Made by a program: the position numbers and the translations under genes | Notes under the pieces: model-generated | Database searches by the model: none | Seen by the model: only the letters and a program-made list of their open reading frames with translations | What the model was told of the DNA's origin: nothing | In this document: piece by piece, positions 1 through 64,000 of the stretch | Position numbering within the stretch: position 1 is the first letter of the stretch | Layout: every line of letters starts with the position of its first letter | Origin: Escherichia coli | Lineage (GTDB): Bacteria; Pseudomonadota; Gammaproteobacteria; Enterobacterales; Enterobacteriaceae | Direction: 5' to 3' (one strand) | Assembly (NCBI RefSeq): GCF_003018255.1 | Contig: NZ_CP027440.1 | Length of the DNA stretch: 64,000 nt

Positions 1-581
1 CCAAGCGTCACAATGCCAATGGCAGCATCACCCACATTAATGGTCGGCAACGCCATAAATAATGCGCCGACTTTTTGTAGATAATGTTCAGGGACATGGG
101 CCATTTGCAGACCGAGAAAATCTTTAATCTGCATGGTACCGATGGTGATCCCGATACCGGAAGTAAAACCTAAGGTAACGGAAACCGGAATATATTCAAT
201 CAAGCGTCCAAAACGTGCCAGCCCCATCAGGATCAAAAAGACACCTGACATGAGTGTCGCGACCAGCAGTCCTGCCAGTCCAAACTGTTGCGAAACGGGA
301 TAGAGAATTACCACAAATGCCGCAGTCGGACCGGAAACGCTAAAGCGTGACCCACCCGTCAGAGCAATGACAATCCCCGCAACAGCTGCGGTATATAAAC
401 CGTACTGGGGTGCCACACCACTACCAATAGCCAACGCCATTGCCAGCGGGATAGCAATAATCCCGACGGTTATCCCGGCAATCAGGTCACGGGTAAACCG
501 TGCGGCAGTATATTTTTCTTTCCAGCAAGCGTCGATCAGAGCGCGGAAAGGCATCACATGTGAGGAAAATATTTTGTTCAC
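1..581 (-). CDS. dauA: SulP-family C4-dicarboxylate transporter DauA (YchM), N-terminal part; gene continues past window start
   Basis: Minus-strand frame from GTG at 579-581 reads [40 protein letters not shown]..., recognised as the DauA N-terminus; no stop before position 1. ORF-track + ORF 367-600 is its antisense. Confidence 0.8.
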
Positions 582-705
582 AATAATGTTTCATCCGTGA
601 GCGCATCATCTGTCAACTAAATGGCAGGTGAAGGAGGCATAGGTCATACAAATGGATATTACAGACAAAAAAACCCGCCGCAGCGGGTCTTTGAGCCGGG
701 TTCGA

Positions 706-1779
<1,074 letters not shown>

Positions 1780-1803
1780 TCACCGAAACTCAGCTTGCCC
1801 GGC

Positions 1804-2654
1804 TTAAAGCATGGCTCTGTGCAATGGGGAAAGATTAACGCCTTTCGCCACAAAGCCATTGAGCCATTCCGGGGCTTGCTCTAGCACCTGGCGGGCTTCA
1901 GACTCTGTATCAAATTCAGCAAAGACACAGGCCCCTGTCCCAGTCAGGCGCGACGGGGCGTATTCTAACAGCCAGGAAAGCACCGCATCAACCTCGCGAA
2001 AACGTTTTCTTGCGATAACCTCGCAATCATTGCTGAATTCACATTTTAGCAACGTTTCTATTGACCTTTTTGGCGTATTGCGCGGGAGTTCAGGATCTTT
2101 AAAAATCACCGGTGTCGGAATACTTACACCAGGGTGCGCCACCAAGTACCACTTCTCTGGCGGATCCACCGGCGTTAGTATTTCACCAACGCCTTCGGCA
2201 AACGCGGCATGCCCCCGAACAAAGACAGGAACATCTGCGCCCAGCGTCAGCCCCATTTCCGCCAGCTCATCCATGCTTAGCCCGCATTGCCAGAGATGGT
2301 TTAATGCCACCAGCACCGTCGCGGCATTGGATGAACCACCACCCAGACCGCCGCCCATCGGCAAACGCTTGTCAATACTGATTTCTGCACCGCTTCCCGT
2401 AGGAAGACGCCCGCTGTCTGCCGCTGTTTTCATCAGCAACCGTGCTGCGCGAACGATCAGGTTATCTTCATGTTCCACGCCTTCAACGGGTGTTAACAGA
2501 CGAATATCCCCATCGTCACGAAGCTCAATGCTGATGGTGTCGCCGTAATCCAGGAACTGAAACAGCGTTTGCAGCGTGTGGTAACCGTCCGCACGCTGAC
2601 CGGTAATGTATAAAAACAGATTAAGTTTTGCCGGAGAGGGCCACTGTGTCCGCA

Positions 2655-2655
<1 letters not shown>
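1804..2655 (-). CDS. ispE: 4-diphosphocytidyl-2-C-methyl-D-erythritol kinase
   Basis: ORF track 283 aa; GHMP-kinase glycine-rich motif [14 protein letters not shown] visible; position between lolB and prs as in K-12. Confidence 0.93.
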
Positions 2656-3347
<692 letters not shown>

Positions 3348-3491
3348 CTATGTTCAAGTTGTCTTAATTGCCAGAATCTAACGGCTTTCGGCAATTACTC
3401 CAAAAGGGGGCGCTCTCTTTTATTGATCTTACGCATCCTGTATGATGCAAGCAGACTAACCCTATCAACGTTGGTATTATTTCCCGCAGAC

Positions 3492-4748
3492 ATGACCCTT
3501 TTAGCACTCGGTATCAACCATAAAACGGCACCTGTATCGCTGCGAGAACGTGTATCGTTTTCGCCGGATAAGCTCGATCAGGCGCTTGACAGCCTGCTTG
3601 CGCAGCCGATGGTGCAGGGCGGCGTGGTGCTGTCGACGTGCAATCGCACGGAACTTTATCTTAGCGTTGAAGAGCAGGATAACCTGCAAGAGGCGTTAAT
3701 CCGCTGGCTTTGCGATTATCACAATCTTAATGAAGAAGACCTGCGTAAAAGCCTCTACTGGCATCAGGATAACGACGCGGTTAGCCATTTAATGCGTGTT
3801 GCCAGCGGCCTGGATTCACTGGTTTTGGGGGAGCCGCAGATCCTCGGTCAGGTTAAAAAAGCGTTTGCCGATTCGCAAAAAGGCCATATGAAGGCCAGCG
3901 AACTGGAACGCATGTTTCAGAAATCTTTCTCTGTAGCGAAACGTGTTCGCACTGAAACAGATATCGGTGCCAGCGCTGTTTCTGTCGCTTTTGCGGCTTG
4001 TACGCTGGCGCGGCAGATCTTTGAATCGCTCTCTACGGTGACGGTACTGCTGGTGGGTGCGGGCGAAACCATCGAGCTGGTGGCGCGTCATCTGCGCGAA
4101 CACAAAGTACAGAAGATGATTATCGCCAACCGCACTCGCGAACGTGCCCAAATTCTGGCAGATGAAGTCGGCGCGGAAGTTATTGCCCTGAGTGATATCG
4201 ACGAACGTCTGCGCGAAGCCGATATCATCATCAGTTCCACCGCCAGCCCGTTACCGATTATCGGGAAAGGCATGGTGGAGCGCGCATTAAAAAGCCGTCG
4301 CAACCAACCAATGCTGTTGGTGGATATTGCCGTTCCGCGCGATGTTGAGCCGGAAGTTGGCAAACTGGCGAATGCTTATCTTTATAGCGTGGACGATCTG
4401 CAAAGCATCATTTCGCACAACCTGGCGCAGCGTAAAGCCGCAGCGGTTGAGGCGGAAACTATTGTCGCTCAGGAAACCAGCGAATTTATGGCGTGGCTGC
4501 GTGCACAAAGCGCCAGCGAAACCATTCGCGAGTATCGCAGCCAGGCAGAGCACGTTCGCGATGAGTTAACTGCCAAAGCGTTAGCGGCCCTTGAGCAGGG
4601 CGGTGACGCTCAAGCCATTATGCAGGATCTGGCATGGAAACTGACTAACCGCCTGATCCATGCGCCAACGAAATCACTTCAACAGGCCGCCCGTGACGGG
4701 GATAACGAACGCCTGAATATTCTGCGCGACGGCCTCGGGCTGGAGTAG
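3492..4748 (+). CDS. hemA: Glutamyl-tRNA reductase
   Basis: ORF track 3294..4748; start moved to ATG 3492 ([15 protein letters not shown]..., 418 aa). Confidence 0.93.
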
Positions 4749-4789
4749 CAGTACATCATTTTCTTTTTTTACAGGGTGCATTTACGCCT

Positions 4790-5872
4790 ATGAAGCCTTC
4801 TATCGTTGCCAAACTGGAAGCCCTGCATGAACGCCATGAAGAAGTTCAGGCGTTGCTGGGTGACGCGCAAACTATCGCCGACCAGGAACGTTTTCGCGCA
4901 TTATCACGCGAATATGCGCAGTTAAGTGATGTTTCGCGCTGTTTTACCGACTGGCAACAGGTTCAGGAAGATATCGAAACCGCACAGATGATGCTCGACG
5001 ATCCTGAAATGCGTGAGATGGCGCAGGATGAACTGCGCGAAGCTAAAGAAAAAAGCGAGCAACTGGAACAGCAATTACAGGTTCTGTTACTACCAAAAGA
5101 TCCTGATGACGAACGTAACGCCTTCCTCGAAGTCCGTGCCGGAACCGGCGGCGACGAAGCGGCGCTCTTCGCTGGCGATCTGTTCCGTATGTACAGCCGT
5201 TACGCCGAAGCCCGCCGCTGGCGTGTAGAAATCATGAGCGCCAGCGAGGGTGAACATGGTGGTTATAAAGAGATCATCGCCAAAATTAGCGGTGATGGTG
5301 TATATGGTCGTTTGAAATTCGAATCTGGCGGTCATCGCGTGCAGCGTGTGCCTGCTACGGAATCGCAGGGTCGAATTCATACTTCCGCTTGTACCGTTGC
5401 GGTAATGCCAGAACTGCCTGACGCAGAACTGCCGGACATCAACCCAGCAGATTTGCGCATTGATACTTTCCGCTCGTCAGGGGCGGGTGGTCAGCACGTT
5501 AACACCACCGATTCGGCAATTCGTATTACTCACTTGCCGACCGGGATTGTTGTTGAATGTCAGGACGAACGTTCACAACATAAAAACAAAGCTAAAGCAC
5601 TTTCTGTACTCGGTGCTCGCATCCACGCTGCAGAAATGGCAAAACGGCAACAGGCCGAAGCGTCTACCCGTCGTAACCTGCTGGGGAGTGGCGATCGCAG
5701 CGACCGTAACCGTACTTACAACTTCCCACAGGGGCGCGTTACCGATCACCGCATCAACCTGACGCTCTACCGCCTGGATGAAGTGATGGAAGGTAAGCTG
5801 GATATGCTGATTGAACCGATTATCCAGGAACATCAGGCCGACCAACTGGCGGCGTTGTCCGAGCAGGAATAA
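4790..5872 (+). CDS. prfA: Peptide chain release factor 1
   Basis: ORF track 360 aa; GGQ motif ([10 protein letters not shown]) present. Confidence 0.95.
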
Positions 5873-6705
5873 TGGAATATCAACACTGGTTACGTGAAGC
5901 AATAAGCCAACTTCAGGCGAGCGAAAGCCCGCGGCGTGATGCTGAAATCCTGCTGGAGCATGTTACCGGCAGAGGGCGTACTTTTATTCTCGCCTTTGGT
6001 GAAACGCAGCTGACTGACGAACAATGTCAGCAACTTGATGCGCTACTGACGCGTCGTCGCGATGGTGAACCCATTGCTCATTTAACCGGGGTGCGAGAAT
6101 TCTGGTCGTTGCCGTTATTTGTTTCGCCAGCGACCTTAATTCCGCGCCCGGATACGGAGTGTCTGGTGGAGCAGGCACTGGCGCGGTTGCCTGAACAACC
6201 TTGCCGTATTCTCGATCTCGGGACGGGTACCGGGGCGATTGCGCTGGCGCTGGCCAGCGAGCGTCCGGACTGCGAAATTACCGCTGTAGATCGTATGCCA
6301 GATGCTGTCGCCCTGGCGCAACGTAATGCCCAGAATCTGGCGATCAAAAACATCCATATTCTGCAAAGCGACTGGTTTAGCGCGCTAGCCGGGCAGCAGT
6401 TTGCGATGATTGTCAGTAATCCGCCGTATATTGACGAGCAGGACCCACATCTTCAACAAGGCGATGTCCGCTTTGAGCCGCTCACTGCGCTGGTTGCGGC
6501 AGACAGTGGAATGGCAGACATCGTGCATATCATCGAACAGTCGCGTAACGCGCTGGTATCCGGCGGCTTTCTGCTTCTGGAACATGGTTGGCAGCAGGGC
6601 GAAGCGGTGCGACAGGCATTTATCCACGCGGGATATCATGACGTCGAAACCTGTCGGGACTATGGTGATAACGAGCGCGTAACGCTCGGCCGCTATTATC
6701 AATGA
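5872..6705 (+). CDS. prmC: Release factor glutamine N5-methyltransferase (HemK)
   Basis: ORF track 277 aa; NPPY motif (IVSNPPYI) and SAM-binding LDLGTGTG visible; start overlaps prfA stop. Confidence 0.93.
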   Translation: MEYQHWLREAISQLQASESPRRDAEILLEHVTGRGRTFILAFGETQLTDEQCQQLDALLTRRRDGEPIAHLTGVREFWSLPLFVSPATLIPRPDTECLVEQALARLPEQPCRILDLGTGTGAIALALASERPDCEITAVDRMPDAVALAQRNAQNLAIKNIHILQSDWFSALAGQQFAMIVSNPPYIDEQDPHLQQGDVRFEPLTALVAADSGMADIVHIIEQSRNALVSGGFLLLEHGWQQGEAVRQAFIHAGYHDVETCRDYGDNERVTLGRYYQ

Positions 6706-7094
6706 CAAGTTTTTCTACACTGCTTAGTGTTCATCTTATTAGTATCGCGCTTTCAGTTGGGCTATTAACCTTACGTTTCTGGCTACGTTATCAGAAGCAT
6801 CCACAGGCATTTGCGCGCTGGACGCGCATTGTGCCGCCGGTTGTCGATACGCTGTTATTGTTAAGCGGCATTGCGTTGATGGCTAAAGCGCACATCCTGC
6901 CATTTTCCGGGCAGGCACAGTGGCTGACTGAAAAGCTGTTTGGAGTTATCATTTATATCGTTTTGGGTTTTATTGCACTCGATTATCGTCGTATGCACAG
7001 TCAGCAGGCGCGCATTATTGCCTTCCCGCTGGCGTTGGTGGTGCTGTACATCATCATTAAACTCGCCACCACAAAAGTACCGTTACTGGGGTAA
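6702..7094 (+). CDS. ychQ: Small inner-membrane protein SirB2/YchQ
   Basis: ORF track 130 aa, hydrophobic; ATGA overlap with prmC stop; K-12 synteny. Confidence 0.85.
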   Translation: MTSFSTLLSVHLISIALSVGLLTLRFWLRYQKHPQAFARWTRIVPPVVDTLLLLSGIALMAKAHILPFSGQAQWLTEKLFGVIIYIVLGFIALDYRRMHSQQARIIAFPLALVVLYIIIKLATTKVPLLG

Positions 7095-7097
7095 GTC

Positions 7098-7907
7098 ATG
7101 AGATCGTTAGCTGATTTCGAATTTAATAAAGCGCCATTGTGCGAAGGCATGATCCTGGCTTGCGAAGCAATCCGCCGCGATTTTCCCTCGCAAGATGTTT
7201 ACGACGAACTGGAGCGTCTCGTTAGTCTGGCGAAGGAAGAAATCAGCCAGCTTCTGCCTTTAGAAGAGCAGCTGGAAAAACTGATCGCGCTGTTTTACGG
7301 CGACTGGGGATTTAAAGCCTCACGCGGCGTTTATCGTCTTTCCGATGCATTATGGCTGGACCAGGTGTTAAAGAATCGACAGGGCAGTGCGGTATCATTA
7401 GGTGCCGTTTTATTATGGGTCGCGAATCGTCTTGATTTGCCGCTGCTGCCGGTGATTTTCCCTACGCAGCTGATATTGCGCATTGAATGTCCGGATGGCG
7501 AAATTTGGCTGATTAATCCTTTTAACGGTGAATCGTTAAGCGAACATATGCTGGACGTATGGTTAAAGGGAAATATCAGCCCGTCGGCGGAACTGTTTTA
7601 TGAAGACCTTGATGAAGCTGATAACATTGAGGTAATCCGCAAATTGCTGGATACACTCAAAGCTTCGTTGATGGAAGAGAATCAGATGGAGCTGGCGTTA
7701 CGCACCAGCGAAGCTTTATTACAATTCAACCCGGAAGATCCCTATGAAATTCGCGATCGCGGGTTGATTTATGCGCAACTGGATTGCGAACACGTTGCGT
7801 TGAACGATTTAAGTTATTTCGTTGAACAGTGTCCGGAAGACCCGATCAGCGAAATGATCCGTGCGCAAATAAATAACATCGCGCATAAACATATTGTGCT
7901 GCATTAA
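7098..7907 (+). CDS. ychA: SirB1/YchA (transglutaminase-like/TPR protein)
   Basis: ORF track 269 aa; K-12 synteny between ychQ and kdsA. Confidence 0.85.
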   Translation: MRSLADFEFNKAPLCEGMILACEAIRRDFPSQDVYDELERLVSLAKEEISQLLPLEEQLEKLIALFYGDWGFKASRGVYRLSDALWLDQVLKNRQGSAVSLGAVLLWVANRLDLPLLPVIFPTQLILRIECPDGEIWLINPFNGESLSEHMLDVWLKGNISPSAELFYEDLDEADNIEVIRKLLDTLKASLMEENQMELALRTSEALLQFNPEDPYEIRDRGLIYAQLDCEHVALNDLSYFVEQCPEDPISEMIRAQINNIAHKHIVLH

Positions 7908-7933
7908 TTAATCGACATTTTACTCAAGATTAA

Positions 7934-8797
<864 letters not shown>

Positions 8798-8818
8798 TCT
8801 TTTTTGCCTGAAAACTAA

Positions 8819-8849
8819 AGCCTTAGCGTTCTGCGTTAAGGCTTTTTTC
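8819..8849 (+). terminator. Rho-independent terminator downstream of kdsA
   Basis: Hairpin aagccttagcg/cgttaaggctt (one G-U pair) followed by TTTTTT, 20 nt after the kdsA stop. Confidence 0.6.
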
Positions 8850-8864
8850 ATGGGGGCCGGATAC

Positions 8865-8896
8865 AAAAAGGGCCGCAGGCTGTTACCCCTGCGGCC
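8865..8896 (-). terminator. Rho-independent terminator downstream of ldr (minus strand)
   Basis: 8-bp stem ggccgcag/ctgcggcc with 10-nt loop; on the minus strand followed by CTTTTTG. Confidence 0.5.
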
Positions 8897-8945
8897 GGTT
8901 TCGGGCGCATATTGCCATCACGGCAGCCTGACGCCCGTTTTCGCC

Positions 8946-9053
8946 TTACTTCCGGTTACGCCACCAGCCGACAATCGCTGCGGTAATAATTCCCGCCAGG
9001 ATCGGTGCTGCCAGGTCGTGCCAGAAAATCACGGTAAACTGCGCGAGCGTCAT
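8946..9053 (-). CDS. ldr: Ldr-family type I toxin (35 aa)
   Basis: Minus-strand ORF not in the ORF track (<60 aa): MTLAQFTVIFWHDLAAPILAGIITAAIVGWWRNRK, near-identical to recalled K-12 LdrA/B/C. ORF-track + ORF 8850..9071 is its antisense. Confidence 0.85.
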   Translation of the reverse strand: MTLAQFTVIFWHDLAAPILAGIITAAIVGWWRNRK

Positions 9054-9099
9054 ATAGCCGCCTTGTTGTAATGACAACATTTTGCGGCTATTCTTGAAT

Positions 9100-9168
9100 T
9101 GTTCTGGTTCAAGATTAGCCCCCGTTCTGTTGTCAGGTTATACCTCTCAACGTGCGGGGGTTTTCTCT
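9100..9168 (+). ncRNA. rdl: Rdl antisense RNA (antitoxin of Ldr), approximate ends
   Basis: Segment caagattagcccccgttctgttgtcaggtt...cgtgcgggggttttctc matches my memory of RdlA and ends in a GC stem plus U-run; lies antisense to the ldr 5' leader. Boundaries not determined. Confidence 0.5.
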
Positions 9169-9420
9169 TTCCAGCAACCAATGCCACCAGGGATAAAGCC
9201 CCCGCAACATTGCGCCTCACCGGATAACGCCGGCTTGGTGTGGATACTACGACTCAATTCATCTTCACTTCATCCCTGAAATGTTTGCAATGAAGAGTGC
9301 ATTCCGGTTTTTCAACAGCTGTTACAGTCGTTTCGTGCAGGTTGTGGTTCAGGCTCGCAATTCTGATTAACAACCTGTCCAGGTAGTATGAAGAAATACA
9401 ATAAGCAGGAATTTATATTA

Positions 9421-9452
9421 TCTCCCCCGATTTCCGTCATCGGAGGAGATAT
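9421..9452 (-). terminator. Putative terminator downstream of chaA (minus strand)
   Basis: About 10-bp imperfect stem (tctcccccga/tcggaggaga) followed on the minus strand by an A/T-rich run, just after the chaA stop at 9458. Confidence 0.4.
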
Positions 9453-9457
9453 AACTG

Positions 9458-10558
9458 TCAGGCAAATATCGTCATCAAATAGGCGGCAAACAGTGCCAGA
9501 TGCGCTGCGCCATTGAGCACGTTAGTACGTCCGGTGGAGAAGGAGATATGACACAGCACTAAAGAGGCCACCATCACCACCATTTCTGGCGCACCAAGTG
9601 CAAACTGCAATTCGTTACCCGTCATAAAGGCAATTAGCGTGACGACAGGTACGGTAAGCGAAATGGTTGCTAACACTGAACCAAAGAACAGATTCATCGC
9701 GCGCTGGACCTGGTTGTTCAACACTGCTTTTAACGCACCTAAACCTTCCGGCGACAGAATCAACAGAGCCACCAGGAAGCCAGTAAAGGCGACAGGGGCA
9801 TTCATGCTGTCGAGCAATGTCTCCAGCGGGCTGGCGTTCATTTTGGTCACCGCAATAACGGCAATCAGATGGACAATCAACCAGATAGCATGCCACAGGC
9901 TGCTATGGGCAGACGGTTTACCGTGATGCGGGTCGTCGTCATCACTGTCATCTTCGTGCTCGTAGACAAACAAACTTTGATGCGTTTTGGTCTGGATCAG
10001 CAAAAATACGCCATACATTGCCGCAGAAATTAATGCTACCAGTAACGCCTGACCGGTTGAAAAATTCGCCGCAGGCAGAGCCATTGGAAATACCAGTACG
10101 ATTATCGCCAGGGGGAACAGCGCAATTAAATACTGCTTGATACCAAACAGATTCATATATTGGGTGGCAAACTTGCGTCCGCCCAACAATAATGAAAAGC
10201 CAACCAGCCCACCGGTAACAATCATAATGATTGAATAGAGCGTATCACGCATTAGCGTTGGCGCGGCGTCGCCGGTTGCCATTAAAGCTGAAATCAAACT
10301 GACTTCAAGAATAACCACTGAAAGGCTAAGAATAAGCGAACCGTAAGGCTCTCCCAGGCGATGGGCTAATACGTCCGCATGACGGACAACACTAAAGGCG
10401 CTACTTAAAATACCAATAAGAGCAAGAAGATTGATGGCAATGACCACTGGTAGTGTCTGGCTGCTTCCCCACAGGAACAGCACTACCAGCGCCAGAACCG
10501 GGAAAATAAGCGAAGTCTCCTTGTGGCGGGTTTTTACCGCCTCTTGAGCATTTGACAT
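9458..10558 (-). CDS. chaA: Na+/Ca2+/K+:H+ antiporter ChaA
   Basis: ORF track 9458..10645; start moved to ATG (plus 10556-10558, MSNAQEAVKTRHK..., 366 aa). Confidence 0.92.
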   Translation of the reverse strand: MSNAQEAVKTRHKETSLIFPVLALVVLFLWGSSQTLPVVIAINLLALIGILSSAFSVVRHADVLAHRLGEPYGSLILSLSVVILEVSLISALMATGDAAPTLMRDTLYSIIMIVTGGLVGFSLLLGGRKFATQYMNLFGIKQYLIALFPLAIIVLVFPMALPAANFSTGQALLVALISAAMYGVFLLIQTKTHQSLFVYEHEDDSDDDDPHHGKPSAHSSLWHAIWLIVHLIAVIAVTKMNASPLETLLDSMNAPVAFTGFLVALLILSPEGLGALKAVLNNQVQRAMNLFFGSVLATISLTVPVVTLIAFMTGNELQFALGAPEMVVMVASLVLCHISFSTGRTNVLNGAAHLALFAAYLMTIFA

Positions 10559-10827
10559 TATGGTTATCCCTTTGCAGATGAATTTATCGAAAATGTAAAA
10601 AATAGGTAGGAAAAATAACAGAAAGTGTCTGGATATCGGTAACATTTTACGAATTTTTACCCCGCTGTCGATTTTTTACTCATTTGGGCATAAAAATAAG
10701 TAATACGTTTAGACAATGTTTGTTTTAGCACTTCTTAAGAAGAGTCTGACATGAAAATTCTTATGTTTTGGCAAGAGTAGATATTGTTGACCACACTTAA
10801 TGTTCAACTTTGTAAAAGGAGTCAACG

Positions 10828-11058
10828 ATGCCGTATAAAACGAAAAGCGATCTGCCGGAAAGCGTAAAGCACGTGCTTCCGTCTCATGCCCAGGATATCT
10901 ATAAAGAAGCGTTCAACAGCGCATGGGATCAATATAAAGATAAAGAAGATCGGCGTGATGACGCCAGTCGCGAAGAAACAGCGCATAAAGTGGCCTGGGC
11001 TGCTGTGAAGCATGAATATGCCAAAGGGGATGATGATAAATGGCATAAAAAATCGTAA
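10828..11058 (+). CDS. chaB: Cation transport regulator ChaB
   Basis: ORF track 76 aa; SD aaaggag 6 nt upstream; K-12 synteny. Confidence 0.9.
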   Translation: MPYKTKSDLPESVKHVLPSHAQDIYKEAFNSAWDQYKDKEDRRDDASREETAHKVAWAAVKHEYAKGDDDKWHKKS

Positions 11059-11215
11059 AACCGGTAGCTTAGTTAAAGCTATTCGTGCGGTGTTGCCTTG
11101 CAAGTGGTCCGTGGATTGCATATTGTCCCGTTAGTGGTTTCAAAATGAGCAGTAAAAATGTCCGGAAGACACCAAAAAGTTGTCGCAGGGAAGTATGCAG
11201 TGGCGGAGGTGTAAG

Positions 11216-11911
11216 GTGATAACGCGTGATTTCTTGATGAATGCCGATTGTAAAACGGCATTTGGTGCCATTGAAGAATCACTCTTATGGTCAGCAGAAC
11301 AACGGGCGGCTTCGCTGGCGGCGACGCTGGCTTGTCGACCTGATGAGGGACCGGTGTGGATCTTCGGTTATGGATCGTTGATGTGGAATCCGGCACTGGA
11401 GTTTACCGAGTCGTGCACCGGTACACTGGTTGGATGGCATCGTGCGTTTTGCCTGCGCCTGACCGCCGGGCGCGGGACTGCGCACCAGCCGGGACGGATG
11501 CTTGCACTGAAAGAGGGCGGACGCACCACAGGCGTCGCCTATCGACTGCCAGAAGAGACGCTGGAGCAGGAACTAACCCTGTTGTGGAAGCGCGAGATGA
11601 TTACCGGCTGTTATCTGCCAACCTGGTGTCAGCTTGATCTTGATGATGGACGCACAGTAAACGCCATTGTGTTTATTATGGACCCGCGACATCCAGAATA
11701 TGAATCTGACACTCGCGCTCAGGTCATCGCGCCGTTGATTGCGGCGGCGAGCGGTCCACTGGGAACCAACGCACAATACCTGTTTTCACTGGAACAGGAG
11801 CTTATCAAACTGGGAATGCAGGACGATGGGCTGAATGATTTGCTGGTATCGGTAAAAAAACTGCTGGCGGAGAATTATCCGGATGGTGTGTTACGGCCGG
11901 GACTCGCCTGA
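11216..11911 (+). CDS. chaC: Gamma-glutamylcyclotransferase-family protein ChaC
   Basis: ORF track 11180..11911; start moved to GTG 11216 preceded by ggagg (VITRDF -> MITRDF, 231 aa). Confidence 0.85.
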   Translation: MITRDFLMNADCKTAFGAIEESLLWSAEQRAASLAATLACRPDEGPVWIFGYGSLMWNPALEFTESCTGTLVGWHRAFCLRLTAGRGTAHQPGRMLALKEGGRTTGVAYRLPEETLEQELTLLWKREMITGCYLPTWCQLDLDDGRTVNAIVFIMDPRHPEYESDTRAQVIAPLIAAASGPLGTNAQYLFSLEQELIKLGMQDDGLNDLLVSVKKLLAENYPDGVLRPGLA

Positions 11912-11954
11912 GTAAACTTCCCTCATAGTGGGGCGTCAGACGCCCCCTCAAACA

Positions 11955-12308
11955 TTAAAATGTGAGCACTTTATCGGCTGACAGCGTCCATTGCGCCAGT
12001 TCCACAAGCGTACCGATTTCCACCCCATCAATCAGAGGAAGTGTACTAATCCCGCGCCCGTCGGTACAGGTTTTGCACAATTTCACCGGTACATTCTGAG
12101 CGGTAAGGATCTCCAGCATTTGCTGAATGTTGTAGCCTTCCCCTGGTTTTTGCCCGCGCAACCCGGCTGTGACCGCATCAGACATCAGGAACAGACGCAG
12201 ATCCAGATTGCTCTCCTGCTCTCGTAACGCAATGGCCAGCCGCAAGCTGTTAAATAAGGATTCGCTCCCGTAAGGTGCGCCATTGGCAACGATCACGATT
12301 TTTTGCAT
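11955..12308 (-). CDS. ychN: DsrE/DsrF-like protein YchN
   Basis: ORF track 117 aa; K-12 synteny. Confidence 0.88.
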   Translation of the reverse strand: MQKIVIVANGAPYGSESLFNSLRLAIALREQESNLDLRLFLMSDAVTAGLRGQKPGEGYNIQQMLEILTAQNVPVKLCKTCTDGRGISTLPLIDGVEIGTLVELAQWTLSADKVLTF

Positions 12309-12325
12309 TATTTACTCCTGTATTC

Positions 12326-12429
<104 letters not shown>

Positions 12430-12457
12430 TTGCCAGTAATCGTTATTCTTTAGGGCT

Positions 12458-13888
12458 ATGGTTTTTCATTTTTTACCGGAAGTTACCGACGTTTTGAGCC
12501 GTTTCGTTCCTCGCATTATTCCGTTTTATTTACTCTTGCTGGCGGCAGGCGGTACAGCTAACGCACAATCTACCTTCGAGCAAAAAGCGGCAAATCCCTT
12601 TGATAATAACAATGATGGTCTGCCGGATTTAGGCATGGCACCTGAAAATCATGATGGGGAAAAACACTTTGCTGAAATTGTGAAAGATTTCGGCGAAACC
12701 AGTATGAATGATAACGGGCTGGATACTGGCGAGCAGGCAAAAGCTTTCGCATTGGGAAAAGTCCGCGACGCGTTTAGTCAACAGGTTAATCAGCACGTAG
12801 AGTCGTGGCTATCAGCGTGGGGAAATGCCAGTGTTGACGTCAAAGTGGATAACGAAGGACATTTCACCGGCAGTCGTGGAAGCTGGTTTGTGCCGTTACA
12901 AGATAATGATCGTTATCTCACCTGGAGCCAGCTTGGTCTTACTCAGCAGGATGATGGGCTGGTGAGCAATGTGGGCGTTGGGCAACGCTGGGCGCGCGGC
13001 AGCTGGCTGGTGGGTTATAACACTTTTTATGACAACTTGCTGGACGAAAATCTTCAGCGAGCGGGCTTCGGTGCCGAAGCGTGGGGCGAATATTTGCGAC
13101 TATCGGCAAACTTTTATCAGCCGTTTGCTGCATGGCATGAACAGACAGCCACGCAGGAACAACGGATGGCGCGCGGGTACGACCTGACAGCCCGGATGCG
13201 CATGCCGTTTTATCAACACCTCAATACCAGTGTCAGCGTAGAACAGTATTTTGGTGATCGTGTTGATTTGTTTAACTCTGGTACGGGTTATCACAATCCC
13301 GTCGCGTTGAGTCTGGGATTAAATTATACCCCAGTGCCATTAGTCACTGTGACGGCCCAGCATAAACAGGGTGAAAGTGGCGAAAATCAAAATAACCTCG
13401 GGCTGAATCTTAATTACCGCTTTGGTGTACCGCTCAAAAAACAACTTTCTGCGGGCGAGGTTGCCGAAAGTCAGTCGTTACGTGGTAGTCGCTATGACAA
13501 TCCGCAGCGAAATAATCTACCGACTCTTGAGTACCGACAGCGAAAAACGTTAACGGTGTTTCTGGCGACACCGCCGTGGGATCTAAAACCTGGCGAAACA
13601 GTGCCGCTGAAATTACAAATCCGCAGTCGTTACGGTATTCGGCAACTGATTTGGCAGGGCGATACGCAGATATTAAGTTTGACGCCGGGCGCACAAGCCA
13701 ACAGTGAGGAGGGCTGGACGCTGATCATGCCTGACTGGCAAAACGGGGAAGGCGCAAGCAATCACTGGCGATTGTCAGTGGTGGTGGAAGATAACCAGGG
13801 GCAGCGTGTCTCCTCCAATGAGATCACGCTAACGCTTGTCGAACCGTTCGACGCATTGTCAAACGACGAACTGCGCTGGGAACCGTAA
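12458..13888 (+). CDS. ychO: Invasin/intimin-family outer-membrane protein YchO
   Basis: ORF track 476 aa with signal-like N-terminus (LLLLAAGGTANAQ); start codon choice uncertain. Confidence 0.75.
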   Translation: MVFHFLPEVTDVLSRFVPRIIPFYLLLLAAGGTANAQSTFEQKAANPFDNNNDGLPDLGMAPENHDGEKHFAEIVKDFGETSMNDNGLDTGEQAKAFALGKVRDAFSQQVNQHVESWLSAWGNASVDVKVDNEGHFTGSRGSWFVPLQDNDRYLTWSQLGLTQQDDGLVSNVGVGQRWARGSWLVGYNTFYDNLLDENLQRAGFGAEAWGEYLRLSANFYQPFAAWHEQTATQEQRMARGYDLTARMRMPFYQHLNTSVSVEQYFGDRVDLFNSGTGYHNPVALSLGLNYTPVPLVTVTAQHKQGESGENQNNLGLNLNYRFGVPLKKQLSAGEVAESQSLRGSRYDNPQRNNLPTLEYRQRKTLTVFLATPPWDLKPGETVPLKLQIRSRYGIRQLIWQGDTQILSLTPGAQANSEEGWTLIMPDWQNGEGASNHWRLSVVVEDNQGQRVSSNEITLTLVEPFDALSNDELRWEP

Positions 13889-14539
13889 TCAGAAAATGCG
13901 CTCCTGATGCACCCATACCGCAGCTTCCACGCGAGACTTTAGCTTCATTTTCTTCAGCATGTGCTTGACGTGAACTTTTACTGTGCTTTCGGTGATGTCC
14001 AGGCGGCGGGCAATCATCTTGTTCGGCAAACCCTGGGCAATTAGCTTGAGAATATCGCGCTCGCGTGGGGTTAACTGGTTAACATCGCGCTCAGTAGTGG
14101 CACGGTTAGCGCGCAAGCTGGCGGCCAGAACAGGCGTTAATGCTTCGCTTAATACCATTTCGCCAGCAGCTGCCTGATGTAACGCTTTCAGCAGATCTTC
14201 CGGTTCCATATCTTTTAACAGATAGCCATCCGCGCCGCGTTTCAGTGCGGTGACCACATCTTCTTCATGGTTAGAGACGCTGAATACCACAATGCGCCCG
14301 GAGAGGGACTTTTCGCGCAGTTTATCCAGCGTTTCCAGACCGTTCATGCCGGGCATATTGAGATCTAACAGGATCAGATCGGGATCAAGAGACTCCGCCA
14401 GTTCAATACCCTGTTCGCCATTACTCGCTTCGCCAACCACGGTGATATCTGGTGCCATACTGATAAGCTGTTTTACGCCAGTTCGCAGCATCGGGTGATC
14501 GTCAATCAGCAGGATAGTAGCCGGTTCCTGATTACTCAT
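13889..14539 (-). CDS. narL: Nitrate/nitrite response regulator NarL
   Basis: ORF track 13889..14653; start moved to ATG (plus 14537-14539, [19 protein letters not shown]..., 216 aa); receiver domain plus LuxR-type HTH. Confidence 0.93.
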
Positions 14540-16328
14540 GGGTATCTCCTTGGACGTCTGTGAAAGTTTTTTCGGGAATAAAGGTGACCACCACTTCGGT
14601 GCCACCTGATTCACGACGGCGGACGCGGCAATCGCCCCGTAAACTTTGCGCACGGTCGCGCATTATTATCATGCCGTAGTGATTGCTGCGGATGGCATTT
14701 TCAGGCACGCCGCAGCCGTTATCCTGGACGGTCAGTTTGACCTGATTATCGTTTTGCGCCACTGTCACCACGACCTCACTCGCTTGCGAATGTTTGAGGG
14801 CGTTACTTAATGCCTCACGGGCAATTTGCAACAGATGGATTGCCTGATGCGAAGGCACCAGACGAGGCGGCAATTGATAATCCAGCTTCACCGGGAAGCC
14901 AAACCTGGCGCTGTACTCTTCGCAACTCGCCTCCAGCGCCGGACGTAATCCAGGCTCGGTGAGCTGCAAGCGGAATGTGGTGAGCAATTCACGCAACTGC
15001 GCCCAGGATGCATTCAGTTCGTTACGGATCTGACTTAACAGTTCGCGGCTGCTTTCTGGCAGCGCATCGCCCTGCATCTGTAAACAACTCACCTGCATCT
15101 TCATGCAAGAGAGAGATTGGGCAATAGAATCATGCAGTTCGCGCGCAATGGTGGCACGCTCTTCCATCACGATCAACTGTTGCTGACGTTCCTGATGGCG
15201 ATCCAGCGCAAGCGTGGCGGTGAGTTGTTCAACCAGGGTATCCACCAGTTGTTGTTGATCATGACTAAGATGACGCCCCTGCGGCAGGGTTGCCAGCAAA
15301 ATACCGTACTGCGTATGAGAGTCAGCCAGCCGCCACTTCAGGGTTGTGCCGCGATCGCCAACGGGGAGTACACCGCGCGGGCAGAGCTGACAGCCTTTAT
15401 CATCGCAGGTCATATCTGGCTGGCAGGTAAACTCCTGATGATTCTCTTCATCATCAGTGTCATACACCCGCAGTTCGATATCACGTAGCAGGGTTAAATT
15501 CTGTAAGCCGTTGAGTACAGGTGACAAGCGTTCACACAGCGGGGCGCGGGAATGCAAACGGCGGTTAGCCTGCCATAAAAAAGAGAGGATCTGATTTTTA
15601 TGCTCCAGCCCGGCGGTTTTCTCCTGAACCCGCTGCTCAAGTACGGCATAACTTTCGGCCAGTTCTGCAGACATATTGTTCAACGCAGTTCCAAGCATCG
15701 CCATTTCGTTGCGCCCGCTGATGTTCGCGCGTTGGGTAAAATCGCGATGACTGACGGCACTCGCCATTGCCAGCAATTGCCGCCACGGTTGTAGCAGTCG
15801 CGCCCGCAACCAGATAATAGTGAACACCAGTAAAAGTGCCATAAATACCGCCATTACCCGATGGACCAGTACCACTGTCTCAATGCGCATTTCCGTGGTG
15901 CGGTCAAAACCAGATACCAGCTGATCAAGCCCGGCAACAAACTGGCTGACATCCGCTGACACCGTTTCGCGGTTTTGAGCACGCATCAGCGTAGGGATCA
16001 GTTCATTACGCCAGTAATCTTGTAAACCCTGTAATTGCGCCAGTTGTCCGTCTCGTTCTGCTGCTCGGGTTAACTCGGCGCTAAATGCCGTTTGTTCCAT
16101 TTCTTTAATTAAGGGCTTGTCTTTCTCGCTTAATGGCACTGCTGCCAACAGACGGTAACTTTGCATGCGCAGCGATCCCGCTTTGTTGATCGCATGGGCG
16201 CTGCCCTGAACGCCTTGCACTAGCCAGCCAGAAACTGCCATCCCTGCCAGTCCAATAGCAGTAGAAAGCAACACAATAAGCGCAACCTGATTAACCAGGG
16301 TGAGCGGAGAGAGACAACGTTTAAGCAT
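14532..16328 (-). CDS. narX: Nitrate/nitrite sensor histidine kinase NarX
   Basis: ORF track 598 aa; H-box HDSIAQSL visible; 8-nt overlap with narL. Confidence 0.93.
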
Positions 16329-16593
16329 GTAAACCTCTTCCTTCAGGCTTTAAATGAGCAATAACCTTAATGAATGTGACGATACATTCTGGAATGGCAG
16401 TATTCTCGGCTATTGGCTGAAGTATACCCATACCCGGAAAGAGTTACTCCTTATTTGCCGTGTGGTTAGTCGCTTTACATCGGTAAGGGTAGGGATTTTA
16501 CAGCACCGTGAAAAATCTCATAATTTTTATGAAATCACTGTACTCACTATGGATAATGATAAATATCAATGATAGATAAAGTTATCTTATCGT

Positions 16594-16607
16594 TTGATTT
16601 ACATCAA
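16594..16607 (+). promoter_or_regulatory. FNR-type binding site upstream of narK
   Basis: Perfect TTGAT-N4-ATCAA (ttgatttacatcaa) about 60 bp upstream of the narK ATG. Confidence 0.6.
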
Positions 16608-16666
16608 ATTGCCTTTAGCTACAGACACTAAGGTGGCAGACATCGAAACGAGTATCAGAGGTGTCT

Positions 16667-18058
16667 ATGAGTCACTCATCCGCCCCCGAAAGGGCTACTG
16701 GAGCTGTCATTACAGATTGGCGACCGGAAGATCCTGCGTTCTGGCAACAACGCGGTCAACGTATTGCCAGCCGCAACCTGTGGATTTCCGTTCCCTGTCT
16801 GTTGCTGGCGTTTTGCGTATGGATGTTGTTCAGCGCTGTTGCGGTGAACTTACCGAAAGTCGGTTTTAATTTTACGACCGATCAGCTATTTATGTTGACT
16901 GCGCTGCCTTCGGTTTCTGGCGCGTTATTACGTGTTCCATACTCCTTTATGGTTCCTATCTTTGGTGGTCGTCGCTGGACGGCGTTCAGCACCGGTATTC
17001 TGATTATTCCTTGCGTCTGGCTGGGTTTTGCCGTGCAGGATACCTCCACGCCTTATAGCGTCTTCATCATCATTTCTCTGCTGTGCGGCTTTGCTGGCGC
17101 GAACTTCGCATCCAGTATGGCAAACATCAGCTTCTTCTTTCCGAAACAGAAGCAGGGTGGCGCGCTGGGTCTGAATGGTGGTCTGGGCAACATGGGCGTC
17201 AGCGTCATGCAGTTGGTTGCTCCGCTGGTGGTATCACTGTCGATTTTCGCAGTATTTGGTAGCCAGGGCGTCAAACAGCCGGATGGGACTGAGCTGTATC
17301 TGGCGAATGCGTCCTGGATATGGGTGCCGTTCCTTGCCATCTTCACCATTGCGGCGTGGTTTGGCATGAACGATCTTGCTACCTCGAAAGCCTCCATCAA
17401 GGAGCAGTTGCCGGTACTCAAACGGGGTCATCTGTGGATTATGAGCCTGCTGTATCTGGCAACCTTCGGCTCCTTCATCGGCTTCTCCGCGGGCTTTGCG
17501 ATGCTGTCAAAAACGCAGTTCCCGGATGTTCAGATTCTGCAATACGCTTTCTTCGGGCCGTTTATTGGTGCGCTGGCGCGTTCTGCAGGTGGTGCATTAT
17601 CTGACCGTCTGGGCGGAACTCGTGTCACTCTGGTGAACTTTATCCTGATGGCGATTTTCAGCGGCCTGCTGTTCCTGACCTTACCGACTGACGGACAGGG
17701 CGGAAGCTTCATGGCGTTCTTCGCAGTCTTCCTGGCGCTGTTCCTGACCGCTGGGCTGGGTAGTGGTTCCACTTTCCAGATGATTTCCGTGATCTTCCGT
17801 AAACTGACAATGGATCGTGTGAAAGCAGAAGGGGGTTCTGACGAACGTGCGATGCGTGAAGCGGCAACCGACACGGCGGCGGCGCTGGGTTTCATCTCTG
17901 CGATTGGCGCGATTGGTGGCTTCTTTATCCCGAAAGCGTTTGGTAGCTCGCTGGCATTAACGGGTTCGCCAGTCGGCGCAATGAAAGTATTTTTGATTTT
18001 CTATATCGCCTGCGTGGTGATTACCTGGGCGGTATATGGTCGGCATTCTAAAAAATAA
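16667..18058 (+). CDS. narK: Nitrate/nitrite antiporter NarK (MFS)
   Basis: ORF track 16661..18058; start moved to ATG 16667 (MSHSSAPERATG..., 463 aa). Confidence 0.92.
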   Translation: MSHSSAPERATGAVITDWRPEDPAFWQQRGQRIASRNLWISVPCLLLAFCVWMLFSAVAVNLPKVGFNFTTDQLFMLTALPSVSGALLRVPYSFMVPIFGGRRWTAFSTGILIIPCVWLGFAVQDTSTPYSVFIIISLLCGFAGANFASSMANISFFFPKQKQGGALGLNGGLGNMGVSVMQLVAPLVVSLSIFAVFGSQGVKQPDGTELYLANASWIWVPFLAIFTIAAWFGMNDLATSKASIKEQLPVLKRGHLWIMSLLYLATFGSFIGFSAGFAMLSKTQFPDVQILQYAFFGPFIGALARSAGGALSDRLGGTRVTLVNFILMAIFSGLLFLTLPTDGQGGSFMAFFAVFLALFLTAGLGSGSTFQMISVIFRKLTMDRVKAEGGSDERAMREAATDTAAALGFISAIGAIGGFFIPKAFGSSLALTGSPVGAMKVFLIFYIACVVITWAVYGRHSKK

Positions 18059-18345
18059 ATCGTAATATTTGATTATCCTTTGCGCGGCATGATGTCGCGC
18101 TTTTTTTATGCGTCATTTAGTTACAACATACTAATGTTGTATGGCTTATTTCGCTGGATTTCATTAAGAGTCATTAATATGTTACCCATGGGGAATACTC
18201 CTTAATACCCATCTGCATAAAAATCTTAATAGTTTAAATAACTACAGGTATAAAACGTCTTAATTTACAGCGTGTTATGCCGTAACCGCTAATTATCCTA
18301 AAGGGGTATCTTAGGAATTTACTTTATTTTTCATCCCCATCACTC

Positions 18346-18359
18346 TTGATCGTTATCAA
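18346..18359 (+). promoter_or_regulatory. FNR-type binding site upstream of narG
   Basis: Perfect TTGAT-N4-ATCAA (ttgatcgttatcaa) about 100 bp upstream of the narG ATG. Confidence 0.6.
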
Positions 18360-18450
18360 TTCTCACGCTGTTTCAGAGCGTTACCTTGCCCTTAAACATT
18401 AGCAATGTCGATTTATCAGAGGGCCGACAGGCTCCCACAGGAGAAAACCG

Positions 18451-21400
18451 ATGAGTAAATTCCTGGACCGGTTTCGCTACTTCAAACAGAAGGGTGAAAC
18501 CTTTGCCGATGGGCATGGCCAGCTTCTCAATACCAACCGTGACTGGGAGGATGGATATCGCCAGCGTTGGCAGCATGACAAAATCGTCCGCTCTACCCAC
18601 GGGGTAAACTGCACCGGCTCCTGCAGCTGGAAAATCTACGTCAAAAACGGTCTGGTGACCTGGGAAACCCAGCAGACTGACTATCCGCGTACTCGCCCGG
18701 ACCTGCCAAACCATGAACCTCGCGGCTGCCCGCGCGGTGCCAGCTACTCCTGGTATCTTTACAGCGCCAACCGCCTGAAATACCCAATGATGCGCAAACG
18801 CCTGATGAAAATGTGGCGTGAAGCGAAGGCGCTGCATAGCGATCCGGTTGAGGCATGGGCTTCTATCATTGAAGACGCCGATAAAGCGAAAAGCTTTAAG
18901 CAGGCGCGTGGACGCGGTGGTTTTGTTCGTTCTTCCTGGCAGGAAGTGAATGAACTGATCGCCGCCTCTAACGTTTACACCATCAAAAACTACGGCCCGG
19001 ACCGCGTCGCTGGCTTCTCGCCAATTCCGGCAATGTCGATGGTTTCTTACGCATCGGGTGCACGCTATCTTTCGCTGATTGGCGGTACTTGCTTAAGCTT
19101 CTACGACTGGTACTGCGACCTGCCTCCTGCGTCTCCGCAAACCTGGGGCGAGCAAACTGACGTACCGGAATCTGCTGACTGGTACAACTCCAGCTACATC
19201 ATCGCCTGGGGTTCAAACGTGCCGCAGACGCGTACCCCGGATGCTCACTTCTTTACTGAAGTGCGTTACAAAGGCACCAAAACTGTTGCCGTCACACCAG
19301 ACTACGCTGAAATCGCCAAACTGTGCGATCTGTGGCTGGCACCGAAACAGGGCACCGATGCGGCAATGGCGCTGGCGATGGGCCACGTAATGCTGCGTGA
19401 ATTCCACCTCGACAACCCAAGCCAGTATTTCACCGACTATGTGCGCCGCTACACCGACATGCCGATGCTGGTGATGCTGGAAGAGCGCGACGGTTACTAC
19501 GCTGCGGGTCGTATGCTGCGCGCTGCTGATCTGGTGGATGCGCTGGGCCAGGAAAACAATCCGGAATGGAAAACTGTCGCCTTTAATACCAATGGCGAAA
19601 TGGTTGCGCCGAACGGTTCTATTGGCTTCCGCTGGGGCGAGAAGGGCAAATGGAATCTTGAGCAGCGCGACGGCAAAACTGGCGAAGAAACCGAGCTGCA
19701 ACTGAGCCTGCTGGGTAGCCAGGATGAGATCGCTGAGGTGGGCTTCCCGTACTTTGGTGGCGATGGCACGGAACACTTCAACAAAGTGGAACTGGAAAAC
19801 GTGCTGCTGCATAAGCTGCCGGTGAAACGCCTGCAACTGGCTGATGGCAGCACCGCCCTGGTGACCACCGTTTATGATCTGACGCTGGCAAACTACGGTC
19901 TGGAACGTGGCCTGAACGACGTTAACTGTGCAACCAGCTATGACGATGTGAAAGCTTACACCCCTGCCTGGGCAGAGCAGATTACCGGCGTTTCTCGCAG
20001 CCAGATTATTCGCATCGCCCGTGAATTTGCCGATAACGCTGATAAAACGCACGGTCGTTCGATGATTATCGTCGGCGCTGGGCTGAACCACTGGTATCAC
20101 CTGGACATGAACTATCGTGGTCTGATCAACATGCTGATTTTCTGCGGTTGTGTCGGTCAGAGCGGGGGCGGCTGGGCGCACTATGTAGGTCAGGAAAAAC
20201 TGCGTCCGCAAACCGGCTGGCAGCCGCTGGCGTTTGCCCTCGACTGGCAGCGTCCGGCGCGTCACATGAACAGTACCTCTTATTTCTATAACCACTCCAG
20301 CCAGTGGCGTTATGAAACCGTGACTGCGGAAGAACTGCTGTCGCCGATGGCGGATAAATCTCGCTATACCGGACACTTGATCGACTTTAACGTCCGTGCA
20401 GAACGCATGGGCTGGCTGCCGTCTGCGCCGCAGTTAGGCACTAACCCGCTGACTATCGCTCGCGAAGCAGAAAAAGCCGGGATGAATCCGGTGGACTATA
20501 CGGTGAAATCCCTGAAAGAGGGTTCTATCCGTTTCGCTGCGGAACAGCCGGAAAACGGTAAAAACCACCCGCGTAATCTGTTCATCTGGCGTTCTAACCT
20601 GCTCGGTTCTTCCGGTAAAGGTCATGAGTTTATGCTCAAGTACCTGCTGGGGACGGAGCACGGTATCCAGGGCAAAGACCTGGGGCAGCAGGGCGGCGTG
20701 AAGCCGGAAGAAGTGGACTGGCAGGACAACGGTCTGGAAGGCAAGCTGGATCTGGTGGTGACGCTGGACTTCCGTCTGTCGAGCACCTGTCTCTATTCCG
20801 ACATCATTTTGCCGACGGCGACCTGGTACGAAAAAGACGATATGAATACTTCGGATATGCATCCGTTTATTCACCCGCTGTCTGCGGCGGTCGATCCGGC
20901 CTGGGAAGCGAAAAGCGACTGGGAAATCTACAAAGCCATCGCGAAGAAATTCTCCGAAGTGTGCGTTGGTCATCTGGGTAAAGAAACTGACATCGTCACG
21001 CTGCCTATCCAGCACGACTCTGCCGCTGAACTGGCGCAACCGCTGGATGTGAAAGACTGGAAAAAAGGCGAATGCGACCTGATCCCAGGTAAAACTGCAC
21101 CGCACATTATGGTCGTAGAGCGCGATTATCCAGCAACTTACGAACGCTTTACCTCTATCGGCCCGCTGATGGAGAAAATCGGTAACGGCGGTAAAGGGAT
21201 TGCCTGGAACACCCAGAGCGAGATGGATCTGCTGCGTAAGCTCAACTACACCAAAGCGGAAGGTCCGGCAAAAGGCCAGCCGATGCTCAATACCGCAATT
21301 GATGCGGCAGAGATGATCCTGACGCTGGCACCGGAAACCAATGGTCAGGTAGCTGTAAAAGCCTGGGCTGCCCTGAGCGAGTTTACCGGCCGTGACCATA

Positions 21401-22194
21401 CGCATCTGGCGCTGAATAAAGAAGACGAGAAGATTCGCTTCCGCGATATTCAGGCACAGCCGCGCAAAATCATCTCCAGCCCGACATGGTCTGGCCTTGA
21501 AGATGAACACGTTTCTTACAACGCCGGTTACACCAACGTTCACGAGCTGATCCCGTGGCGTACGCTCTCTGGCCGTCAGCAGCTGTATCAGGATCACCAA
21601 TGGATGCGTGATTTCGGTGAAAGCCTGCTGGTTTATCGTCCGCCGATCGACACCCGTTCGGTGAAAGAAGTGATGGGCCAGAAATCCAATGGCAACCCGG
21701 AAAAAGCGCTCAACTTCCTGACGCCACACCAGAAGTGGGGTATCCACTCCACCTACAGCGACAACCTGCTGATGCTGACTTTAGGTCGCGGTGGTCCGGT
21801 GGTCTGGCTGAGTGAAGCCGATGCCAAAGAGCTGGGTATCGCCGATAACGACTGGATTGAAGTCTTCAACAGCAACGGTGCACTGACTGCCCGTGCGGTT
21901 GTCAGCCAGCGTGTTCCGGCAGGGATGACCATGATGTACCACGCGCAGGAACGTATCGTTAACCTGCCTGGTTCGGAAATTACCCAACAGCGTGGTGGTA
22001 TCCATAACTCGGTCACCCGTATCACGCCGAAACCGACGCATATGATCGGCGGCTATGCCCATCTGGCATATGGCTTTAACTACTACGGCACCGTAGGTTC
22101 TAACCGCGATGAGTTTGTTGTAGTGCGTAAGATGAAGAACATTGACTGGTTAGATGGCGAAGGCAATGACCAGGTACAGGAGAGCGTAAAATGA
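18451..22194 (+). CDS. narG: Respiratory nitrate reductase alpha subunit
   Basis: ORF track 1247 aa; Mo-bisMGD enzyme with N-terminal Cys cluster (HGVNCTGSCSWK). Confidence 0.96.
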   Translation: MSKFLDRFRYFKQKGETFADGHGQLLNTNRDWEDGYRQRWQHDKIVRSTHGVNCTGSCSWKIYVKNGLVTWETQQTDYPRTRPDLPNHEPRGCPRGASYSWYLYSANRLKYPMMRKRLMKMWREAKALHSDPVEAWASIIEDADKAKSFKQARGRGGFVRSSWQEVNELIAASNVYTIKNYGPDRVAGFSPIPAMSMVSYASGARYLSLIGGTCLSFYDWYCDLPPASPQTWGEQTDVPESADWYNSSYIIAWGSNVPQTRTPDAHFFTEVRYKGTKTVAVTPDYAEIAKLCDLWLAPKQGTDAAMALAMGHVMLREFHLDNPSQYFTDYVRRYTDMPMLVMLEERDGYYAAGRMLRAADLVDALGQENNPEWKTVAFNTNGEMVAPNGSIGFRWGEKGKWNLEQRDGKTGEETELQLSLLGSQDEIAEVGFPYFGGDGTEHFNKVELENVLLHKLPVKRLQLADGSTALVTTVYDLTLANYGLERGLNDVNCATSYDDVKAYTPAWAEQITGVSRSQIIRIAREFADNADKTHGRSMIIVGAGLNHWYHLDMNYRGLINMLIFCGCVGQSGGGWAHYVGQEKLRPQTGWQPLAFALDWQRPARHMNSTSYFYNHSSQWRYETVTAEELLSPMADKSRYTGHLIDFNVRAERMGWLPSAPQLGTNPLTIAREAEKAGMNPVDYTVKSLKEGSIRFAAEQPENGKNHPRNLFIWRSNLLGSSGKGHEFMLKYLLGTEHGIQGKDLGQQGGVKPEEVDWQDNGLEGKLDLVVTLDFRLSSTCLYSDIILPTATWYEKDDMNTSDMHPFIHPLSAAVDPAWEAKSDWEIYKAIAKKFSEVCVGHLGKETDIVTLPIQHDSAAELAQPLDVKDWKKGECDLIPGKTAPHIMVVERDYPATYERFTSIGPLMEKIGNGGKGIAWNTQSEMDLLRKLNYTKAEGPAKGQPMLNTAIDAAEMILTLAPETNGQVAVKAWAALSEFTGRDHTHLALNKEDEKIRFRDIQAQPRKIISSPTWSGLEDEHVSYNAGYTNVHELIPWRTLSGRQQLYQDHQWMRDFGESLLVYRPPIDTRSVKEVMGQKSNGNPEKALNFLTPHQKWGIHSTYSDNLLMLTLGRGGPVVWLSEADAKELGIADNDWIEVFNSNGALTARAVVSQRVPAGMTMMYHAQERIVNLPGSEITQQRGGIHNSVTRITPKPTHMIGGYAHLAYGFNYYGTVGSNRDEFVVVRKMKNIDWLDGEGNDQVQESVK

Positions 22195-23729
22195 AAATTC
22201 GTTCACAAGTCGGCATGGTGCTGAATCTCGATAAGTGCATCGGCTGCCACACCTGTTCAGTGACCTGTAAAAACGTCTGGACCAGCCGTGAAGGCGTGGA
22301 ATACGCGTGGTTCAACAACGTGGAAACCAAGCCGGGCCAGGGCTTCCCGACTGACTGGGAAAACCAGGAAAAATACAAAGGCGGCTGGATCCGTAAAATC
22401 AACGGCAAACTGCAGCCGCGCATGGGTAACCGTGCCATGCTGCTGGGTAAAATCTTCGCTAACCCGCATCTGCCGGGGATCGACGATTATTACGAGCCGT
22501 TCGATTTTGATTATCAGAACCTGCATACCGCGCCGGAAGGCAGCAAATCACAGCCGATTGCCCGTCCGCGTTCACTGATTACCGGCGAACGGATGGCGAA
22601 AATCGAAAAAGGGCCGAACTGGGAAGATGACCTGGGCGGTGAGTTTGACAAGCTGGCGAAAGACAAGAACTTCGACAACATCCAGAAGGCGATGTATAGC
22701 CAGTTCGAAAACACCTTCATGATGTATTTGCCGCGCCTGTGCGAACACTGTCTGAACCCGGCATGTGTGGCGACCTGCCCGAGCGGTGCGATTTACAAGC
22801 GTGAAGAAGATGGCATCGTCCTGATCGACCAGGATAAATGCCGTGGCTGGCGTATGTGCATCACCGGATGCCCGTACAAAAAAATCTACTTCAACTGGAA
22901 GAGCGGTAAGTCTGAGAAGTGCATCTTCTGCTATCCGCGTATTGAAGCCGGCCAGCCGACAATATGTTCAGAAACCTGTGTCGGTCGTATCCGTTATCTT
23001 GGCGTGCTGCTGTACGATGCCGACGCGATTGAACGTGCGGCAAGTACCGAGAACGAGAAAGATCTCTACCAGCGTCAGCTGGATGTGTTCCTCGATCCGA
23101 ACGATCCGAAAGTCATCGAGCAGGCGATTAAAGACGGTATTCCGCTGAGCGTTATTGAGGCTGCACAGCAGTCGCCAGTTTATAAAATGGCGATGGAATG
23201 GAAACTGGCGCTGCCGCTGCATCCGGAATATCGCACACTGCCGATGGTCTGGTACGTGCCGCCTCTGTCGCCGATTCAGTCTGCGGCAGACGCGGGTGAA
23301 CTGGGCAGCAACGGCATTCTGCCAGACGTCGAAAGCCTGCGTATTCCGGTACAGTATCTGGCGAATCTGCTGACCGCCGGTGATACCAAACCGGTACTGC
23401 GCGCGCTGAAACGTATGCTGGCGATGCGTCATTACAAACGTGCTGAAACCGTTGACGGTAAAGTCGATACCCGTGCGCTGGAAGAGGTCGGTCTGACCGA
23501 AGCCCAGGCACAGGAGATGTATCGTTATCTGGCTATTGCCAACTACGAAGATCGCTTTGTGGTGCCGAGCAGTCATCGTGAACTGGCGCGGGAAGCCTTC
23601 CCGGAGAAAAATGGCTGCGGCTTTACCTTTGGTGATGGCTGCCACGGTTCAGATACCAAATTCAATCTGTTTAACAGCCGTCGTATCGATGCCATCGACG
23701 TGACCAGTAAAACGGAGCCGCACCCATGA
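22191..23729 (+). CDS. narH: Respiratory nitrate reductase beta subunit (Fe-S)
   Basis: ORF track 512 aa; multiple Cys clusters (CIGCHTC..., CEHCLNPAC...); ATGA overlap with narG. Confidence 0.96.
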   Translation: MKIRSQVGMVLNLDKCIGCHTCSVTCKNVWTSREGVEYAWFNNVETKPGQGFPTDWENQEKYKGGWIRKINGKLQPRMGNRAMLLGKIFANPHLPGIDDYYEPFDFDYQNLHTAPEGSKSQPIARPRSLITGERMAKIEKGPNWEDDLGGEFDKLAKDKNFDNIQKAMYSQFENTFMMYLPRLCEHCLNPACVATCPSGAIYKREEDGIVLIDQDKCRGWRMCITGCPYKKIYFNWKSGKSEKCIFCYPRIEAGQPTICSETCVGRIRYLGVLLYDADAIERAASTENEKDLYQRQLDVFLDPNDPKVIEQAIKDGIPLSVIEAAQQSPVYKMAMEWKLALPLHPEYRTLPMVWYVPPLSPIQSAADAGELGSNGILPDVESLRIPVQYLANLLTAGDTKPVLRALKRMLAMRHYKRAETVDGKVDTRALEEVGLTEAQAQEMYRYLAIANYEDRFVVPSSHRELAREAFPEKNGCGFTFGDGCHGSDTKFNLFNSRRIDAIDVTSKTEPHP

Positions 23730-24436
23730 TCGAACTCGTGATTGTATCGCGTCTCCTTGAATATCCGGATGCTGCCTTATGGCAGCATCAACAAGAGATG
23801 TTTGAGGCGATTGCCGCGTCGAAAAATCTGCCAAAAGAGGATGCCCATGCGCTGGGCATTTTCCTGCGCGATTTAACGACGATGGATCCGCTCGATGCCC
23901 AGGCGCAGTACAGCGAACTGTTCGACCGTGGCCGCGCCACGTCACTGTTGCTATTTGAACATGTTCACGGTGAATCCCGTGACCGCGGCCAGGCGATGGT
24001 GGATCTGCTGGCGCAGTACGAGCAGCACGGCTTGCAGTTAAACAGCCGCGAATTGCCCGACCATCTGCCGCTGTATCTGGAGTACCTGGCGCAGCTGCCG
24101 CAAAGCGAAGCCGTGGAGGGTTTGAAAGATATTGCGCCGATTCTGGCATTGCTGAGCGCGCGTCTGCAACAGCGTGAAAGCCGTTATGCCGTGCTGTTTG
24201 ATCTGCTGCTGAAACTGGCGAATACCGCCATCGACAGCGACAAAGTGGCGGAAAAAATTGCCGATGAAGCGCGCGACGATACGCCGCAGGCGCTGGATGC
24301 AGTCTGGGAAGAAGAGCAGGTTAAATTCTTTGCTGAAAAAGGCTGCGGTGATTCAGCAATCACTGCTCATCAGCGTCGCTTTGCCGGTGCCGTCGCGCCG
24401 CAATATCTGAATATCACCACCGGAGGACAGCACTAA
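23726..24436 (+). CDS. narJ: Nitrate reductase assembly chaperone NarJ
   Basis: ORF track 236 aa; operon position. Confidence 0.93.
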
Positions 24437-25113
24437 TGCAATTCCTGAATATGTTCTTCTTTGATATCTACCCGTACATAGCCGGGGCGGTCTTCCTGAT
24501 TGGTAGCTGGCTGCGTTATGACTACGGGCAGTACACCTGGCGCGCGGCGTCCAGCCAGATGCTGGATCGCAAAGGGATGAACCTGGCGTCGAACCTGTTC
24601 CATATCGGTATTCTGGGGATTTTTGTTGGTCACTTCTTCGGTATGCTGACGCCGCACTGGATGTATGAAGCCTGGCTGCCGATTGAAGTGAAACAGAAAA
24701 TGGCGATGTTTGCTGGTGGTGCCAGCGGTGTGCTGTGTCTGATTGGCGGCGTGCTGTTGCTGAAGCGTCGTCTGTTCAGCCCACGCGTGCGTGCAACCAC
24801 TACCGGAGCGGATATCCTGATCCTGTCGCTGCTCGTTATCCAGTGCGCGCTGGGCCTGTTGACCATTCCGTTCTCCGCCCAACATATGGACGGTAGCGAG
24901 ATGATGAAACTGGTTGGCTGGGCGCAGTCGGTAGTGACCTTCCACGGTGGCGCTTCTCAACACCTTGATGGTGTGGCGTTTATCTTCCGTCTGCACCTGG
25001 TGTTGGGGATGACGTTATTCCTGCTGTTCCCGTTCTCGCGTCTGGTGCACATCTGGAGCGTACCGGTGGAGTATCTGACACGTAAGTATCAGCTGGTGCG
25101 CGCTCGTCACTAA
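24436..25113 (+). CDS. narI: Respiratory nitrate reductase gamma subunit (cytochrome b)
   Basis: ORF track 225 aa, polytopic membrane protein; operon position. Confidence 0.94.
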
Positions 25114-25133
25114 GCGAATTTTAGTTTGCATAG

Positions 25134-25158
25134 ACCCCGCTTCGGCGGGGTTTTTTTA
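25134..25158 (+). terminator. Rho-independent terminator of the narGHJI operon
   Basis: accccgc-ttcg-gcggggt hairpin followed by TTTTTTT, 20 nt after the narI stop. Confidence 0.85.
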
Positions 25159-25179
25159 TGGGCACGGTACGGGGTGAGT

Positions 25180-25246
25180 TGTCGGATGCGCTTCGCTTAT
25201 CCGACCTACAGGGGAGGATATTGTAGGTCCGGTAAACGCGGTGCCA
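25180..25246. repeat. REP/BIME-like palindromic element
   Basis: Nested inverted repeats gtcggat...atccgac and gacctaca...tgtaggtc typical of enterobacterial REP units. Confidence 0.45.
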
Positions 25247-25295
25247 TTGGGCAGAATTAGCTCGGAGTAACAGGTTTTGAGTATTTACAGGAAGT

Positions 25296-25475
25296 GATGG
25301 TGGTGGAGGAAGGATTACTCAGCGCTGCGCGCTTCGCCCTTCGGGTCGTTGCCTGCGGCCACGCTCTCTCGCTGGCGCTCGAGTCGAACCCTGGTCGAAG
25401 CTTCTCATCCTTCCCCGCTTGGGCAGAATATTTAATCGCGGATTCGTTTGAGAGTTCACGGACTTTTGAAAGTGA
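25296..25475 (-). repeat. tyrT-distal rtT/tpr-type repeat unit (about 180 bp) starting with a degenerate copy of the tRNA-Tyr 3' end
   Basis: Unit begins tggtggtggaggaaggatt, one mismatch from the tRNA 3' end tggtggtgggggaaggatt; lies transcriptionally downstream of the tRNA array on the minus strand. Confidence 0.55.
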
Positions 25476-25560
<85 letters not shown>

Positions 25561-25594
25561 AGGGGTAATTCAAATTTTGAGGTAATGCTTGAGA

Positions 25595-25679
<85 letters not shown>

Positions 25680-25713
25680 AGGGGTAATTCAAATTTTGAG
25701 GTAATGCTTGAGA

Positions 25714-25798
<85 letters not shown>

Positions 25799-25957
25799 AC
25801 GGGGTAATGCTTTTTACTAGCCTGCTCCCTTATCGGGAAGCGGGGCGCATCATATCAAATGACGCGCCGCTGTAAAGTGTTACGTTGAGAAAAATGAACT
25901 GGTTGCGTAATTTTCACCCGTAACGGATTAAAGGTAACCAGTTATTTTTGCTGGCGA

Positions 25958-26800
25958 TTAAAGAATAATCGTCCGATTACCGTAAACAAAGACGCGCTGC
26001 GCCAGTACTTTGTAGAGTGCGCGACTTAAGACGTTTTTCTCGACGTCACGACCTGCGCGCATCATATCTTCAGCTGTGTAGGTATGATCGACATGAATAA
26101 CGTCCTGCATGATGATTGGACCTTCGTCCAGATTGTCATTCACATAGTGAGCGGTAGCGCCAATAATCTTCACGCCACGTTCATAGGCCTGGTGATAAGG
26201 ACGTGCGCCGATAAACGCTGGCAGGAATGAATGGTGAATATTGATGATCTTATTCGGGAAGCGTGCCACAAATTCTGGCGTTAATACCCGCATATACTTC
26301 GCCAGCACCACGTAGTCAGGCTGATAAGCATCAATGGCATCCGCCATCTTTTGATCGTGCTCGTTGCGGCTTAACCCTTCATGGCTTACCAGCTCAAACG
26401 GAATATCAAAACGCTCAACCAGAGAACGTAAAGTATCGTGGTTACCAATAACTGCCGCGATTTCGACATCCAGGCCGCCGTAATTGGCTTTCATCAACAA
26501 ATCGCCAAGGCAATGCGCCTCTTTAGTGACCAGAATCACTATCCGGCGACGACCGGCAGGATTCAGCTCACGTACGGAGCCTTCTGGCAATGCGCTGTCG
26601 AGATCCGCCAGCAGGGTGGAATCATTAAAAATTCCTTCCAGTTCCGTGCGCATAAAAAAGCGCCCGGTACGGTGATCAACAAATTCATTGTTCTGTACGA
26701 TATTTAACTCGTGCTTGTAGCAAATATTGGTAATACGTGCGATCAGACCTTTTTGGTCCGGACAAATAGTACGCAGAACTTTACGTTGGAGTGAATGCAT
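25958..26800 (-). CDS. purU: Formyltetrahydrofolate deformylase
   Basis: ORF track 280 aa; K-12 synteny next to tyrT. Confidence 0.93.
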   Translation of the reverse strand: MHSLQRKVLRTICPDQKGLIARITNICYKHELNIVQNNEFVDHRTGRFFMRTELEGIFNDSTLLADLDSALPEGSVRELNPAGRRRIVILVTKEAHCLGDLLMKANYGGLDVEIAAVIGNHDTLRSLVERFDIPFELVSHEGLSRNEHDQKMADAIDAYQPDYVVLAKYMRVLTPEFVARFPNKIINIHHSFLPAFIGARPYHQAYERGVKIIGATAHYVNDNLDEGPIIMQDVIHVDHTYTAEDMMRAGRDVEKNVLSRALYKVLAQRVFVYGNRTIIL

Positions 26801-26849
26801 TGCTGGAAAAACCTTGTTGAGAGTGTTTGCTAAACCGTACCGTCAACCA

Positions 26850-27308
26850 TTATTGGCCGCAGCACTTTTTAAATTTTTTACCTGAACCACAAGGGCAGGG
26901 ATCGTTGCGGCCAAACTGCGGACGTGTACCGTCAATATAGTACCATTGACCGTTTTCTTTCAAAAATCGCGAACGTTCAATTATTGCACCTGTTTTGCTA
27001 CCTTCGGTAAATCGCGCAACAAAACTGACAAATCCGATATTGTCGACGTCCTGCCAACAATGTTCAAATACGGTCAATCCCAACCATTCAGTATGCGCAA
27101 ATCCGGCAATCAATTCGGCACGTAACGTCGCCGCTCCACAAGATGGATGCCAGGTCTTTATTAAATAATCTGCGTCTTTCATCACAAAAGCGCAGTAACG
27201 CGAACGCATGAGATGTTCTGGATCAGGTGCAACCTTTTCACCAGACACATAAGGGTGGCAACATAGGCTATACTCGACAGCACTACCACAGGGACAAAGC
27301 TGAGACAC
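26850..27308 (-). CDS. ychJ: SEC-C motif protein YchJ
   Basis: ORF track 26850..27329; start moved to GTG (plus 27306-27308, MSQLCPCGS..., 152 aa); Cys-rich motifs at both ends. Confidence 0.85.
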
Positions 27309-27420
27309 AAATAATCTCCCTGGAAACAATAACGGCGTATTAACCGCCTGAGTAGCACTATGTTAACCGAGCAGTAGCGATGTTGCTACGATTGCATTCC
27401 AGGGGAATCTTGCGGGAATA

Positions 27421-28326
27421 ATGAGAAAGATAAAAATAGGGCTGGCGCTGGGATCTGGCGCGGCGAGAGGTTGGTCGCATATTGGCGTTATTAATGCGCT
27501 AAAAAAAGTGGGTATTGAAATTGATATCGTTGCAGGATGTTCAATTGGTTCGCTGGTGGGCGCTGCCTATGCATGCGATCGACTATCTGCGCTGGAAGAT
27601 TGGGTGACCTCTTTCAGTTATTGGGATGTTTTACGCCTGATGGATCTCTCCTGGCAGCGCGGTGGGTTACTGCGCGGCGAGCGTGTCTTCAATCAATATC
27701 GCGAAATAATGCCGGAAACAGAGATCGAAAATTGTTCCCGTCGCTTCGCGGCTGTTGCCACCAATTTAAGTACTGGGCGCGAATTATGGTTTACTGAAGG
27801 CGATCTCCATCTTGCTATTCGTGCATCATGCAGTATTCCAGGACTAATGGCACCCGTTGCGCATAACGGCTACTGGCTGGTTGATGGCGCTGTAGTTAAC
27901 CCAATTCCTATTTCCCTCACGCGTGCATTGGGGGCTGATATTGTGATAGCGGTCGACCTGCAGCACGATGCTCATTTGATGCAACAAGATTTGCTCTCCT
28001 TTAATGTCAGTGAAGAAAATAGCGAGAATGGTGATTCTCTGCCGTGGCATGCGCGTCTGAAAGAAAGGTTAGGCAGCATAACGACACGTCGGGCGGTGAC
28101 AGCGCCAACGGCAACAGAGATTATGACCACTTCTATCCAGGTGCTGGAGAACCGCCTTAAAAGGAACCGCATGGCAGGTGATCCGCCCGATATTCTGATT
28201 CAACCTGTTTGCCCGCAAATATCTACGCTTGATTTCCATCGCGCGCACGCTGCCATTGCGGCCGGGCAGCTGGCAGTGGAAAAGAAAATGGACGAACTTT
28301 TGCCGTTGGTACGCACCAACATTTGA
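27421..28326 (+). CDS. rssA: Patatin-like phospholipase RssA
   Basis: ORF track 301 aa; patatin motifs GCSIG (GxSxG) and DGA visible. Confidence 0.88.
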   Translation: MRKIKIGLALGSGAARGWSHIGVINALKKVGIEIDIVAGCSIGSLVGAAYACDRLSALEDWVTSFSYWDVLRLMDLSWQRGGLLRGERVFNQYREIMPETEIENCSRRFAAVATNLSTGRELWFTEGDLHLAIRASCSIPGLMAPVAHNGYWLVDGAVVNPIPISLTRALGADIVIAVDLQHDAHLMQQDLLSFNVSEENSENGDSLPWHARLKERLGSITTRRAVTAPTATEIMTTSIQVLENRLKRNRMAGDPPDILIQPVCPQISTLDFHRAHAAIAAGQLAVEKKMDELLPLVRTNI

Positions 28327-28417
28327 CCAGAATTTTTATCTACACTTAAGTTAATTCTGACAGGCGCAGGTGGCAATAGCATGCCACTATTGAGTAAAGC
28401 CAGTCAGGGGAGAGAAC

Positions 28418-29431
28418 ATGACGCAGCCATTGGTCGGAAAACAGATTCTCATTGTTGAAGATGAGCAGGTATTTCGCTCGCTTCTGGATTCGTGGTTTTC
28501 CTCATTGGGAGCGACAACGGTACTGGCGGCTGATGGGGTGGATGCCCTTGAGTTGCTGGGAGGTTTCACTCCAGACCTGATGATATGTGATATCGCGATG
28601 CCACGAATGAACGGGCTTAAACTGCTGGAGCATATACGTAACAGAGGCGACCAGACCCCAGTTCTGGTGATATCTGCCACTGAAAATATGGCAGATATTG
28701 CCAAAGCGTTACGTCTGGGCGTTGAAGATGTTTTGCTGAAACCAGTTAAAGATCTGAATCGCTTGCGCGAGATGGTTTTTGCCTGTCTCTATCCCAGCAT
28801 GTTTAATTCCCGCGTTGAGGAAGAGGAAAGGCTTTTTCGCGACTGGGATGCAATGGTTGATAACCCTGCCGCAGCGGCGAAATTATTACAGGAATTGCAA
28901 CCGCCGGTTCAGCAGGTGATTTCCCATTGCCGGGTTAATTATCGTCAATTGGTTGCCGCGGACAAACCCGGCCTGGTGCTTGATATTGCCGCACTTTCGG
29001 AAAACGATCTGGCATTTTACTGCCTTGATGTCACCCGAGCTGGACATAATGGCGTACTTGCTGCCTTGTTATTACGCGCATTGTTTAACGGATTATTACA
29101 GGAACAGCTTGCACACCAAAATCAACGTTTGCCAGAGTTGGGCGCGTTATTGAAGCAGGTAAACCATTTACTCCGTCAGGCCAATCTGCCGGGGCAGTTT
29201 CCGCTATTAGTTGGCTATTATCATCGCGAACTGAAAAATCTCATTCTGGTTTCTGCGGGTCTGAATGCGACGTTAAATACCGGCGAACACCAGGTGCAAA
29301 TCAGTAATGGTGTTCCGTTAGGCACTTTAGGTAACGCTTATTTGAATCAATTGAGCCAGCGATGCGATGCCTGGCAATGCCAAATATGGGGAACCGGTGG
29401 TCGGCTTCGCTTGATGTTGTCTGCAGAATGA
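28418..29431 (+). CDS. rssB: RpoS-degradation adaptor response regulator RssB
   Basis: ORF track 337 aa; receiver domain (ILIVEDEQ...); K-12 synteny. Confidence 0.92.
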   Translation: MTQPLVGKQILIVEDEQVFRSLLDSWFSSLGATTVLAADGVDALELLGGFTPDLMICDIAMPRMNGLKLLEHIRNRGDQTPVLVISATENMADIAKALRLGVEDVLLKPVKDLNRLREMVFACLYPSMFNSRVEEEERLFRDWDAMVDNPAAAAKLLQELQPPVQQVISHCRVNYRQLVAADKPGLVLDIAALSENDLAFYCLDVTRAGHNGVLAALLLRALFNGLLQEQLAHQNQRLPELGALLKQVNHLLRQANLPGQFPLLVGYYHRELKNLILVSAGLNATLNTGEHQVQISNGVPLGTLGNAYLNQLSQRCDAWQCQIWGTGGRLRLMLSAE

Positions 29432-29632
29432 GCAAACGATAACGCGGGCTAAATTTGCATTACCTGCTAATGTCGGCTGGTGGTACTATCGTCGCCATTC
29501 GTATAAGTAATTGTCTTAATTATGCTAACTCGCCTCCTTTTCAGAACTTAGCCCCTTCGGGGTGCTGATATACTGGGATGCGATACAGAAATATGAACAC
29601 GTTCAAAACACGAACAGTCCAGGAGAATTTAA

Positions 29633-30541
29633 ATGGCTGCCATTAATACGAAAGTCAAAAAAGCCGTTATCCCCGTTGCGGGATTAGGAACCAGGATGTT
29701 GCCGGCGACGAAAGCCATCCCGAAAGAGATGCTGCCACTTGTCGATAAGCCATTAATTCAATACGTCGTGAATGAATGTATTGCGGCTGGCATTACTGAA
29801 ATTGTGCTGGTTACTCACTCATCTAAAAACTCTATTGAAAACCACTTTGATACCAGTTTTGAACTGGAAGCAATGCTGGAAAAACGTGTAAAACGTCAAC
29901 TGCTTGATGAAGTGCAGTCTATTTGTCCGCCGCACGTGACTATTATGCAAGTTCGTCAGGGGCTGGCGAAAGGCCTGGGACATGCGGTATTGTGTGCTCA
30001 CCCGGTAGTGGGTGATGAACCTGTGGCTGTTATTTTGCCTGACGTTATTCTGGATGAATATGAATCCGATTTGTCACAGGATAACCTGGCAGAGATGATC
30101 CGCCGCTTTGATGAAACGGGTCATAGCCAGATCATGGTTGAACCGGTTGCTGATGTGACCGCATATGGCGTTGTGGATTGCAAAGGCGTTGAATTAGCGC
30201 CGGGTGAAAGCGTACCGATGGTTGGCGTGGTTGAAAAACCAAAAGCGGATGTTGCGCCGTCTAATCTCGCTATTGTGGGTCGTTACGTACTCAGCGCGGA
30301 TATTTGGCCGTTGCTGGCAAAAACCCCTCCGGGAGCTGGTGATGAAATTCAGCTCACCGACGCAATTGATATGCTGATCGAAAAAGAAACGGTTGAAGCC
30401 TATCATATGAAAGGGAAGAGCCATGACTGCGGTAATAAATTAGGTTACATGCAGGCCTTCGTTGAATACGGTATTCGTCATAACACCCTTGGCACGGAAT
30501 TTAAAGCCTGGCTTGAAGAAGAGATGGGCATTAAGAAGTAA
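29633..30541 (+). CDS. galU: UTP-glucose-1-phosphate uridylyltransferase
   Basis: ORF track 302 aa; nucleotidyltransferase N-terminus [19 protein letters not shown]. Confidence 0.95.
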
Positions 30542-30565
30542 CATCCGTATCGGTGTTATCCACGA

Positions 30566-30597
30566 AACGGCGTTGAGCAATCGACGCCGTTTTTTTA
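30566..30597 (+). terminator. Rho-independent terminator of galU
   Basis: 8-bp stem aacggcgt/acgccgtt with 10-nt loop followed by TTTTTTT. Confidence 0.75.
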
Positions 30598-30635
30598 TAG
30601 CTTATTCTTATTAAATTGTCTTAAACCGGACAATA

Positions 30636-30662
30636 AAAAATCCCGCCAATGGCGGGATTTTA
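30636..30662. terminator. Bidirectional hairpin terminator between galU and hns
   Basis: tcccgcc/ggcggga stem flanked by AAAAAA upstream and TTTT downstream; serves the hns 3' end on the minus strand. Confidence 0.65.
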
Positions 30663-30684
30663 AGCAAGTGTCATCTACAAAAGA

Positions 30685-31098
30685 TTATTGCTTGATCAGG
30701 AAATCGTCGAGGGATTTACCTTGCTCATCCATTGCTTTTTTGATTACAGCTGGAGTACGACCCTGGCCAGTCCAGGTTTTAGTTTCGCCGTTTTCGTCAA
30801 CGTAGCTATATTTTGCCGGACGCTGAGCACGTTTAGCTTTGGTGCCAGATTTAACGGCAGCAAGGCTATTCAGCAGTTCGTTCGGGTCAATACCGTCAGC
30901 GATCAGCATTTCGCGATATTGCTGCAGTTTACGAGTGCGCTCTTCAACTTCAGCAGCAGCCGCGCTTTCTTCTTCGCGACGTTCGTTAACAACAACTTCT
31001 AATTTTTCCAGCATTTCTTCCAGCGTTTCAAGTGTACATTCTCTTGCCTGCGCACGAAGAGTACGGATGTTGTTCAGAATTTTAAGTGCTTCGCTCAT
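30685..31098 (-). CDS. hns: Nucleoid-associated protein H-NS
   Basis: ORF track 137 aa [20 protein letters not shown]...; AT-rich 600-bp upstream region. Confidence 0.96.
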
Positions 31099-31701
31099 TG
31101 TAGTAATCTCAAACTTATATTGGGGTGGTTTGTTGAGGTAATAATAGAGCCTTAAATTCAGTTGTGCAATAGCCAGGAATGTAAGGAATTCAAAATTGTT
31201 CTTTATTTTGTGCCGCCAATAAATATCTTTTCATAAAATTAGCCAGAAAAGACGCGGCATATAGCCCTATTTGCGCCGATGATTTCGCAGCACGTGAGGT
31301 TAAAACTTCCTGATTCATGTCACATTTTATGGGGAGATTATCGTAGGCTGACGACCTTTCAGTCTTCTGTATTAGTCGTGTTTACAAGAATTCCCTATTA
31401 AGCGAATGATGAAAAGTAGAACAGTCGCAATAAGAGCAGGGACTTAGTATTGCACTATCTCCTGGAGGTCAACAGAGGGCTATTACTTGCGCAACAGGTT
31501 AAAGATTGTGAATAGTTACCAGCAGTCATTTACCCGCTTATAACAAGCGAGGCAGTTGTAATGATAGCTCAGAAGGATTATGCAAGGCTTCGTAAGGGAG
31601 AACGCATATACCACTTCTGTGCATACTGTTGAGCTGAAAAACTGACGAATTATGATAAACTCCAGCCAACTTTAATTCATATCATTGAGGGCCTGTGGCT
31701 G

Positions 31702-32319
31702 ATGGCACAGCTATATTTCTACTATTCCGCAATGAATGCGGGTAAGTCTACAGCATTGTTGCAATCTTCATACAATTACCAGGAACGCGGCATGCGCACT
31801 GTCGTATATACGGCAGAAATTGATGATCGCTTTGGTGCCGGGAAAGTCAGCTCGCGTATAGGTTTGTCATCGCCTGCAAAATTATTTAACCAAAATTCAT
31901 CATTATTTGATGAGATTCGTGCGGAACATGAACAGCAGGCAATTCATTGCGTACTGGTTGATGAATGCCAGTTTTTAACCAGACAACAAGTATATGAATT
32001 ATCGGAGGTTGTCGATCAACTCGATATACCCGTACTTTGTTATGGTTTACGTACCGATTTTCGAGGTGAATTATTTATTGGCAGCCAATACTTACTGGCA
32101 TGGTCCGACAAACTGGTTGAATTAAAAACCATCTGTTTTTGTGGCCGCAAAGCAAGCATGGTGCTGCGTCTTGATCAAGCAGGCAGACCTTATAACGAAG
32201 GTGAGCAGGTGGTTATTGGTGGTAATGAACGCTACGTTTCTGTATGCCGTAAACACTATAAAGAAGCGTTAGAAGTCGGCTCATTAACGGCTATTCAGGA
32301 AAGGCATCGCCACGATTAA
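31702..32319 (+). CDS. tdk: Thymidine kinase
   Basis: ORF track 205 aa; P-loop NAGKST and zinc-binding Cys pairs. Confidence 0.94.
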
Positions 32320-32587
32320 TAAGAATTTCTTTACTGACAGGGTGAGCAGGGCGCTTTTATCCTGTCAGTTCGTTTTACTCACTTTATCCGGTGTATATAC
32401 CCTTCTCGACAGTTCTTTAACGCCGCTATACCCCTCACAGAGCGCTTTTACAGTGACGTTGACTTGTGACCTGTAAAGTACAATATCGCTGTGTGTAGGC
32501 GTTATACATCGCCGTAAATATGATGCAGGCAAATGCTGTCGGTTTATGGGAAAGTTGCTTTGGGTAAAAAAAACGGCCCCAGAAGGG

Positions 32588-34013
32588 ATAATGCCAGTCA
32601 GTTAAGCAACTGACTGGCTCTTTTTCGGGGCTGTGGGGTATTTCCAGGGCCTCTCCTTTACCACTCTCGGGAAGGCACTTTCCCTTCTTGTCGGTAATTT
32701 CACAAGTTGTCCCATACTTGCAAGATCGCGCATCAGCTCCGGTATACGTCCCGGTGAAGCGCCCTGCAATGTCATCAGCATTCTCATCACCATTCCGCAT
32801 GATTCTGAGAAACTCAGTTGATTCGGCCAGTAACCTTTCAGATGTTCCGCCATTTTAATCATCTGATATCTCACCAGATTATAAGCCAGTAAGACACCCC
32901 ACAGCTCTTGCTCCACAAGCTCCGGCTTTTTACTTCTCAGCGTCAGCCTGCTCAGTTGCATCGTCTGTTTTATCTCCCTGTATCCCAGTTCGATTTCCCA
33001 GCGATGACTGTACAGATCCGCCATTTCTCCTCCGGGGAAGCGCATGGCGTCCGTCATCGACGTCAGCAGATGGCAGACTTTTCCTTTGCGCGTCACGGTC
33101 AGCAGGCGGGCTGTCACTTCATTTCCCAGTCCCGGCCACTTTTTTCGTGCCTGCGGGCTGATGTTCAGCTTCACCAGATGCTCGCCTTTACCCAGTTTTC
33201 TGATCTCTTCATATTGCGCTCCCTTTCTGAGAGGGATCATCCAGTGGCGGTGTTCTCCCGCCTGGCTCCAGGCATTTAACAGTCCTGGTGAGTAATAACC
33301 TTTATCCATTAACGTCAGAGTGTTATCGTCGGTTTGTTCTATAAGTTGCTCAGCAAGCTCATTTTCGCTGTTCTTCATCGTGCCGAAGGCTGCAGTCGTC
33401 AGCAGATGGCTGGTCAGTTCCATCTGGCAGACCATTTTGACCTGCGGGTAGAGCGCCGGGTTCCCGGCATGTGTCTGGCGGGGGAAGGCTGCATTGTTCT
33501 CTGGTGTATCCGGTGTGCGCCAGAACACACCATCGATGGCCAGCAGGGTCAGGCCGCACCAGTGCGGATGCGGCGTGGCGTTATGTCAGAGCTGCGCTGT
33601 TTTCGTGAACACGCGGCGGACAGCCTCAATTCCCAGACGCTGGCGGGTCTGAATAACGGCACTGGGGCAACGAAGGGGCGATTGCCCGGCAGCATGATGT
33701 CCAGGCGATTCACAATCTGGTGAAGAGGTTCTTTACGCTCAAGCGCCATGCCAACAATACACCAGACCATCATTTCGAGGGGAAGACGGCGCTTGCGTAG
33801 CGTTACAGTACCTGATTCGGCAAGGCAACGAGAGATGAGTTCGGGGTCGAGGTAATCCCCCAGAGAAGTCAGTGGGTTACGCAGAGAATCGTAACGGGAT
33901 ACCAGATCAAGAGCCTGTCCAATGTGCATAAAAAAATCCGGAAACAAGTGAGCGTTTCCGGATTCTTACACAGCCACTGGATCGGTCAACTGATCCTTAA
34001 CTGATCGGCATTA
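32588..34013 (-). mobile_element. IS4 insertion sequence with inactivated transposase
   Basis: Terminal imperfect inverted repeats (left taatgccagtcagttaag..., right end reverse complement taatgccgatcagttaag...), flanked by an 11-bp direct repeat ccccagaaggg (32577-32587 and 34014-34024); left boundary uncertain by 1 bp. Confidence 0.85.
32602..33929 (-). pseudogene. insZ: IS4 transposase (InsG-like), disrupted by a frameshift and an in-frame stop
   Basis: Two minus ORFs (33549..33947 and 32602..33528) together cover the IS4 transposase; the first runs out of frame after PFVAP and ends at a TGA where I recall TGG in intact IS4. Confidence 0.8.
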
Positions 34014-34054
34014 CCCCAGAAGGGGCCGTTTATGTTGCCAGACAGCGCTACTGA

Positions 34055-36730
34055 TTAAGCGGATTTTTTCGCTTTTTTCTCAGCTTTAGCCGGAGCGGCT
34101 TCTTTCTTCGCTGCAGTTTCGCCTTCTACATAATCACGACCGTAGTAAGTATCCAGCAGAATCTGTTTCAGCTCGGAGATCAGCGGGTAACGCGGGTTAG
34201 CGCCGGTGCACTGGTCATCGAATGCATCTTCAGACAGTTTATCCACGTTCGCCAGGAAGTCTGCTTCCTGAACGCCAGCTTCACGGATAGATTTCGGAAT
34301 ACCCAGTTCAGCTTTCAGCGTTTCCAGCCATGCCAGCAGTTTCTCGATCTTAGCAGCAGTACGGTCGCCCGGTGCGCTCAGACCCAGGTGGTCAGCAATT
34401 TCAGCATAACGACGGCGAGCCTGCGGACGGTCATACTGGCTGAATGCAGTCTGCTTGGTCGGGTTGTCATTCGCGTTGTAGCGAATAACGTTACAAATCA
34501 GCAGGGCGTTTGCCAGACCGTGCGGAATATGGAACTGGGAACCCAGTTTGTGCGCCATTGAGTGACATACACCCAGGAAGGCGTTCGCAAACGCGATACC
34601 CGCGATAGTTGCTGCACTGTGAACACGTTCACGCGCTACCGGATTTTTAGATCCTTCGTGGTAGGACGCTGGCAGATATTCTTTCAGCAGTTTCAGTGCC
34701 TGCAGTGCCTGACCATCAGAGAACTCAGATGCCAGTACAGAAACATAAGCTTCCATGGCGTGAGTTACTGCGTCCAGACCACCGAAAGCACACAGGGACT
34801 TCGGCATGTCCATAACCAGGTTGGCATCGACAATCGCCATATCCGGGGTCAGCGCATAGTCTGCCAGCGGATATTTCTGACCAGTAGCGTCGTCAGTTAC
34901 AACCGCAAACGGAGTGACTTCAGAACCTGTACCAGAAGTGGTGGTGACAGCGATCATTTTCGCTTTCACGCCCATTTTCGGGAACTTGTAGATACGTTTA
35001 CGGATATCCATAAAGCGCAGCGCCAGTTCTTCGAAGTGAGTTTCTGGATGCTCGTACATCACCCACATGATCTTCGCGGCATCCATCGGGGAACCACCAC
35101 CCAGCGCGATAATCACGTCTGGTTTGAAGGAGTTTGCCAGTTCTGCACCTTTACGAACGATGCTCAGGGTCGGGTCAGCTTCTACTTCGAAGAAGACTTC
35201 AGTTTCAACGCCTGCTGCTTTCAGTACGGAAGTGATCTGATCAGCATAACCATTGTTGAACAGGAAGCGGTCAGTCACGATGAGCGCACGTTTGTGGCCA
35301 TCAGTAATCACTTCATCCAGCGCGATTGGCAGAGAGCCACGGCGGAAGTAGATAGATTTCGGAAGTTTGTGCCACAACATGTTTTCAGCTCGCTTAGCAA
35401 CGGTTTTCTTGTTGATCAGGTGTTTCGGACCAACGTTTTCAGAGATGGAGTTACCACCCCAGGAACCACAACCCAGAGTCAGGGAAGGTGCGAGTTTGAA
35501 GTTATACAGGTCACCGATACCACCCTGAGAAGCCGGGGTGTTAATCAGGATACGAGCCGTTTTCATTTTCTGACCGAAGTAAGAAACGCGAGCCGGTTGG
35601 TTATCCTGGTCAGTGTACAGGCAAGAGGTATGACCGATACCGCCCATAGCTACCAGTTTCTCTGCTTTTTCTACCGCGTCTTCGAAATCTTTAGCGCGAT
35701 ACATTGCCAGAGTTGGGGACAGTTTTTCATGTGCGAACGGTTCGCTTTCATCAACAACGGTCACTTCACCGATCAGAATCTTGGTGTTTTCTGGTACAGA
35801 GAAGCCTGCCAGTTCAGCAATTTTATAGGCTGGCTGACCAACGATAGCCGCGTTCAGCGCACCGTTTTTCAGGATAACATCCTGAACAGCTTTCAGCTCT
35901 TTACCCTGCAACAGATAGCCGCCGTGGGTTGCGAAACGTTCACGTACTGCGTCATAAACAGAGTCAACAACAACAACAGACTGTTCAGACGCACAGATTA
36001 CGCCGTTGTCGAAGGTTTTGGACATCAGCACAGATGCAACTGCACGTTTGATATCAGCAGTTTCATCGATGACAACTGGAGTGTTGCCCGCGCCTACGCC
36101 GATAGCTGGTTTACCGGAGCTGTATGCGGCTTTAACCATGCCCGGACCACCAGTCGCGAGGATCAGGTTGATGTCTGGGTGGTGCATCAGTGCGTTAGAC
36201 AGTTCAACAGAAGGTTGATCGATCCAGCCGATCAGATCTTTCGGAGCACCGGCAGCGATAGCAGCCTGCAGAACGATATCAGCCGCTTTGTTGGTTGCAT
36301 CTTTTGCACGCGGGTGCGGGGAGAAGATAATGGCGTTACGGGTCTTCAGGCTGATCAGCGATTTGAAGATAGCAGTTGAAGTCGGGTTAGTGGTCGGAAC
36401 GATACCGCAAATAATACCGATTGGTTCAGCGATAGTGATGGTACCAAAAGTGTCGTCTTCAGACAGAACACCACAGGTTTTTTCATCTTTATAGGCGTTA
36501 TAGATATATTCAGAAGCAAAGTGGTTTTTGATCACTTTATCTTCGACGATACCCATGCCGGATTCGGCAACGGCCATTTTCGCGAGTGGGATTCGAGCAT
36601 CTGCAGCAGCCAGAGCGGCGGCGCGGAAGATTTTGTCTACTTGCTCTTGAGTGAAACTGGCATATTCACGCTGGGCTTTTTTTACACGCTCTACGAGTGC
36701 GTTAAGTTCAGCGACATTAGTAACAGCCAT
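34055..36730 (-). CDS. adhE: Bifunctional aldehyde/alcohol dehydrogenase
   Basis: ORF track 891 aa [20 protein letters not shown]...; the long + ORF 34562..36379 is its antisense. Confidence 0.96.
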
Positions 36731-37206
36731 AATGCTCTCCTGATAATGTTAAACTTTTTTAGTAAATCATCTGCTCGAATACGAGAGTATAGTCAGTGCG
36801 GTGATGATTTGCTTAACCGATGAAAATCAAAAGCTTACTCGCGCTCACACTCACTGTGATTTACTAAAAGAGTTTAAACATTAGAGTTATTATCTCTAAT
36901 GCGTCACTTCCAGGTGGCGTAAGCAAGATTACTCACTTCTGGGTACTGATTACGTGATCCAAATCAAATTTTTGCAAAGCTGATACCTTTCAGCATCGCT
37001 TTTCGCCATTATAGCTAACAGTTAATAAATTGTAGTATGATTTGTTGGCTACATTAGCATGTTTTGCACAACCAGATAACAATAACGAATGATAGCAATT
37101 TTAAGTAGTTAGGAGGTGAAAAATGCTGTCAAAAGGCGTATTGTCAGCGCGTCTTTTTAACCTTATTTATGGCTAACATTATCCGGCTTTTGCTTCGGAG
37201 CTAACC

Positions 37207-37854
37207 GTGATTCAGACCCTTTTTGATTTTCCCGTTTACTTCAAATTTTTCATCGGGTTATTTGCGCTGGTCAACCCGGTAGGGATTATTCCCGTCTTTA
37301 TCAGCATGACCAGTTATCAGACAGCGGCAGCGCGAAACAAAACGAACCTTACAGCCAACCTGTCTGTGGCCATTATCTTGTGGATCTCGCTTTTTCTCGG
37401 CGACACGATTCTACAACTTTTTGGTATATCAATTGATTCATTCCGTATCGCCGGTGGCATCCTGGTGGTGACGATAGCGATGTCGATGATCAGCGGCAAG
37501 CTTGGCGAGGATAAACAGAACAAGCAAGAAAAATCAGAAACCGCGGTGCGTGAAAGCATTGGTGTGGTGCCATTGGCGTTGCCGTTGATGGCGGGGCCAG
37601 GGGCGATCAGTTCTACCATCGTCTGGGGGACGCGTTATCACAGCATTAGCTATCTGTTTGGTTTCTTTGTGGCTATTGCATTGTTCGCTTTATGTTGCTG
37701 GGGATTGTTCCGCATGGCACCGTGGCTGGTACGGGTTTTACGCCAGACCGGCATCAACGTGATTACGCGTATTATGGGGCTATTGCTGATGGCATTGGGG
37801 ATTGAATTTATCGTTACTGGTATTAAGGGGATTTTCCCCGGCCTGCTTAATTAA
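37207..37854 (+). CDS. ychE: MarC-family inner-membrane protein YchE
   Basis: ORF track 215 aa, GTG start, polytopic hydrophobic; K-12 synteny. Confidence 0.88.
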   Translation: MIQTLFDFPVYFKFFIGLFALVNPVGIIPVFISMTSYQTAAARNKTNLTANLSVAIILWISLFLGDTILQLFGISIDSFRIAGGILVVTIAMSMISGKLGEDKQNKQEKSETAVRESIGVVPLALPLMAGPGAISSTIVWGTRYHSISYLFGFFVAIALFALCCWGLFRMAPWLVRVLRQTGINVITRIMGLLLMALGIEFIVTGIKGIFPGLLN

Positions 37855-38591
37855 TTCCTTTCAAATGAAACGGAGCTGTCATGCTCCGTTTACTTCGTCA
37901 TTATTTTTACTTTGTTCCCGCGCAGTTATCAAAAGCAAAAGGAATGGGTGAAAATATTCTTCTCAAATTACAGTTAGTTATAAGGATTTCCTTAACTGCT
38001 TCTCCTCACCATCATGTTATTTTCGCCACATCATAATCCTGGGCTTGCTGAAGAATAATTGAAATGATATTAGTAATTCCACTGCCTTTGGTAGAGGAAA
38101 GTGCTAAATAATAATCAATTGTTAAATTATTGTGCATTTCACTACTGGAACTGTAATCAGAAAAGAGAGACATGCTTAACCAATCTCTATTTGATTGAAT
38201 TGAAAGATGTTTGTTAAGACATGGATGCAAGCTATAGATTCTGATGCGGTCAATAAAAGAGAATTGCTTAACAATTTTGCAAAATGTATTGGCGAGTAAG
38301 AAGCGCATTTGGTACTTTCCGGGCAACCGCCAGGCGATTCTTTATTGGTAATGAGAATAATTAACAATTAAAGAGCGTCGCGAAAGAATAATGTGTCTCG
38401 ACAGGGGAGACACAGTACGAATCGACATAAGGTGATCGTCTGAATCACCAGAATAAATAAAGTCGGTGATAGCAATCCGTAACGATAAAGTAACCTGACA
38501 GCAGAAAGTCTCCGAGCCTGTGCAGGGTCCCAATCCGGGATTACACATGCTGGTTAATACCAGTAATTATAATGAGGGAGTCCAAAAAACA

Positions 38592-40223
38592 ATGACCAAC
38601 ATCACCAAGAGAAGTTTAGTAGCAGCTGGCGTTCTGGCTGCACTAATGGCAGGGAATGTCGCGCTGGCAGCTGATGTACCCGCAGGCGTCACACTGGCGG
38701 AAAAACAAACGCTGGTACGTAACAATGGTTCAGAAGTTCAGTCATTAGATCCGCATAAAATTGAAGGTGTTCCGGAGTCTAATATCAGCCGAGACCTGTT
38801 TGAAGGCTTACTGGTCAGCGATCTTGACGGTCATCCGGCACCTGGCGTCGCTGAATCCTGGGATAATAAAGACGCGAAAGTCTGGACCTTCCATTTGCGT
38901 AAAGATGCGAAATGGTCTGATGGCACGCCAGTCACAGCACAAGACTTTGTGTATAGCTGGCAACGTTCTGTTGATCCAAACACCGCTTCTCCGTATGCCA
39001 GTTATCTGCAATATGGGCATATCGCCGGTATTGATGAAATTCTTGAAGGGAAAAAACCGATTACCGATCTCGGCGTGAAAGCAATTGATGATCACACATT
39101 AGAAGTCACCTTAAGTGAACCTGTTCCGTACTTCTATAAATTACTTGTTCACCCATCAACTTCACCGGTGCCAAAAGCCGCTATCGAGAAATTCGGCGAA
39201 AAATGGACCCAGCCTGGTAATATCATCACCAACGGTGCCTATACCTTAAAAGATTGGGTCGTAAACGAACGAATCGTTCTTGAACGCAGCCCAACCTACT
39301 GGAACAACGCGAAAACCGTTATTAACCAGGTAACCTATTTGCCTATTGCTTCTGAAGTTACCGATGTCAACCGCTACCGTAGTGGTGAAATCGACATGAC
39401 GTATAACAACATGCCGATCGAATTGTTCCAGAAGCTGAAAAAAGAGATCCCGGACGAAGTTCACGTTGATCCATACCTGTGCACTTATTATTACGAAATT
39501 AACAACCAGAAACCGCCATTCAACGATGTACGTGTGCGTACCGCACTGAAACTGGGTATGGACCGCGATATCATTGTTAATAAAGTGAAAGCGCAGGGCG
39601 ACATGCCCGCCTATGGTTACACTCCACCGTATACTGATGGCGCAAAATTGACTCAGCCGGAATGGTTTGGCTGGAGCCAGGAAAAACGTAACGAAGAAGC
39701 GAAAAAACTGCTGGCTGAAGCGGGTTATACCGCAGACAAACCGTTGACCATCAACCTGTTGTATAACACCTCCGATCTGCATAAAAAGCTGGCGATTGCT
39801 GCCTCTTCATTGTGGAAGAAAAACATTGGTGTAAACGTCAAACTGGTTAACCAGGAGTGGAAAACGTTCCTCGACACCCGTCACCAGGGCACTTTTGATG
39901 TGGCCCGTGCAGGCTGGTGTGCAGACTACAACGAACCAACTTCCTTCCTGAACACCATGCTGTCGAACAGCTCGATGAATACCGCGCATTATAAGAGCCC
40001 GGCCTTTGACAGCATTATGGCGGAAACGCTGAAAGCGACTGACGAGGCGCAGCGCACAGCTCTGTACACTAAAGCAGAACAACAGCTGGATAAGGATTCG
40101 GCCATTGTTCCTGTTTATTACTACGTGAATGCGCGTCTGGTGAAACCGTGGGTTGGTGGCTATACCGGCAAAGATCCGCTGGATAATACCTACACCCGGA
40201 ATATGTACATTGTGAAGCACTAA
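38592..40223 (+). CDS. oppA: Oligopeptide ABC transporter periplasmic binding protein
   Basis: ORF track 38520..40223; start moved to ATG 38592 (MTNITKRSLVAAGVLAALMAGNVALA, 543 aa). Confidence 0.95.
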   Translation: MTNITKRSLVAAGVLAALMAGNVALAADVPAGVTLAEKQTLVRNNGSEVQSLDPHKIEGVPESNISRDLFEGLLVSDLDGHPAPGVAESWDNKDAKVWTFHLRKDAKWSDGTPVTAQDFVYSWQRSVDPNTASPYASYLQYGHIAGIDEILEGKKPITDLGVKAIDDHTLEVTLSEPVPYFYKLLVHPSTSPVPKAAIEKFGEKWTQPGNIITNGAYTLKDWVVNERIVLERSPTYWNNAKTVINQVTYLPIASEVTDVNRYRSGEIDMTYNNMPIELFQKLKKEIPDEVHVDPYLCTYYYEINNQKPPFNDVRVRTALKLGMDRDIIVNKVKAQGDMPAYGYTPPYTDGAKLTQPEWFGWSQEKRNEEAKKLLAEAGYTADKPLTINLLYNTSDLHKKLAIAASSLWKKNIGVNVKLVNQEWKTFLDTRHQGTFDVARAGWCADYNEPTSFLNTMLSNSSMNTAHYKSPAFDSIMAETLKATDEAQRTALYTKAEQQLDKDSAIVPVYYYVNARLVKPWVGGYTGKDPLDNTYTRNMYIVKH

Positions 40224-40308
40224 TGGCAATACGTGGGGCAGGCGTGTACTGCTCCACGGTGTCTGATTTTTATCGCATTACAGAAGGCACAGGCCAGAAG
40301 GTAGGGCA

Positions 40309-41229
40309 ATGTTAAAATTTATTCTACGTCGCTGTCTGGAAGCGATTCCGACGCTATTTATTCTTATTACTATTTCGTTCTTCATGATGCGCCTCGCGCC
40401 GGGAAGCCCTTTTACCGGCGAACGTACTTTACCGCCAGAAGTGATGGCCAATATCGAAGCGAAATATCATCTTAATGATCCGATCATGACACAGTATTTC
40501 AGCTACCTGAAACAACTGGCGCATGGCGATTTCGGTCCATCGTTTAAATATAAAGATTATTCGGTCAACGACCTGGTTGCATCCAGTTTTCCCGTTTCTG
40601 CCAAACTGGGAGCCGCAGCATTTTTCCTTGCGGTAATACTGGGTGTTAGTGCTGGCGTTATTGCCGCATTAAAACAAAACACCAAATGGGACTATACCGT
40701 GATGGGGCTGGCAATGACCGGGGTTGTTATCCCCAGTTTTGTGGTTGCGCCATTATTAGTCATGATATTTGCGATCATTTTGCATTGGCTGCCGGGCGGT
40801 GGCTGGAATGGTGGTGCGCTTAAATTCATGATACTGCCAATGGTGGCGTTGTCACTCGCCTATATCGCCAGTATTGCGCGTATTACCCGTGGCTCTATGA
40901 TTGAAGTATTACACTCCAACTTTATTCGTACTGCCCGGGCGAAAGGGTTACCTATGCGGCGGATCATTTTACGCCACGCATTAAAACCTGCTCTGTTACC
41001 CGTGCTCTCCTATATGGGCCCCGCATTTGTCGGCATTATTACCGGTTCTATGGTCATCGAAACCATTTATGGTTTGCCGGGGATTGGGCAACTGTTCGTT
41101 AATGGCGCATTGAACCGTGACTATTCCTTAGTGTTAAGCCTGACTATCCTGGTTGGTGCGTTAACCATTTTGTTTAATGCCATTGTCGATGTGCTATATG
41201 CGGTTATCGACCCGAAAATCCGTTACTGA
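40309..41229 (+). CDS. oppB: Oligopeptide ABC transporter permease
   Basis: ORF track 306 aa, membrane protein; operon order. Confidence 0.94.
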   Translation: MLKFILRRCLEAIPTLFILITISFFMMRLAPGSPFTGERTLPPEVMANIEAKYHLNDPIMTQYFSYLKQLAHGDFGPSFKYKDYSVNDLVASSFPVSAKLGAAAFFLAVILGVSAGVIAALKQNTKWDYTVMGLAMTGVVIPSFVVAPLLVMIFAIILHWLPGGGWNGGALKFMILPMVALSLAYIASIARITRGSMIEVLHSNFIRTARAKGLPMRRIILRHALKPALLPVLSYMGPAFVGIITGSMVIETIYGLPGIGQLFVNGALNRDYSLVLSLTILVGALTILFNAIVDVLYAVIDPKIRY

Positions 41230-41243
41230 TACTGGAGCTCGCG

Positions 41244-42152
41244 ATGATGTTAAGTAAGAAAAACAGCGAGACGCTGGAAAATTTCAGTGAAAAGCTGGAG
41301 GTCGAAGGGCGCAGCTTGTGGCAGGACGCACGTCGACGTTTTATGCATAACCGTGCGGCGGTTGCCAGTCTGATAGTGCTGGTGCTAATCGCGTTATTTG
41401 TAATCCTGGCACCGATGCTTTCGCAGTTTGCCTATGACGATACTGACTGGGCGATGATGTCCAGCGCCCCGGATATGGAGTCCGGTCACTACTTTGGTAC
41501 TGACTCATCCGGTCGCGACTTGCTTGTGCGTGTTGCGATTGGCGGGCGTATCTCACTCATGGTCGGTGTTGCTGCGGCACTGGTGGCAGTGGTCGTGGGG
41601 ACACTTTATGGTTCGCTTTCCGGTTATCTGGGCGGTAAAGTGGATTCGGTAATGATGCGTCTGCTGGAAATCCTCAACTCCTTCCCATTCATGTTCTTCG
41701 TCATTTTGCTGGTGACCTTTTTCGGTCAAAACATCCTGCTGATTTTCGTGGCGATTGGCATGGTTTCCTGGCTGGATATGGCTCGTATTGTGCGTGGGCA
41801 AACCCTGAGTCTGAAGCGCAAAGAGTTTATTGAGGCGGCACAAGTTGGCGGTGTATCGACGTCGGGCATTGTTATTCGCCACATTGTGCCGAATGTACTC
41901 GGTGTGGTGGTGGTCTACGCATCACTTCTGGTGCCCAGCATGATCCTCTTTGAATCTTTCCTTAGCTTCCTGGGGTTGGGGACGCAAGAGCCGTTAAGCA
42001 GCTGGGGCGCATTGCTGAGTGATGGCGCGAACTCGATGGAAGTCTCTCCATGGTTACTGTTGTTCCCAGCGGGATTCCTCGTGGTGACGCTATTTTGTTT
42101 CAACTTTATAGGCGATGGCTTGCGTGATGCCCTCGACCCGAAAGATCGTTAA
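41244..42152 (+). CDS. oppC: Oligopeptide ABC transporter permease
   Basis: ORF track 302 aa, membrane protein; operon order. Confidence 0.94.
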
Positions 42153-42163
42153 GGAGTGCAGCC

Positions 42164-43177
42164 ATGAGCGTAATTGAAACTGCAACTGTGCCGCTCGCAC
42201 AACAACAGGCTGACGCACTGCTGAACGTGAAAGATTTGCGTGTCACCTTTAGTACCCCGGACGGCGACGTCACGGCGGTCAATGATTTGAATTTTTCCCT
42301 ACGTGCCGGAGAAACGCTGGGCATTGTAGGTGAGTCTGGTTCGGGTAAATCGCAAACTGCATTTGCGTTGATGGGCCTGCTGGCTGCCAACGGACGTATT
42401 GGCGGATCGGCAACCTTCAATGGGCGTGAAATCCTCAATTTGCCAGAGCGTGAACTCAATAGACTGCGCGCTGAACAAATCTCAATGATTTTTCAGGACC
42501 CAATGACTTCGTTGAATCCCTATATGCGCGTCGGTGAGCAGTTGATGGAAGTGCTGATGCTGCATAAGAACATGAGCAAAGCTGAGGCGTTTGAAGAGTC
42601 GGTGCGGATGCTCGATGCGGTAAAAATGCCGGAAGCGCGTAAACGCATGAAAATGTACCCGCACGAATTTTCTGGTGGCATGCGTCAGCGAGTTATGATT
42701 GCGATGGCATTGCTATGTCGACCTAAGCTGCTGATTGCGGATGAACCCACTACTGCGCTGGACGTCACCGTACAGGCGCAGATCATGACGCTATTGAATG
42801 AACTGAAGCGGGAATTTAATACCGCCATCATTATGATTACCCACGATCTTGGCGTGGTGGCGGGGATCTGCGACAAAGTGCTGGTAATGTACGCCGGGCG
42901 CACGATGGAATATGGCAACGCGCGCGATGTCTTTTATCAACCCGTTCATCCTTATTCTATCGGTTTGCTCAACGCGGTGCCGCGTCTCGATGCGGAAGGT
43001 GAAACAATGTTGACCATCCCTGGTAATCCGCCAAACCTGCTGCGATTACCGAAAGGTTGCCCGTTCCAGCCACGTTGTCCGCATGCGATGGAAATTTGTA
43101 GTAGCGCACCGCCGCTGGAAGAGTTTACGCCTGGCCGTCTGCGTGCTTGCTTTAAACCGGTGGAGGAACTGTTATGA
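42164..43177 (+). CDS. oppD: Oligopeptide ABC transporter ATP-binding protein
   Basis: ORF track 337 aa; Walker A GESGSGKS and ABC signature FSGGMRQR. Confidence 0.95.
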
Positions 43178-44178
43178 ATGCTGTAACCGAAGGAAGAAAA
43201 GTCCTCCTCGAAATCGCCGATCTGAAAGTGCACTTTGAAATCAAAGATGGCAAACAGTGGTTCTGGCAACCTCCGAAAACGCTCAAAGCCGTAGATGGTG
43301 TCACTCTTCGCCTGTATGAAGGGGAAACATTAGGTGTGGTAGGGGAATCGGGATGCGGTAAGTCCACCTTTGCTCGCGCCATCATCGGTTTGGTCAAGGC
43401 GACCGACGGTCATGTTGCCTGGTTAGGTAAAGAGTTGCTGGGCATGAAGCCCGATGAATGGCGTGCCGTTCGCAGTGATATTCAGATGATTTTCCAGGAT
43501 CCGTTGGCATCGCTTAACCCGCGTATGACCATCGGCGAGATCATCGCTGAACCACTGCGTACTTATCATCCGAAAATGTCACGCCAGGAAGTTCGCGAGC
43601 GCGTGAAGGCGATGATGCTGAAAGTCGGTTTGTTGCCTAATCTGATTAACCGCTATCCGCATGAGTTCTCCGGTGGGCAGTGCCAGCGTATCGGGATTGC
43701 TCGTGCTCTTATTCTTGAACCGAAGCTGATTATCTGTGATGAGCCGGTGTCGGCGCTGGACGTGTCAATTCAGGCGCAGGTGGTCAACCTGCTCCAGCAG
43801 TTGCAACGTGAGATGGGATTGTCGTTAATTTTTATCGCTCACGACCTGGCCGTGGTAAAACACATTTCCGATCGTGTGCTGGTGATGTATCTCGGCCATG
43901 CGGTAGAACTGGGGACCTATGATGAGGTCTACCACAATCCGCTACATCCTTACACCAGGGCATTGATGTCGGCAGTCCCCATACCTGATCCGGATCTGGA
44001 GAAGAACAAAACCATCCAGTTACTGGAAGGGGAATTACCGTCGCCGATCAACCCGCCTTCCGGTTGTGTTTTCCGTACCCGTTGTCCGATTGCCGGTCCG
44101 GAGTGCGCCAAAACACGTCCTGTGCTGGAAGGGAGTTTCAGACACGCCGTTTCTTGCCTGAAAGTCGATCCGCTTTAA
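43174..44178 (+). CDS. oppF: Oligopeptide ABC transporter ATP-binding protein
   Basis: ORF track 334 aa; Walker A GESGCGKS and signature FSGGQCQR; ATGA overlap with oppD. Confidence 0.95.
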
Positions 44179-44230
44179 AAGCAATAAGGGCTGACAGTTG
44201 TCAGCCCTTATTCACGCCAAAAGCGATTAT

Positions 44231-46055
<1,825 letters not shown>

Positions 46056-46197
46056 AGATTAGAAATCCTTTTGAAAGCGCATTGTTATGAGTTTACGCAT
46101 ATGGATTCATCTGGCAAATAAAAACGCGGGAAAAGCACTGGTCAGCGTCGGGGGCGGGGGTATAATGACCATTCTGTTATTGCATAGAGTAGTTAAC

Positions 46198-46371
46198 ATG
46201 AAGCGGAGTAGAACGGAAGTGGGGCGCTGGCGCATGCAGCGTCAGGCTAGCCGACGTAAATCGCGTTGGCTTGAGGGGCAGTCGCGCCGAAATATGCGTA
46301 TCCACAGCATCAGGAAGTGCATTCTAAACAAACAGCGTAACTCGTTATTGTTTGCGATCTACAATATCTAA
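46198..46371 (+). CDS. yciY: Small basic protein YciY (57 aa)
   Basis: Internal ATG of ORF 46087..46371; MKRSRTEVGRWRMQRQASRRKSRW... matches my memory of K-12 YciY between cls and kch. Confidence 0.6.
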   Translation: MKRSRTEVGRWRMQRQASRRKSRWLEGQSRRNMRIHSIRKCILNKQRNSLLFAIYNI

Positions 46372-46425
46372 ATGTACTGGGCACCATTGCGGTGCCCAAT
46401 AAGTTTACTCTTCCCTCTTTAAACT

Positions 46426-47679
46426 CTATTTTTGCGCCGATTCTTTACTGTCAGCTTTCGTTTCTTGTTCATCGTTATCGCTGAAAATGCCATGACCGGA
46501 GTTCAACAACATTGAAACGAGCATATCATTATTAATCTCTTCACCATTTAAAACTCGCGCCAGAATTTCGCTGCCAAACAGTTGCGGCGAGAGAATGATA
46601 TCCGGATGTACCATCTTAATCTTATTCAGGTTTTTGCTATCACTGACGGCGAGAACTGTTTTGACATCACTGCTCATATCTTTTGCCGAGAGTACAACAA
46701 ACGCGTTATCTGCATCGTTATCACTCAGCGCCAGAATGGCCCGGCATCGATCAATTCCTGCTTTCTTTAATACTGAACTGTCATTACTGTCACCGGGGAT
46801 AACATCAGCGTTATCGCCTAAGCGTTGCTCAAGTTGCTTGATATCATCTTCAGGCAAGTTGCTGATAACCGTTACGTTTTGTCCGCGTTGATTCAGTTGC
46901 AGGATCGTATTGATGGCGAGAATCGAATGTCCGCAAACAATAAAATGATCTTTACGATGCATTGTATGATTGTTTCCTTTTACAAGTTTGTTGAATCCCC
47001 CGCGGATAAGCGGACCAAAAATTGAGGTCATAGATGTGGCAAAAACGGTAATGCCGGAAATAATGACCGAAATAGTGAACAATCGTGCTGATTCAGAAAC
47101 AGGGACAATATCGCCATAGCCGACGGTTGACATGGTTTCTATCGAAAAATAGAACGCGGTCATCAAACTTTCTATTCGCGGATTAAAACCTTCGCTTAAA
47201 TAAAGCGCACCGTAGGTGGAGTAAAACAGTAACGTCGTGAAACTAATAAATGCGAAAATTGTCCCGGCTGCGGCGCTACTGTGGGAGAAGTCTTTGCGCA
47301 GTATCAGCAAAAACACCAGCGTAAAAATGCAAAATCCAATACTAAATTTCAGCCAGGGATAAAAATGCAGGGTGTAAATTAGCGCTATCAACAACAAAAT
47401 GATACTGATTGCCCATGCGAGCTTTGCCCGGAACAGTAAGCCAATGGAGTTCAGGACAAGAAAGACGCCGAGCATAAAGAGTGGGGCGTTTGCCAGCAAG
47501 GAGAGATCCAACTCTGAAAATGCTTTGATATGGAAAATATCTAGCAAATTGACCGACATACCATAGATTGTTTTAAAAATAAGCAATCCATTTAAAAAGA
47601 CGGCCAGCGCGAGAATGTCGTGCCGTAGGGTCACCCATAAATTAGTTGCTGTTTGTTTGAATGTAGCCCAGTGACTCAC
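46426..47679 (-). CDS. kch: Voltage-gated K+ channel Kch
   Basis: ORF track 46426..47697; start moved to GTG (MSHWATF..., 417 aa); selectivity filter TVGYGD present. Confidence 0.92.
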   Translation of the reverse strand: MSHWATFKQTATNLWVTLRHDILALAVFLNGLLIFKTIYGMSVNLLDIFHIKAFSELDLSLLANAPLFMLGVFLVLNSIGLLFRAKLAWAISIILLLIALIYTLHFYPWLKFSIGFCIFTLVFLLILRKDFSHSSAAAGTIFAFISFTTLLFYSTYGALYLSEGFNPRIESLMTAFYFSIETMSTVGYGDIVPVSESARLFTISVIISGITVFATSMTSIFGPLIRGGFNKLVKGNNHTMHRKDHFIVCGHSILAINTILQLNQRGQNVTVISNLPEDDIKQLEQRLGDNADVIPGDSNDSSVLKKAGIDRCRAILALSDNDADNAFVVLSAKDMSSDVKTVLAVSDSKNLNKIKMVHPDIILSPQLFGSEILARVLNGEEINNDMLVSMLLNSGHGIFSDNDEQETKADSKESAQK

Positions 47680-47979
47680 TGATACCTCTGTAACCACAAT
47701 TTTGTTTAATTATCTTAGCGTGCACATTTTCTGAACATACATGCAGCGCGTGAATGTGTTAAACAATAGTAGATGACTTTATCCGCAGTAATCAAAGGTT
47801 TTGAGTGAGCAACTCTGCGTCAGGAAAGGGCATTTTTCCTGAATATGCTCACATCATATAAAGAAATACAGATAAAGTTATTATCTGCTTGTGGTGGTAA
47901 ATGCAATGACTGACCTATAAGGAAAGGCCAAACAAGAACACGGTTGCTAAAACCGTGCCCTTAAATATTGAATTTCTAT

Positions 47980-48276
47980 TCAGAACACTTTCTTAAATGG
48001 TTTCACTGAAACGTGTTCATAGACTCCTGCCGCTACGTACGGGTCAGCATCGGCCCAGGCCTGAGCTGCTTCCAGCGATTCAAATTCAGCAATAACGGTT
48101 GAGCCAGTAAATCCCGCAGCCCCTGGATCGTTACTGTCTACTGCTGGCATTGGACCGGCGGTCAACAATCGACCTTCATCATGCAGTAACTGTAAACGTG
48201 CTAAATGTGCCGGACGAACGGAAAGGCGTTTTTCGAGGCTATCAGCTTTGTCTTGAGCGTAAATAACATACAACAC
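47980..48276 (-). CDS. yciI: YciI-like protein
   Basis: ORF track 47980..48339; start moved to GTG ([10 protein letters not shown]..., 98 aa). Confidence 0.85.
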
Positions 48277-48499
48277 GGGCACAACTCCTTGTTCGGGAAA
48301 GTTGTAAAGTACGTTATTTGAAAGGGCGAAGATCTGCAACGGAAAGATGATGTCTTTGTTAAGACCATTTAAAAAGTAAGGTCAATTACGCCAAAAATGA
48401 CATTTTCACTGATCCTGATCGTCTTGCCTTATTGAATATGATTGCTATTTGCATTTAAAATCGAGGCCTGGTTTTTCTACTGAAATGATTATGACTTCA

Positions 48500-49219
48500 A
48501 TGACCCTTGATTTACCTCGCCGCTTCCCCTGGCCGACGTTACTTTCGGTCTGCATTCATGGTGCTGTTGTGGCGGGTCTGCTCTATACCTCGGTACATCA
48601 GGTTATTGAACTACCTGCGCCTGCGCAGCCAATTTCTGTCACGATGGTTGCGCCTGCGGATCTCGAACCGCCACAAGCCGTTCAGCCGCCACCGGAGCCG
48701 GTGGTAGAGCCAGAACCGGAACCTGAGCCGATCCCCGAACCGCCAAAAGAAGCACCGGTGGTCATTGAAAAGCCGAAGCCGAAACCTAAGCCAAAACCGA
48801 AGCCGGTGAAAAAGGTACAGGAGCAGCCAAAACGCGATGTCAAACCCGTAGAGTCGCGTCCGGCATCACCGTTTGAAAATACTGCACCCGCGCGCCCTAC
48901 ATCAAGTACGGCAACGGCTGCAACCAGCAAGCCGGTTACCAGTGTGGCTTCAGGACCACGCGCATTAAGCCGCAATCAGCCGCAGTATCCGGCACGAGCA
49001 CAGGCATTGCGCATTGAAGGGCAGGTTAAAGTTAAATTTGATGTCACGCCGGATGGTCGCGTGGATAACGTACAAATCCTCTCAGCCAAGCCTGCGAACA
49101 TGTTTGAGCGTGAGGTGAAAAATGCGATGCGCAGATGGCGTTATGAGCCGGGTAAGCCAGGCAGTGGGATTGTGGTGAACATCCTGTTTAAAATTAACGG
49201 CACCACCGAAATTCAGTAA
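48500..49219 (+). CDS. tonB: TonB energy transducer
   Basis: ORF track 48449..49219; start moved to ATG 48500 ([14 protein letters not shown]..., 239 aa); Pro-Glu and Lys-Pro repeats. Confidence 0.95.
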
Positions 49220-49230
49220 GCAGAAAGTCA

Positions 49231-49256
49231 AAAGCCTCCGACCGGAGGCTTTTGAT
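49231..49256. terminator. Bidirectional terminator between tonB and yciA
   Basis: 9-bp stem aaagcctcc/ggaggcttt with loop gacc, T-run on the + strand; sits between convergent tonB and yciA. Confidence 0.7.
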
Positions 49257-49258
49257 TA

Positions 49259-49657
49259 TTACTCAACAGGTAAGGCGCGAGGTTTTCCTTCAGGATCAAC
49301 CGCGACATACTTAAATAATGCTTCTGTCGCTTTATAGCGTTGCCCGATGGGTTCAGACGCGACTTTTTTCACCCACACTTCAATATTAATGCTAACCGAT
49401 GTCGTCCCTTTCTGGACACAGCGTGCATAGCAGCACACCACATCGCCGACCGCAACCGGTCGTAAGAAAGTCATTCCTTCAACCCGCACGGTCACTACGC
49501 GACCGTGGGCAATTTCTTTCGCCAGAATAGCGCCGCCAATATCCATTTGTGACATTAACCAACCACCAAAGATGTCACCATTGGCATTGGTATCGGCGGG
49601 CATGGCTAAAGTACGTAAAACAAGATCGCCCTGAGGGACGTTATGTGTTGTAGACAT
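49259..49657 (-). CDS. yciA: Acyl-CoA thioesterase YciA
   Basis: ORF track 132 aa; hotdog-fold thioesterase; K-12 synteny. Confidence 0.92.
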   Translation of the reverse strand: MSTTHNVPQGDLVLRTLAMPADTNANGDIFGGWLMSQMDIGGAILAKEIAHGRVVTVRVEGMTFLRPVAVGDVVCCYARCVQKGTTSVSINIEVWVKKVASEPIGQRYKATEALFKYVAVDPEGKPRALPVE

Positions 49658-49761
49658 GGTAAAACCGACTTAAAAGGAAAATCACAGGCGCGATGCTACT
49701 ATGATTTTCCTGAGGAGAACAGAGGAGATACAGCGCCAGCCCCGAAGGACTGGCAGTCTGG

Positions 49762-50301
49762 TTAGGATTTATCTTCCTGCGGCATGTGGCGGTAGATATA
49801 GATACCGCTTAACAATGTGAAGATTAAGGTAAGGGCGGTCAGGCCAAAGACTTTAAAGTTGACCCAAATATTTTGCGGCAGCCAGAATGCGATGTAGATG
49901 TTTGCCAGACCGCAAAGGATAAAGAAAACAGCCCAGGCCAGATTCAGCTTCGACCATACCGGTTGCGGCAGCGTGAGTTCTTTACCCAGCATCCGCTGAA
50001 TTAGCGGCTTTTTCATCACCCATTGGCTGACTAACAGGGCACCCGCAAACAGGGCATAAATGACAGTAACCTTCCATTTAATAAACTCATCATTGTGGAA
50101 GAACAGGGTCAAGCCACCGAAGACGACCACCAGAACAAAAGTGATCAGGGCCATCTTCTCAACCTTACGAAAGCGAACCCAGCTATATATAAGCACAATC
50201 GCCGTGGCGACGATCAGCGCCGCAGTAGCCGCATAGATGTCATAAATCTTGTAAAACGCGAAAAAGACAACCAGCGGTAAAAAATCAAGAAACTGCTTCA
50301 T
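49762..50301 (-). CDS. yciB: Inner-membrane protein YciB (IspZ)
   Basis: ORF track 179 aa, hydrophobic; K-12 synteny. Confidence 0.92.
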
Positions 50302-50330
50302 TTTACGATTCCGTAATCAAATGCTTAAGG

Positions 50331-51074
50331 TTATTGGCGAATCAACATATACAGGCGGAACAGATAGATGAGCAGTACGGCTGAAATCAGGTTGCTCAAG
50401 GTGTTCGCCAGTACGGCACCAATTTCCGGGGTTAATGCGGCAAAAGAAGAGGCAAAAAGCAGCAACAGTGTCTTTGCCAGCAACCAGCTCAGTACTGCGG
50501 GTGCCACCAGACGCATATTCGCCCAAGTCAGCCGCATACTGCTACGCATCGAGGCAAAAACGCCCATTTTGTCCTGTACCAACATCACCGGTGCCAGGGC
50601 CAGTAAAATGGCCATGATAATTCCCGGAACGACCACCAGCATGATGCCAATCTGTACTAAAAGGGTAGTCAGAAAAATCAGAATAAATAACTTTGGCAAT
50701 ATCGGCGCACTGGCACCAATAGCTCGCAGCGCACTGACTCTCTGACCCGCAGACACCAGCTGGATAATTAATATTACGCCTCCGGCGAGAATGGCGTTAC
50801 CGATTAATCCTGAAAAAGTGGACGCCGCTGAAGCCTGCAGCAAAATTTGTTGCTGTTCCGGTGACATATTCTGAACCAGGTCGAACAACCCACTACTGCC
50901 GCTAACGGGCACGCCGTCATTGAGCTGCGCAAGCTGTGCATCACTGGGTGAGAAAACATGCCCTAACACCACTGTGATAAACGCACATAGCAACGATACC
51001 AACAGAATGGTCATAAATTGATTACGGAAGAAATTTCCGGTGTCACGGTATACGGACTGCGCCGTGATAGACAT
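50331..51074 (-). CDS. yciC: UPF0259 membrane protein YciC
   Basis: ORF track 247 aa, polytopic; K-12 synteny. Confidence 0.9.
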
Positions 51075-51430
51075 GCACTCTCCTTGAGTTTTATGCAGGT
51101 GTTAATTAGCGGGTAATTGTACCCTGGTTAAGCCTCGGGTGGCAGCATCAGGTCTTGTATGGAAAAGCATATCTTTGTAAAGCGGAGGTAATTGCTGGCC
51201 TTCAGACGTGGGCAAATCGCGGCAAGTGGCGATCGAGTTAATATTTGCGTAGCGAAAATATTTAAAAATTGATTTAAATCACATTAACCAGGATTCTCAA
51301 TGCAACTTCTAAATTAATCCAGATCAATAAATGGTGAATTATCATATGTAATGTGATCTATGTAGGATCATTTGTTACTCCAATGTAGGTATATTCGTCA
51401 CGTTTTTATAACCATAACGACGGAGCGGAT

Positions 51431-52069
51431 ATGAAAAAGTTAACAGTGGCGGCTTTGGCAGTAACAACTCTTCTCTCTGGCAGTGCCTTTGCGCATGAAG
51501 CAGGCGAATTTTTTATGCGTGCAGGTTCTGCAACCGTACGTCCAACAGAAGGTGCTGGTGGTACGTTAGGAAGTCTGGGTGGATTCAGCGTGACCAATAA
51601 TACGCAACTGGGCCTGACGTTTACTTATATGGCGACCGATAACATTGGTGTGGAATTGCTGGCAGCGACGCCGTTCCGCCATAAAATCGGCACCCGGGCG
51701 ACCGGCGATATTGCAACCGTTCATCATCTGCCGCCAACACTGATGGCGCAGTGGTATTTTGGTGATGCCAGCAGCAAATTCCGTCCTTACGTTGGGGCAG
51801 GTATTAACTACACCACCTTCTTTGATAATGGATTTAACGATCATGGCAAAGAGGCGGGGCTTTCCGATCTCAGTCTGAAAGATTCCTGGGGAGCTGCCGG
51901 GCAGGTGGGGGTTGATTATCTGATTAACCGTGACTGGTTGGTTAACATGTCAGTCTGGTACATGGATATCGATACAACGGCTAAGTATAAATCTGGTGTT
52001 ACTACCGTGAAAGACTCGGTACGACTGGATCCGTGGGTGTTTATGTTCTCTGCCGGATATCGCTTTTAA
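51431..52069 (+). CDS. ompW: Outer-membrane protein OmpW
   Basis: ORF track 212 aa with signal peptide (MKKLTVAALAVTTLLSGSAFA) and C-terminal aromatic residue. Confidence 0.95.
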   Translation: MKKLTVAALAVTTLLSGSAFAHEAGEFFMRAGSATVRPTEGAGGTLGSLGGFSVTNNTQLGLTFTYMATDNIGVELLAATPFRHKIGTRATGDIATVHHLPPTLMAQWYFGDASSKFRPYVGAGINYTTFFDNGFNDHGKEAGLSDLSLKDSWGAAGQVGVDYLINRDWLVNMSVWYMDIDTTAKYKSGVTTVKDSVRLDPWVFMFSAGYRF

Positions 52070-52072
52070 TTT

Positions 52073-52107
52073 TCTCTGCAAAATCTCTGCAAAACTCCTC
52101 TGCAAAA
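52073..52107 (+). repeat. Three tandem direct repeats (tctctgcaaaa x2, ctcctctgcaaaa) between ompW and the prophage integrase
   Basis: Read directly from sequence; located where integrase arm-type binding sites of an attL are expected. Confidence 0.5.
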
Positions 52108-52132
52108 CTGGTCATCAAATGACCAGTTTTTT
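52104..52132. terminator. Palindromic bidirectional terminator overlapping the integrase stop codon
   Basis: aaaa-ctggtcat-caa-atgaccag-tttttt; perfect 8-bp inverted repeat flanked by A-run and T-run. Confidence 0.65.
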
Positions 52133-53245
52133 CCACTCTTTACCGCGTACATCGTTGTAAATATCGGTCATTTTTTGATTCGAATGACCCAGCAAAATTT
52201 GGGTATCAATTCCCTGCTCCCTGAACAATCGCTCTGATAAAGATCTCTGCTCATGGAAAGAGGGTGGAGTGCCATTAGCGCGCCAGTTGTAATCCACAGA
52301 ATCCCGGGCTTTTTTAAATGCAACTGTCAACGTTGCTGGCTTAACCATCCCGCCGCGCTTAGCTGTCCCTTTAGCATGATGGTGGTGCAATAACCACGGA
52401 CTAAGAACGCAATCGCGACAGGATGACACTACATCATCCAGGGTGAGATTTAATTTATCGCAACGCAGAGCCAGAGGGATGGCAATCCGGGTTCCTGTTT
52501 TTTGCTGTTCGACATGAAGATAACCATCCCTGATATCCGAAAATTTCATTTTGCAAATATCTGAAAGGCGCTGGCCTGTCATCAGCGCCAGCAGCATACC
52601 ACGTTGTAAAAAGTAACCATCCTTTTCCGCTGCATTATAAATCATCATCCACTCATCAAAGGTCAGTCGTTGCCGTGATATCCGTACCTGTGGTTTTTTT
52701 GCCGATTCTGCAGGGTTAAAGCCTGGCGAGACATCGCCCGTTTGCTGGGCCTCCCGGAAAACATCAATCAGTACTTTCCTGAAAATTTGTCCCATTCTGT
52801 TATGTCCTTTTGCCTTGTAATCTTCCAGCACCGATACCACATCTTTTACGGTTATGGCATCTAATGGTCTGGTACCAAAACGTTCATCAAATACCCTGAG
52901 AGGGGATGCTTTCTGTTTCAGTGTGTTGAGTTTGATCTCTCCGTTTTCATATCTTTCCTGTTGAATTTTTCGGTAACTATTCAGAAAAACAGAAACGGTT
53001 GATGAACCACCGGTATCACGAATAATTTTCTCCTGCAGAGTGAGCATTTGTTCCATTTGTTGCCTGGCAAGACGGCTGTTCGCTTCTGCTGCAATAGCTT
53101 CTGCCTGTTTCTGGTCAATACTGCCGAGCCCGTGATTTTTTCCTGTTATGGGATGCCTGTAACGCCAGTAAACTTTGTTATTTCTTTTGTCAAAATACGG
53201 AGATAATCCCGGAACTTCAGTTTTATATTTTCGTGGGCGCGCCAT
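52115..53245 (-). CDS. int: Phage integrase (tyrosine recombinase, lambda Int family)
   Basis: ORF track 376 aa; C-terminal LLGHSNQKMTDIYNDVRGKEW resembles the lambda Int active-site region (H, R, catalytic Y). Confidence 0.9.
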   Translation of the reverse strand: MARPRKYKTEVPGLSPYFDKRNNKVYWRYRHPITGKNHGLGSIDQKQAEAIAAEANSRLARQQMEQMLTLQEKIIRDTGGSSTVSVFLNSYRKIQQERYENGEIKLNTLKQKASPLRVFDERFGTRPLDAITVKDVVSVLEDYKAKGHNRMGQIFRKVLIDVFREAQQTGDVSPGFNPAESAKKPQVRISRQRLTFDEWMMIYNAAEKDGYFLQRGMLLALMTGQRLSDICKMKFSDIRDGYLHVEQQKTGTRIAIPLALRCDKLNLTLDDVVSSCRDCVLSPWLLHHHHAKGTAKRGGMVKPATLTVAFKKARDSVDYNWRANGTPPSFHEQRSLSERLFREQGIDTQILLGHSNQKMTDIYNDVRGKEWKKLVI

Positions 53246-53471
53246 CTTCCAGTATCCTCTTCAAAGCAGGGTGATCTGTGGCGATCACTTCCGGCTTGTT
53301 TACCATTCCGACAAAGCGAGCTCGAGGATCCACTCGCCAGTGTCTTCCAACTTTTTTGGGGAGAGGAAATATCATTCCGGCTTTAGCGTATTTACTTAAC
53401 GTGCCCGGAGTAGGGACCGGTTCACTGAATTCCTCTTTTGCCCACTCAGTGAGCAGAATAAGTCTTGCCAT
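53223..53471 (-). CDS. xis: Excisionase (lambda Xis-like)
   Basis: ORF track 82 aa; LILLTEW...GMIFPLPKKVGRHWRV resembles lambda Xis; overlaps int start by 23 nt. Confidence 0.7.
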   Translation of the reverse strand: MARLILLTEWAKEEFSEPVPTPGTLSKYAKAGMIFPLPKKVGRHWRVDPRARFVGMVNKPEVIATDHPALKRILEDGAPTKI

Positions 53472-53535
53472 GAACGTTGTTCGCTAATCATGGTCGCCGC
53501 CACTATAGCTTGCGGGCGACGACCGGGGTTGAACA

Positions 53536-56007
53536 TTAAAAATCAGCCTGACTCGGGATCAGTTTTTGCCAGATGGCTGAAACGTATTTTGCCTGGTAAC
53601 GCGCATCGTGCAGCGCGTTATGGCGTTCACCTTCGAATGGAATAGTCGTTCTTGCGTCGAAATCCATCACCAGTCCCAGAGCAACCATCGTTCTTACATC
53701 GCGATCATTGGTGTAACGCCACGGGCAGGGGATCCCCTGCCGTTCATATGAACGGCGTAAAATCACGTTGTCGAAAGTTGCACCGTTACCCCAGACCTGA
53801 ACAAAAAATTCACCGGAGTTTTCGTCGATAAATTCCCGGAATTGCAGCAGTGCATCATCCAACGGGATTTCATCGGTCAGAATGGCGGATTGTGCTTCGC
53901 GTGACTGTTTCAGCCACCACTTAATGGTGCCCCGATCGATGACCCCGCCTGCGGTTTCCAGATCGATAGTTTTGCTGAATTCTGGCCCCATCTCTCCGGT
54001 TGCCGGATCAAAAAACTTACCGGCTATAGAGTTTATTGGCGCATCAGGATTTTTTCCCATTGTTTCAAGGTCAATCATCAGATGGTGCCACAACCTGCTG
54101 GTGGATGTGATTTCATGATGACCGTTCACTTTAATTAAGGGATTTGCTGTCTCGCCAGTTTTATTATCGCTGGCGTGATACTGATCGCTGACAGTGTTCT
54201 CCTTGTGCAGATGTTCAGTGCCTTCCATTTCCTCCGGATCATTTTCCTGAGCTTCAGCCTGATTCTCTTCATCGAATGTTTCCTGGTTGGTTGCGTTCCC
54301 CATCACCGCACCACAGTCAGGACAGTTGCCGCCACCGGTCTGACCGCATGCGGTGCAAACTTTTTCCGGTTCTTGTTGCACTTCTGGTTCAGGCAGTTTC
54401 GTTTCTGGCTCGTTTTGTAACGCATTTGGACTGTTTTGTTCCGCTTTCTGGTCGTTTTGTTCCGATTCGGGCTGGTTCTGGTTCACAGAATCGCGGGTTT
54501 CAATCCCCTTAACCCATTTCGGATCATTCGGGTCGCTAATCCCTTCAACAAATTCACCACGTGATGCAGCAAGCAATTTATCGGTGTCAGGCTGGCTGAT
54601 ATTGGCTGCCTGCATAATTTTGTTTACTTCGTCAGCGGTAACTTTTACCGGCTCTGGTTGTTCTGAATCTTCTGCGGTATCTGTATTTTGCTGTAAGCCC
54701 GTATATGTGCCATTTTTTCGGGCAAAATATTCTTCTTTTGAGATTTCGGTACCACCGGCAGCCAGCGCCTTGTCCAGGCCAGAAAGTTTGTTTGCCCTGC
54801 CGTATTTTTCCCCGTCCTTATCGGTAAAGACGAAATAAAACGGTCCTTCACGCTCTACAGATGGTTCAGCTTCCACCAGGATTTCATTTTTTTGAGAATT
54901 GGATTCCGCCGTCTCCACTGGATCAGTTTGTGCTGCTGACGACAGGATAGCATCAGCAGAGCTCTGGTCTGTTTCTTCATGTTCAAACACGCCCTTTGTC
55001 GTCAGGTATTCGCTGATGTATTTGTTCAGTGCAACGGGATCTTTGTGAATGTCGATCGGGCGCTCACGAACAAGGCCAAAAATAGTCTGACGGTCATAGC
55101 GAAGCGCATCAGGCTGTTTGCGCATTGATGCAGAGATACGCTTCCAGTCTTCGCGATCCTTGTCGATAACCTCATTTTTAGCCCAGCGATGGATGGTACC
55201 GTCAATGTTTCCGGCATCAATATCACCAGGCCAGAGAGCGTAAGCCAGCTCTTCATCCAGGGTTTTCCATGTCTGCTTGTATTCGCGACGAATGGCAGTA
55301 GTGACAGGGTTGATTTTTGCTGCTGAGTTTTCAGTGTGCTGTTGGTTGACTCTGGCGCGGGCCAGCTCAACAACAGAAGTATGTTTCCCGGTTTCTTTTC
55401 GTTCTGCTTCGCGACGTTTTTTCCAGGTGCGCATCTCTGCCTGAATTTCTGGCCATTTGGCACCAGGCTTACATTTATGCTTAACCCACCCGATGGCATG
55501 CAGTTTAATCTCCGGATACATGGCGTTAACTTCTGGCATTTTCATCAACGCTTCAACGATATGTCCGTCGAAGGTTGCCATGTCTTCCTGCAACAATTCC
55601 TGTGCGCTAATCACCATATCAACGGTGATGTTTTCACATGTGTCGAACTTAACCATGACAGCGTTCTGTACTTCAGGGGACAGCTTGTCAAAAGTGACGT
55701 TCATCGGATCTGATTCAGTCTCAACCGGGACAAAGGAAGCAGACGCCTCATCCCAGCGGTTTTCCAGCATATATTCAGCATCCCAGGAGTCGAGGGCTGG
55801 GCGGGGTGTACCGGGTTTATCCTCACAGACAAGAAATTTATAAGCGCAGTCCTGAGCAGCCGGATAATGTTCAAGGAATTGCCAGTGAAATTTTGCGCGG
55901 GCGCGACGTTCATCACCGGCTTCAATGGCTGTGGCCACAGCAACAGCGCCCTCGTTTTTTATTGCCTGTTCGTCAGGAATGGCGGCGCAAATAAATATTT
56001 TACTCAT
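53536..56007 (-). CDS. Large prophage exonuclease-like protein with C-terminal DnaQ-like (DEDDh) 3'-5' exonuclease domain
   Basis: ORF track 823 aa; C-terminus has motifs in order DLETMG, FDNVIL, HNALHDARY; CxxC...CxxC (CTACGQTGGGNCPDCG) mid-protein; acidic Q/E/N/P-rich linker. Sits in the exo/recE position after xis. Confidence 0.75.
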   Translation of the reverse strand: MSKIFICAAIPDEQAIKNEGAVAVATAIEAGDERRARAKFHWQFLEHYPAAQDCAYKFLVCEDKPGTPRPALDSWDAEYMLENRWDEASASFVPVETESDPMNVTFDKLSPEVQNAVMVKFDTCENITVDMVISAQELLQEDMATFDGHIVEALMKMPEVNAMYPEIKLHAIGWVKHKCKPGAKWPEIQAEMRTWKKRREAERKETGKHTSVVELARARVNQQHTENSAAKINPVTTAIRREYKQTWKTLDEELAYALWPGDIDAGNIDGTIHRWAKNEVIDKDREDWKRISASMRKQPDALRYDRQTIFGLVRERPIDIHKDPVALNKYISEYLTTKGVFEHEETDQSSADAILSSAAQTDPVETAESNSQKNEILVEAEPSVEREGPFYFVFTDKDGEKYGRANKLSGLDKALAAGGTEISKEEYFARKNGTYTGLQQNTDTAEDSEQPEPVKVTADEVNKIMQAANISQPDTDKLLAASRGEFVEGISDPNDPKWVKGIETRDSVNQNQPESEQNDQKAEQNSPNALQNEPETKLPEPEVQQEPEKVCTACGQTGGGNCPDCGAVMGNATNQETFDEENQAEAQENDPEEMEGTEHLHKENTVSDQYHASDNKTGETANPLIKVNGHHEITSTSRLWHHLMIDLETMGKNPDAPINSIAGKFFDPATGEMGPEFSKTIDLETAGGVIDRGTIKWWLKQSREAQSAILTDEIPLDDALLQFREFIDENSGEFFVQVWGNGATFDNVILRRSYERQGIPCPWRYTNDRDVRTMVALGLVMDFDARTTIPFEGERHNALHDARYQAKYVSAIWQKLIPSQADF

Positions 56008-56102
56008 TGTGTTTAAACCTCATTACAGATTTCAGGGTGAACGAATCCCTGCCATTGCTGGCATTTTTAATCCGTTGGTATGGCGTTAATATGGCTGGCG
56101 GG

Positions 56103-56291
56103 TTATCCAGCCGGTGTTTCGTTATTCAGGTACAGCGATACTTTGTTTAACGGGAGACATTCACCGGAAATTTTTTGCTCGTCTCTTGCCTGATGGCAGG
56201 ATTCTTTACTGGCATAAATTCCGGTAATCACATTCTGTGGCTCACCCGTTATAAGAAAAACCGTCATTACCAGTGCAAATGCAGAAGTCAC
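56103..56291 (-). CDS. Small prophage early protein with N-terminal hydrophobic segment (62 aa), function unknown
   Basis: ORF track; GTG start preceded by SD ggaggg; start overlaps the upstream gene stop as GTGA; N-terminus MTSAFALVMTVFLITG. Confidence 0.55.
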   Translation of the reverse strand: MTSAFALVMTVFLITGEPQNVITGIYASKESCHQARDEQKISGECLPLNKVSLYLNNETPAG

Positions 56292-56476
56292 TGCTGCCCT
56301 CCGAAAATGCCAAGTTTAAGAAGGGCAATTCTGGAGAGTATGGAATTATCATTGAGAAGATAAGGCTCATATTTTCTCATCCTGATGGCGTCCTCAGTAA
56401 ACTCCCGGTTACTGAGCAGAATACCAATATTAAAACACCCTTCAGACGTATTAACGTTTGGTAGTGACGTTTCCAT
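56288..56476 (-). CDS. Small prophage early protein (62 aa), function unknown
   Basis: ORF track; ATG preceded by SD gagga at 7-nt spacing; coupled to the downstream gene. Confidence 0.55.
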   Translation of the reverse strand: METSLPNVNTSEGCFNIGILLSNREFTEDAIRMRKYEPYLLNDNSILSRIALLKLGIFGGQQ

Positions 56477-56650
56477 TATCGCGTCCTCAACAATGAATTT
56501 TGTGATGTGGTGCCTGGTGCCTCCAGGTGACGTTAACCAGTTAACAATTAACGCCGGATTGTTAGTTGATGTCTGTTACGCCAGTAAAAGACCGCTTGTT
56601 TTAACTGTTCCGCGTGCGCTTAGCCGCATTCACCGCATCACAAAATACAC

Positions 56651-56680
56651 TTTAAAAATGGCGGATATCCATTTCCGCCG
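56651..56680 (-). terminator. Putative rho-independent terminator (minus strand)
   Basis: Stem ggcgga/tccgcc with 8-nt loop, followed on the minus strand by ATTTTTAAA. Confidence 0.45.
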
Positions 56681-57004
56681 AATCACCAGAAAAGTGATAA
56701 CAGAGGTTGTTGTGGCGGTGTTGTCACTCAGGCGTATGGTCAACCTGACAACCCGGTGCATTTTCTGGAGCAATGGAGGAAGCCCCAGCCATACTTACCG
56801 CCGCGCCATTTCGCGGATTGCCACAACCGGAAGCGCACGATCGAATTACATTTAACGACGACATATACAGAGAGACTAACTTCGCCGAGCGCTTTCGTGT
56901 TGTGTGCCTGCTTTTAACCACGTCAGGCGAGGTGGACCTGTTATTCCCCAACAACAAGGAGCTTGTTAATCTGGATATCCCCAACAACAATAAGAGTATT
57001 GAAT

Positions 57005-57448
57005 GTGATCGCTGAATTAACGGCAGCAATGACGGCTATTCGTGAAACCGCTCAGATTACAAAACTAATGAACGAGGCAAAAACTCAAGCTGAAGTAAAT
57101 GCGGCTATTGGTGAACTGAACTCAAAGCTTGCATCTATTCAGCACGAATGCGTGTCTCTCGTTGAGCTGGTGAGCACTTATCAAGAAATAAATGCTTCTC
57201 TCAAAGCTAAAATTGCAGAATTTGAAAACTTTGAGGCTCAGACGGAAGGTTATATCCTTAACCAACTTGAGTCGGGAACTTTTGTGTACTCGAAGGAGGT
57301 AACCGTGAACGGCGGCAGCATAATCATGCATCTTTGTCCAAAATGTTTTGGACAAAAGATAGTATCGATACTTCAACCATTCCCGGTTAGAGAACATGAG
57401 TTTTTCATAAAAGCAGGTGCCTCTACTGTGAAAATCAGTTTCTTATGA
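57005..57448 (+). CDS. Hypothetical prophage protein on the opposite strand to flanking early genes; predicted coiled-coil N-terminal half, Cys-containing C-terminal region
   Basis: ORF track 56963..57448; protein-like composition while overlapping minus ORFs look antisense-like (L/S/R/F-rich). Start uncertain (GTG 57005 with weak SD aagag; alternatives TTG 56963, ATG 57029). Confidence 0.5.
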   Translation: MIAELTAAMTAIRETAQITKLMNEAKTQAEVNAAIGELNSKLASIQHECVSLVELVSTYQEINASLKAKIAEFENFEAQTEGYILNQLESGTFVYSKEVTVNGGSIIMHLCPKCFGQKIVSILQPFPVREHEFFIKAGASTVKISFL

Positions 57449-57632
57449 ATAAAAATCCGGATTATGTATCGCCTCCATCTATTGAGGAGTTGGCCAGAAA
57501 ACTGAACGGCAATCTGTAGATTGTTACTGTTATGGATATCCAGATTGTTAAAGAGCATGCCGGATGCTTGCTTGTGTCCGGCGCGTGTGCACCAGTTCTC
57601 CCCGTGGAGGATTCCTTAACTACCAGACTTCA

Positions 57633-57785
57633 TTAGTCAGAGTTTCTTGCTAACCAGCGACGCGCGCCAGCTTCAGTTTTAAACGTTTTGCTTCTGGTAT
57701 ACGTCATCGCGGTAAACGTGCCGTCCTGGTTGGGGAATACTCCGCATACCAGAGATTCGTTGTTGCCAAGATTGAGCGTATCCAT
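57633..57785 (-). CDS. Small prophage protein (50 aa), function unknown
   Basis: Not in ORF track (<60 aa). Minus ORF MDTLNLGNNESLVCGVFPNQDGTFTAMTYTRSKTFKTEAGARRWLARNSD with SD tgaggt 4 nt upstream of ATG. Confidence 0.5.
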   Translation of the reverse strand: MDTLNLGNNESLVCGVFPNQDGTFTAMTYTRSKTFKTEAGARRWLARNSD

Positions 57786-58080
57786 GTTGACCTCATTTGC
57801 CCTTAACGCCGGGTCGCGGAACTAAAAACCTGCTGCGCTGTTATACAAAGTGTTCCCGCCGTCATGTTCATACGCCTCGGGCTGGCTACTTAACCCCTGA
57901 CCACTGCCTGGTAACTCGAAGTATTGCCTGGCGTTCTGTGGGGCGGGGTGGGTTGGTGATATAATGTACCTGCTGTTCATTAATGTAAAGTACTTTTAGT
58001 ACATTTTTGTGAGAGGTAAAATATCAGGAGGGGATGAGAGGAGCATAAACCCGGAGGGAAGCTACCGGATTTATGCAGAT

Positions 58081-58500
58081 TCAGGAGGCTTTTTGTTTTT
58101 TCTTTCGCGCTAATTCTTCATAAATTGCGTTGTACTTCTGTTTTTTCTCCTCAAGAGTTTTTAAAAGTTCATCAGTTTCACTGTCAGGGAGTTCATCAAG
58201 AAGTTCAATGATGATTTTTTGCTTCGGACTTAACTCCTGATAGAAACGCAGGCTTCCGCTTTCTTCAGTGTCCTCCCCCAGAAGGTAAGTTGGTGTTGTT
58301 CCGATAAGTGCTGCCAATTCTTTCAGTTTCTCTCGACGGGGAATTGCCTCTCCATTAAACCATTTACTAACCGCTTTGGGTGTTAGCTTCATTCGACGGG
58401 CAATTTCTGCCTGCCTTCCGTGTTGTTCAAAGCCAGCATTTTCACAGGCTAGCGCAAGCCTGCTGGCGAACTCTTTACGCGCTTCATCTTCATGAACCAT
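58081..58500 (-). CDS. Prophage repressor (CI functional analogue, XRE-type HTH, no S24 peptidase domain)
   Basis: ORF track 139 aa; HTH region RRMKLTPKAVSKWFNGEAIPRREKLKELAALIG; divergent from a cro-like gene; acidic C-terminal half. Confidence 0.75.
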   Translation of the reverse strand: MVHEDEARKEFASRLALACENAGFEQHGRQAEIARRMKLTPKAVSKWFNGEAIPRREKLKELAALIGTTPTYLLGEDTEESGSLRFYQELSPKQKIIIELLDELPDSETDELLKTLEEKKQKYNAIYEELARKKKQKAS

Positions 58501-58579
58501 AAGTTCAATGATATTTGCTATTGAATGTACTGTCAGTTCTGTTATATTGTGTACTCAAAGTTCACATTGTGAGGGTGAT
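58501..58579. promoter_or_regulatory. Divergent promoter/operator region of the immunity module (pRM-like and pR-like)
   Basis: Palindrome TTCAAT-N10-ATTGAA at 58504-58525; + strand -35 ttgaat (58521-26) and -10 tatatt (58543-48); minus strand -35 ctgaca and -10 tatcat placing the start within a few nt of the repressor ATG (leaderless). Confidence 0.55.
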
Positions 58580-58846
58580 ATGAGCCATACAACACTTGCA
58601 GATGTAATCAAAGCAGTTCGCGTTTCTGTTGTAGCCGATGTTTGCGGTGTCAGCCAAAGAGCAATCTACAAATGGATGAATAATGGAAAATTACCGCGCA
58701 CAGAATATACAGGCGAAACAAATTACGCTGAAAAAATTGCTCTGGCATCAAACGGATTATTTTCTGCTGATGCGGTTTTGACTATTGGCAGGATTAAGCC
58801 TACAGCGAATGAATCACTGGCGGTGAACAATGAAAATCACCCCTGA
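58580..58846 (+). CDS. Cro-like HTH regulator (YdaS-like)
   Basis: Internal ATG of ORF 58508..58846 with SD gagggtg; HTH ADVCGVSQRAIYKWMNNGKLP; divergent from the repressor. Confidence 0.7.
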   Translation: MSHTTLADVIKAVRVSVVADVCGVSQRAIYKWMNNGKLPRTEYTGETNYAEKIALASNGLFSADAVLTIGRIKPTANESLAVNNENHP

Positions 58847-59381
58847 ACAGGTTTGTGAGGCTCTGGATGCCTGGGTATGCCGACCAGGAATGACACAGGA
58901 GCAGGCGACGATATTAATCACGGAAGCATTCTGGGCTCTGAAAGAACGCCCGAACATCGATGTTCAACGCGTCACGTTTAATGATGGCGAGGTTGATCAA
59001 CGGGCGCTGGGCGTTAATCGAGTGAAGATATTCGAACGCTGGAAGGCTATCGACACCAGGGATAAGCGTGAAAAATTCACGGCGCTGATTCCGGCAATTA
59101 TGGAGGCTATCCGGGTAAGTGATTTCAGGTTGTATTGTGAAATTACTGACGGAAAAAGCATTACGTACATGATCGCCGGGTTAAACAAAGAGTATGGCGA
59201 TGTGGTGGAGTCCGGGCTGCTTTTTGCGGATCCAGTTGTTGTGGAACGTGAGACTGATGAGCTTATAGAAAAAGCCATTGCTTTCAAGCGTGCGTATCGT
59301 CAGCAATACCAACATTACTTTGCAGATAAACAAATATCTGTCTGGGGTTCGTATGAGTATCGATGCACTACGATGGGCTAA
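58830..59381 (+). CDS. Hypothetical protein in the CII position of the early-right operon
   Basis: ORF track 183 aa; overlaps the cro-like gene end by 17 nt; family not recognised. Confidence 0.6.
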   Translation: MKITPEQVCEALDAWVCRPGMTQEQATILITEAFWALKERPNIDVQRVTFNDGEVDQRALGVNRVKIFERWKAIDTRDKREKFTALIPAIMEAIRVSDFRLYCEITDGKSITYMIAGLNKEYGDVVESGLLFADPVVVERETDELIEKAIAFKRAYRQQYQHYFADKQISVWGSYEYRCTTMG

Positions 59382-60390
59382 AAAGGTGAAAACCGGCAGT
59401 TCATCCAGTAAGTCAGTATTGACCTGGCTTGCTGATATGTGCGGTGCCGATTTGTGCGCATACCCGTCTATATCTGCACTGGCAGAAGTAACGGAACTGA
59501 ACAAAAAGACTGTGCAGGACAGTTTACGACACCTGATGGAGATTGGGTTAATTGTTGATACTGGTGAGAGAAAAGGCAGAACAAAGCAAATTGTGGTGTA
59601 CCGACTTATCGGTGTAGAAGAAAGTGTTGCCGAGCCTGAATACACCCAAAAACGGGAGTCTTTAAAGGTGGGTAAAATTGGTACTGTTAATAAAAATAGT
59701 ACCGAAAATGGTTATGTTTCAGCACAAAACAGACCCAAAAACGGAACTCTTAGCTGCATGGAAAATAACCAAAGACACCCAAATTTTCCATCAAAGACAC
59801 CCAAAAACGGATCACGGAACCCAAAGGAACCCAAAGATCTAAACCCCACACATAACGCACGCGAGAGTGCTCCGACCAGTGAGCAGGAAGTTTTGTCGTT
59901 ACAGGCAGCGCCCCCTGTATTCTTGGATGGCCTGAGCGAACCCATCGGGAAATTTTCGATGACTACTGTCTGGCAGCCGTCGCTGGATTTTCGACAACGG
60001 GCAGTAGTGTGGGGTATGGCTCTGCCTGAGCCGGAATTTACACCTGCTGAGCTTGCCGCATTCCGGGATTACTGGATGGCGGAGGGGAAGGTTTTCACGC
60101 AGGTTCAGTGGGAGCAGAAATTTGCCCGTCACGTGCAGCACGTCAGGGCACAGGTAAAACCAGTCAGCAAGGGGGTAAGCCATGCAGCATCAGGTGGCAC
60201 GGCATCACGGGCAGTTCAGGAAATCCGGGCAGCACGCGAACAGTGGGAACGTGAAAACGGATTTATCAGCAACGGAAACGGCCTGGAAGCTGTGGGAGCT
60301 TATGGGGGAGGTGTATTCGAACCGCTGGACTCAGAAGAATGGGGCCGCACCTTCGAAGCTCTGGATTGCCCAGATTGGTGCGATGACTGA
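59353..60390 (+). CDS. Phage replication initiation protein (lambda O functional position; HTH N-terminus)
   Basis: Internal ATG 59353 of ORF 59278..60390 with SD gggg; N-terminus MSIDALRWAKKVKTG... typical of phage replication-initiator HTH domains. Confidence 0.65.
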   Translation: MSIDALRWAKKVKTGSSSSKSVLTWLADMCGADLCAYPSISALAEVTELNKKTVQDSLRHLMEIGLIVDTGERKGRTKQIVVYRLIGVEESVAEPEYTQKRESLKVGKIGTVNKNSTENGYVSAQNRPKNGTLSCMENNQRHPNFPSKTPKNGSRNPKEPKDLNPTHNARESAPTSEQEVLSLQAAPPVFLDGLSEPIGKFSMTTVWQPSLDFRQRAVVWGMALPEPEFTPAELAAFRDYWMAEGKVFTQVQWEQKFARHVQHVRAQVKPVSKGVSHAASGGTASRAVQEIRAAREQWERENGFISNGNGLEAVGAYGGGVFEPLDSEEWGRTFEALDCPDWCDD

Positions 60391-60844
60391 ACAGCAAATC
60401 CGTCTGGTCTGCCGTCAGTGCATGGACCGCTGCCGGGCGGGTGAAACGTGGCCCCCGGACCTGGCTGAGTTTGTTGCGCTGATTTCGGAGAGTGGGGCAA
60501 ATCCATTTGGTCTTACGGTGGATGCCGTGATGGAAGAGTACCGGCGCTGGCGCAATGAATCCTGGCGATACGACGGGAGTGATAAATACCCGTGGCCACA
60601 GCCTGTGCTGTACCACATCTGCCTCGAAATGCGTACCAGAGGGATTGAGCGCCAGATGACGCAGGGTGAGTTAAAACGACTTGCGGAACGGCAACTGACG
60701 AAATGGGCAAAGCATGTTGGTAACGGGATGAGTGTTCCGCCAGTGCGACGACAACTGGAAGGGGCGAAACACCCGAAAGGGCCAACGCCAATTGAACGGC
60801 TGAAACAGGAATACGAACGCCGGAAGGCTGCTGGTTTTGTTTGA
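60182..60844 (+). CDS. Lambda P-like replication protein (helicase loader)
   Basis: ORF track 220 aa; segments WIAQIGAMTEQQIRLVCRQ, PDLAEFVALI, YPWPQPVLYHI, MTQGELKRLAERQL parallel my memory of lambda P; ATG 60182 has SD aagggggt. Alternative starts 60302 or 60383. Confidence 0.6.
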   Translation: MQHQVARHHGQFRKSGQHANSGNVKTDLSATETAWKLWELMGEVYSNRWTQKNGAAPSKLWIAQIGAMTEQQIRLVCRQCMDRCRAGETWPPDLAEFVALISESGANPFGLTVDAVMEEYRRWRNESWRYDGSDKYPWPQPVLYHICLEMRTRGIERQMTQGELKRLAERQLTKWAKHVGNGMSVPPVRRQLEGAKHPKGPTPIERLKQEYERRKAAGFV

Positions 60845-60877
60845 ATCTGGGAAACGATTTTGTCGGAGGAAATTTTA

Positions 60878-61594
60878 ATGGAAACCGTATTTGACGCACT
60901 GAAAGCACTGAAAAGAGCCTCTTCACAGGTAGTGGCGGCCCGCCTTGGAATCAGCCGTGAAGATGCGGTCAACGAACTGTGGAAACTGAAGCGCCGTGGT
61001 GAAGCGGATAACAAGGGGTCGATGTGGTGGCTGACTCAGGCAGGTGAAAGTGAACCAGTGTCACCGGTACCGAAAGTGACAGCGCAAATGCTGACTGAGG
61101 CGATTGAACAACATGGCCCACAAACGGCGGATGAGCTGGCACTTATGTTCGGGATTACCTCCCGCCGGGCGAATTCATCGCTGGCCATGGCAATCAGCAA
61201 AGGGCGTCTGATTCGCGTAAATCAGGGCGGTAAATTTCGTTACTGCATACCGGGCGCTGATTTACCGGCAGAGCCGGAAGCTGCATCCGTAGCGGAAACC
61301 GATGGTAAAGCCTTTCCTCAGCCAGCAGGTGTTGCGTTACCAGTCCAGGAAACGACGACACAGGAAGAAATGAAAACAGAAATCGTGGAAGACATTGTGA
61401 AGTTACAGCCATCGGTCACCGAAACGAAAGCAGATGACCTGATTCTACCATCGCTGCATGTGGCTAACCGCGAGCTGCGCCGGGCAAAAGGTCAGGTTCA
61501 GAAGTGGGAGCGAGTCTGCGCCGCGCTGCGGGAGCTGAACAAGTGCCGGGATATTCTCCGGGATATTACCGCCACCAGAGAACAGCAGCGGTGA
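60878..61594 (+). CDS. Hypothetical prophage protein with two winged-helix-like segments
   Basis: ORF track 60860..61594; ATG 60878 preceded by SD ggagga at 7-nt spacing. Confidence 0.6.
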
Positions 61595-61908
61595 GTGGGT
61601 GGAAGACGTGGTGCCGGGCTGAAATTCTGATACTCCGGCAGTGCGCGGGAACAATGAAGGTAAAAAGCATTGGCGCACTTATCGGACGAACTGAAGCGGC
61701 AGTGAGAACGAAGGCACGGGAGTTGGGCATCAGCATGATGTTACGTGGTGATTTTCACCCGTCGGCAAAATATTCTCAGCGTGATATTGAGCTGGCGCGG
61801 CAACTGCATCAGAGAGGCATGCAAAGAAGGGAAATTGCCAGAAAATTAGGCATGCCGCTGCGCATAGTGAATAACTACGTTTATTTCGACAGGAGGGTTC
61901 AGGCGTGA
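61591..61908 (+). CDS. Hypothetical HTH DNA-binding protein
   Basis: ORF track 61504..61908; GTG 61591 overlaps the upstream stop (GTGA); HTH-like segments [20 protein letters not shown] and [15 protein letters not shown]; start uncertain. Confidence 0.5.
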
Positions 61909-62210
61909 GGGTGAGCATTTATATCGCCGGTCCAATGACGGGATATGAAAATTTCAACCGCGAGGCGTTTCACAGGGCGGAAGAAGCACTGAAACGGGAA
62001 GGGCATACCGTTTTAAACCCGGCAGTACTTCCGGACGGGCTGACTCAGCCGCAGTACATGGATATTTGCATGGCAATGATTCGTTGTGTGGATGCGGTTT
62101 ATATGCTGAAAGGCTGGCAGCGATCGGCAGGCGCTAAGGCAGAACTGGCACTGGCGGAGAAACTGGGACATGCGGTTATTTTCCAGGAGGCAACCAGTGA
62201 GCGAAATTAA
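61905..62210 (+). CDS. Nucleoside 2-deoxyribosyltransferase-like protein (DUF4406-type)
   Basis: ORF track 101 aa; N-terminus [13 protein letters not shown]...NPA fits the Rossmann-like IYxAGP signature of that superfamily; GTG start with SD aggaggg, GTGA-coupled to the upstream gene. Confidence 0.5.
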   Translation: MRVSIYIAGPMTGYENFNREAFHRAEEALKREGHTVLNPAVLPDGLTQPQYMDICMAMIRCVDAVYMLKGWQRSAGAKAELALAEKLGHAVIFQEATSERN

Positions 62211-62359
62211 TTACCAGGAGCTACGGCAGGTGAAAGAGAAAGCATAATCCAGATCTGAATAATTAAAATCAGCACTGTAAATAAAATTTAATCCTTAACC
62301 GGAGGGATTTCTGCACCCTCAGAACATCAGGAGACCGCCAGAAAGGGCGGTAATGAAAA

Positions 62360-62728
62360 ATGACTGAATTAACAAAAGAGCAATTAATCAAAGAAGCCAA
62401 ATTAAAAATAGCGGTTGCGAAATGTTACCCTAATTCAGAGATGGCCAGGGTAGAGGGAGAGCTATTCAAAATTGCACTGGCATCGCTGGAGGCGGTTCCG
62501 GTGGCATGGCTGCATTCAGACAATGGCCTGGGTATTCCAGCAATAACCAGGAGTAAAAACGTTGCTGATAGTTGGTTATCAAAGGGCTGGTATGTTCAGC
62601 CGTTATATGTAGCCCAACCTGTACCGGTGGTGCCGGATGCTCGTCCATCTTTAAATAATGGCATTGTCGGATTTGATGAAGGCTGGAATGCCTGCCGGGA
62701 TGCCATGCTTAATGGAGATAAATCATGA
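62360..62728 (+). CDS. Hypothetical protein (122 aa), first gene of a coupled three-gene cassette
   Basis: ORF track; no recognisable motif; stop overlaps the next start (ATGA at 62725-62728). Confidence 0.6.
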   Translation: MTELTKEQLIKEAKLKIAVAKCYPNSEMARVEGELFKIALASLEAVPVAWLHSDNGLGIPAITRSKNVADSWLSKGWYVQPLYVAQPVPVVPDARPSLNNGIVGFDEGWNACRDAMLNGDKS

Positions 62729-63426
62729 TTAATCGTATCAAACTGGAGCACATCCTCGAATATGCCGGGCAGCAGAGGCATATTGGTCAGCATTGTAAAA
62801 TTCCACCAGGAGATATGGTTGAAATCATGGAGATTGCCATGCGCAAGGCTGGCAACCCTCCGGTAACTCCGGGGCGTTTGCCTGGCGGTTTCACCATTGA
62901 GGAGGCGAAGGAGTTACATGAAGACCTGGTGCGCAGCCACATAAGCAAGGCTTTAAGTGGCGAAAAGATGAAGAAGAAGGATCTCGATGCTGATTTGCGC
63001 TGGATCCATGGGGTTATAGTCCAGGCCGCTTGGTTTGTAAAAGCATCACTGGAGCAGAATGTGCTAACGGGTAACTCTCAGGTAATCCCTGATGACGGTC
63101 GCGAACAGTTTGAAACACTTATCAGGTTCCATGCAGATGATAAAAACCATGAAACATTATTGCTTCGTGCTAACGAAGGGATGAATTACCGGGATCCAAA
63201 TGTGGATTTGGCATGGATATTCTGGAAATCCAGTCGAGAGCACATATTGCCTGGAAAAAGCGACAATAATCCAGCATCAGGCGATCAGGTAAGTGAATTA
63301 ACAATGTGGGTGAAGCGGTTATCTCATTCCTTAAAAAGCGTTAATAAATCAAGCAAACTACCGGATAAAGCGATGGACTACCTGAAGCGAAACGGACTGA
63401 TAAACGAGGAGAATATTTTACGATGA
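62725..63426 (+). CDS. Hypothetical protein (233 aa), second gene of the cassette
   Basis: ORF track; SD ggaga 6 nt upstream; no recognisable motif; stop overlaps the next start (ATGA at 63423-63426). Confidence 0.65.
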   Translation: MINRIKLEHILEYAGQQRHIGQHCKIPPGDMVEIMEIAMRKAGNPPVTPGRLPGGFTIEEAKELHEDLVRSHISKALSGEKMKKKDLDADLRWIHGVIVQAAWFVKASLEQNVLTGNSQVIPDDGREQFETLIRFHADDKNHETLLLRANEGMNYRDPNVDLAWIFWKSSREHILPGKSDNNPASGDQVSELTMWVKRLSHSLKSVNKSSKLPDKAMDYLKRNGLINEENILR

Positions 63427-63506
63427 CCTGGCCTGAAGCGTTCATAACGGTAGGAATTGCAATGGCGGTGGCGCTGGTGGTGTATTCGATTTGCCGCTGG
63501 GGATAA
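63423..63506 (+). CDS. Small hydrophobic peptide (27 aa), third gene of the cassette
   Basis: Not in ORF track (<60 aa): MTWPEAFITVGIAMAVALVVYSICRWG; SD gaggag upstream; single predicted transmembrane helix. Confidence 0.4.
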   Translation: MTWPEAFITVGIAMAVALVVYSICRWG

Positions 63507-63659
63507 AAACGGTTTGCGGGGAAAGAAGAGTTAAGTAGAATTGCTGCGGGTGCTTGAGGCTGTCTGCCTCGGGCATGCCGCCGTAAGGCAGACAGAGAAA
63601 AGCCCCAGTTAACATTACGCGTCTTGCAGGACGCTTAACATTAATCTGAGGCCCAATCT

Positions 63660-63872
63660 ATGCTTCACAAACGTAGGTTAGCCTCTTACGTGCCGAAAGG
63701 CAAGGAGAAGCAGGCTATGAAGCAGCAAAAGGCGATGTTAATCGCCCTGATCGTCATCTGTATTACCGTTGTTGTGACGGCACTGGTAACGAGGAAAGAC
63801 CTCTGCGAGGTACGAATCCGAACCGGCCAGACGGAGGTCGCTGTCTTCGTAGACTACGAATCTGAGAAGTAA
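63660..63872 (+). CDS. mok: Mok-like reading frame (N-terminally extended frame required for hok translation)
   Basis: ORF track 70 aa MLHKRRLASYVPKGKEKQAMKQQKAM..., parallel to recalled K-12 MokC; same frame as hok. Confidence 0.5.
   Translation: MLHKRRLASYVPKGKEKQAMKQQKAMLIALIVICITVVVTALVTRKDLCEVRIRTGQTEVAVFVDYESEK
63717..63872 (+). CDS. hok: Hok/Gef-family type I toxin (HokD/RelF-like, 51 aa)
   Basis: MKQQKAMLIALIVICITVVVTALVTRKDLCEVRIRTGQTEVAVFVDYESEK is near-identical to recalled HokD/HokC; SD aaggagaag upstream of ATG 63717. Confidence 0.85.
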   Translation: MKQQKAMLIALIVICITVVVTALVTRKDLCEVRIRTGQTEVAVFVDYESEK

Positions 63873-64000
63873 GAGTGACCAAGCGAGGGAGAAATCCCTC
63901 GCCACCTCTGATGTGTCAGGCATCCTCAACGCACCCGCACTTACCCCGTTCGGCAGACTTTGTTTTTTCCTGGCATTCTGGTTTACAATTCGCACGTCAG

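Follow-up and report, generated by a model that had tools for sequence, protein, structure and literature searches.

The CI repressor of phage lambda carries an S24 domain and is cleaved in a RecA-dependent manner; operator OR2 lies beside the -35 element of the maintenance promoter PRM and activates this promoter. The Gifsy repressors GfoR, GfhR and GtgR of Salmonella are lambdoid repressors of about 136 aa that have no cleavage motif and stay uncleaved on induction, and they were grouped with DicA, RacR and many E. coli homologues by the authors of that study (PMC3121763). DicA, a 135-aa protein of the cryptic prophage Qin in E. coli K-12, has Rem as the antirepressor that relieves it and is bistable with DicC (PMC10448788). 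In the cryptic prophage CP-933P of E. coli O157:H7, the PaaR2 transcript starts at the AUG, as mapped by 5'-RACE; the operators overlap both promoters and PL, and the neighbours are the Cro-like YdaS and the CII-like YdaT (PMC8630535, where the leaderless nature of the lambda cI mRNA is also cited as established). The strongest promoter of RacR, a 158-aa protein of the cryptic prophage Rac in K-12, yields a leaderless transcript as well (PMC9638921). Short uncleavable repressors with antirepressors and leaderless repressor mRNAs have both been published already, and the 139-aa repressor that we describe here, encoded in a 64,000-nucleotide stretch of E. coli DNA (the window), fits this known class.

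The new repressor resembles lambda CI made from PRM in being divergent from cro and in facing a tripartite OR together with an OL, but lambda lacks the layout found here, with 15-bp operators, spacings of 24 and 33 bp and oR2 on the PRM -35 element. Going by its published description, PaaR2 works alike, as a CI analogue of ~15 kDa without an S24 domain that is divergent from YdaS and YdaT; it differs in sequence (beginning MQKKE), in its operators, which are GTTTAGTAA repeats, and in heading a toxin–antitoxin operon. RacR, a further CI analogue that cannot be cleaved, also has YdaS and YdaT beside it, but its similarity to the 139-aa repressor is weak in the helix-turn-helix (HTH) domain (36% over 33 aa) and their C-terminal halves are unrelated. 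DicA has the same two-domain plan without S24, and its gene holds the same position, flanked by a divergent cro-like gene and, downstream, by the ydfA (DUF1391)...dicB operon, whereas the HTH domain and operators of the 139-aa repressor are of the HK022 type, unlike the DicA type. Our main reading, to which we assign a probability of about 0.7, is that the protein is a natural chimera: the maintenance repressor of a Qin/Rac-like prophage at ompW that combines an HTH domain, Cro and operators of HK022 type with a DicA tail, is translated from a leaderless mRNA and is uncleavable.

A short repressor at the CI position of a lambdoid prophage

The repressor gene and its neighbours are arranged as follows.

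58081–58500, minus strand: repressor gene at the CI position of the prophage, 139 aa plus stop codon, from the list of open reading frames
58580–58846, plus strand: cro-like gene, 88 aa, with a GAGGG Shine–Dalgarno sequence; 61% identical to HK022 Cro (E 4e-33)
58830–59381, plus strand: YdaT-family gene at the CII position, 183 aa; Pfam YdaT_toxin (E 1.3e-5) and PHROG 163, 'CII-like transcriptional activator' (E 4.7e-41)
58043–58076, minus strand: hairpin 4 nt past the repressor stop codon; dG -18.8 kcal/mol, z -5.15, with 0 of 200 shuffles as stable
57633–57785, minus strand: DUF1391 (YdfA/YdaF-like) gene, first in the PL operon; Pfam DUF1391 (E 5e-30)

The repressor reading frame is the first-start frame at its position, its DNA matches an annotated E. 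coli prophage at 100%, and the protein is annotated as WP_024213827.1 in NZ_AP042564.1. The deposited phage genomes Tritos and vB_EcoS-673R7 carry repressors that are 93% identical, the one in Tritos being labelled 'CI repressor'. Repressor and OR occur together in 1046 of 5426 complete E. coli genomes (~19%); in O157:H7 and many other strains, a Rac-like prophage at ttcA has this type of repressor in place of RacR. The data support a role for the 139-aa protein as the lysogeny-maintenance repressor, at the CI position, of an E. coli lambdoid prophage.

Gene order in the prophage (repressor-DUF1391-...-dicB-DUF1482-exo-xis-int) is that of Qin, in which ydfA holds the same position after dicA. 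Among 80 related viral loci, the genes that travel with the repressor are the cro-like gene, which adjoins it in all 80, a PL-leader reading frame (75) and the DUF1391 gene next to it (74); hok was not among the queries in this set. A comparison of four backbones gave the cro-like gene, DUF1391, short PL-leader reading frames and hok as the whole genes that accompany the repressor in Tritos and Rac-like phage. The YdaT-family gene at the CII position varies among relatives, and in the Salmonella relatives P0012 and P0013 the repressor is followed by HigB/HigA, in a locus unlike Gifsy. The PL operon also separates this prophage, with its DUF1391-dicB genes, from HK022, which has nun and put sites there; folding of the PL leader gave no structured RNA of the put or nut kind (z-score +1.1), and sok was the only Rfam family found. 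The hairpin behind the repressor gene is kept in the O157 and Tritos variants and is followed by a C-rich, G-poor tract. No intrinsic terminator was called there by the scan, and the hairpin is probably the end or an insulator of the repressor transcript.

An HK022-type DNA-binding domain joined to a DicA-type tail

The protein divides into three parts.

58276–58500, minus strand: N-terminal DNA-binding domain, aa 1–75, XRE helix-turn-helix of HK022 CI type (Pfam, sequence identity, AlphaFold2)
58231–58275, minus strand: acidic flexible linker, aa 76–90 (alignments, AlphaFold2)
58084–58230, minus strand: DicA-type C-terminal helical module, aa 91–139 (BLASTP, NCBIfam, protein-cluster search, AlphaFold2)

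The first-pass annotation had described an N-terminal XRE HTH followed by an acidic helical half that lacks an S24 peptidase signature, and our domain searches agree with it. Pfam matched only HTH_3 (aa 29–73, E 1.2e-9) and related HTH models; Peptidase_S24 was not found at E<=0.1, nor was any match past aa 76. Residues 76–139 hold 16 D/E against 12 K/R. AlphaFold2 (mean pLDDT 81) places a five-helix HTH domain at aa 2–74 (pLDDT 88–94), a disordered linker (residues 78–88 below 50) and then a helical hairpin, H92–103 and H106–138. Read from the sequence, the linker (EDTEESGSLRFYQEL) has no Ala-Gly or Cys-Gly scissile bond, and the sole Ala-Gly of the protein, A22-G23, falls within the HTH domain. 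With a DicA-type helical module in place of the entire S24 domain, this protein cannot undergo autocleavage in the manner of LexA or CI; RecA-stimulated cleavage had earlier been called unlikely.

The N-terminal domain is 58.7% identical to aa 1–75 of HK022 CI and about 70% identical to the N-termini of S24 repressors of 235–240 aa, and the start of the protein (MVHE/MVQE) is kept in all relatives. Similarity to the S24-bearing relatives (P0024, P0025 and HK022 CI) is confined to aa 1–75 and stops at the linker. HK022 CI (235 codons, X16093) continues with its S24 domain for autocleavage and cooperativity, whereas a 50-aa helical tail stands here instead.

It is this tail that connects the protein to DicA. 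BLASTP aligned both domains with K-12 DicA (aa 30–137 with DicA 23–134, 30% identity, E 9e-16), and the motif L-S-P-[KR]-x(2,3)-[IL]-[IL]-E-L-[LF]-x2-L-P-x-S-E is common to the two tails. The best NCBIfam match was the DicA subfamily NF007257 (profile positions 20–132 of 135) at 56.7 bits; this is under the curated cut-off of 101 bits, so we regard the repressor as a relative outside the curated subfamily. A search among 1.84 billion representative proteins matched the tail to 36 protein clusters at E<=1e-3, invariably at the C terminus of proteins of 117–185 aa and on several unrelated HTH domains; PaaR2 was not among these relatives. By these matches, the tail is a portable helical module of ~50 aa.

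The tail belongs to no Pfam family. It has no sequence relative in the PDB, where the best hits, the N-terminal domain of L7/L12 and Rop, were not significant (E 0.16–0.4), and Foldseek with the full repressor model returned matches to the HTH domain and none to the tail. We presume that the tail serves for dimerisation, for contact with an antirepressor, or for both. A tandem-tail AlphaFold2 model, which hints at dimerisation, contains one short strand per copy (E7–9 and E86–88), each being the other's sole possible partner; the linker-joined model had no PDB match. The literature held nothing usable on DicA domain studies, the start site of the HK022 maintenance promoter or phage Tritos.

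HK022-type operators and a probable leaderless start

The control region contains the following sites; the operators and the palindrome are given without strand.

58493–58507: operator oR3, TGAACCATAAGTTCA, centred on the repressor start codon (58498–58500); aligned with HK022
58526–58540: operator oR2, TGTACTGTCAGTTCT, in the PR spacer and covering the predicted PRM -35; aligned with HK022 oR2
58550–58564: operator oR1, TGTACTCAAAGTTCA, directly downstream of the PR -10; aligned with HK022 oR1
58521–58548, plus strand: predicted PR, driving the cro-like gene; -35 TTGAAT (58521–58526), 16-bp spacer, TG-extended -10 TATATT (promoter scan)
58508–58536, minus strand: predicted maintenance promoter (PRM-like); -35 CTGACA (58531–58536), 17-bp spacer, -10 TATCAT (58508–58513) (promoter scan, 10/12 matches)
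57961–58003, minus strand: OL/PL, with operators at 57965–57979 (TGTACCTGCTGTTCA) and 57989–58003 (AGTACTTTTAGTACA) spaced by 24 bp
57984–57989 and 57961–57966, minus strand: PL -35 TTTACA and -10 CATTAT (promoter scan); aligned with oL and pL of HK022/HK75
58504–58525: palindrome TTCAAT-N10-ATTGAA, at the right edge of oR3 and the PR -35

The immunity regions of HK022 and HK75 (GenBank X16093 and HM173637) align with the window throughout: in the 15-bp operators, the spacings of 24 and 33 bp, the position of oR3 on the start codon, PR, PL and the paired oL sites. oR3 has both the sequence and the position of the annotated HK022 oR site that overlaps the cI start. oR2 aligns with HK022 oR2 TGTACTATCAGTTCC, its distances to oR3 (33 bp) and to oR1 (24 bp) are those of HK022, and the predicted PR aligns with the annotated HK022 pR. 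A regular expression derived from the operators matched the 64-kb window at four places only, all of them OR/OL sites; of the five such sites it missed the oL site at 57989–58003, which does not conform to it. Salmonella and Raoultella relatives show the same layout of operators and promoters. Judged by these alignments, the real operators are the 15-bp HK022-type sites, three of them at OR. HK022 CI has nearly the same recognition helix (TPKAVSKWFNG versus TPKAISKWFNG); because of this near-identity and the identity of oR3, we predict cross-immunity with HK022.

The maintenance promoter had been proposed to set the transcript start within a few nucleotides of the ATG, with no Shine–Dalgarno sequence. 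The promoter scan fits this picture with a sigma-70-like promoter: 7 nt (TGAACTT) separate the -10 element from the repressor ATG, from which we infer a start at 58500 or 58501. Pairing of the 16S rRNA 3' end with the 20 nt upstream of the ATG reached +0.4 kcal/mol at best, against -6.8 to -9.1 for three neighbouring genes. The Rac-like variant of O157:H7 differs at 2 bases in the 40 nt upstream. HK022 shares the upstream geometry (CTGAYA-17-TATNNT-7 nt-ATG), and eight relatives, S24-bearing ones among them, have the identical arrangement of -35, 17-bp spacer, -10, 7 nt and ATG without a Shine–Dalgarno sequence. Together with the conserved MVHE/MVQE start and the mapped precedents of PaaR2 (PMC8630535), RacR (PMC9638921) and lambda cI, these features support a leaderless repressor mRNA. 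Gene callers, finding no ribosome-binding site at the true repressor start, extend this gene and the neighbouring cro-like gene upstream, and these calls are corrected here. The predicted PRM -35 sits inside oR2 (centre at about -33), unlike in lambda, where OR2 is beside it; PRM would then be purely negatively autoregulated, or else the promoter assignment is incomplete.

Search for an induction route

The published route by which relatives are relieved is an antirepressor, Rem for DicA (PMC10448788) and antirepressors of the Gifsy repressors (PMC3121763), and by analogy we infer the same for the 139-aa repressor. The rest of the prophage had been suggested as a place to look for an antirepressor; the search gave no cognate one. 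When the prophage, about 55 kb long, was searched by tblastn, no homologue of Rem turned up. The rem position is taken by a gene for a 90-aa protein (WP_032296757.1) that bears no relation to Rem, belongs to PHROG 1212 (unknown function), and is shared with Tritos and absent from Rac-like carriers; rem-like genes lie <=10 kb from the repressor in just two of 80 related loci. An exact CTGT-N8-ACAG LexA box is absent from the whole prophage, and the best relaxed CTG-N10-CAG site of the prophage (15/20) falls inside a methyltransferase gene. In the 80 related viral loci (1.05 Mb), the sole recurrent good LexA box, TACTGTTTTTATTAACAGTA, is inside a DnaT-like replication gene and is abolished in the window by synonymous changes. 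A CTGT-N8-ACAG match in a Salmonella relative has a GC-rich centre and overlaps a Shine–Dalgarno sequence and start codon; we set it aside as probably due to chance.

Gifsy induction, again taken from the published description, runs through a LexA-controlled dinI-antirepressor operon about 1.3 kb past the replication genes, whereas no such LexA-boxed operon was found in this prophage or near the repressor in the 80 related loci. No antirepressor-like gene travelled with the repressor in these 80 loci or in the four backbones. One prophage protein, of the Rha/ORF11CD3 kind (WP_000877795.1), does match PHROG anti-repressor families; its gene is located after the lysis genes and is presumably therefore expressed late.

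Alternative explanations

The repressor mRNA could have a conventional leader, with CTGACA/TATCAT fortuitous or minor and the working promoter or promoters farther upstream, in or beyond the cro-like gene and perhaps PRE-like. Promoter-like sites number four per 1.5 kb against 2.1 +/- 1.5 in shuffles, so that the scan alone is not significant; there is a leftward promoter-like site within the cro-like gene (58784->58756), a gene for a CII-type activator is present, RacR has further upstream promoters (PMC9638921), and oR2 overlaps the proposed PRM -35. Yet among the eight relatives the hexamers, the 17-bp length and the 7-nt distance to the ATG stay while the spacer sequence varies, and a longer leader would still lack a Shine–Dalgarno sequence. 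The divergent start codons of the repressor and the cro-like gene are just 79 bp apart, the principal transcripts mapped for PaaR2 and RacR, with the same layout, are leaderless (PMC8630535, PMC9638921), and a PRE-type transcript could coexist with a leaderless PRM transcript without contradiction. We consider a conventional leader unlikely and retain the leaderless start. Somewhat less probable again is inactivation of the repressor by a separate protease in place of an antirepressor, either of the ImmA/IrrE type or Lon/ClpXP recruited under stress. Tritos, with its 93% identical repressor, does encode TRITO_41, a fusion of an ImmA/IrrE metalloprotease and an XRE domain, and the long disordered acidic linker (aa 76–90) would be an open cleavage site. 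However, the annotations of this prophage and of the Rac-like carriers list no ImmA/IrrE gene, so the protease does not travel with the repressor, and the characterised relatives, the Gifsy repressors and DicA, are relieved without cleavage (PMC3121763, PMC10448788).

Two further alternatives concern what the operators and the tail are. The first-pass annotation had drawn attention to the 22-bp palindrome between the divergent genes, which might itself be the operator of both promoters, bound by the repressor, by Cro or by the YdaT-like protein. It is indeed there, perfect in the window and overlapping the PRM -10 and the PR -35, and the site of CP-933P YdaT, TTGATT-N6-AATCAA, is likewise an inverted repeat of a similar kind (PMC9986795). 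As a regulatory element in its own right it does not hold up: when the same 120 bp were shuffled with dinucleotides preserved, 60% of the shuffles contained one or more perfect 6+6 inverted repeats (spacer 0–20), a variant common to about 1000 E. coli genomes lacks the outer pair (5/6 pairs), HK022 keeps 4/6 pairs, and OL has no second copy. Both arms are accounted for by other elements, namely the oR3 half-site AGTTCA and the PR -35 TTGAAT, of which the palindrome is a by-product, and we give very little credence to its acting as an operator. Least probable of all is that the gene is the decayed remnant of an S24-type, HK022-like cI whose C-terminal 60 aa are out of frame or junk. The sharp end of similarity at the linker, after 75 aa that are 59–70% identical to true S24 repressors, would suit such a remnant, but the tail aligns with DicA, its 36 matching clusters are all at the C termini of complete short proteins with differing HTH domains, it is modelled as helical with pLDDT of about 80–87, and 1046 genomes as well as deposited phage genomes carry it intact. 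We dropped the degenerate-gene reading on the strength of this conserved, DicA-homologous and intact module.

Discussion

The chimera reading suggests the following scheme. Dimers held together by the helical tail would bind 15-bp sites with the consensus TG(T/A)AC(T/C)-N3-(A/G)GT(T/A)CA, shutting PR through oR1 and oR2 and PL through the two oL sites, each pair 24 bp apart. Synthesis of the repressor is probably self-limiting, as oR2 and oR3 overlap its own promoter and start codon. Its mRNA would begin at the AUG or 1 nt before it and be translated leaderless, as for the mapped lambda cI, PaaR2 and RacR transcripts. RecA would be unable to trigger self-cleavage because there is no S24 domain. 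Derepression would then have to come either from a protein antagonist, as Rem acts on DicA and GfoA/GftA on the Gifsy repressors, which another prophage might provide in trans, or from the bistable switch of repressor and Cro flipping stochastically or under stress.

We tentatively suggest, as a possibility short of an even chance, that a single immunity specificity, defined by HTH domain, Cro and operators of HK022 type, exists in two induction formats. One would be SOS-cleavable and built on S24, with HK022, HK75 and Klebsiella and Raoultella phages as members; the other would be uncleavable and built on the portable, uncurated DicA-type module of ~50 aa. If this is true, the tail would be a plug-in that provides dimerisation and makes the repressor answer to antirepressors or to switch noise, not to RecA, and the repressor would give about 19% of E. 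coli genomes an SOS-resistant immunity to HK022-type phages. The clean domain swap, with homologous HTH domains (about 59–70% identical) and aligned operators but S24 in HK022 and a DicA-type tail here, provides a matched pair. This pair bears on the role of the tail in dimerisation, cooperativity and antirepressor docking, and on how induction modes evolve separately from immunity specificity. It also bears on whether there is SOS-proof immunity against HK022-like phages in E. coli, about one in five genomes of which carry this repressor, including an O157:H7 genome through its Rac-like prophage.

Prophage setting and distribution

The stretch at 57600-59400 matched E. coli chromosomes at 99.9-100% in a database search with the window DNA. 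In strain OkiPb01694, the matching stretch is part of a lambdoid prophage integrated at ompW, in which int, xis, a RecE-like exonuclease gene, DUF1482, dicB, DUF1391 and the repressor gene are followed by the divergent cro-like gene, a YdaT-family gene, replication genes, Q, and the lysis, head and tail genes. Repressor and right operator (OR) were found together in 1,046 of 5,426 complete E. coli genomes. Most carriers have a variant with 89% DNA and 93% protein identity, which in one O157:H7 genome occupies the RacR position of a Rac-like prophage at ttcA; the deposited phages Tritos and vB_EcoS-673R7 also encode 93%-identical repressors.

Several neighbouring features were observed. The DUF1391 gene (57633-57785, minus strand, 50 amino acids) is the first gene past PL, holds the slot of N in lambda and nun in HK022, and was found with this repressor at 74 of the 80 related loci. 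In Qin it comes after DicA, and in Rac after RacR with the short ydaG between. A 161-amino-acid ORF on the opposite strand within the PL operon (56963-57448, plus strand), with one weak DUF3450 match as its only family match, lies roughly at the sieB position of Rac-like prophages. Its OkiPb01694 counterpart is annotated with other ends (window equivalent 57004-57519), so an indel may separate the two. A hok/sok toxin-antitoxin locus lies in the nin region (63548-63722, plus strand; Rfam sok, 117.7 bits), overlapped by a Hok-family ORF (63660-63872, plus strand). Beyond the window, in the same prophage (L002, 12922-17859), the tape-measure gene carries a frameshift annotation and a gene for an ompC-like porin lies amid the tail genes, so this copy may be defective. 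In a Salmonella prophage (L008, 10588-11255), a HigB/HigA-like toxin-antitoxin pair directly follows a 61%-identical short repressor, an order that recalls paaR2-paaA2-parE2 of CP-933P.

A repressor of two known types

The repressor ORF (58081-58500, minus strand, 139 amino acids) uses the first possible start codon of its frame. Pfam returned only XRE-type helix-turn-helix (HTH) models (HTH_3, residues 29-73, E = 1.2e-9); the C-terminal half gave no match, and Peptidase_S24 was absent. In the AlphaFold2 model (mean pLDDT 81), a five-helix HTH domain (residues 2-74) is followed by a disordered linker (78-88) and a helical hairpin (92-103 and 106-138). Acidic residues outnumber basic ones, 16 to 12, over positions 76-139, and no Ala-Gly was seen on inspection of the linker. 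The first-pass annotation, which described an XRE-type repressor with an acidic helical C-terminal half and no peptidase signature, is borne out in each respect.

Database relatives fell into two groups: full-length proteins of 138-139 amino acids from E. coli and Salmonella, and S24 repressors of 235-240 amino acids (Raoultella, Trabulsiella and Klebsiella phages) that share about 70% identity over residues 1-75 and are unrelated beyond. In comparisons with deposited phages, the N-terminal domain shares 58.7% identity with HK022 CI, with a nearly identical recognition helix (TPKAVSKWFNG versus TPKAISKWFNG), and 57% with HK75 CI. The C-terminal half aligns with DicA of K-12 Qin (LSPKQKIIIELLDELPDSETDELL...YNAIYEEL versus LSPKELELLELFNALPESEQDTQL...FNKLFEEL). 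BLASTP of the whole repressor against DicA gave 30% identity (E = 9e-16), and the best NCBIfam match was the DicA subfamily model, under its cut-off (56.7 versus 101 bits). The tail alone (residues 91-139), searched against 1.84 billion representative proteins, gave 36 matches at E <= 1e-3, each at the C terminus of a protein of 117-185 amino acids. Because it is found there behind HTH domains of several unrelated kinds, the tail is a portable module; no Pfam family, solved-structure sequence relative or structural match was found for it, and the C-terminal half of RacR is unrelated. Sequence comparison thus identifies the repressor as a chimera of HK022-type immunity specificity and a DicA-type tail.

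HK022-type operators

Window OR and OL align base for base with operator DNA annotated in GenBank for HK022 (X16093) and HK75, in which three 15-bp oR sites (oR1-oR2, 24 bp; oR2-oR3, 33 bp), with oR3 over the cI start codon, are accompanied by paired oL sites at pL.

Predicted operators in the window
58493-58507, oR3: TGAACCATAAGTTCA; HK022 counterpart identical; centred on the repressor ATG
58526-58540, oR2: TGTACTGTCAGTTCT; HK022 counterpart TGTACTATCAGTTCC
58550-58564, oR1: TGTACTCAAAGTTCA; HK022 counterpart TGAACCATAAGTTCA
57965-57979, oL: TGTACCTGCTGTTCA; aligned with HK022
57989-58003, oL: AGTACTTTTAGTACA; aligned with HK022

The same layout occurs in the Salmonella short-repressor relative and the Raoultella S24 relative. 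A regular expression built from the operators matched four of the five sites, with no other match across the 64-kb window, and the Cro-like protein and HK022 Cro share 61% identity. These HK022-type sites are the probable operators. The palindrome TTCAAT-N10-ATTGAA noted earlier does exist, at 58504-58525, but was rejected as an operator: a perfect 6+6 inverted repeat arose in 60% of shuffles of the region, the common E. coli variant lacks one of the pairs and HK022 lacks two, and the arms are the oR3 edge (AGTTCAat) and the PR -35 (aTTGAAt). It is a chance by-product; the first-pass observation is otherwise confirmed, and its interpretation is supported in part.

Promoters and a probable leaderless start

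A promoter scan placed CTGACA-17-TATCAT (minus strand, 10 of 12 matches) 7 nt ahead of the repressor ATG, and predicted PR as TTGAAT-16-TG-TATATT and PL as TTTACA-17-CATTAT. The count alone was not significant (4 matches in 1.5 kb versus 2.1 +/- 1.5 in shuffles), and the case therefore rests on relatives. All eight loci compared (the window, the O157 Rac-like variant, Tritos, 673R7, HK022, HK75 and the Salmonella and Raoultella relatives) share CTGA(C/T)A, 17 bp, TAT(C/A/G)(A/G/C)T, 7 nt and ATG, with differing spacer sequences. None has a Shine-Dalgarno sequence before the repressor start (anti-SD pairing no better than -2.7 kcal/mol, versus -6.8 to -9.1 kcal/mol for the three adjacent genes of the window and for HK022 cro), and all repressor relatives begin MVHE or MVQE. 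As sigma-70 promoters usually start 6-8 nt past the -10 hexamer, the predicted +1 is placed at 58501 or 58500. The lambda cI transcript has long been known to start at its AUG. AUG-starting transcripts have also been mapped for PaaR2, by 5'-RACE, N-terminal sequencing and mass spectrometry (PMC8630535), and for RacR, by primer extension (PMC9638921). Given these precedents and the conserved geometry and missing Shine-Dalgarno sequence, the leaderless start proposed in the first pass is credible. It comes down from the HK022-type immunity region, is not tied to S24 loss, and is not unusual for this class of repressors.

The predicted -35 (58531-58536) is fully covered by oR2 (58526-58540; centre about -33 from the ATG), as in HK022. 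In lambda, by contrast, OR2 lies beside the PRM -35 and activates PRM. The overlap points to a fairly strong repressor promoter under simple negative, not positive, autoregulation, or else to an unrecognised promoter arrangement. Inside the 3' portion of the cro-like gene, shortly ahead of the YdaT-family gene, TAGTCA-17-AATAAT (58756-58784, minus strand) resembles a leftward promoter and may serve as a PRE-type establishment promoter, by analogy with the YdaT-activated PRE of CP-933P.

Automatic annotation stretches genes upstream here: the ATG at 58508 gives a possible longer cro ORF (58508-58846, plus strand, 112 amino acids), Tritos (L003, 14750-15076) is annotated with the long cro form, 7 nt from the repressor gene, and several repressor relatives (P0013, P0024 and P0029) carry 4-15 additional N-terminal residues. 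This may in part be because the true repressor start has no ribosome-binding site. Four nucleotides past the repressor stop codon lies a 14-bp hairpin (58043-58076, minus strand; dG -18.8 kcal/mol, z -5.15, 0 of 200 shuffles equally stable), which the O157 and Tritos variants have kept; it is followed by UCCUCUCAUCCCCUCC, with no U-tract (C-rich tract, 58020-58042). The hairpin may stabilise the 3' end, or act as a Rho-dependent stop shielding the PL operon from repressor transcription.

Route to induction

RecA-stimulated self-cleavage, already judged unlikely in the first pass, is excluded because the repressor lacks an S24 domain. Gifsy relatives are relieved by small, LexA-controlled antirepressors (PMC3121763) and DicA by Rem (PMC10448788). 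The DicA/DicC switch can also be flipped by heat or urea independently of Rem and RecA (PMC10448788), and the PaaR2/YdaS repressor/Cro-like switch of CP-933P is bistable (PMC8630535). Neither a Rem homologue nor a canonical LexA box was found in the prophage. There are three weak candidates: a Rha/ORF11CD3 protein encoded past the lysis genes, with PHROG anti-repressor family matches; an ORF6N pseudogene near attR; and a 90-amino-acid protein at the rem position. Across four backbones, the whole genes common to Tritos and the Rac-like phage were the cro-like gene, DUF1391, short PL-leader ORFs and hok; the cro-like gene, DUF1391 and a PL-leader ORF accompany the repressor in the 80 related viral loci. 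Tritos has an ImmA/IrrE-XRE gene absent from the other backbones compared. Relief would come from a protein antagonist, possibly in trans, or from flipping of the switch, with a combined probability of about one half; inactivation by a separate protease is improbable.

Some near-identical prophages have a near-consensus LexA box, TACTGTTTTTATTAACAGTA, within a DnaT-like replication gene (codons TVNKNST; L017, 8560-8579, and also L014, L015 and L016). The homologous window position, about 59700, has synonymous changes that abolish it.

The repressor belongs to the already known DicA/Gifsy class of uncleavable repressors, with a predicted leaderless mRNA in the style of lambda, PaaR2 and RacR. 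Its sole noteworthy aspect is that one protein joins HK022-type immunity specificity to a DicA-type tail.

Follow-up and report, generated by a model that had tools for sequence, protein, structure and literature searches.

A probable, conserved type of out-of-frame overlap, here of 209 nucleotides, between an O-like initiator gene and a P-like helicase loader gene, and a probable correction of the loader start

When two prokaryotic genes on one strand are annotated with a long overlap, a start-site error is the usual suspicion, and the locus described here raises the question of whether one such overlap, between two phage-type replication genes, is an error or is read in both frames. Within the window, a 64,000-nucleotide stretch of an Escherichia coli contig (NZ_CP027440.1), the gene of an O-like replication initiator occupies positions 59353..60390 on the plus strand (345 aa; ATG at 59353, stop TGA at 60388-60390), with the same start in the PGAP annotation of a 99.9%-identical E. 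coli record. The ORF of a P-like helicase loader lies in the +1 frame relative to it and offers three starts. The ATG at 60182 gives a gene at 60182..60844 (+) encoding 220 aa, with an overlap of 209 nt; the ATG of Met41 at 60302..60304 (+), which is the RefSeq start in other genera (180-181 aa), leaves 89 nt; and the ATG of Met68 at 60383..60385 (+), the RefSeq and PGAP start in E. coli (153 aa), overlaps the initiator stop by the 8 nt of ATGACTGA. A first-pass annotation made from the sequence had given the gene ends and the three candidate starts, with overlaps of 209 and 89 nt for the first two, all of which agree with the ORFs and translations, and had preferred the start at 60182. In public records, the same P gene carries four different annotated starts, corresponding to proteins of 220-223, 180-181, 153, and 140 aa, and DNA matching the module is present in 1253 of 5426 complete E. 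coli genomes, including Stx2a-converting phage records. The analysis presented below favors the long form as the best-supported gene model: with a probability of about 0.8, the loader would start at ATG 60182 with the help of a Shine-Dalgarno (SD) sequence of its own inside the initiator gene, so that some 209 nt are read in two frames.

The assignment of the downstream product as a helicase loader is based on both sequence and predicted structure. It matches Pfam Phage_lambda_P (PF06992) with 58.3 bits, against a cut-off of 26, over residues 58-187, and phrog_109 ("P-like helicase loader") with E = 2e-62 over residues 11-219; a search of NCBIfam returned no model matching the protein. The AF2 model of the 220-aa form has a pLDDT of 75.9, with values below 50 for residues 1-25, and predicts helices within the overlap at residues 24-45, 47-53, and 59-66. 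The top Foldseek matches of this model are lambda P chains (9oa1_Z, E = 1e-5, probability 1.0, 217 alignment columns). As the domains are flexibly linked, the global TM-score to lambda P is only about 0.49; domain III alone can be placed on 8v9s with an rmsd of 1.0 Å over 70 columns. The modeled order of domains is that of the solved lambda P, namely N-terminal lasso, domain II, domain III, and C-terminal lasso, and the 220-aa form is, in the model, collinear with full-length lambda P (four-domain structure 9oa1). Phmmer aligns residue 69 of the P-like protein with residue 81 of lambda P. The two proteins are of similar length (220 versus 233 aa), and more distant members of the family, where full-length, have 210-250 aa.

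The initiator is of a different kind. Its residues 201-267 match the Pfam DnaT domain (PF17948; 59.3 bits, cut-off 25), HTH_36 (PF13730) scores 20.2 bits and thus falls below its cut-off of 25, and a partial match to the NCBIfam DnaT model (91 bits) lies below the equivalog cut-off; the protein also matches replication-initiator PHROGs. In the predicted layout, an HTH at the N-terminus is followed by a linker that carries iteron-like repeats, a DnaT-like single-stranded DNA-binding domain at residues 201-267, a second linker, a helix, and an acidic tail. Pfam gave no match to PF04492 (Phage_rep_O), BLASTP against lambda O gave E values of at least 1.9 and hence no significant similarity, and none was found to YdaU of the K-12 Rac prophage either. 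Judged by its sequence, the O-like protein is not a member of the lambda-O family, and as neither YdaU nor lambda O is significantly similar to it, neither can be used to date its tail.

Comparison with other genomes bears directly on the choice of start. We assembled 22 loci from other Enterobacterales, 20 of them intact, which cover at least 10 genera with P identities down to 44%. In all 22, the ATG that opens the P frame precedes the initiator stop by 149-224 nt, and P is always in the +1 frame; a further locus (L113) has an overlap of 227 nt. When 19 loci, namely the window and 18 others, were scored for ATG and SD, an ATG equivalent to that at 60182 was present in every one, behind a strong SD. 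The SD that the first-pass annotation had pointed out is AAGGGGGT at 60169..60176 (+), inside the O coding sequence and 6 nt before the ATG; its anti-SD duplex energy is -11.8 kcal/mol, and the local background amounts to -3.3 +/- 2.5. Over the 19 loci, the mean energy is -9.7 kcal/mol at this position, -6.0 at the Met41 equivalent, and -3.9 at the Met68 equivalent. AAGGGGGT is kept in 57 of 57 unique E. coli-type variants, and between loci its spacing to the ATG drifts, as would be expected of an SD and not of a fixed codon pattern. The alignment of homologues, which the earlier reading had proposed as a check, therefore sides with its preferred start: that homologues consistently begin at 60383, which would have made the overlap trivial, is true of the RefSeq annotation of E. 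coli and not of the sequences themselves. More distant P relatives have lambda-like O/P overlaps of 4-17 nt, and the long overlap is for this reason taken as a derived trait of this P subfamily.

Selection within the overlap was analyzed on the 57 unique E. coli-type variants with an OLGenie-style omega, bootstrapping, and out-of-frame controls (0.95 and 0.85); the variants are phylogenetically related, so the bootstrap intervals understate the uncertainty. A scan of viral_contigs yielded only close relatives (92-100% identity), which served this test and gave no further depth. Over the whole overlap (60184-60387), omega is 0.044 in the P frame and 0.093 in the O frame, with a fraction of bootstraps at or above 1 of at most 0.001 for both. 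The claim of the first-pass annotation that both frames code is thus borne out by the dual-frame analysis, with the addition that constraint is unequal along the overlap and reaches significance in one frame at a time when single segments are considered. From 60184 to 60249, the O frame is significantly constrained (0.036) and the P frame is not (0.10, CI 0-2.7); P-frame omega is then 0.12 over 60250-60300 (fraction of bootstraps at or above 1, 0.018) and 0.007 over 60301-60387, and O-frame values of 0.26-0.29 downstream of 60250 are not significant. Nucleotide diversity over 60302-60382 is 0.114 at third positions of P codons and 0.003 and 0.004 at the two remaining positions, which is the same pattern as in the region coding for P only. 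The P frame is under purifying selection from about codon 24. Taken with the conserved ATG and its strong SD, this P-frame constraint inside the O gene, set against the out-of-frame controls, indicates from the sequences that the overlap goes beyond chance.

How do the later starts fare against this evidence? If the loader began at 60383, it would be a 153-aa protein coupled to the initiator through the 8-nt ATGACTGA junction, and the P-frame ORF upstream would be an untranslated by-product of O. This is the start used by the PGAP annotation, junctions of the ATGA type are normal in lambda (4 nt) and in the distant P relatives, and finding the +1 frame open is no great surprise: with the O protein fixed, the median probability of meeting no stop is 0.32 per locus over the whole overlap and 0.59 for its first part. 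The open frame alone is accordingly weak evidence of coding, and the synonymous-recoding test is too weak by itself. We nevertheless consider this reading very improbable, as strong P-frame constraint, visible in both diversity and omega, extends upstream of Met68, where the nearly invariant P residues W38, M41, R48, W49, K52, N53, G54, P57, and W61 are all found. In 6 of 19 loci, the start codon is lost at the position equivalent to 60383, which reads CTG, TTC, TGC, or CTC, and a seventh locus has TTG there; in the window, its SD energy of -3.1 kcal/mol is at background level. Met68 was rejected as the start of the family on these grounds. The 153-aa protein would also be deprived of three predicted helices of the domain II equivalent, and the corresponding deletion in lambda P (residues 9-86) is non-functional (PMC3640518).

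A start at Met41, whether exclusive or giving a second, shorter isoform of 180 aa, has more to recommend it, and we still regard it as unlikely. RefSeq uses this start in Salmonella, Citrobacter, and Klebsiella, and members of phrog_33198 begin there; Met41 is invariant in 19 of 19 loci, some of which have a GGGAG-like sequence upstream; and P residues 1-23 are variable, predicted to be disordered, and free of significant P-frame selection. Against this, the conserved residues W35 and W38 lie upstream of Met41, P-frame omega is already low over 60250-60300, and the predicted helix 24-45, inside which this ATG lies, would be halved. The moderate SD-like signal is that of the conserved W-E codons, sits 3 nt from the ATG, and is missing where E is replaced, and a much stronger SD with a conserved ATG is found at the upstream site. 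Met41 is therefore unlikely to be the sole start and is probably an internal methionine, and it may act as an additional start beside 60182. The first P segment (codons 2-23) is not conserved between genera; that it is probably translated from 60182 is argued from the conserved ATG and SD, and from the requirement that translation begin before codon 24. Least probable of all would be an O-P fusion protein made by +1 ribosomal frameshifting within the overlap. P does lie in the +1 frame, and phrog_15931 (482 positions) matches both P residues 1-220 and O residues 161-344, so that fused ORFs should exist in some phage records. However, no slippery or stop-codon-stalled +1 site is seen in the sequence, no stable RNA structure is predicted, and P has its own conserved SD and ATG. 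The sole frameshifted locus (L099) is a disrupted gene, and records that were fused by indels or mis-assembled account more simply for the chimeric PHROG. Folding of 60130-60230 gave -21.3 kcal/mol (z = 0.56), with no regulatory hairpin or sequestered SD. A scan of 58000-61500 for promoters and terminators stayed within shuffle expectation and showed no internal promoter that could serve P.

With the loader starting at 60182, the two proteins would share the dual-coding region 60182..60390 (+) such that frame 0 supplies O residues 277-345 and frame +1 supplies P residues 1-69. The frame conflict would be resolved by segregation: the sequence data point to dominance of the O frame up to about 60250 and of the P frame after it, and because constraint is segregated at this point, each ordered segment lies over a disordered one of the other protein. 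In the O-dominated half (60208..60258, +), the helix RAVQEIRAAREQWEREN (O residues 286-302), whose motif is conserved across genera and which has a pLDDT of 72-83 in a fused AF2 model, lies over P residues ~10-26, which are variable, predicted to be disordered, and equivalent to the domain I lasso of lambda P. In the P-dominated half (60251..60379, +), the three P helices, which form the start of the domain II equivalent with the motif AWxLWExMGEIYSNRWxxKNG, lie over a glycine-rich acidic O tail that has a net charge of -9 and is predicted to be disordered. It can thus be proposed that ribosomes initiate at 60182 on the SD inside the O-like gene. Frame 0 would yield the last 69 residues of the initiator, i.e., linker, conserved helix, and acidic tail, and frame +1 the first 69 residues of the loader, i.e., a disordered N-terminal segment followed by the first domain II-equivalent helices. 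By analogy with lambda P, for which the roles of domains I and II in the complex with DnaB are defined (PMC12661323), the disordered P head may act as a DnaB-contacting lasso.

A similar arrangement is known from viral overlaps under the "segregated" model, in which disorder relieves constraint (Rancurel 2009; Fernandes 2016, HIV tat/rev; reviewed in PMC8227390). These are likewise same-strand and out-of-frame, with constraint alternating by frame and order in one frame paired with predicted disorder in the other. In the viral cases, a gene arose de novo by overprinting within an older one, whereas the present overlap joins the ends of two neighboring genes that are functionally coupled. The order-over-disorder segregation would here run between two proteins of the same replication-initiation step.

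Among replication modules, that of lambda has the same order of initiator and then loader, downstream of a cI/cro/cII-like region, and its P is also a PF06992 protein. It differs in an O/P overlap of 4 nt (ATGA) instead of 209 nt, in the C-terminal domain of O, in place of which the O-like initiator has the DnaT-like domain, and in the N-terminal half of P, which is of a sequence type distinct from that with the motif given above. Closer in architecture are DopC/DopE and their phage relatives, in which an HTH_36 plus DnaT_C initiator is paired with a lambda-P-like loader (Brezellec et al. 2017, PMC5509034). In both pairs, a PF06992 protein follows an initiator that combines an HTH at its N-terminus with a domain of the DnaT C-terminal type; in the present case, HTH_36 scores below its cut-off. 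Brezellec et al. do not mention a gene overlap, and a description of this O/P overlap was not found in the open-access literature. No iterons were found in dopC (PMC5509034), whereas the O-like gene, whose pair resides in a prophage, carries iteron-like direct repeats at 59644..59835 within its interdomain linker, a putative origin. The 12-mer ACCCAAAAACGG occurs there in three exact copies (59644, 59733, and 59799), beside the partial copies CAAAGACACCCAAA and GGAACCCAAA, and within the 64-kb window the exact copies are confined to this interval. Their position parallels that of ori-lambda, which also lies inside the initiator gene.

A further, tentative possibility, to which we give modest credence, is that the 5' 200 nt of the P gene form a portable adaptor. 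The other frame would encode the C-terminal helix and tail of any upstream initiator, so that the part of the initiator in contact with the loader (or DnaB) would be physically tied to the loader gene. This reading is suggested by the shared O end on unrelated initiators, by purifying selection on the O helix, and by an E. coli mosaic breakpoint upstream of the overlap (~59833-59840). The segment encoded by the overlap forms the end of initiators of HTH/DnaT-like architecture, of one with a PF04492 Phage_rep_O N-domain (L100), and of others with no recognizable domain (L102, L105, and L108); in L105, the homology sets in at O residue 274, which is three residues ahead of the overlap. If this were true, recombination that swaps origin-binding domains would always give a cognate initiator-loader pair. 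The fused AF2 model mentioned above, O(196-345)-linker-P from a 21-row paired alignment, has a pTM of 0.31 and is informative for pLDDT and secondary structure only, not for an interface.

Placed into practical context, the finding is an annotation correction and a clear example of a known phenomenon. The RefSeq E. coli annotation, with a loader start 67 codons later, is probably truncated; what corresponds to domain I of lambda P and to half of its domain II is missing from the 153-aa form, and expression of P as annotated would probably give a non-functional fragment. The O/P overlap can serve as a well-controlled counter-example to the usual suspicion of long overlaps, conserved across Enterobacterales and with the annotation error running the opposite way. 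In one metagenomic locus, the overlap caused the gene caller to omit the initiator gene entirely.

The position at which translation of the P-like helicase loader begins determines how far its gene overlaps that of the O-like replication initiator. The initiator ORF (plus strand, ATG 59353, TGA 60388-60390) encodes 345 aa, and the loader ORF (plus strand, ATG 60182, TGA 60842-60844), in the +1 frame relative to O, encodes 220 aa; the Shine-Dalgarno (SD) sequence AAGGGGGT lies on the same strand at 60169-60176, 6 nt before ATG 60182. This start gives an overlap of 209 nt, and the further in-frame plus-strand ATGs at 60302 (Met41) and 60383 (Met68) give overlaps of 89 and 8 nt. When re-read from the sequence, the ORFs and the three ATGs all lie exactly where the first-pass annotation had placed them. 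Four competing starts are annotated for this one P gene. RefSeq/PGAP uses the equivalent of 60383 in E. coli (153 aa), as does the Rac-SA53 record; a DDBJ phage record starts even further downstream (140 aa); RefSeq in other genera uses the Met41 equivalent (180-181 aa); and GenBank and metagenome gene calls in other genera give 216-223 aa. An E. coli chromosome matches this segment of the window at 99.9% identity. Of 5426 complete E. coli genomes, 1253 carry matching DNA, which also occurs in records of Stx2a-converting phages.

Conservation of the initiation signals distinguishes between these starts. Scanning a single genome per species yielded 23 loci, with P identity down to 44%, from Citrobacter, Klebsiella, Pluralibacter, Phytobacter, Kluyvera, Leclercia, Pectobacterium, Prodigiosinella, Serratia, Rouxiella, Samsonia, and other genera. 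All 22 loci long enough to judge (20 intact) have a P-frame ATG 149-224 nt upstream of the initiator stop, always in the +1 relation. SD strength, expressed as anti-SD duplex energy, was scored for the window and 18 further loci against a background of -3.3 +/- 2.5 kcal/mol across the window's two genes. The equivalent of 60182 is ATG in 19/19 loci with a mean energy of -9.7 kcal/mol, and the distance between SD and ATG varies among loci, a drift that an SD would show. Homologues do not consistently start at 60383: the mean energy at the Met68 equivalent is -3.9 kcal/mol over the 19 loci, and the codon is not a start (CTG, TTC, TGC, or CTC) in six of them and TTG in one more. The Met41 equivalent is ATG in all 19 loci, with a mean energy of -6.0 kcal/mol, and may serve as an additional internal start of P. 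In the O frame, the SD and ATG signals read G-G-x-x-[H/N]-A, a motif that falls in an O linker predicted by AF2 to be disordered, and its conservation is therefore better explained by P initiation signals than by the predicted O fold. Both SD and ATG are retained in all 57 unique E. coli-type variants; in one of these (L068), a decayed copy, P codon 75 is a nonsense codon. Two further decayed copies were seen, one in Leclercia adecarboxylata (L099, about 2600-2692), in which a frameshift after residue ~44 brings P into the frame of O, and one (L107) in which P is cut off after ~129 codons.

Selection was compared in the two frames using an alignment of 59833-60844 in which 80 loci are represented by 57 unique variants; these variants are related, which makes the confidence intervals optimistic. 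By codon position in each frame (O1/P3, O2/P1, O3/P2), nucleotide diversity peaks at O third positions in the O-only region (0.083, 0.073, 0.148) and at P third positions in the P-only region (0.156, 0.037, 0.021). It is mixed in 60182-60301 (0.062, 0.003, 0.086) and purely of P type in 60302-60382 (0.114, 0.003, 0.004). An OLGenie-style count, in which changes non-synonymous in both frames are set against those synonymous in one frame only, gives out-of-frame control omegas of 0.95 (P frame, O-only region) and 0.85 (O frame, P-only region). For P codons 2-23 (60184-60249), the P-frame omega of 0.10 is not significant (CI 0-2.7) and the O-frame omega of 0.036 is. For codons 24-40 (60250-60300), the P-frame omega is 0.12, with omega at or above 1 in a fraction of 0.018 of bootstraps, and the O-frame value of 0.29 is not significant; for codons 41-69 (60301-60387), the values are 0.007 and, again not significant, 0.26. 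This dN/dS comparison bears out the long overlap proposed in the first-pass annotation, with P-frame constraint from codon 24 and O-frame constraint before it. On these segment omegas, the frame under constraint changes from O to P at ~60250-60265. P translation must begin upstream of codon 24, where 60182 is the only conserved start.

The protein itself is informative in the same region. Alignments of 20 and 45 homologues identify W38, M41, R48, W49, K52, N53, G54, P57, and W61 as near-invariant, all before Met68, with W35 and W38 preceding Met41; residues 1-33 are variable, both in sequence and in length. In the AF2 model built on the 45-row alignment (mean pLDDT 75.9), residues 1-25 are predicted to be disordered and helices are predicted at 24-45, 47-53, and 59-66, and the first helix therefore crosses Met41. 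The best PDB Foldseek matches of this model are lambda P chains of the DnaB-lambda P complex, with 217 aligned columns for the fully resolved chain 9oa1_Z, and phmmer aligns P residue 69 with lambda P residue 81. Lambda P has four domains: domain I (1-29/40) is an N-terminal 'lasso' that contacts DnaB and is probably disordered in solution, domain II (about 30-119) is the interface holding the pentameric loader ensemble together, and III and IV follow (PMC12661323). Lambda P without residues 9-86 loses its function (PMC3640518). By analogy, the 153-aa form would be missing what corresponds to domain I and to half of domain II, and the 180-aa form would, on the predicted structure, lack domain I together with half of the first helix. 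When 1.84 billion representatives were searched with a profile, a small family of 610 clusters was recovered, in which full-length members have 210-250 aa and N-terminal regions at least as long as that of the 220-aa form.

The first half of the overlap encodes, in the O frame, the conserved motif S-R-A-V-Q-x-I-R-A-A-R-E-x-W-E-R, which AF2 places in a helix (O 286-302, 60208-60258, plus strand). The O protein ends in 43 residues that are rich in glycine, acidic (net charge -9), predicted to be disordered, and poorly conserved. Their sole near-invariant feature, E-E-[W/R], is a by-product of the P frame, as it is the -1 reading of the invariant K-N-G codons of P. In the models, each ordered segment is thus placed over a disordered segment of the other protein, a pairing that fits two ideas put forward for overlapping genes in viruses, the 'segregated' model and relief of constraint by disorder (PMC8227390).

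Neither protein is of a new kind: one is a lambda-P-type loader and the other an HTH + DnaT_C initiator. The O-like protein has a DnaT-type ssDNA-binding domain (PF17948, 59.3 bits, residues 201-267) and a below-threshold HTH_36 match, and it matches several 'replication initiation protein' PHROGs; the P-like protein matches Phage_lambda_P (58.3 bits) and phrog_109 'P-like helicase loader' (residues 11-219). The initiator has the architecture described by Brezellec et al. 2017 (PMC5509034), a paper that does not mention an overlap. Limited literature searches found no published description of this O/P overlap; as gene predictions, long P forms already exist in GenBank. The new element is evidence that the long overlap is real and conserved, with constraint segregated between two frames, and this evidence also points to truncation of the RefSeq starts.

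Upstream of the overlap, iteron-like direct repeats (59644-59835) lie in the inter-domain linker of the initiator, with three exact copies of ACCCAAAAACGG flanked by CAAAGACACCCAAA and GGAACCCAAA copies and an AT-rich stretch (~59680-59725) separating the first two ACCCAAAAACGG copies; in translation they form a recurring P-K-N-G. By analogy with lambda, where ori-lambda lies inside O, they are probably the prophage origin. Directly after them is a mosaic breakpoint (~59833-59840), as the match of many variants, from E. coli and from viral contigs, begins only at query position 481-488. The N-terminal DNA-binding domain and iterons are therefore exchanged separately from the C-terminal part of the initiator and P.

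The long overlap is a derived trait of one P subfamily, since distant relatives with a lambda-like N-terminal half have junctions of 4 nt (L110), 4 nt (L114), and 17 nt (L112), compared with 227 nt in the metagenomic contig L113, whose P has the FWxxMxEIYSDRWxxKNG-type N-terminal half. Lambda O and P likewise overlap by 4 nt, in contrast to 209 nt here. Within the long-overlap subfamily, the same overlap-encoded end is found on initiators that are DnaT-like, that have a true Phage_rep_O N-domain (L100), or that have no recognisable domain (L102, L105, L108); in L105, similarity to the window initiator starts at residue 274, three residues before the overlap. Together with the mosaic breakpoint in E. 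coli, these comparisons suggest that the initiator C-terminal segment and the P gene may move as one recombination module. The L110 loader (P0127) joins a lambda-like N-terminal half to a window-like C-terminal half (WRNESYRY, PVMYHICVE), which points to recombination between P subfamilies at the domain II/III boundary. In L113, the 348-codon initiator ORF (1181-2227) is missing from the public gene call, leaving an apparent 724-nt gap; the omission looks systematic, arising from the penalties that gene callers place on overlaps.

P most likely starts at ATG 60182, served by its own strong, conserved SD inside the O gene. As in lambda, the disordered P head would be the DnaB-contacting lasso, the helices after it would form the loader-loader interface, and the C-terminal part of the initiator would recruit the loader. 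More speculatively, ribosomes translating O cross the ribosome-binding site of P and may modulate its synthesis, and the O helix might be a P-binding adaptor.

The gene order (minus-strand HTH repressor, Cro-like, YdaT/CII-like, O-like, P-like, DUF1627) is that of a lambdoid early region. The YdaT/CII-like gene (58830-59381) overlaps the O-like start out of frame by 29 nt (59353-59381), as in the PGAP annotation of a near-identical E. coli record. phrog_15931 (482 positions) matches both initiator (residues 161-344) and loader (residues 1-220), and these matches overlap along the profile; the family is apparently bridged by O-P ORFs fused through indels or by mixed-frame members. The DUF1627 gene (60860-61594), 3' of P, has alternative starts at TTG 60860 and ATG 60878; the annotation of E. 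coli O26 strain 11368 lists its homologue as frameshifted, and P-DUF1627 fusion ORFs of 291-292 aa (P0032, P0120) are present in the protein database.

Follow-up and report, generated by a model that had tools for sequence, protein, structure and literature searches.

DNPH1, also called Rcl, relies on a catalytic triad made of Y24, D80, and E104, in which E104 is the nucleophile and D80 the general acid (PMC10603095). The 5'-phosphate is bound by S98, while a second ligand, S128', is provided by the partner subunit, and the choice of the sugar depends on one aromatic residue: Tyr (DNPH1 Y24) selects deoxyribose, Phe (MilB F17) selects ribose, and the F17Y substitution in MilB reverses this preference (PMC10603095). 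On the side of the 5' group, nucleoside transferases hold the 5'-OH through Asp or Asn, whereas nucleotide hydrolases have small uncharged residues at that place (PMC12884076). The same study showed that DUF5664, the dATP/dGTP diphosphohydrolase N-terminal domain, converts dNTPs to dNMPs, and that DmtZ, which is covered by no Pfam model, is tied to 2-aminoadenine genomes and is devoid of the Asp/Asn ligands of the 5'-OH, acts after a dNTP diphosphatase that is either fused to it or adjacent (PMC12884076). Finally, hydrolysis of NAD(P)+ has been reported for the nucleoside 2-deoxyribosyltransferase (NDT)-like effector of retron-Eco1.

As regards DUF4406 (PF14359), the literature on this family yielded neither a functional study nor a measured activity for any member, and a 2025 metaGPA preprint is concerned with the PF05014 NDTs of 2-aminoadenine phages and not with DUF4406. 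The names under which family members are deposited in GenBank conflict with each other (hydrolase, nucleoside deoxyribosyltransferase, dCMP deaminase, CMP N-glycosidase, and MazG-like pyrophosphatase). The present work deals with one DUF4406 gene, found in a window of 64,000 nucleotides of Escherichia coli DNA (the whole stretch that was analyzed). The family is already catalogued in Pfam, PHROGs, and RefSeq, and the gene as such is therefore not a new finding. What is new is a prediction at the residue level, built on a nucleotide-type Ser, a deoxy-type Tyr, and the nucleophile, which are kept, and on the general acid and the C-terminal segment, which are absent, together with the fusions to NTP pyrophosphohydrolases and the lack of any conserved partner gene among the loci surveyed.

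The DUF4406 Gene and Its Conservation

The coding sequence occupies positions 61905..62210 of the + strand, from a GTG start codon to a TAA stop codon at 62208-62210. Its 101-aa product begins with (M) and 12 further residues (letters not shown) and carries the NPA motif at residues 38-40, so that coordinates, translation, and motif all agree with the initial annotation. A Shine-Dalgarno-like AGGAGG can be read from the sequence at 61891..61896 (+), 8 nt 5' of the GTG. Besides, the GTG (61905-61907) overlaps the TGA (61906-61908) ending the upstream helix-turn-helix (HTH) ORF, and with this GTGA start/stop overlap at 61905..61908 (+), the GTGA coupling to the HTH gene noted earlier is real: translation of the DUF4406 gene would probably be coupled to that of its upstream neighbor.

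The product matches Pfam DUF4406 over the full length of the model, with residues 4-93 aligned to profile positions 2-91 of 91 (E = 1.3e-36, 125.3 bits against a cutoff of 22). This match is far beyond chance and bears out the DUF4406-type label that had been given to the gene before any database search. PHROG 355, named 'nucleoside 2-deoxyribosyltransferase', is matched as well (E = 7e-47), while the DUF1937 model gives a marginal hit of 23 bits, exactly at its cutoff, and the Nuc_deoxyrib_tr model (PF05014) stays at 17.8 bits, under its cutoff of 28.8. No match to the product was obtained with NCBIfam or with the PADLOC models. RefSeq holds a 100% identical product, WP_001376361.1 ('DUF4406 domain-containing protein'), and the same RefSeq CDS is present in identical prophages.

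Matches to the gene at 80% nucleotide identity or more (megablast) occur in 1220 of the 5426 complete E. coli genomes, about one fifth, and 'rac19' of phage Rac-SA53 is a copy that is 92% identical to it. The alleles are under purifying selection, the median pairwise dN/dS being 0.09 for 26 distinct alleles. Taken together, these data show that the gene is real, well conserved, and borne by prophages.

Position in the Early Operon of a Rac-Like Prophage

The host element is a Rac-like lambdoid prophage, whose rightward early operon successively comprises genes for repressor/Cro-like proteins, a YdaT-like protein, an O-like protein with a DnaT domain, a P-like helicase loader, DUF1627, a small HTH protein, and DUF4406. 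On the 3' side, the DUF4406 gene is followed by two Ea22-like ORFs and then by hok, DUF968, RusA, and Q. The region between the P-like gene and hok/RusA/Q is the equivalent of the nin region, and the gene lies between these landmarks, in the replication/nin region where the initial annotation had placed it. No PurZ-type gene was found in the examined region of this prophage.

The upstream HTH gene (61591..61908, +) belongs to PHROG 323, that of a 'D5-like' regulator, and is a neighbor rather than a conserved partner. Its likely start is the GTG at 61591, which overlaps the stop codon of the DUF1627 gene, with an ATG at 61654 as an alternative; a homologue of this protein starts with MSWRGWGRAEI. 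A start at GTG 61591 over the DUF1627 stop would give a chain of coupled genes. Neither of the two downstream ORFs, at 62360-62728 and 62725-63426, has a Pfam or NCBIfam match, so that 'unknown cassette', the name under which they had been described, is a fair label.

A consensus scan pointed to a PR-like site at 58521..58548 (+) as a candidate promoter from which the rightward early operon would be transcribed. Since the same scan detected no promoter-like and no convincing terminator-like site between 58521-58548 and position 61905, expression of the DUF4406 gene together with the replication genes would be the simplest reading.

Family Extent and Predicted Fold

Few accessory families of phages are as widespread as DUF4406. 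An exhaustive search gave 12,003 clusters (50% identity) with E <= 1e-3, and tblastn with an actinophage member as the query matched 679 phage records, mostly of Mycobacterium, Arthrobacter, Gordonia, Vibrio, and Pseudomonas phages. Hundreds of phages that infect Proteobacteria, Actinobacteria, and gut bacteria carry relatives. In an alignment of 110 diverse representatives, G9, F22, S74, G76, and E80 are invariant, and I7, G13, N18, G33, P39, P43, G45, Y51, M58, L68, W71, A77, and A84 are nearly so.

The AlphaFold2 model computed from this 110-sequence alignment is confident (pLDDT 95, pTM 0.86); it comprises b1 (residues 4-8), a1 (15-31), b2 (35-37), a2 (48-60), b3 (64-67), a3 (75-87), and b4 (90-93), and displays a three-layer alpha/beta fold with a parallel sheet that can be superposed on NDT, DNPH1, and MilB. 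Among the structural relatives, the tabulated values are 12.3 for PA1492/DUF1937 (1T1J), 11.5 for MilB, 10.5-11.1 for four nucleoside 2-deoxyribosyltransferases, 8-10 for TIR domains, 9.1 for Rcl/DNPH1, and 8.2 for YtoQ. In the same line, a profile search of the PDB sequences retrieved the NDT from T. brucei as the best match (E = 2.6e-4), followed by weaker matches to BlsM, the L. mexicana NDT, BcmB, MilB, and PA1492. These relatives are detectable with a profile and not with a single sequence, as a single-sequence search of the PDB with the product returned chance matches to Mediator subunits only.

The structural relatives and the PDB profile matches, along with the Pfam assignment, support the membership of the Rossmann-like NDT superfamily that had been suggested from the sequence, and the fold is NDT-like rather than an unrelated one. 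More precisely, the product is a minimal member, with four strands and four helices, of the NDT-like ('DrHyd') Rossmannoid superfamily. The LOG (Lysine_decarbox) family model did not place it among the LOG/SLOG phosphoribohydrolases, and the TIR family model and the search for a defence/signalling context did not identify it as a TIR NADase.

Active-Site Residues

The residues were mapped by HMM alignments to the T. brucei enzyme (TbPDT), BlsM, BcmB, and MilB and by hhalign to human DNPH1, whose sequence was confirmed against PDB entries. The mappings agree, the hhalign score against DNPH1 being weak (E 0.097).

The nucleophile is represented by Glu80 (codon 62142..62144, +), located at the start of the helix that follows the G-x-x-x-E loop and aligned with DNPH1 E104, MilB E103, and the corresponding Glu of BlsM and TbPDT. 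It is found in 110/110 representatives and, among the 456 members, in 439 of 441 aligned sequences. Ser74 (codon 62124..62126, +), which opens the S-x-G-x-x-x-E motif, aligns with the phosphate ligands S98 of DNPH1 and S97 of MilB and is kept in every non-gap sequence, both in the 110-sequence alignment and among the 456 members; it would thus represent the phosphate-type Ser of nucleotide N-glycosidases. The acidic or amide 5'-OH ligand of the canonical transferases (D-x-G-x-x-x-E) is replaced by this Ser, as illustrated by D-C-G-T-A-F-E in TbPDT versus S-x-G-A-x-x-E in DUF4406. Among the 456 members, no more than two of the aligned sequences deviate at S74, G76, or E80, and such conservation across phyla is the pattern expected of a catalytic site. 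Finally, the aromatic residue of strand 1, a Phe in BlsM and MilB, is Tyr6 (codon 61920..61922, +), aligned with DNPH1 Y24 and MilB F17; 94% of the 456 members have Tyr at this position and 5% have Phe.

The situation is different at the general-acid position of the helix preceding strand 3, where DNPH1 D80, the Asp of MilB and BlsM, and the Asn of TbPDT are aligned with Cys55 (codon 62067..62069, +), a placement resting on three independent alignments. Among the 456 unique members, this position is C in 78%, A in 7%, D in 6%, and G in 4%. Since C, A, or G occupies it in ~90% of them, the canonical Tyr-Asp-Glu triad is incomplete, although Asp is found there in the actinophage members Zelink, Aminay, MalagasyRose, and Phives. 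Besides, the second phosphate ligand (DNPH1 S128', MilB R23) has no counterpart, Thr12 being found at the R23/R30 position. In the AlphaFold2 model, the chain stops ~13 residues past helix 3 and strand 4. What the solved relatives have beyond strand 4 is missing, including the C-terminal segment by which their active site is completed and the helical extension by which DNPH1 supplies S128' to its partner. Near the glycine-rich loop, Thr/Ser12 (89% of the 456 members) and Arg/Lys19 (87%) may help to hold the phosphate, thereby substituting for the second ligand.

The missing general acid is both the main caveat and the most interesting feature of the family. Without it, the protein could turn over ordinary purine or pyrimidine dNMPs poorly or not at all. 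Possibly, the preferred base leaves without protonation, or the proton is given by another residue, with Tyr51 and Asn38 as candidates, or by the partner subunit; a loss or change of the chemistry in the Cys55 clade is also possible.

Genomic Neighbors and Domain Fusions

Viral contigs were scanned three times, with enterobacterial, actinobacterial/mixed, and gut-phage members as seeds, and this yielded 240 loci, of which 214 are non-redundant. The 1617 genes located within four positions of DUF4406 in these 214 loci fall into 865 clusters, and the neighbor census revealed no conserved partner gene among them. The upstream HTH gene was considered as a partner and rejected, as only 12 of 80 close loci have it before DUF4406 and 4 have it after; elsewhere, DUF977/LygF or other genes replace it beside DUF4406. 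The recurrent neighbors are DnaB, O-like and DnaC-like proteins, SSB, an exonuclease, and RusA, and this placement in an early replication/recombination module is observed in phages of Escherichia, Vibrio, Aeromonas, Arthrobacter, Gordonia, and Mycobacterium. Two metagenome contigs are ~1 kb or less in length and provide no usable context.

Genes for DNA methyltransferases, belonging to the Dam (PF05869), Dcm (PF00145), and MT-A70 (PF05063) families, also occur beside DUF4406. Motif detection, with no matched baseline, finds them in 5-6% of the cases at positions -1 and -2 versus 0-3% elsewhere, and 79% of the loci have no methyltransferase within 5 kb. The adjacency is real but weak, and methyltransferase and DUF4406 are not considered to form a system. 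A possible role as S-adenosylhomocysteine nucleosidase, prompted by these neighbors, was not retained, given that a deoxynucleotide fits better with Tyr6 and the phosphate-type Ser.

As to fusions, the 50 longest close homologues contain no informative enzyme domain, only DUF551, an XRE-type HTH, and DUF7768. The extensions of close homologues correspond to Ea22-like mosaic modules or to over-extended ORFs. More distant relatives provide fusions of another kind. In mycobacteriophage Zelink, gp157 (241 aa) combines DUF4406 at residues 7-111 with a C-terminal MazG-like domain, which is recognized by PRA-PH (PF01503; 21.5 bits versus a cutoff of 21.3), by the MazG-like NTP pyrophosphohydrolase DR2231 (E = 2e-6), and by phrog_12019 and phrog_671. 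In addition, a Foldseek search of the BFVD found DUF4406-like domains with 41% and 32% identity to the query within proteins named 'dATP/dGTP diphosphohydrolase N-terminal domain', and one more relative fused to DUF4326. The MazG-like and DUF5664 partners make (d)NMP, which is the proposed substrate. However, these fusions come from actinophage and uncultured clades, of which at least Zelink keeps Asp at position 55, so that they may not speak for the Cys55 clade. Another apparent case, Phives gp30, proved to be a stand-alone DUF4406 protein of 122 aa, which makes its name, 'MazG-like pyrophosphatase', a mis-annotation.

Proposed Function and Alternative Explanations

The DUF4406 protein is proposed to work as a stand-alone 2'-deoxynucleoside 5'-monophosphate N-glycosidase that is expressed early, acts by double displacement through Glu80, and alters or cleans the deoxynucleotide pool, a reading to which we assign a probability of about one half. 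Glu80 would attack C1' and form a covalent (deoxy)ribosyl-5-phosphate-enzyme intermediate, which water would then resolve. The 5'-phosphate would be held by Ser74, by the glycine-rich GPMTG loop with its Thr12, and possibly by Arg19, while Tyr6 would disfavor a 2'-OH. As it would share the early rightward promoter with the replication genes and be translationally coupled to the gene upstream, the gene would be expressed at the time of phage DNA replication, and it is on this early co-transcription and coupling that the proposed reshaping or cleaning of the deoxynucleotide pool is based. Catalysis, the preferences for phosphate and deoxyribose, and the role in the pool are all predicted properties.

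Several other explanations have to be weighed against this dNMP N-glycosidase. The protein could be a true nucleoside 2-deoxyribosyltransferase (EC 2.4.2.6) swapping bases between free deoxynucleosides, as the name carried by PHROG 355 and by many phage annotations implies. Such names are similarity-based and, with hydrolase, dCMP deaminase, MazG-like, and CMP N-glycosidase used for the same family, mutually contradictory. Moreover, the score under the PF05014 cutoff, the Ser74 standing where nucleoside enzymes have an Asp in contact with the 5'-OH, and the loss of both the general acid and the C-terminal part completing the NDT active site make this activity very unlikely. A glycohydrolase of NAD+, NMN, or an ADP-ribose derivative, which might serve as a counter-defence against NAD-derived signals or to manipulate NAD metabolism, would be consistent with the lost acid, since its leaving group needs no protonation; it would also agree with the resemblance to TIR domains and with the report that the retron-Eco1 effector hydrolyses NAD(P)+. 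Nevertheless, Tyr6 is predicted to disfavor ribose, PADLOC recognizes nothing in the product, no defence, anti-defence, or NAD-salvage gene is co-localized in the 214 loci, DrHyd NADases are reported to be under-represented in viruses (PMC9503650), and the verified fusions are to dNTP/NTP pyrophosphohydrolases, so that we regard an NAD-type activity as unlikely.

It could also be argued that the chemistry has been lost and that the protein is a non-catalytic nucleotide binder, acting as a sensor, a sponge, or a decoy subunit for an NDT-like protein of the host. The incomplete triad, the very small size of a protein without the segment that completes its partner, and the inactive DrHyd, SLOG, and TIR sensor domains described previously (PMC9503650) fit with this idea, as does the mild enrichment of methyltransferase genes, one of which, the phage Dcm, triggers retron-Eco1 with its NDT effector. 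However, most loci have no methyltransferase nearby, the family, with its many actinophage members, is far wider than the retron NDT effectors, and in some of its members the Y-D-E triad is complete; that Glu80, Ser74, and Gly76 do not vary from phylum to phylum also weighs against a mere binder, which appears highly improbable. Finally, a narrower form of the N-glycosidase reading can be put forward, though only tentatively and with odds well below even: DUF4406 might be a phage counterpart of human DNPH1, a pool sanitiser, and would then be a minimal dNMP N-glycosidase that dispenses with the general-acid Asp. This could make it suited to non-canonical or modified deoxynucleotides with easily leaving bases, or to those that phage exonucleases free from methylated DNA, and such targets could account for the slight tendency of DNA methyltransferase genes to lie nearby. 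If so, the enzyme would keep non-canonical nucleotides out of the replicating phage DNA.

The prediction of a dNMP N-glycosidase with Glu80 as the nucleophile, Ser74 as the phosphate ligand, and no general acid is concrete and ready for assays. If true, a very large phage protein family would receive a function, and many annotations would be put right. Should the substrate be a modified or damaged nucleotide, this would add a pool-sanitising step to the replication of temperate phages, while an NAD-derived molecule would make the protein a new counter-defence enzyme.

Comparison with Known Systems

PA1492/DUF1937 (PDB 1T1J), a structural-genomics protein, is 18% identical to DUF4406 and adds no mechanism. 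The canonical NDTs of PF05014, such as the L. leichmannii NDT (1F8X) and the T. brucei PDT (2A0K), differ in several respects: DUF4406 remains under the PF05014 gathering score, and these enzymes have Asp, not Ser, before the Glu motif, use Asp or Asn as the general acid, extend a C-terminal segment into the active site of the neighboring subunit, and act on unphosphorylated nucleosides. The effector of retron-Eco1 (Ec86) has conserved Ser100 and Glu106 residues that are spaced like Ser74 and Glu80 of DUF4406, but is a two-lobed, host-encoded protein of bacterial defence that assembles with RT-msDNA filaments, whereas DUF4406 is encoded by a phage early gene.

Among MilB, BcmB, and BlsM (CMP and hydroxymethyl-CMP N-glycosidases; PDB 4OHR, 4JEN, and 5VTO), MilB has the phosphate Ser and the nucleophile Glu in common with DUF4406. 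The latter bears Tyr, Cys, and Thr in place of the Phe (ribose preference), Asp acid, and Arg23 ligand of these enzymes, and is found in phage early operons rather than in antibiotic biosynthesis clusters. With DNPH1/Rcl (2'-deoxynucleoside 5'-phosphate N-hydrolase; PDB 2KHZ, 4FYH, and 8QHQ), the family shares the Glu, the Tyr, and the Ser, the similarity being detectable only from profile to sequence (E ~0.1). DNPH1 D80 corresponds to Cys55, the E55/H56 pair is absent with N38-P39-A40 conserved instead, and DUF4406, which is ~50 residues shorter, lacks the helical extension with S128'.

DmtZ, from Z-genome phages such as Gordonia phage Ghobes, is a phage enzyme of the NDT superfamily that hydrolyses dAMP (PMC12884076). 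With ~145 aa, five strands, and Asn77 as the general acid, it differs from DUF4406. The DmtZ-DutZ fusion of Arthrobacter phage Wayne parallels the architecture of Zelink gp157, where DUF4406 is joined to a MazG-like domain, and the DutZ-DmtZ pair, in which a dNTP diphosphatase feeds a dAMP hydrolase, follows the same logic as the DUF4406 fusions.

Gene boundaries in the rightward operon

Upstream of the DUF4406 gene, the mechanical ORF list places the O-like (DnaT-domain) gene at 59341-60390 and the P-like gene at 60182-60844, both on the plus strand, and these longest ORFs share around 200 nt. Since the RefSeq start of the P-like gene corresponds to position 60383, which reduces the overlap with the O-like gene to just 8 nt, the long P-like ORF is probably over-extended at its 5' end.

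Further along the operon, on the same strand, genes are joined by a series of 4-nt start/stop overlaps: GTG 61591 with the TGA stop of the DUF1627 gene at 61592-61594 (overlap 61591-61594), GTG 61905 with the stop of the HTH gene (61905-61908), and ATG 62725 with the stop of the ORF 62360-62728 (62725-62728). Because GTG 61591 overlaps the DUF1627 stop, a start at this codon is implied for the HTH gene, with a predicted product of about 105 aa, whose N-terminus resembles that of homologues beginning MSWRGWGRAEI. The RefSeq annotation of an identical prophage gives a shorter HTH product of 93 aa.

Genes downstream of DUF4406

The two plus-strand ORFs that follow DUF4406, at 62360-62728 (PHROG 5117) and 62725-63426 (PHROG 924), are intact in the window, have no Pfam match and are composed of Ea22-like mosaic modules; megablast locates a mosaic junction near 62352-62469. 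In a RefSeq genome carrying an identical DUF4406 gene, the downstream region is annotated as two pseudogenes flagged as incomplete, followed by a shorter hypothetical gene. One of these pseudogenes is named 'valyl-tRNA synthetase', an odd name that is apparently an artefact of annotation. A Hok/Mok-type toxin ORF containing MKQQKAMLIALIVICITVVVTALVTRKDLCEVRIRTGQTEVAVF occupies 63660-63872 (plus strand) at the window's right end, with a promoter-like site at 63635-63664; strain 05-3629 carries an identical prophage in which this ORF is annotated as hokD.

DNA methyltransferase neighbours

Among the 214 non-redundant IMG/VR loci (from L010-L249), DNA methyltransferase genes lie directly upstream of DUF4406 in 5-6%, versus 0-3% at other positions near DUF4406, which serve as the reference and are not a matched baseline. 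These methyltransferases belong to unrelated families (Dam PF05869, Dcm PF00145 and MT-A70 PF05063), and most of the 214 loci have no such gene. Further loci with both genes are found in Gordonia phage Gudmit (gp63-gp64; L251) and Aeromonas phage 56 (gp11/gp09; L004).

Names and domain fusions of DUF4406 proteins

Phage records give conflicting names to stand-alone DUF4406 genes, examples being gp50 of Arthrobacter phage Galaxy and gp30 of Arthrobacter phage Phives. The names in use are deoxycytidylate deaminase, MazG-like pyrophosphatase, CMP N-glycosidase, hydrolase and nucleoside deoxyribosyltransferase, and among the records compared none of them has an assay basis.

Other homologues are longer. 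In a clade from human-gut viral contigs (L176-L231), DUF4406 is followed by a Cys-rich extension of around 85 aa (CxxC...CxxC) without Pfam match, the ORF of L231, for example, reaching 176 aa. At one locus (L171:2535-4007), an upstream PAPS_reduct (PP-loop) domain and DUF4406 share one uninterrupted reading frame. Finally, the two-domain gp157 of Mycobacterium phage Zelink (L252:2486-3211) combines an N-terminal DUF4406 domain bearing the complete Tyr-Asp-Glu triad with a C-terminal MazG-like, DR2231-like NTP pyrophosphohydrolase domain (E = 2e-6), and would be a candidate for converting dNTP to free base on a single polypeptide.

Follow-up and report, generated by a model that had tools for sequence, protein, structure and literature searches.

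The activation mechanism of hok and its need for mok translation are described for the hok/mok/sok (parB) locus of plasmid R1 (PMC9841398), the experimental paradigm of the family. In that locus the Sok promoter lies inside mok, and mok, whose start is at 116-118, is not in the same frame as hok, whose start ends at 176 (PMC9841398). Other described members of the family include hokW/mokW/sokW of the Shiga-toxin phage 933W (GenBank AF125520.1), hokC and hokB at chromosomal, non-prophage sites of Escherichia coli K-12, with IS186 lying 20 nt after the stop of hokC, and hokD (relF) in the Qin cryptic prophage of the same strain. Overall, hok is enriched in prophages (bioRxiv 10.1101/2025.08.07.668861). 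Here we describe a hok/mok/sok type I toxin-antitoxin locus found in a 64,000-nucleotide stretch of E. coli DNA, referred to below as the window (Table 1). We take it, at a probability of about 0.9, to be an ordinary and already catalogued module of the HokD/HokW subgroup, situated in the nin region of a lambdoid prophage.

Family membership and closest relatives

The toxin encoded in the window matches the Pfam model HOK_GEF (PF01848) with an E value of 3.4e-23 (81.4 bits, cutoff 22) and PHROG 251, 'MokW-like host killing', with an E value of 2.5e-32. The NCBIfam Hok subfamily model gives 52.8 bits, which is under its curated cutoff of 73, and for this reason the NCBI name stays at 'Hok/Gef family protein'. 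Under that name the toxin is found in public records, where the exact window proteins occur on at least 1000 contigs. Both frames proposed by a previous sequence-only reading of this DNA, a 51-aa HokD/RelF-like toxin within a 70-codon in-frame mok, were found, and the mok ATG lies 19 codons before the hok ATG with the frame open throughout. Rfam model RF01794 matches the hok leader (63548-63722) over its full length (1-157) with 117.7 bits and an E value of 2.4e-27 (gathering score 59), compared with 118.3 and 109.7 bits for the leaders of K-12 hokC and hokB. The match falls on the hok-sense strand in the window, as it also does at hokC and hokB, and it therefore identifies the hok leader and not Sok itself. 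The Rfam search that had been recommended for the hok/sok families was thus positive for the leader only, and we rejected this 'sok' match as proof of an antisense RNA because the strand of the model is opposite to that of annotated sokC and sokB. A ceN48 snoRNA match from the same database was dismissed as chance (23 bits, gathering score 70). Homologous places number 11,739 and are spread over 4,738 of 5,426 complete E. coli genomes. That the toxin frame is a chance ORF flanked by chance hairpins has a negligible probability: the small size of the ORF, and nothing further, speaks for it, and it is already refuted by the Pfam, Rfam and E. coli genome matches, to which fold z-scores of -5 to -6 can be added.

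In S19-141, a strain with 99.8% identity, the locus comes after O/P-like replication genes and has DUF968, RusA and Q downstream, in a prophage integrated next to ompW. This gene order bears out the earlier placement of the locus in a prophage early region, and its host is a lambda-like prophage of Shiga-toxin-type E. coli. In near-identical strains in RefSeq the toxin gene is named, and mok and Sok are without annotation.

The 933W locus is 92.4% identical to the window at the DNA level over 63502-63945. The two have in common a 70-codon in-frame mok, a 51-aa hok, the VDYESEK C-terminal allele with CUACGAA, and an extended Sok hairpin. They differ in three residues of the transmembrane part of Hok (I16L, V19I, V20I) and in 3 of the 14 positions of the Sok 5' tail. 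The 933W locus lies near the right genome end by tail-fibre-region genes, whereas the window locus lies in the nin region. Downstream of fbi the two sequences are unrelated, and 933W is likewise without the consensus terminator sequence.

K-12 hokD has the same place within its prophage, ahead of a small ORF, DUF968 (ydfU) and Q (ydfT). Its DNA is near-identical to the window starting at the hok Shine-Dalgarno sequence (SD; 63702) and continuing across hok, the 3' hairpin and fbi. All that lies further upstream is replaced by relBE in K-12, so that the hok promoter, tac, ucb, the mok start and sok are all absent there. This replacement fits the 'major rearrangement' that Pedersen and Gerdes reportedly described for hokD in 1999. 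The remark in the sequence-only reading that intactness matters holds up: in K-12 hokD the shared part begins no earlier than the hok ribosome-binding site, whereas the leader is whole in the window copy. Nearly all known hok regulatory parts can be recognised by sequence in the window copy, unlike in the broken K-12 hokD, and the window locus is, as judged from this comparison, the complete form of hokD. The C-termini of the two also differ (TAYEPEE with loop UUACGAA in hokD, VDYESEK with loop CUACGAA in the window), and hokD keeps a clean terminator, CCCGC-TTCG-GCGGG-T5, which the window allele has lost.

Compared with R1, using the elements described in PMC9841398, the window locus has the same elements and the same predicted switch, from tac-fbi plus SD-mok/ucb to tac/ucb plus SD-mok/dcb, and its predicted sok promoter is likewise inside mok. 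In contrast to the plasmid-borne R1 locus, it resides in a prophage, its mok is in frame with hok (as is mokC with hokC in K-12), and its Hok carries a Tyr, within a TadA-type loop, in place of the second cysteine. The Sok hairpin of the window is ~18 nt longer than those of K-12 hokC and hokB; the annotated ends of sokC and sokB guided our Sok prediction.

Table 1. Elements of the hok/mok/sok locus, in window coordinates
Feature	Position	Strand	Basis
hok/mok/sok type I toxin-antitoxin locus	63513-63969		
Putative weak hok promoter: -35 TTTGCG (63513-63518), 17-nt spacer, -10 TAGAAT (63536-63541)	63513-63541	+	Read from sequence
Full-length hok mRNA, ~420 nt	63548-63968	+	5' end by homology; 3' end approximate
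tac, GGGUGCUUGAGG	63548-63559	+	Pairs with 63924-63936 in full-length MFE and with AAGCCCC (63600-63606) in 3'-truncated MFE
5' hairpin, 10-bp stem (63560-63569 with 63586-63595)	63560-63595	+	Fold
Predicted Sok RNA, 71-77 nt	63592-63668	-	Ends mapped from annotated sokW and sokC
ucb / anti-SD, AAGCCCC	63600-63606	+	Sequesters mok SD region in full-length fold; captured by tac when truncated
mok SD, GAGG, 8 nt before ATG	63648-63651	+	Read from sequence
mok frame, 70 codons, in frame with hok	63660-63872	+	ORF list; layout as annotated for mokW/hokW and mokC/hokC
Hypervariable segment, template for Sok 5' tail	63663-63675	+	Column entropy, relatives
Predicted sok promoter: -35 TTGCCT (63703-63698), 17-nt spacer, -10 TAACCT (63680-63675)	63675-63703	-	Sequence; annotated sokW/sokC 5' ends
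hok SD, AAGGAG	63702-63707	+	Read from sequence; (nearly) invariant in relatives
hok toxin gene, HokD/HokW type, 51 aa (MKQQKAMLIALIVICITVVVTALVTRKDLCEVRIRTGQTEVAVFVDYESEK)	ATG 63717 to TAA 63870-63872	+	ORF translation, Pfam, PHROG
Hairpin presenting Tyr47 codon (TAC, 63855-63857), 7-nt loop CUACGAA (63854-63860)	63845-63869	+	Folds
3' UTR hairpin gcgaggga-GAAA-tccctcgc	63883-63902	+	Folds; four compensatory pairs in relatives
fbi, CCUCAA-C-GCACCC, complementary to tac	63924-63936	+	Full-length MFE
Intrinsic terminator remnant (ACCCCGTTCGGCAGAC), then T-run (63959-63968)	63943-63968	+	Comparison with relatives; stem destroyed

The hok mRNA and its predicted alternative folds

We relied on homology, not on a generic scan, to locate the hok and sok promoters. 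The -10 hexamer of the putative hok promoter and the bases that come after it are at least 90% conserved in relatives, among which a second upstream family has TTGGCG in the same -35 register. A generic promoter scan of 63300-64000 did not call this promoter because its -35 matches the consensus at only 3 of 6 positions; the one plus-strand promoter-like site that the scan did return (63635-63664) fits no known element and was set aside. Taking the start of the Rfam match as a guide, the hok +1 would be at G63548, and the 3' end of the mRNA can be given only approximately since its terminator is degenerate.

A 425-nt hok transcript folds with a z-score of -5.3 relative to shuffled sequences. 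In the full-length structure tac and fbi form a helix of 12 pairs that is 99.6% paired in relatives, with no compensatory changes, its 5' side being fixed by the search pattern; the mok SD is base-paired and ucb is invariant. The upstream 10-bp stem of the sequence-only reading, given there as 63560-63597, proved real and has two compensatory pairs, A-U in 73 relatives and G-C in 15. The downstream GC hairpin of that reading also exists, but not at about 63877-63896, and it is better drawn as an 8-bp stem with a GAAA loop (Table 1). In R1, mutating the last stem-loop of truncated hok mRNA abolishes toxicity (PMC9841398), and by analogy this hairpin is probably the protective 3' stem-loop of the processed mRNA. 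Pairing of a 3' GGCAGAC variant with a 5' GUCUGCC arm was considered as a further compensation; since this 3' variant is found together with either 5' hairpin allele (ATCTG or GTCTG), the idea was rejected.

Over 90 relatives the predicted hok mRNA structure is 91.2% paired, compared with 35-41% in slid controls, a percentage that is inflated because the relatives are close and the structure under test was derived from the window sequence itself. Changes on both sides of a pair were seen in 15 pairs across these 90 relatives, a number reached in 0 of 500 shuffles. By the Rfam score, the fold z-score and the pairing in relatives, the predicted structure goes well past what chance would produce.

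When the 3' end is shortened, the minimum free energy fold of 63548-63908 (z = -5.9) has tac/ucb and SD-mok/dcb pairing, the mok SD (63648-63651) being paired with dcb at 63681-63685, and exposes a target loop that contains a YUNR motif. In silico, the shortened form would thereby refold to tac/ucb and free the mok ribosome site. Because relatives show no variation in the helices of this active conformation, covariation can neither support nor contradict them. The mok ATG is found in 83 of the 90 relatives and an intact hok ORF in 87. In 22 of the 83, mok is out of frame, the commonest such allele stopping at a TGA that overlaps the hok ATG, which suggests that translation of the leader matters and not its frame.

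On the R1 paradigm we infer the following course of events, from transcription starts and RNA processing to expression of Sok, editing, killing and the biological role. The weak promoter would produce a stable ~420-nt hok mRNA in which tac (63548-63559) pairs with fbi (63924-63936) and ucb buries the mok ribosome site; with both in place, the full-length mRNA would be neither translated nor bound by Sok. Slow exonucleolytic 3' trimming to the GAAA hairpin (63883-63902) would remove fbi, tac would then capture ucb, the mok ribosome site would open, and ribosomes translating mok as far as the hok start would drive Hok synthesis. Sok, a short-lived RNA transcribed from the minus strand (63668 to ~63595) by a promoter inside mok, would bind the exposed target loop through its 5' tail and lead to destruction of the mRNA, in the paradigm through RNase III cutting of the Sok-hok duplex. 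Should the supply of Sok stop, by loss of the element or by shut-off of transcription, the stable mRNA pool would yield Hok, a membrane-damaging peptide.

The locus could instead be a structurally complete but silent relic, with little or no transcription or activation, that persists by hitch-hiking with its prophage. We regard this as unlikely. Native chromosomal hokA, hokB and hokC gave no post-segregational killing in earlier tests, at least as these are summarised in bioRxiv 10.1101/2025.08.07.668861, and the window allele adds a lost terminator hairpin, hok and sok promoters that match the consensus weakly and were missed by the scan, and a genome-encoded Hok with one of two cysteines. 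Against this, no cis element that the R1 mechanism needs is missing, all of them are conserved across ~90 diverged prophage copies, compensatory changes maintain the hairpins, and the hok ORF is rarely broken. Representative Hok homologs are, moreover, toxic wherever they are encoded (bioRxiv 10.1101/2025.08.07.668861), and a single chromosomal copy of R1 hok becomes toxic once Sok is removed (PMC9841398). For the preferred reading of an ordinary hok/mok/sok module, the analysis shows family membership by sequence, the full set of cis elements, the two alternative folds in silico and their conservation among relatives.

The predicted Sok and its variable 5' tail

The sequence-only reading had expected a sok-like antisense RNA on the minus strand over the mok start, and an RNA homologous to sokW and sokC can be predicted there. 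Its 5' end would be 63668, 9 nt inside mok, the same position as in annotated sokW and sokC, and its 3' end would be 63598 by sokW of 933W or 63592 by sokC of K-12. The predicted Sok starts with a single-stranded 5' tail of 14 nt (GUGAAGCAUAGAUU), continues into a long hairpin complementary to 63603-63654 and ends in a 3' GGGGCUUUUCUCU run, an architecture of tail, hairpin and U-run that is common to SokW and SokC. It folds at -32.1 kcal/mol (z = -5.0), and its hairpin has 4 compensatory pairs in relatives. As for the minus-strand promoter that the earlier reading could not define, TTGCCT-17-TAACCT was placed by homology, but the generic scan of 63300-64000 called none on that strand because the -10 matches at only 3 of 6 positions. 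Relatives have either TTGCCT/TAACCT (63) or TTGACC/TAATCT (21) at this site, a conservation that is confounded by the mok codons, dcb and the hok SD in the same stretch.

No stretch of the locus varies more than the segment that serves as template for the Sok tail, which has 19 versions in 83 relatives and a mean column entropy of 0.99 bits, versus 0.10-0.40 for the other segments of the transcript with the exception of the terminator remnant (0.74). When the truncated mRNA is folded, the hairpin predicted as the Sok target has positions 63663-63671 as its loop (CUUCACAAA, with a UUCA of the YUNR type). Among copies residing in the same genome, 0 of 13 pairs had the same Sok tail, compared with a background of 8.8%, a difference that is not significant (P = 0.30).

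Predicted editing, terminator loss and possible biological role

The genome-encoded window Hok has only one of the two cysteines, and the codon at the second-cysteine position, Tyr47, is presented in a hairpin with its TAC inside a TACG loop closed by 4+4 bp. Both C-terminal alleles seen in the relatives preserve the stem of this hairpin, using different codons to do so. Its loop, CUACGAA, is identical to that at the edited Tyr29 of K-12 hokB, the only mRNA target that matches the anticodon loop of tRNA-Arg(ACG) at all 7 nucleotides (PMC5630033), and is thus, at the level of sequence, the same loop as in the best TadA editing substrate. [quoted passage not shown] Full toxicity of the window Hok probably also needs this edit, which would supply the second cysteine.

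At the 3' end, shortly past fbi, most relatives and K-12 hokD carry an intrinsic terminator, AACCCGCTTCGGCGGGTTTTT, that folds at -12.8 kcal/mol. The window version, ACCCCGTTCGGCAGAC, folds at -2.8 kcal/mol (z = +0.7), leaving only the T-run, and a terminator scan of 63300-64000 found none. The degenerate form also occurs on 8 viral contigs with at least 4 different hok alleles. An intrinsic terminator is a trait of typical hok members and does not define the family.

With the same parts and the same regulation, the locus could be selected for a role other than prophage maintenance. Such a role could be defence against other phages, by abortive infection once host transcription is shut off by an invader and Sok is lost through decay, or aid to the lytic programme of its own prophage. 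We consider such a role, in either form, a tentative possibility that falls short of being probable. Within the early-right transcript hok points the same way as the replication genes and Q, and transcripts reading through from the early promoter would therefore contain it. R1 hok/sok is also said to exclude phage T4, as Pecota and Wood reported in 1996. Phage defence has been raised as possible for prophage-borne hok, although hok is not enriched beside defence systems (both in bioRxiv 10.1101/2025.08.07.668861), and the annotators of 933W assigned 'prophage maintenance', which is itself annotation only.

Lastly, the window allele could deviate from a textbook hok/sok in two ways: through its lost terminator, which could let transcription from the constitutive hok promoter continue toward the downstream nin genes and the Q antiterminator, and through a Sok tail diversified by selection against cross-regulation. 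We find this improbable. If true, loss of the terminator would link late-gene control to a toxin-antitoxin promoter in a prophage resembling those of Stx phages, and the diversity of Sok tail and target loop would keep several hok/sok copies per genome from regulating one another.

As an ordinary member of its family, the locus holds little surprise for a specialist, and the value of the analysis is mainly one of correct annotation, with coordinates now available for all regulatory parts. It provides a natural, nearly complete counterpart of the rearranged hokD of K-12 and could serve for tests of killing by a prophage hok, of editing as a gate to toxicity, and of the orthogonality of Sok tails between co-resident copies.

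The hok/mok/sok module and its genomic setting

Judged from its sequence, the locus is a real, nearly complete and ordinary hok/mok/sok module of the HokD/HokW type, which supports the sequence-only reading and adds coordinates for a predicted Sok RNA. All features by which the hok/sok family is recognized in sequence appear to be present, except for a canonical terminator. The HokD/RelF-like 51-aa toxin proposed to lie within a 70-codon mok-like frame was borne out by the frames themselves, by Pfam (HOK_GEF, E 3.4e-23) and by PHROG (251 'MokW-like host killing', E 2.5e-32). At least 1000 public contigs each carry the exact 51-aa and the exact 70-aa protein, with names from the Hok family, all three genes have been annotated in a 92%-identical locus (hokW/mokW/sokW, 92.4% identity to the window locus) since the genome record of the Shiga-toxin phage 933W, and 44,248 Hok homologs, enriched in prophages, have been catalogued (bioRxiv 10.1101/2025.08.07.668861); the finding is therefore already known. 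The module may serve prophage maintenance or phage exclusion, or have no role.

Features of the locus and of other parts of the window
Feature	Position	Strand	Basis
hok toxin gene, 51 aa	ATG 63717 to TAA 63870-63872	+	reading frame, Pfam, PHROG
mok frame, 70 codons, hok nested in frame	ATG 63660	+	reading frame
Predicted Sok	63668 to 63598/63592	-	homology to sokW/sokC
Predicted sok promoter	TTGCCT 63703-63698, 17-nt spacer, TAACCT 63680-63675	-	read from sequence
Upstream hairpin, 10-bp stem	63560-63569 with 63586-63595	+	fold
Tyr47 codon TAC	63855-63857	+	in 7-nt loop CUACGAA (fold)
Downstream GC hairpin, 8-bp stem, GAAA loop	63883-63902	+	sequence and fold
Degenerate hok terminator, ACCCCGTT(T)CGGCAGAC	63943-63968	+	sequence and fold
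27-aa hydrophobic ORF, MTWPEAFITVGIAMAVALVVYSICRWG	63423-63506	+	reading frame
233-aa ORF	62725-63426	+	PHROG 924 (function unassigned), E 1.5e-75
rdlD antitoxin match, 87 bits	9101-9166	+	Rfam
Three tRNA matches, equal scores, 119-nt spacing, then RtT RNA element	25298-25798	-	Rfam

Among IMG/VR prophage relatives, mok was off-frame relative to hok in 22 of 83 and the mok frame itself was not conserved, the commonest out-of-frame allele terminating at a TGA that overlaps the hok ATG. This variability fits the report that what counts is the act of translating mok and not the protein made (PMC9841398).

Several Shiga-toxin-type E. coli carry a chromosomal region 99.8% identical to the locus segment, and of 5,426 complete genomes of the species 4,738 contain homologous places, 11,739 in all. 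In S19-141 the locus lies inside a lambdoid prophage integrated beside ompW, preceded by repressor/cro-like genes, O/P-type replication genes and a few small ORFs, and followed on the same strand by a 90-aa ORF, DUF968, RusA and the Q antiterminator. RefSeq names the toxin there 'hokD: Hok/Gef family protein' and leaves mok and Sok without annotation. K-12 hokD occupies the equivalent position in the Qin prophage (order hokD, rem, ydfU/DUF968, ydfT/Q), but its alignment with the window begins no earlier than the hok Shine-Dalgarno (SD) sequence (63702) because relBE replaces its whole leader. The window copy, which keeps the whole leader, is thus the complete form of a locus rearranged in K-12, in line with the weight earlier given to intactness.

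Past Q, in a part that lies beyond the window's end, the S19-141 prophage (region L125, 22333-29139) shows the Stx-phage layout of a methyltransferase, tRNA-Ile, tRNA-Arg, a nanS-like SASA esterase and lysis genes; the interval from the tRNAs to the esterase holds a tolA-like gene and an HTH gene. In Stx phages the stx genes sit at about this place. Two further phages (records PP818812.1 / PQ600364.1) carry homologous DNA: vB_Apl-pPE4, whose hok locus is 92.8% identical to that of the window and whose recorded host, Actinobacillus pleuropneumoniae, is odd for an E. coli-like hok locus and may reflect mis-assignment or contamination, and phiSTEC1589-Stx1c, where the stretch falls under a 'tail fiber protein' feature.

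The start codon of the 27-aa ORF shares an ATGA with the stop codon of the 233-aa ORF preceding it. By tblastn of the fetched relatives (58 hits) the short ORF stays intact, its substitutions being conservative; it is unannotated by RefSeq in S19-141 and is called hypothetical or 'bacteriophage protein' in a few genomes. Elsewhere, 121-aa DUF551 proteins end in the same peptide. The ORF may encode a small membrane protein or be left over from a module junction. The 233-aa ORF had no match in Pfam or NCBIfam, and although the frame stays open over its whole length, RefSeq divides the corresponding S19-141 DNA between a pseudogene fragment ('hypothetical protein') and a shorter CDS. The rdlD match, the single copy at or above the gathering score, marks another type I toxin-antitoxin locus (ldr/rdl), unrelated to the hok locus, in the chromosomal part of the window. 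The tRNA matches look like a tandem three-copy array of the tyrT/tyrV type, which has two copies in K-12.

Predicted folding of the hok mRNA

In plasmid R1, full-length hok mRNA is inert, with tac paired to fbi and the mok SD sequestered by ucb, and 3' trimming allows tac/ucb and mok SD/dcb pairing, which renders the RNA translatable and able to bind Sok (PMC9841398). Both states could be reproduced in silico from the window sequence. In the predicted full-length fold (63548-63972, z = -5.3), GGGUGCUUGAGG paired with CCUCAA-C-GCACCC (63924-63936) and the mok SD was held in the base of a long hairpin. In the predicted 3'-shortened fold (63548-63908, z = -5.9), tac paired with AAGCCCC (63600-63606) and GAGGC (63648-63652) with GCCUC (63681-63685), enclosing a hairpin whose loop, CUUCACAAA, is complementary to the Sok 5' tail. 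The 10-bp upstream stem noted from sequence at 63560-63597 was present, as was the downstream GC hairpin, although the latter lies some 6 nt downstream of the position first proposed (about 63877-63896).

For covariation, IMG/VR supplied 120 related prophage loci, and 89 distinct ones were aligned with the window. Among these relatives, which are close to one another, the full-length structure, itself derived from the window sequence, was 91.2% paired versus 35-41% with slid partners. Fifteen of its pairs changed on both sides, a number reached by 0 of 500 shuffles, and four hairpins hold the compensatory changes (5', Sok, Tyr47 and 3' GAAA). The helices unique to the active state showed no variation in the aligned relatives, hence covariation was uninformative for them.

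The Tyr47 loop and the terminator

The predicted loop around the Tyr47 codon is closed by UAGA/UCUG and CUUC/GAAG. It is identical to that of K-12 hokB, whereas K-12 hokD and hokC have UUACGAA; 18 relatives carry the former and 71 the latter, and the hairpin is retained via different codons in the C-terminal alleles VDYESEK and TAYEPEE. TadA edits TACG in such loops, recoding Tyr to Cys (PMC5630033). By analogy, editing at Tyr47 would give Hok its second cysteine; the toxicity of HokB depends on a disulfide bond that requires this residue (bioRxiv 10.1101/2025.08.07.668861, introduction). A second TACG in hok (63811-63814, plus strand; GAG GTA CGA, Val32), found in K-12 hokD too, is one at which any editing would be synonymous.

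Most relatives and K-12 hokD end in AACCCGC-TTCG-GCGGGTT followed by a T-run (-12.8 kcal/mol); the window counterpart is ACCCCGTTCGGCAGAC followed by a T-run (-2.8 kcal/mol, z = +0.7). The degenerate form recurs, with an additional T, in eight viral contigs on at least four different hok alleles and is therefore established variation rather than a sequencing error; the window has one T fewer than all eight contigs and S19-141. The presence of this form did not track the allele of the 5' hairpin. Transcription past it toward the downstream ORF is possible.

The predicted Sok antisense RNA

We placed Sok by homology to annotated sokW (933W) and sokC (K-12). The 5' end of sokW lies 9 nt inside mokW, as that of sokC does inside mokC, which corresponds to window position 63668; the 3' ends carry over to 63598 (sokW) and 63592 (sokC). 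The sok-like RNA earlier suspected on the minus strand over the mok start has thereby gained homology-based coordinates and candidate promoter hexamers. These hexamers were TTGCCT/TAACCT in 63 relatives and TTGACC/TAATCT in 21; a generic promoter scan did not call this promoter because its -10 agrees with the consensus at three positions only. In the predicted RNA an unpaired 5' tail of 14 nt is followed by a long hairpin and a GGGGCUUUUCUCU end; its fold (-32.1 kcal/mol, z = -5.0) resembles SokW and SokC, with a hairpin about 18 nt longer than in K-12 hokC and hokB.

The template of the Sok 5' tail (63663-63675, the 13 nt after the mok ATG, including the target loop 63663-63671) is the most variable stretch of the locus among the relatives, with 0.99 bits per column compared with 0.10 in the hok CDS, at most 0.40 in other transcript segments and 0.74 in the terminator remnant. 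It occurs in 19 versions among 83 relatives. Copies in the same genome shared a Sok tail in 0 of 13 pairs against a background of 8.8%, which is not significant (P = 0.30).

The proposed Rfam search matched the entire model of RF01794, the 'sok antitoxin' family, at 63548-63722 (117.7 bits, E 2.4e-27), but on the hok-sense strand. The model likewise falls on the hok/mok strand at hokC and hokB of K-12, opposite annotated sokC and sokB. RF01794 describes a 157-nt hok leader, not an antisense RNA of about 60-70 nt, and its match on the hok-sense strand thus certifies the hok leader and not Sok. Automated annotation based on RF01794 would place 'sok' on the wrong strand.
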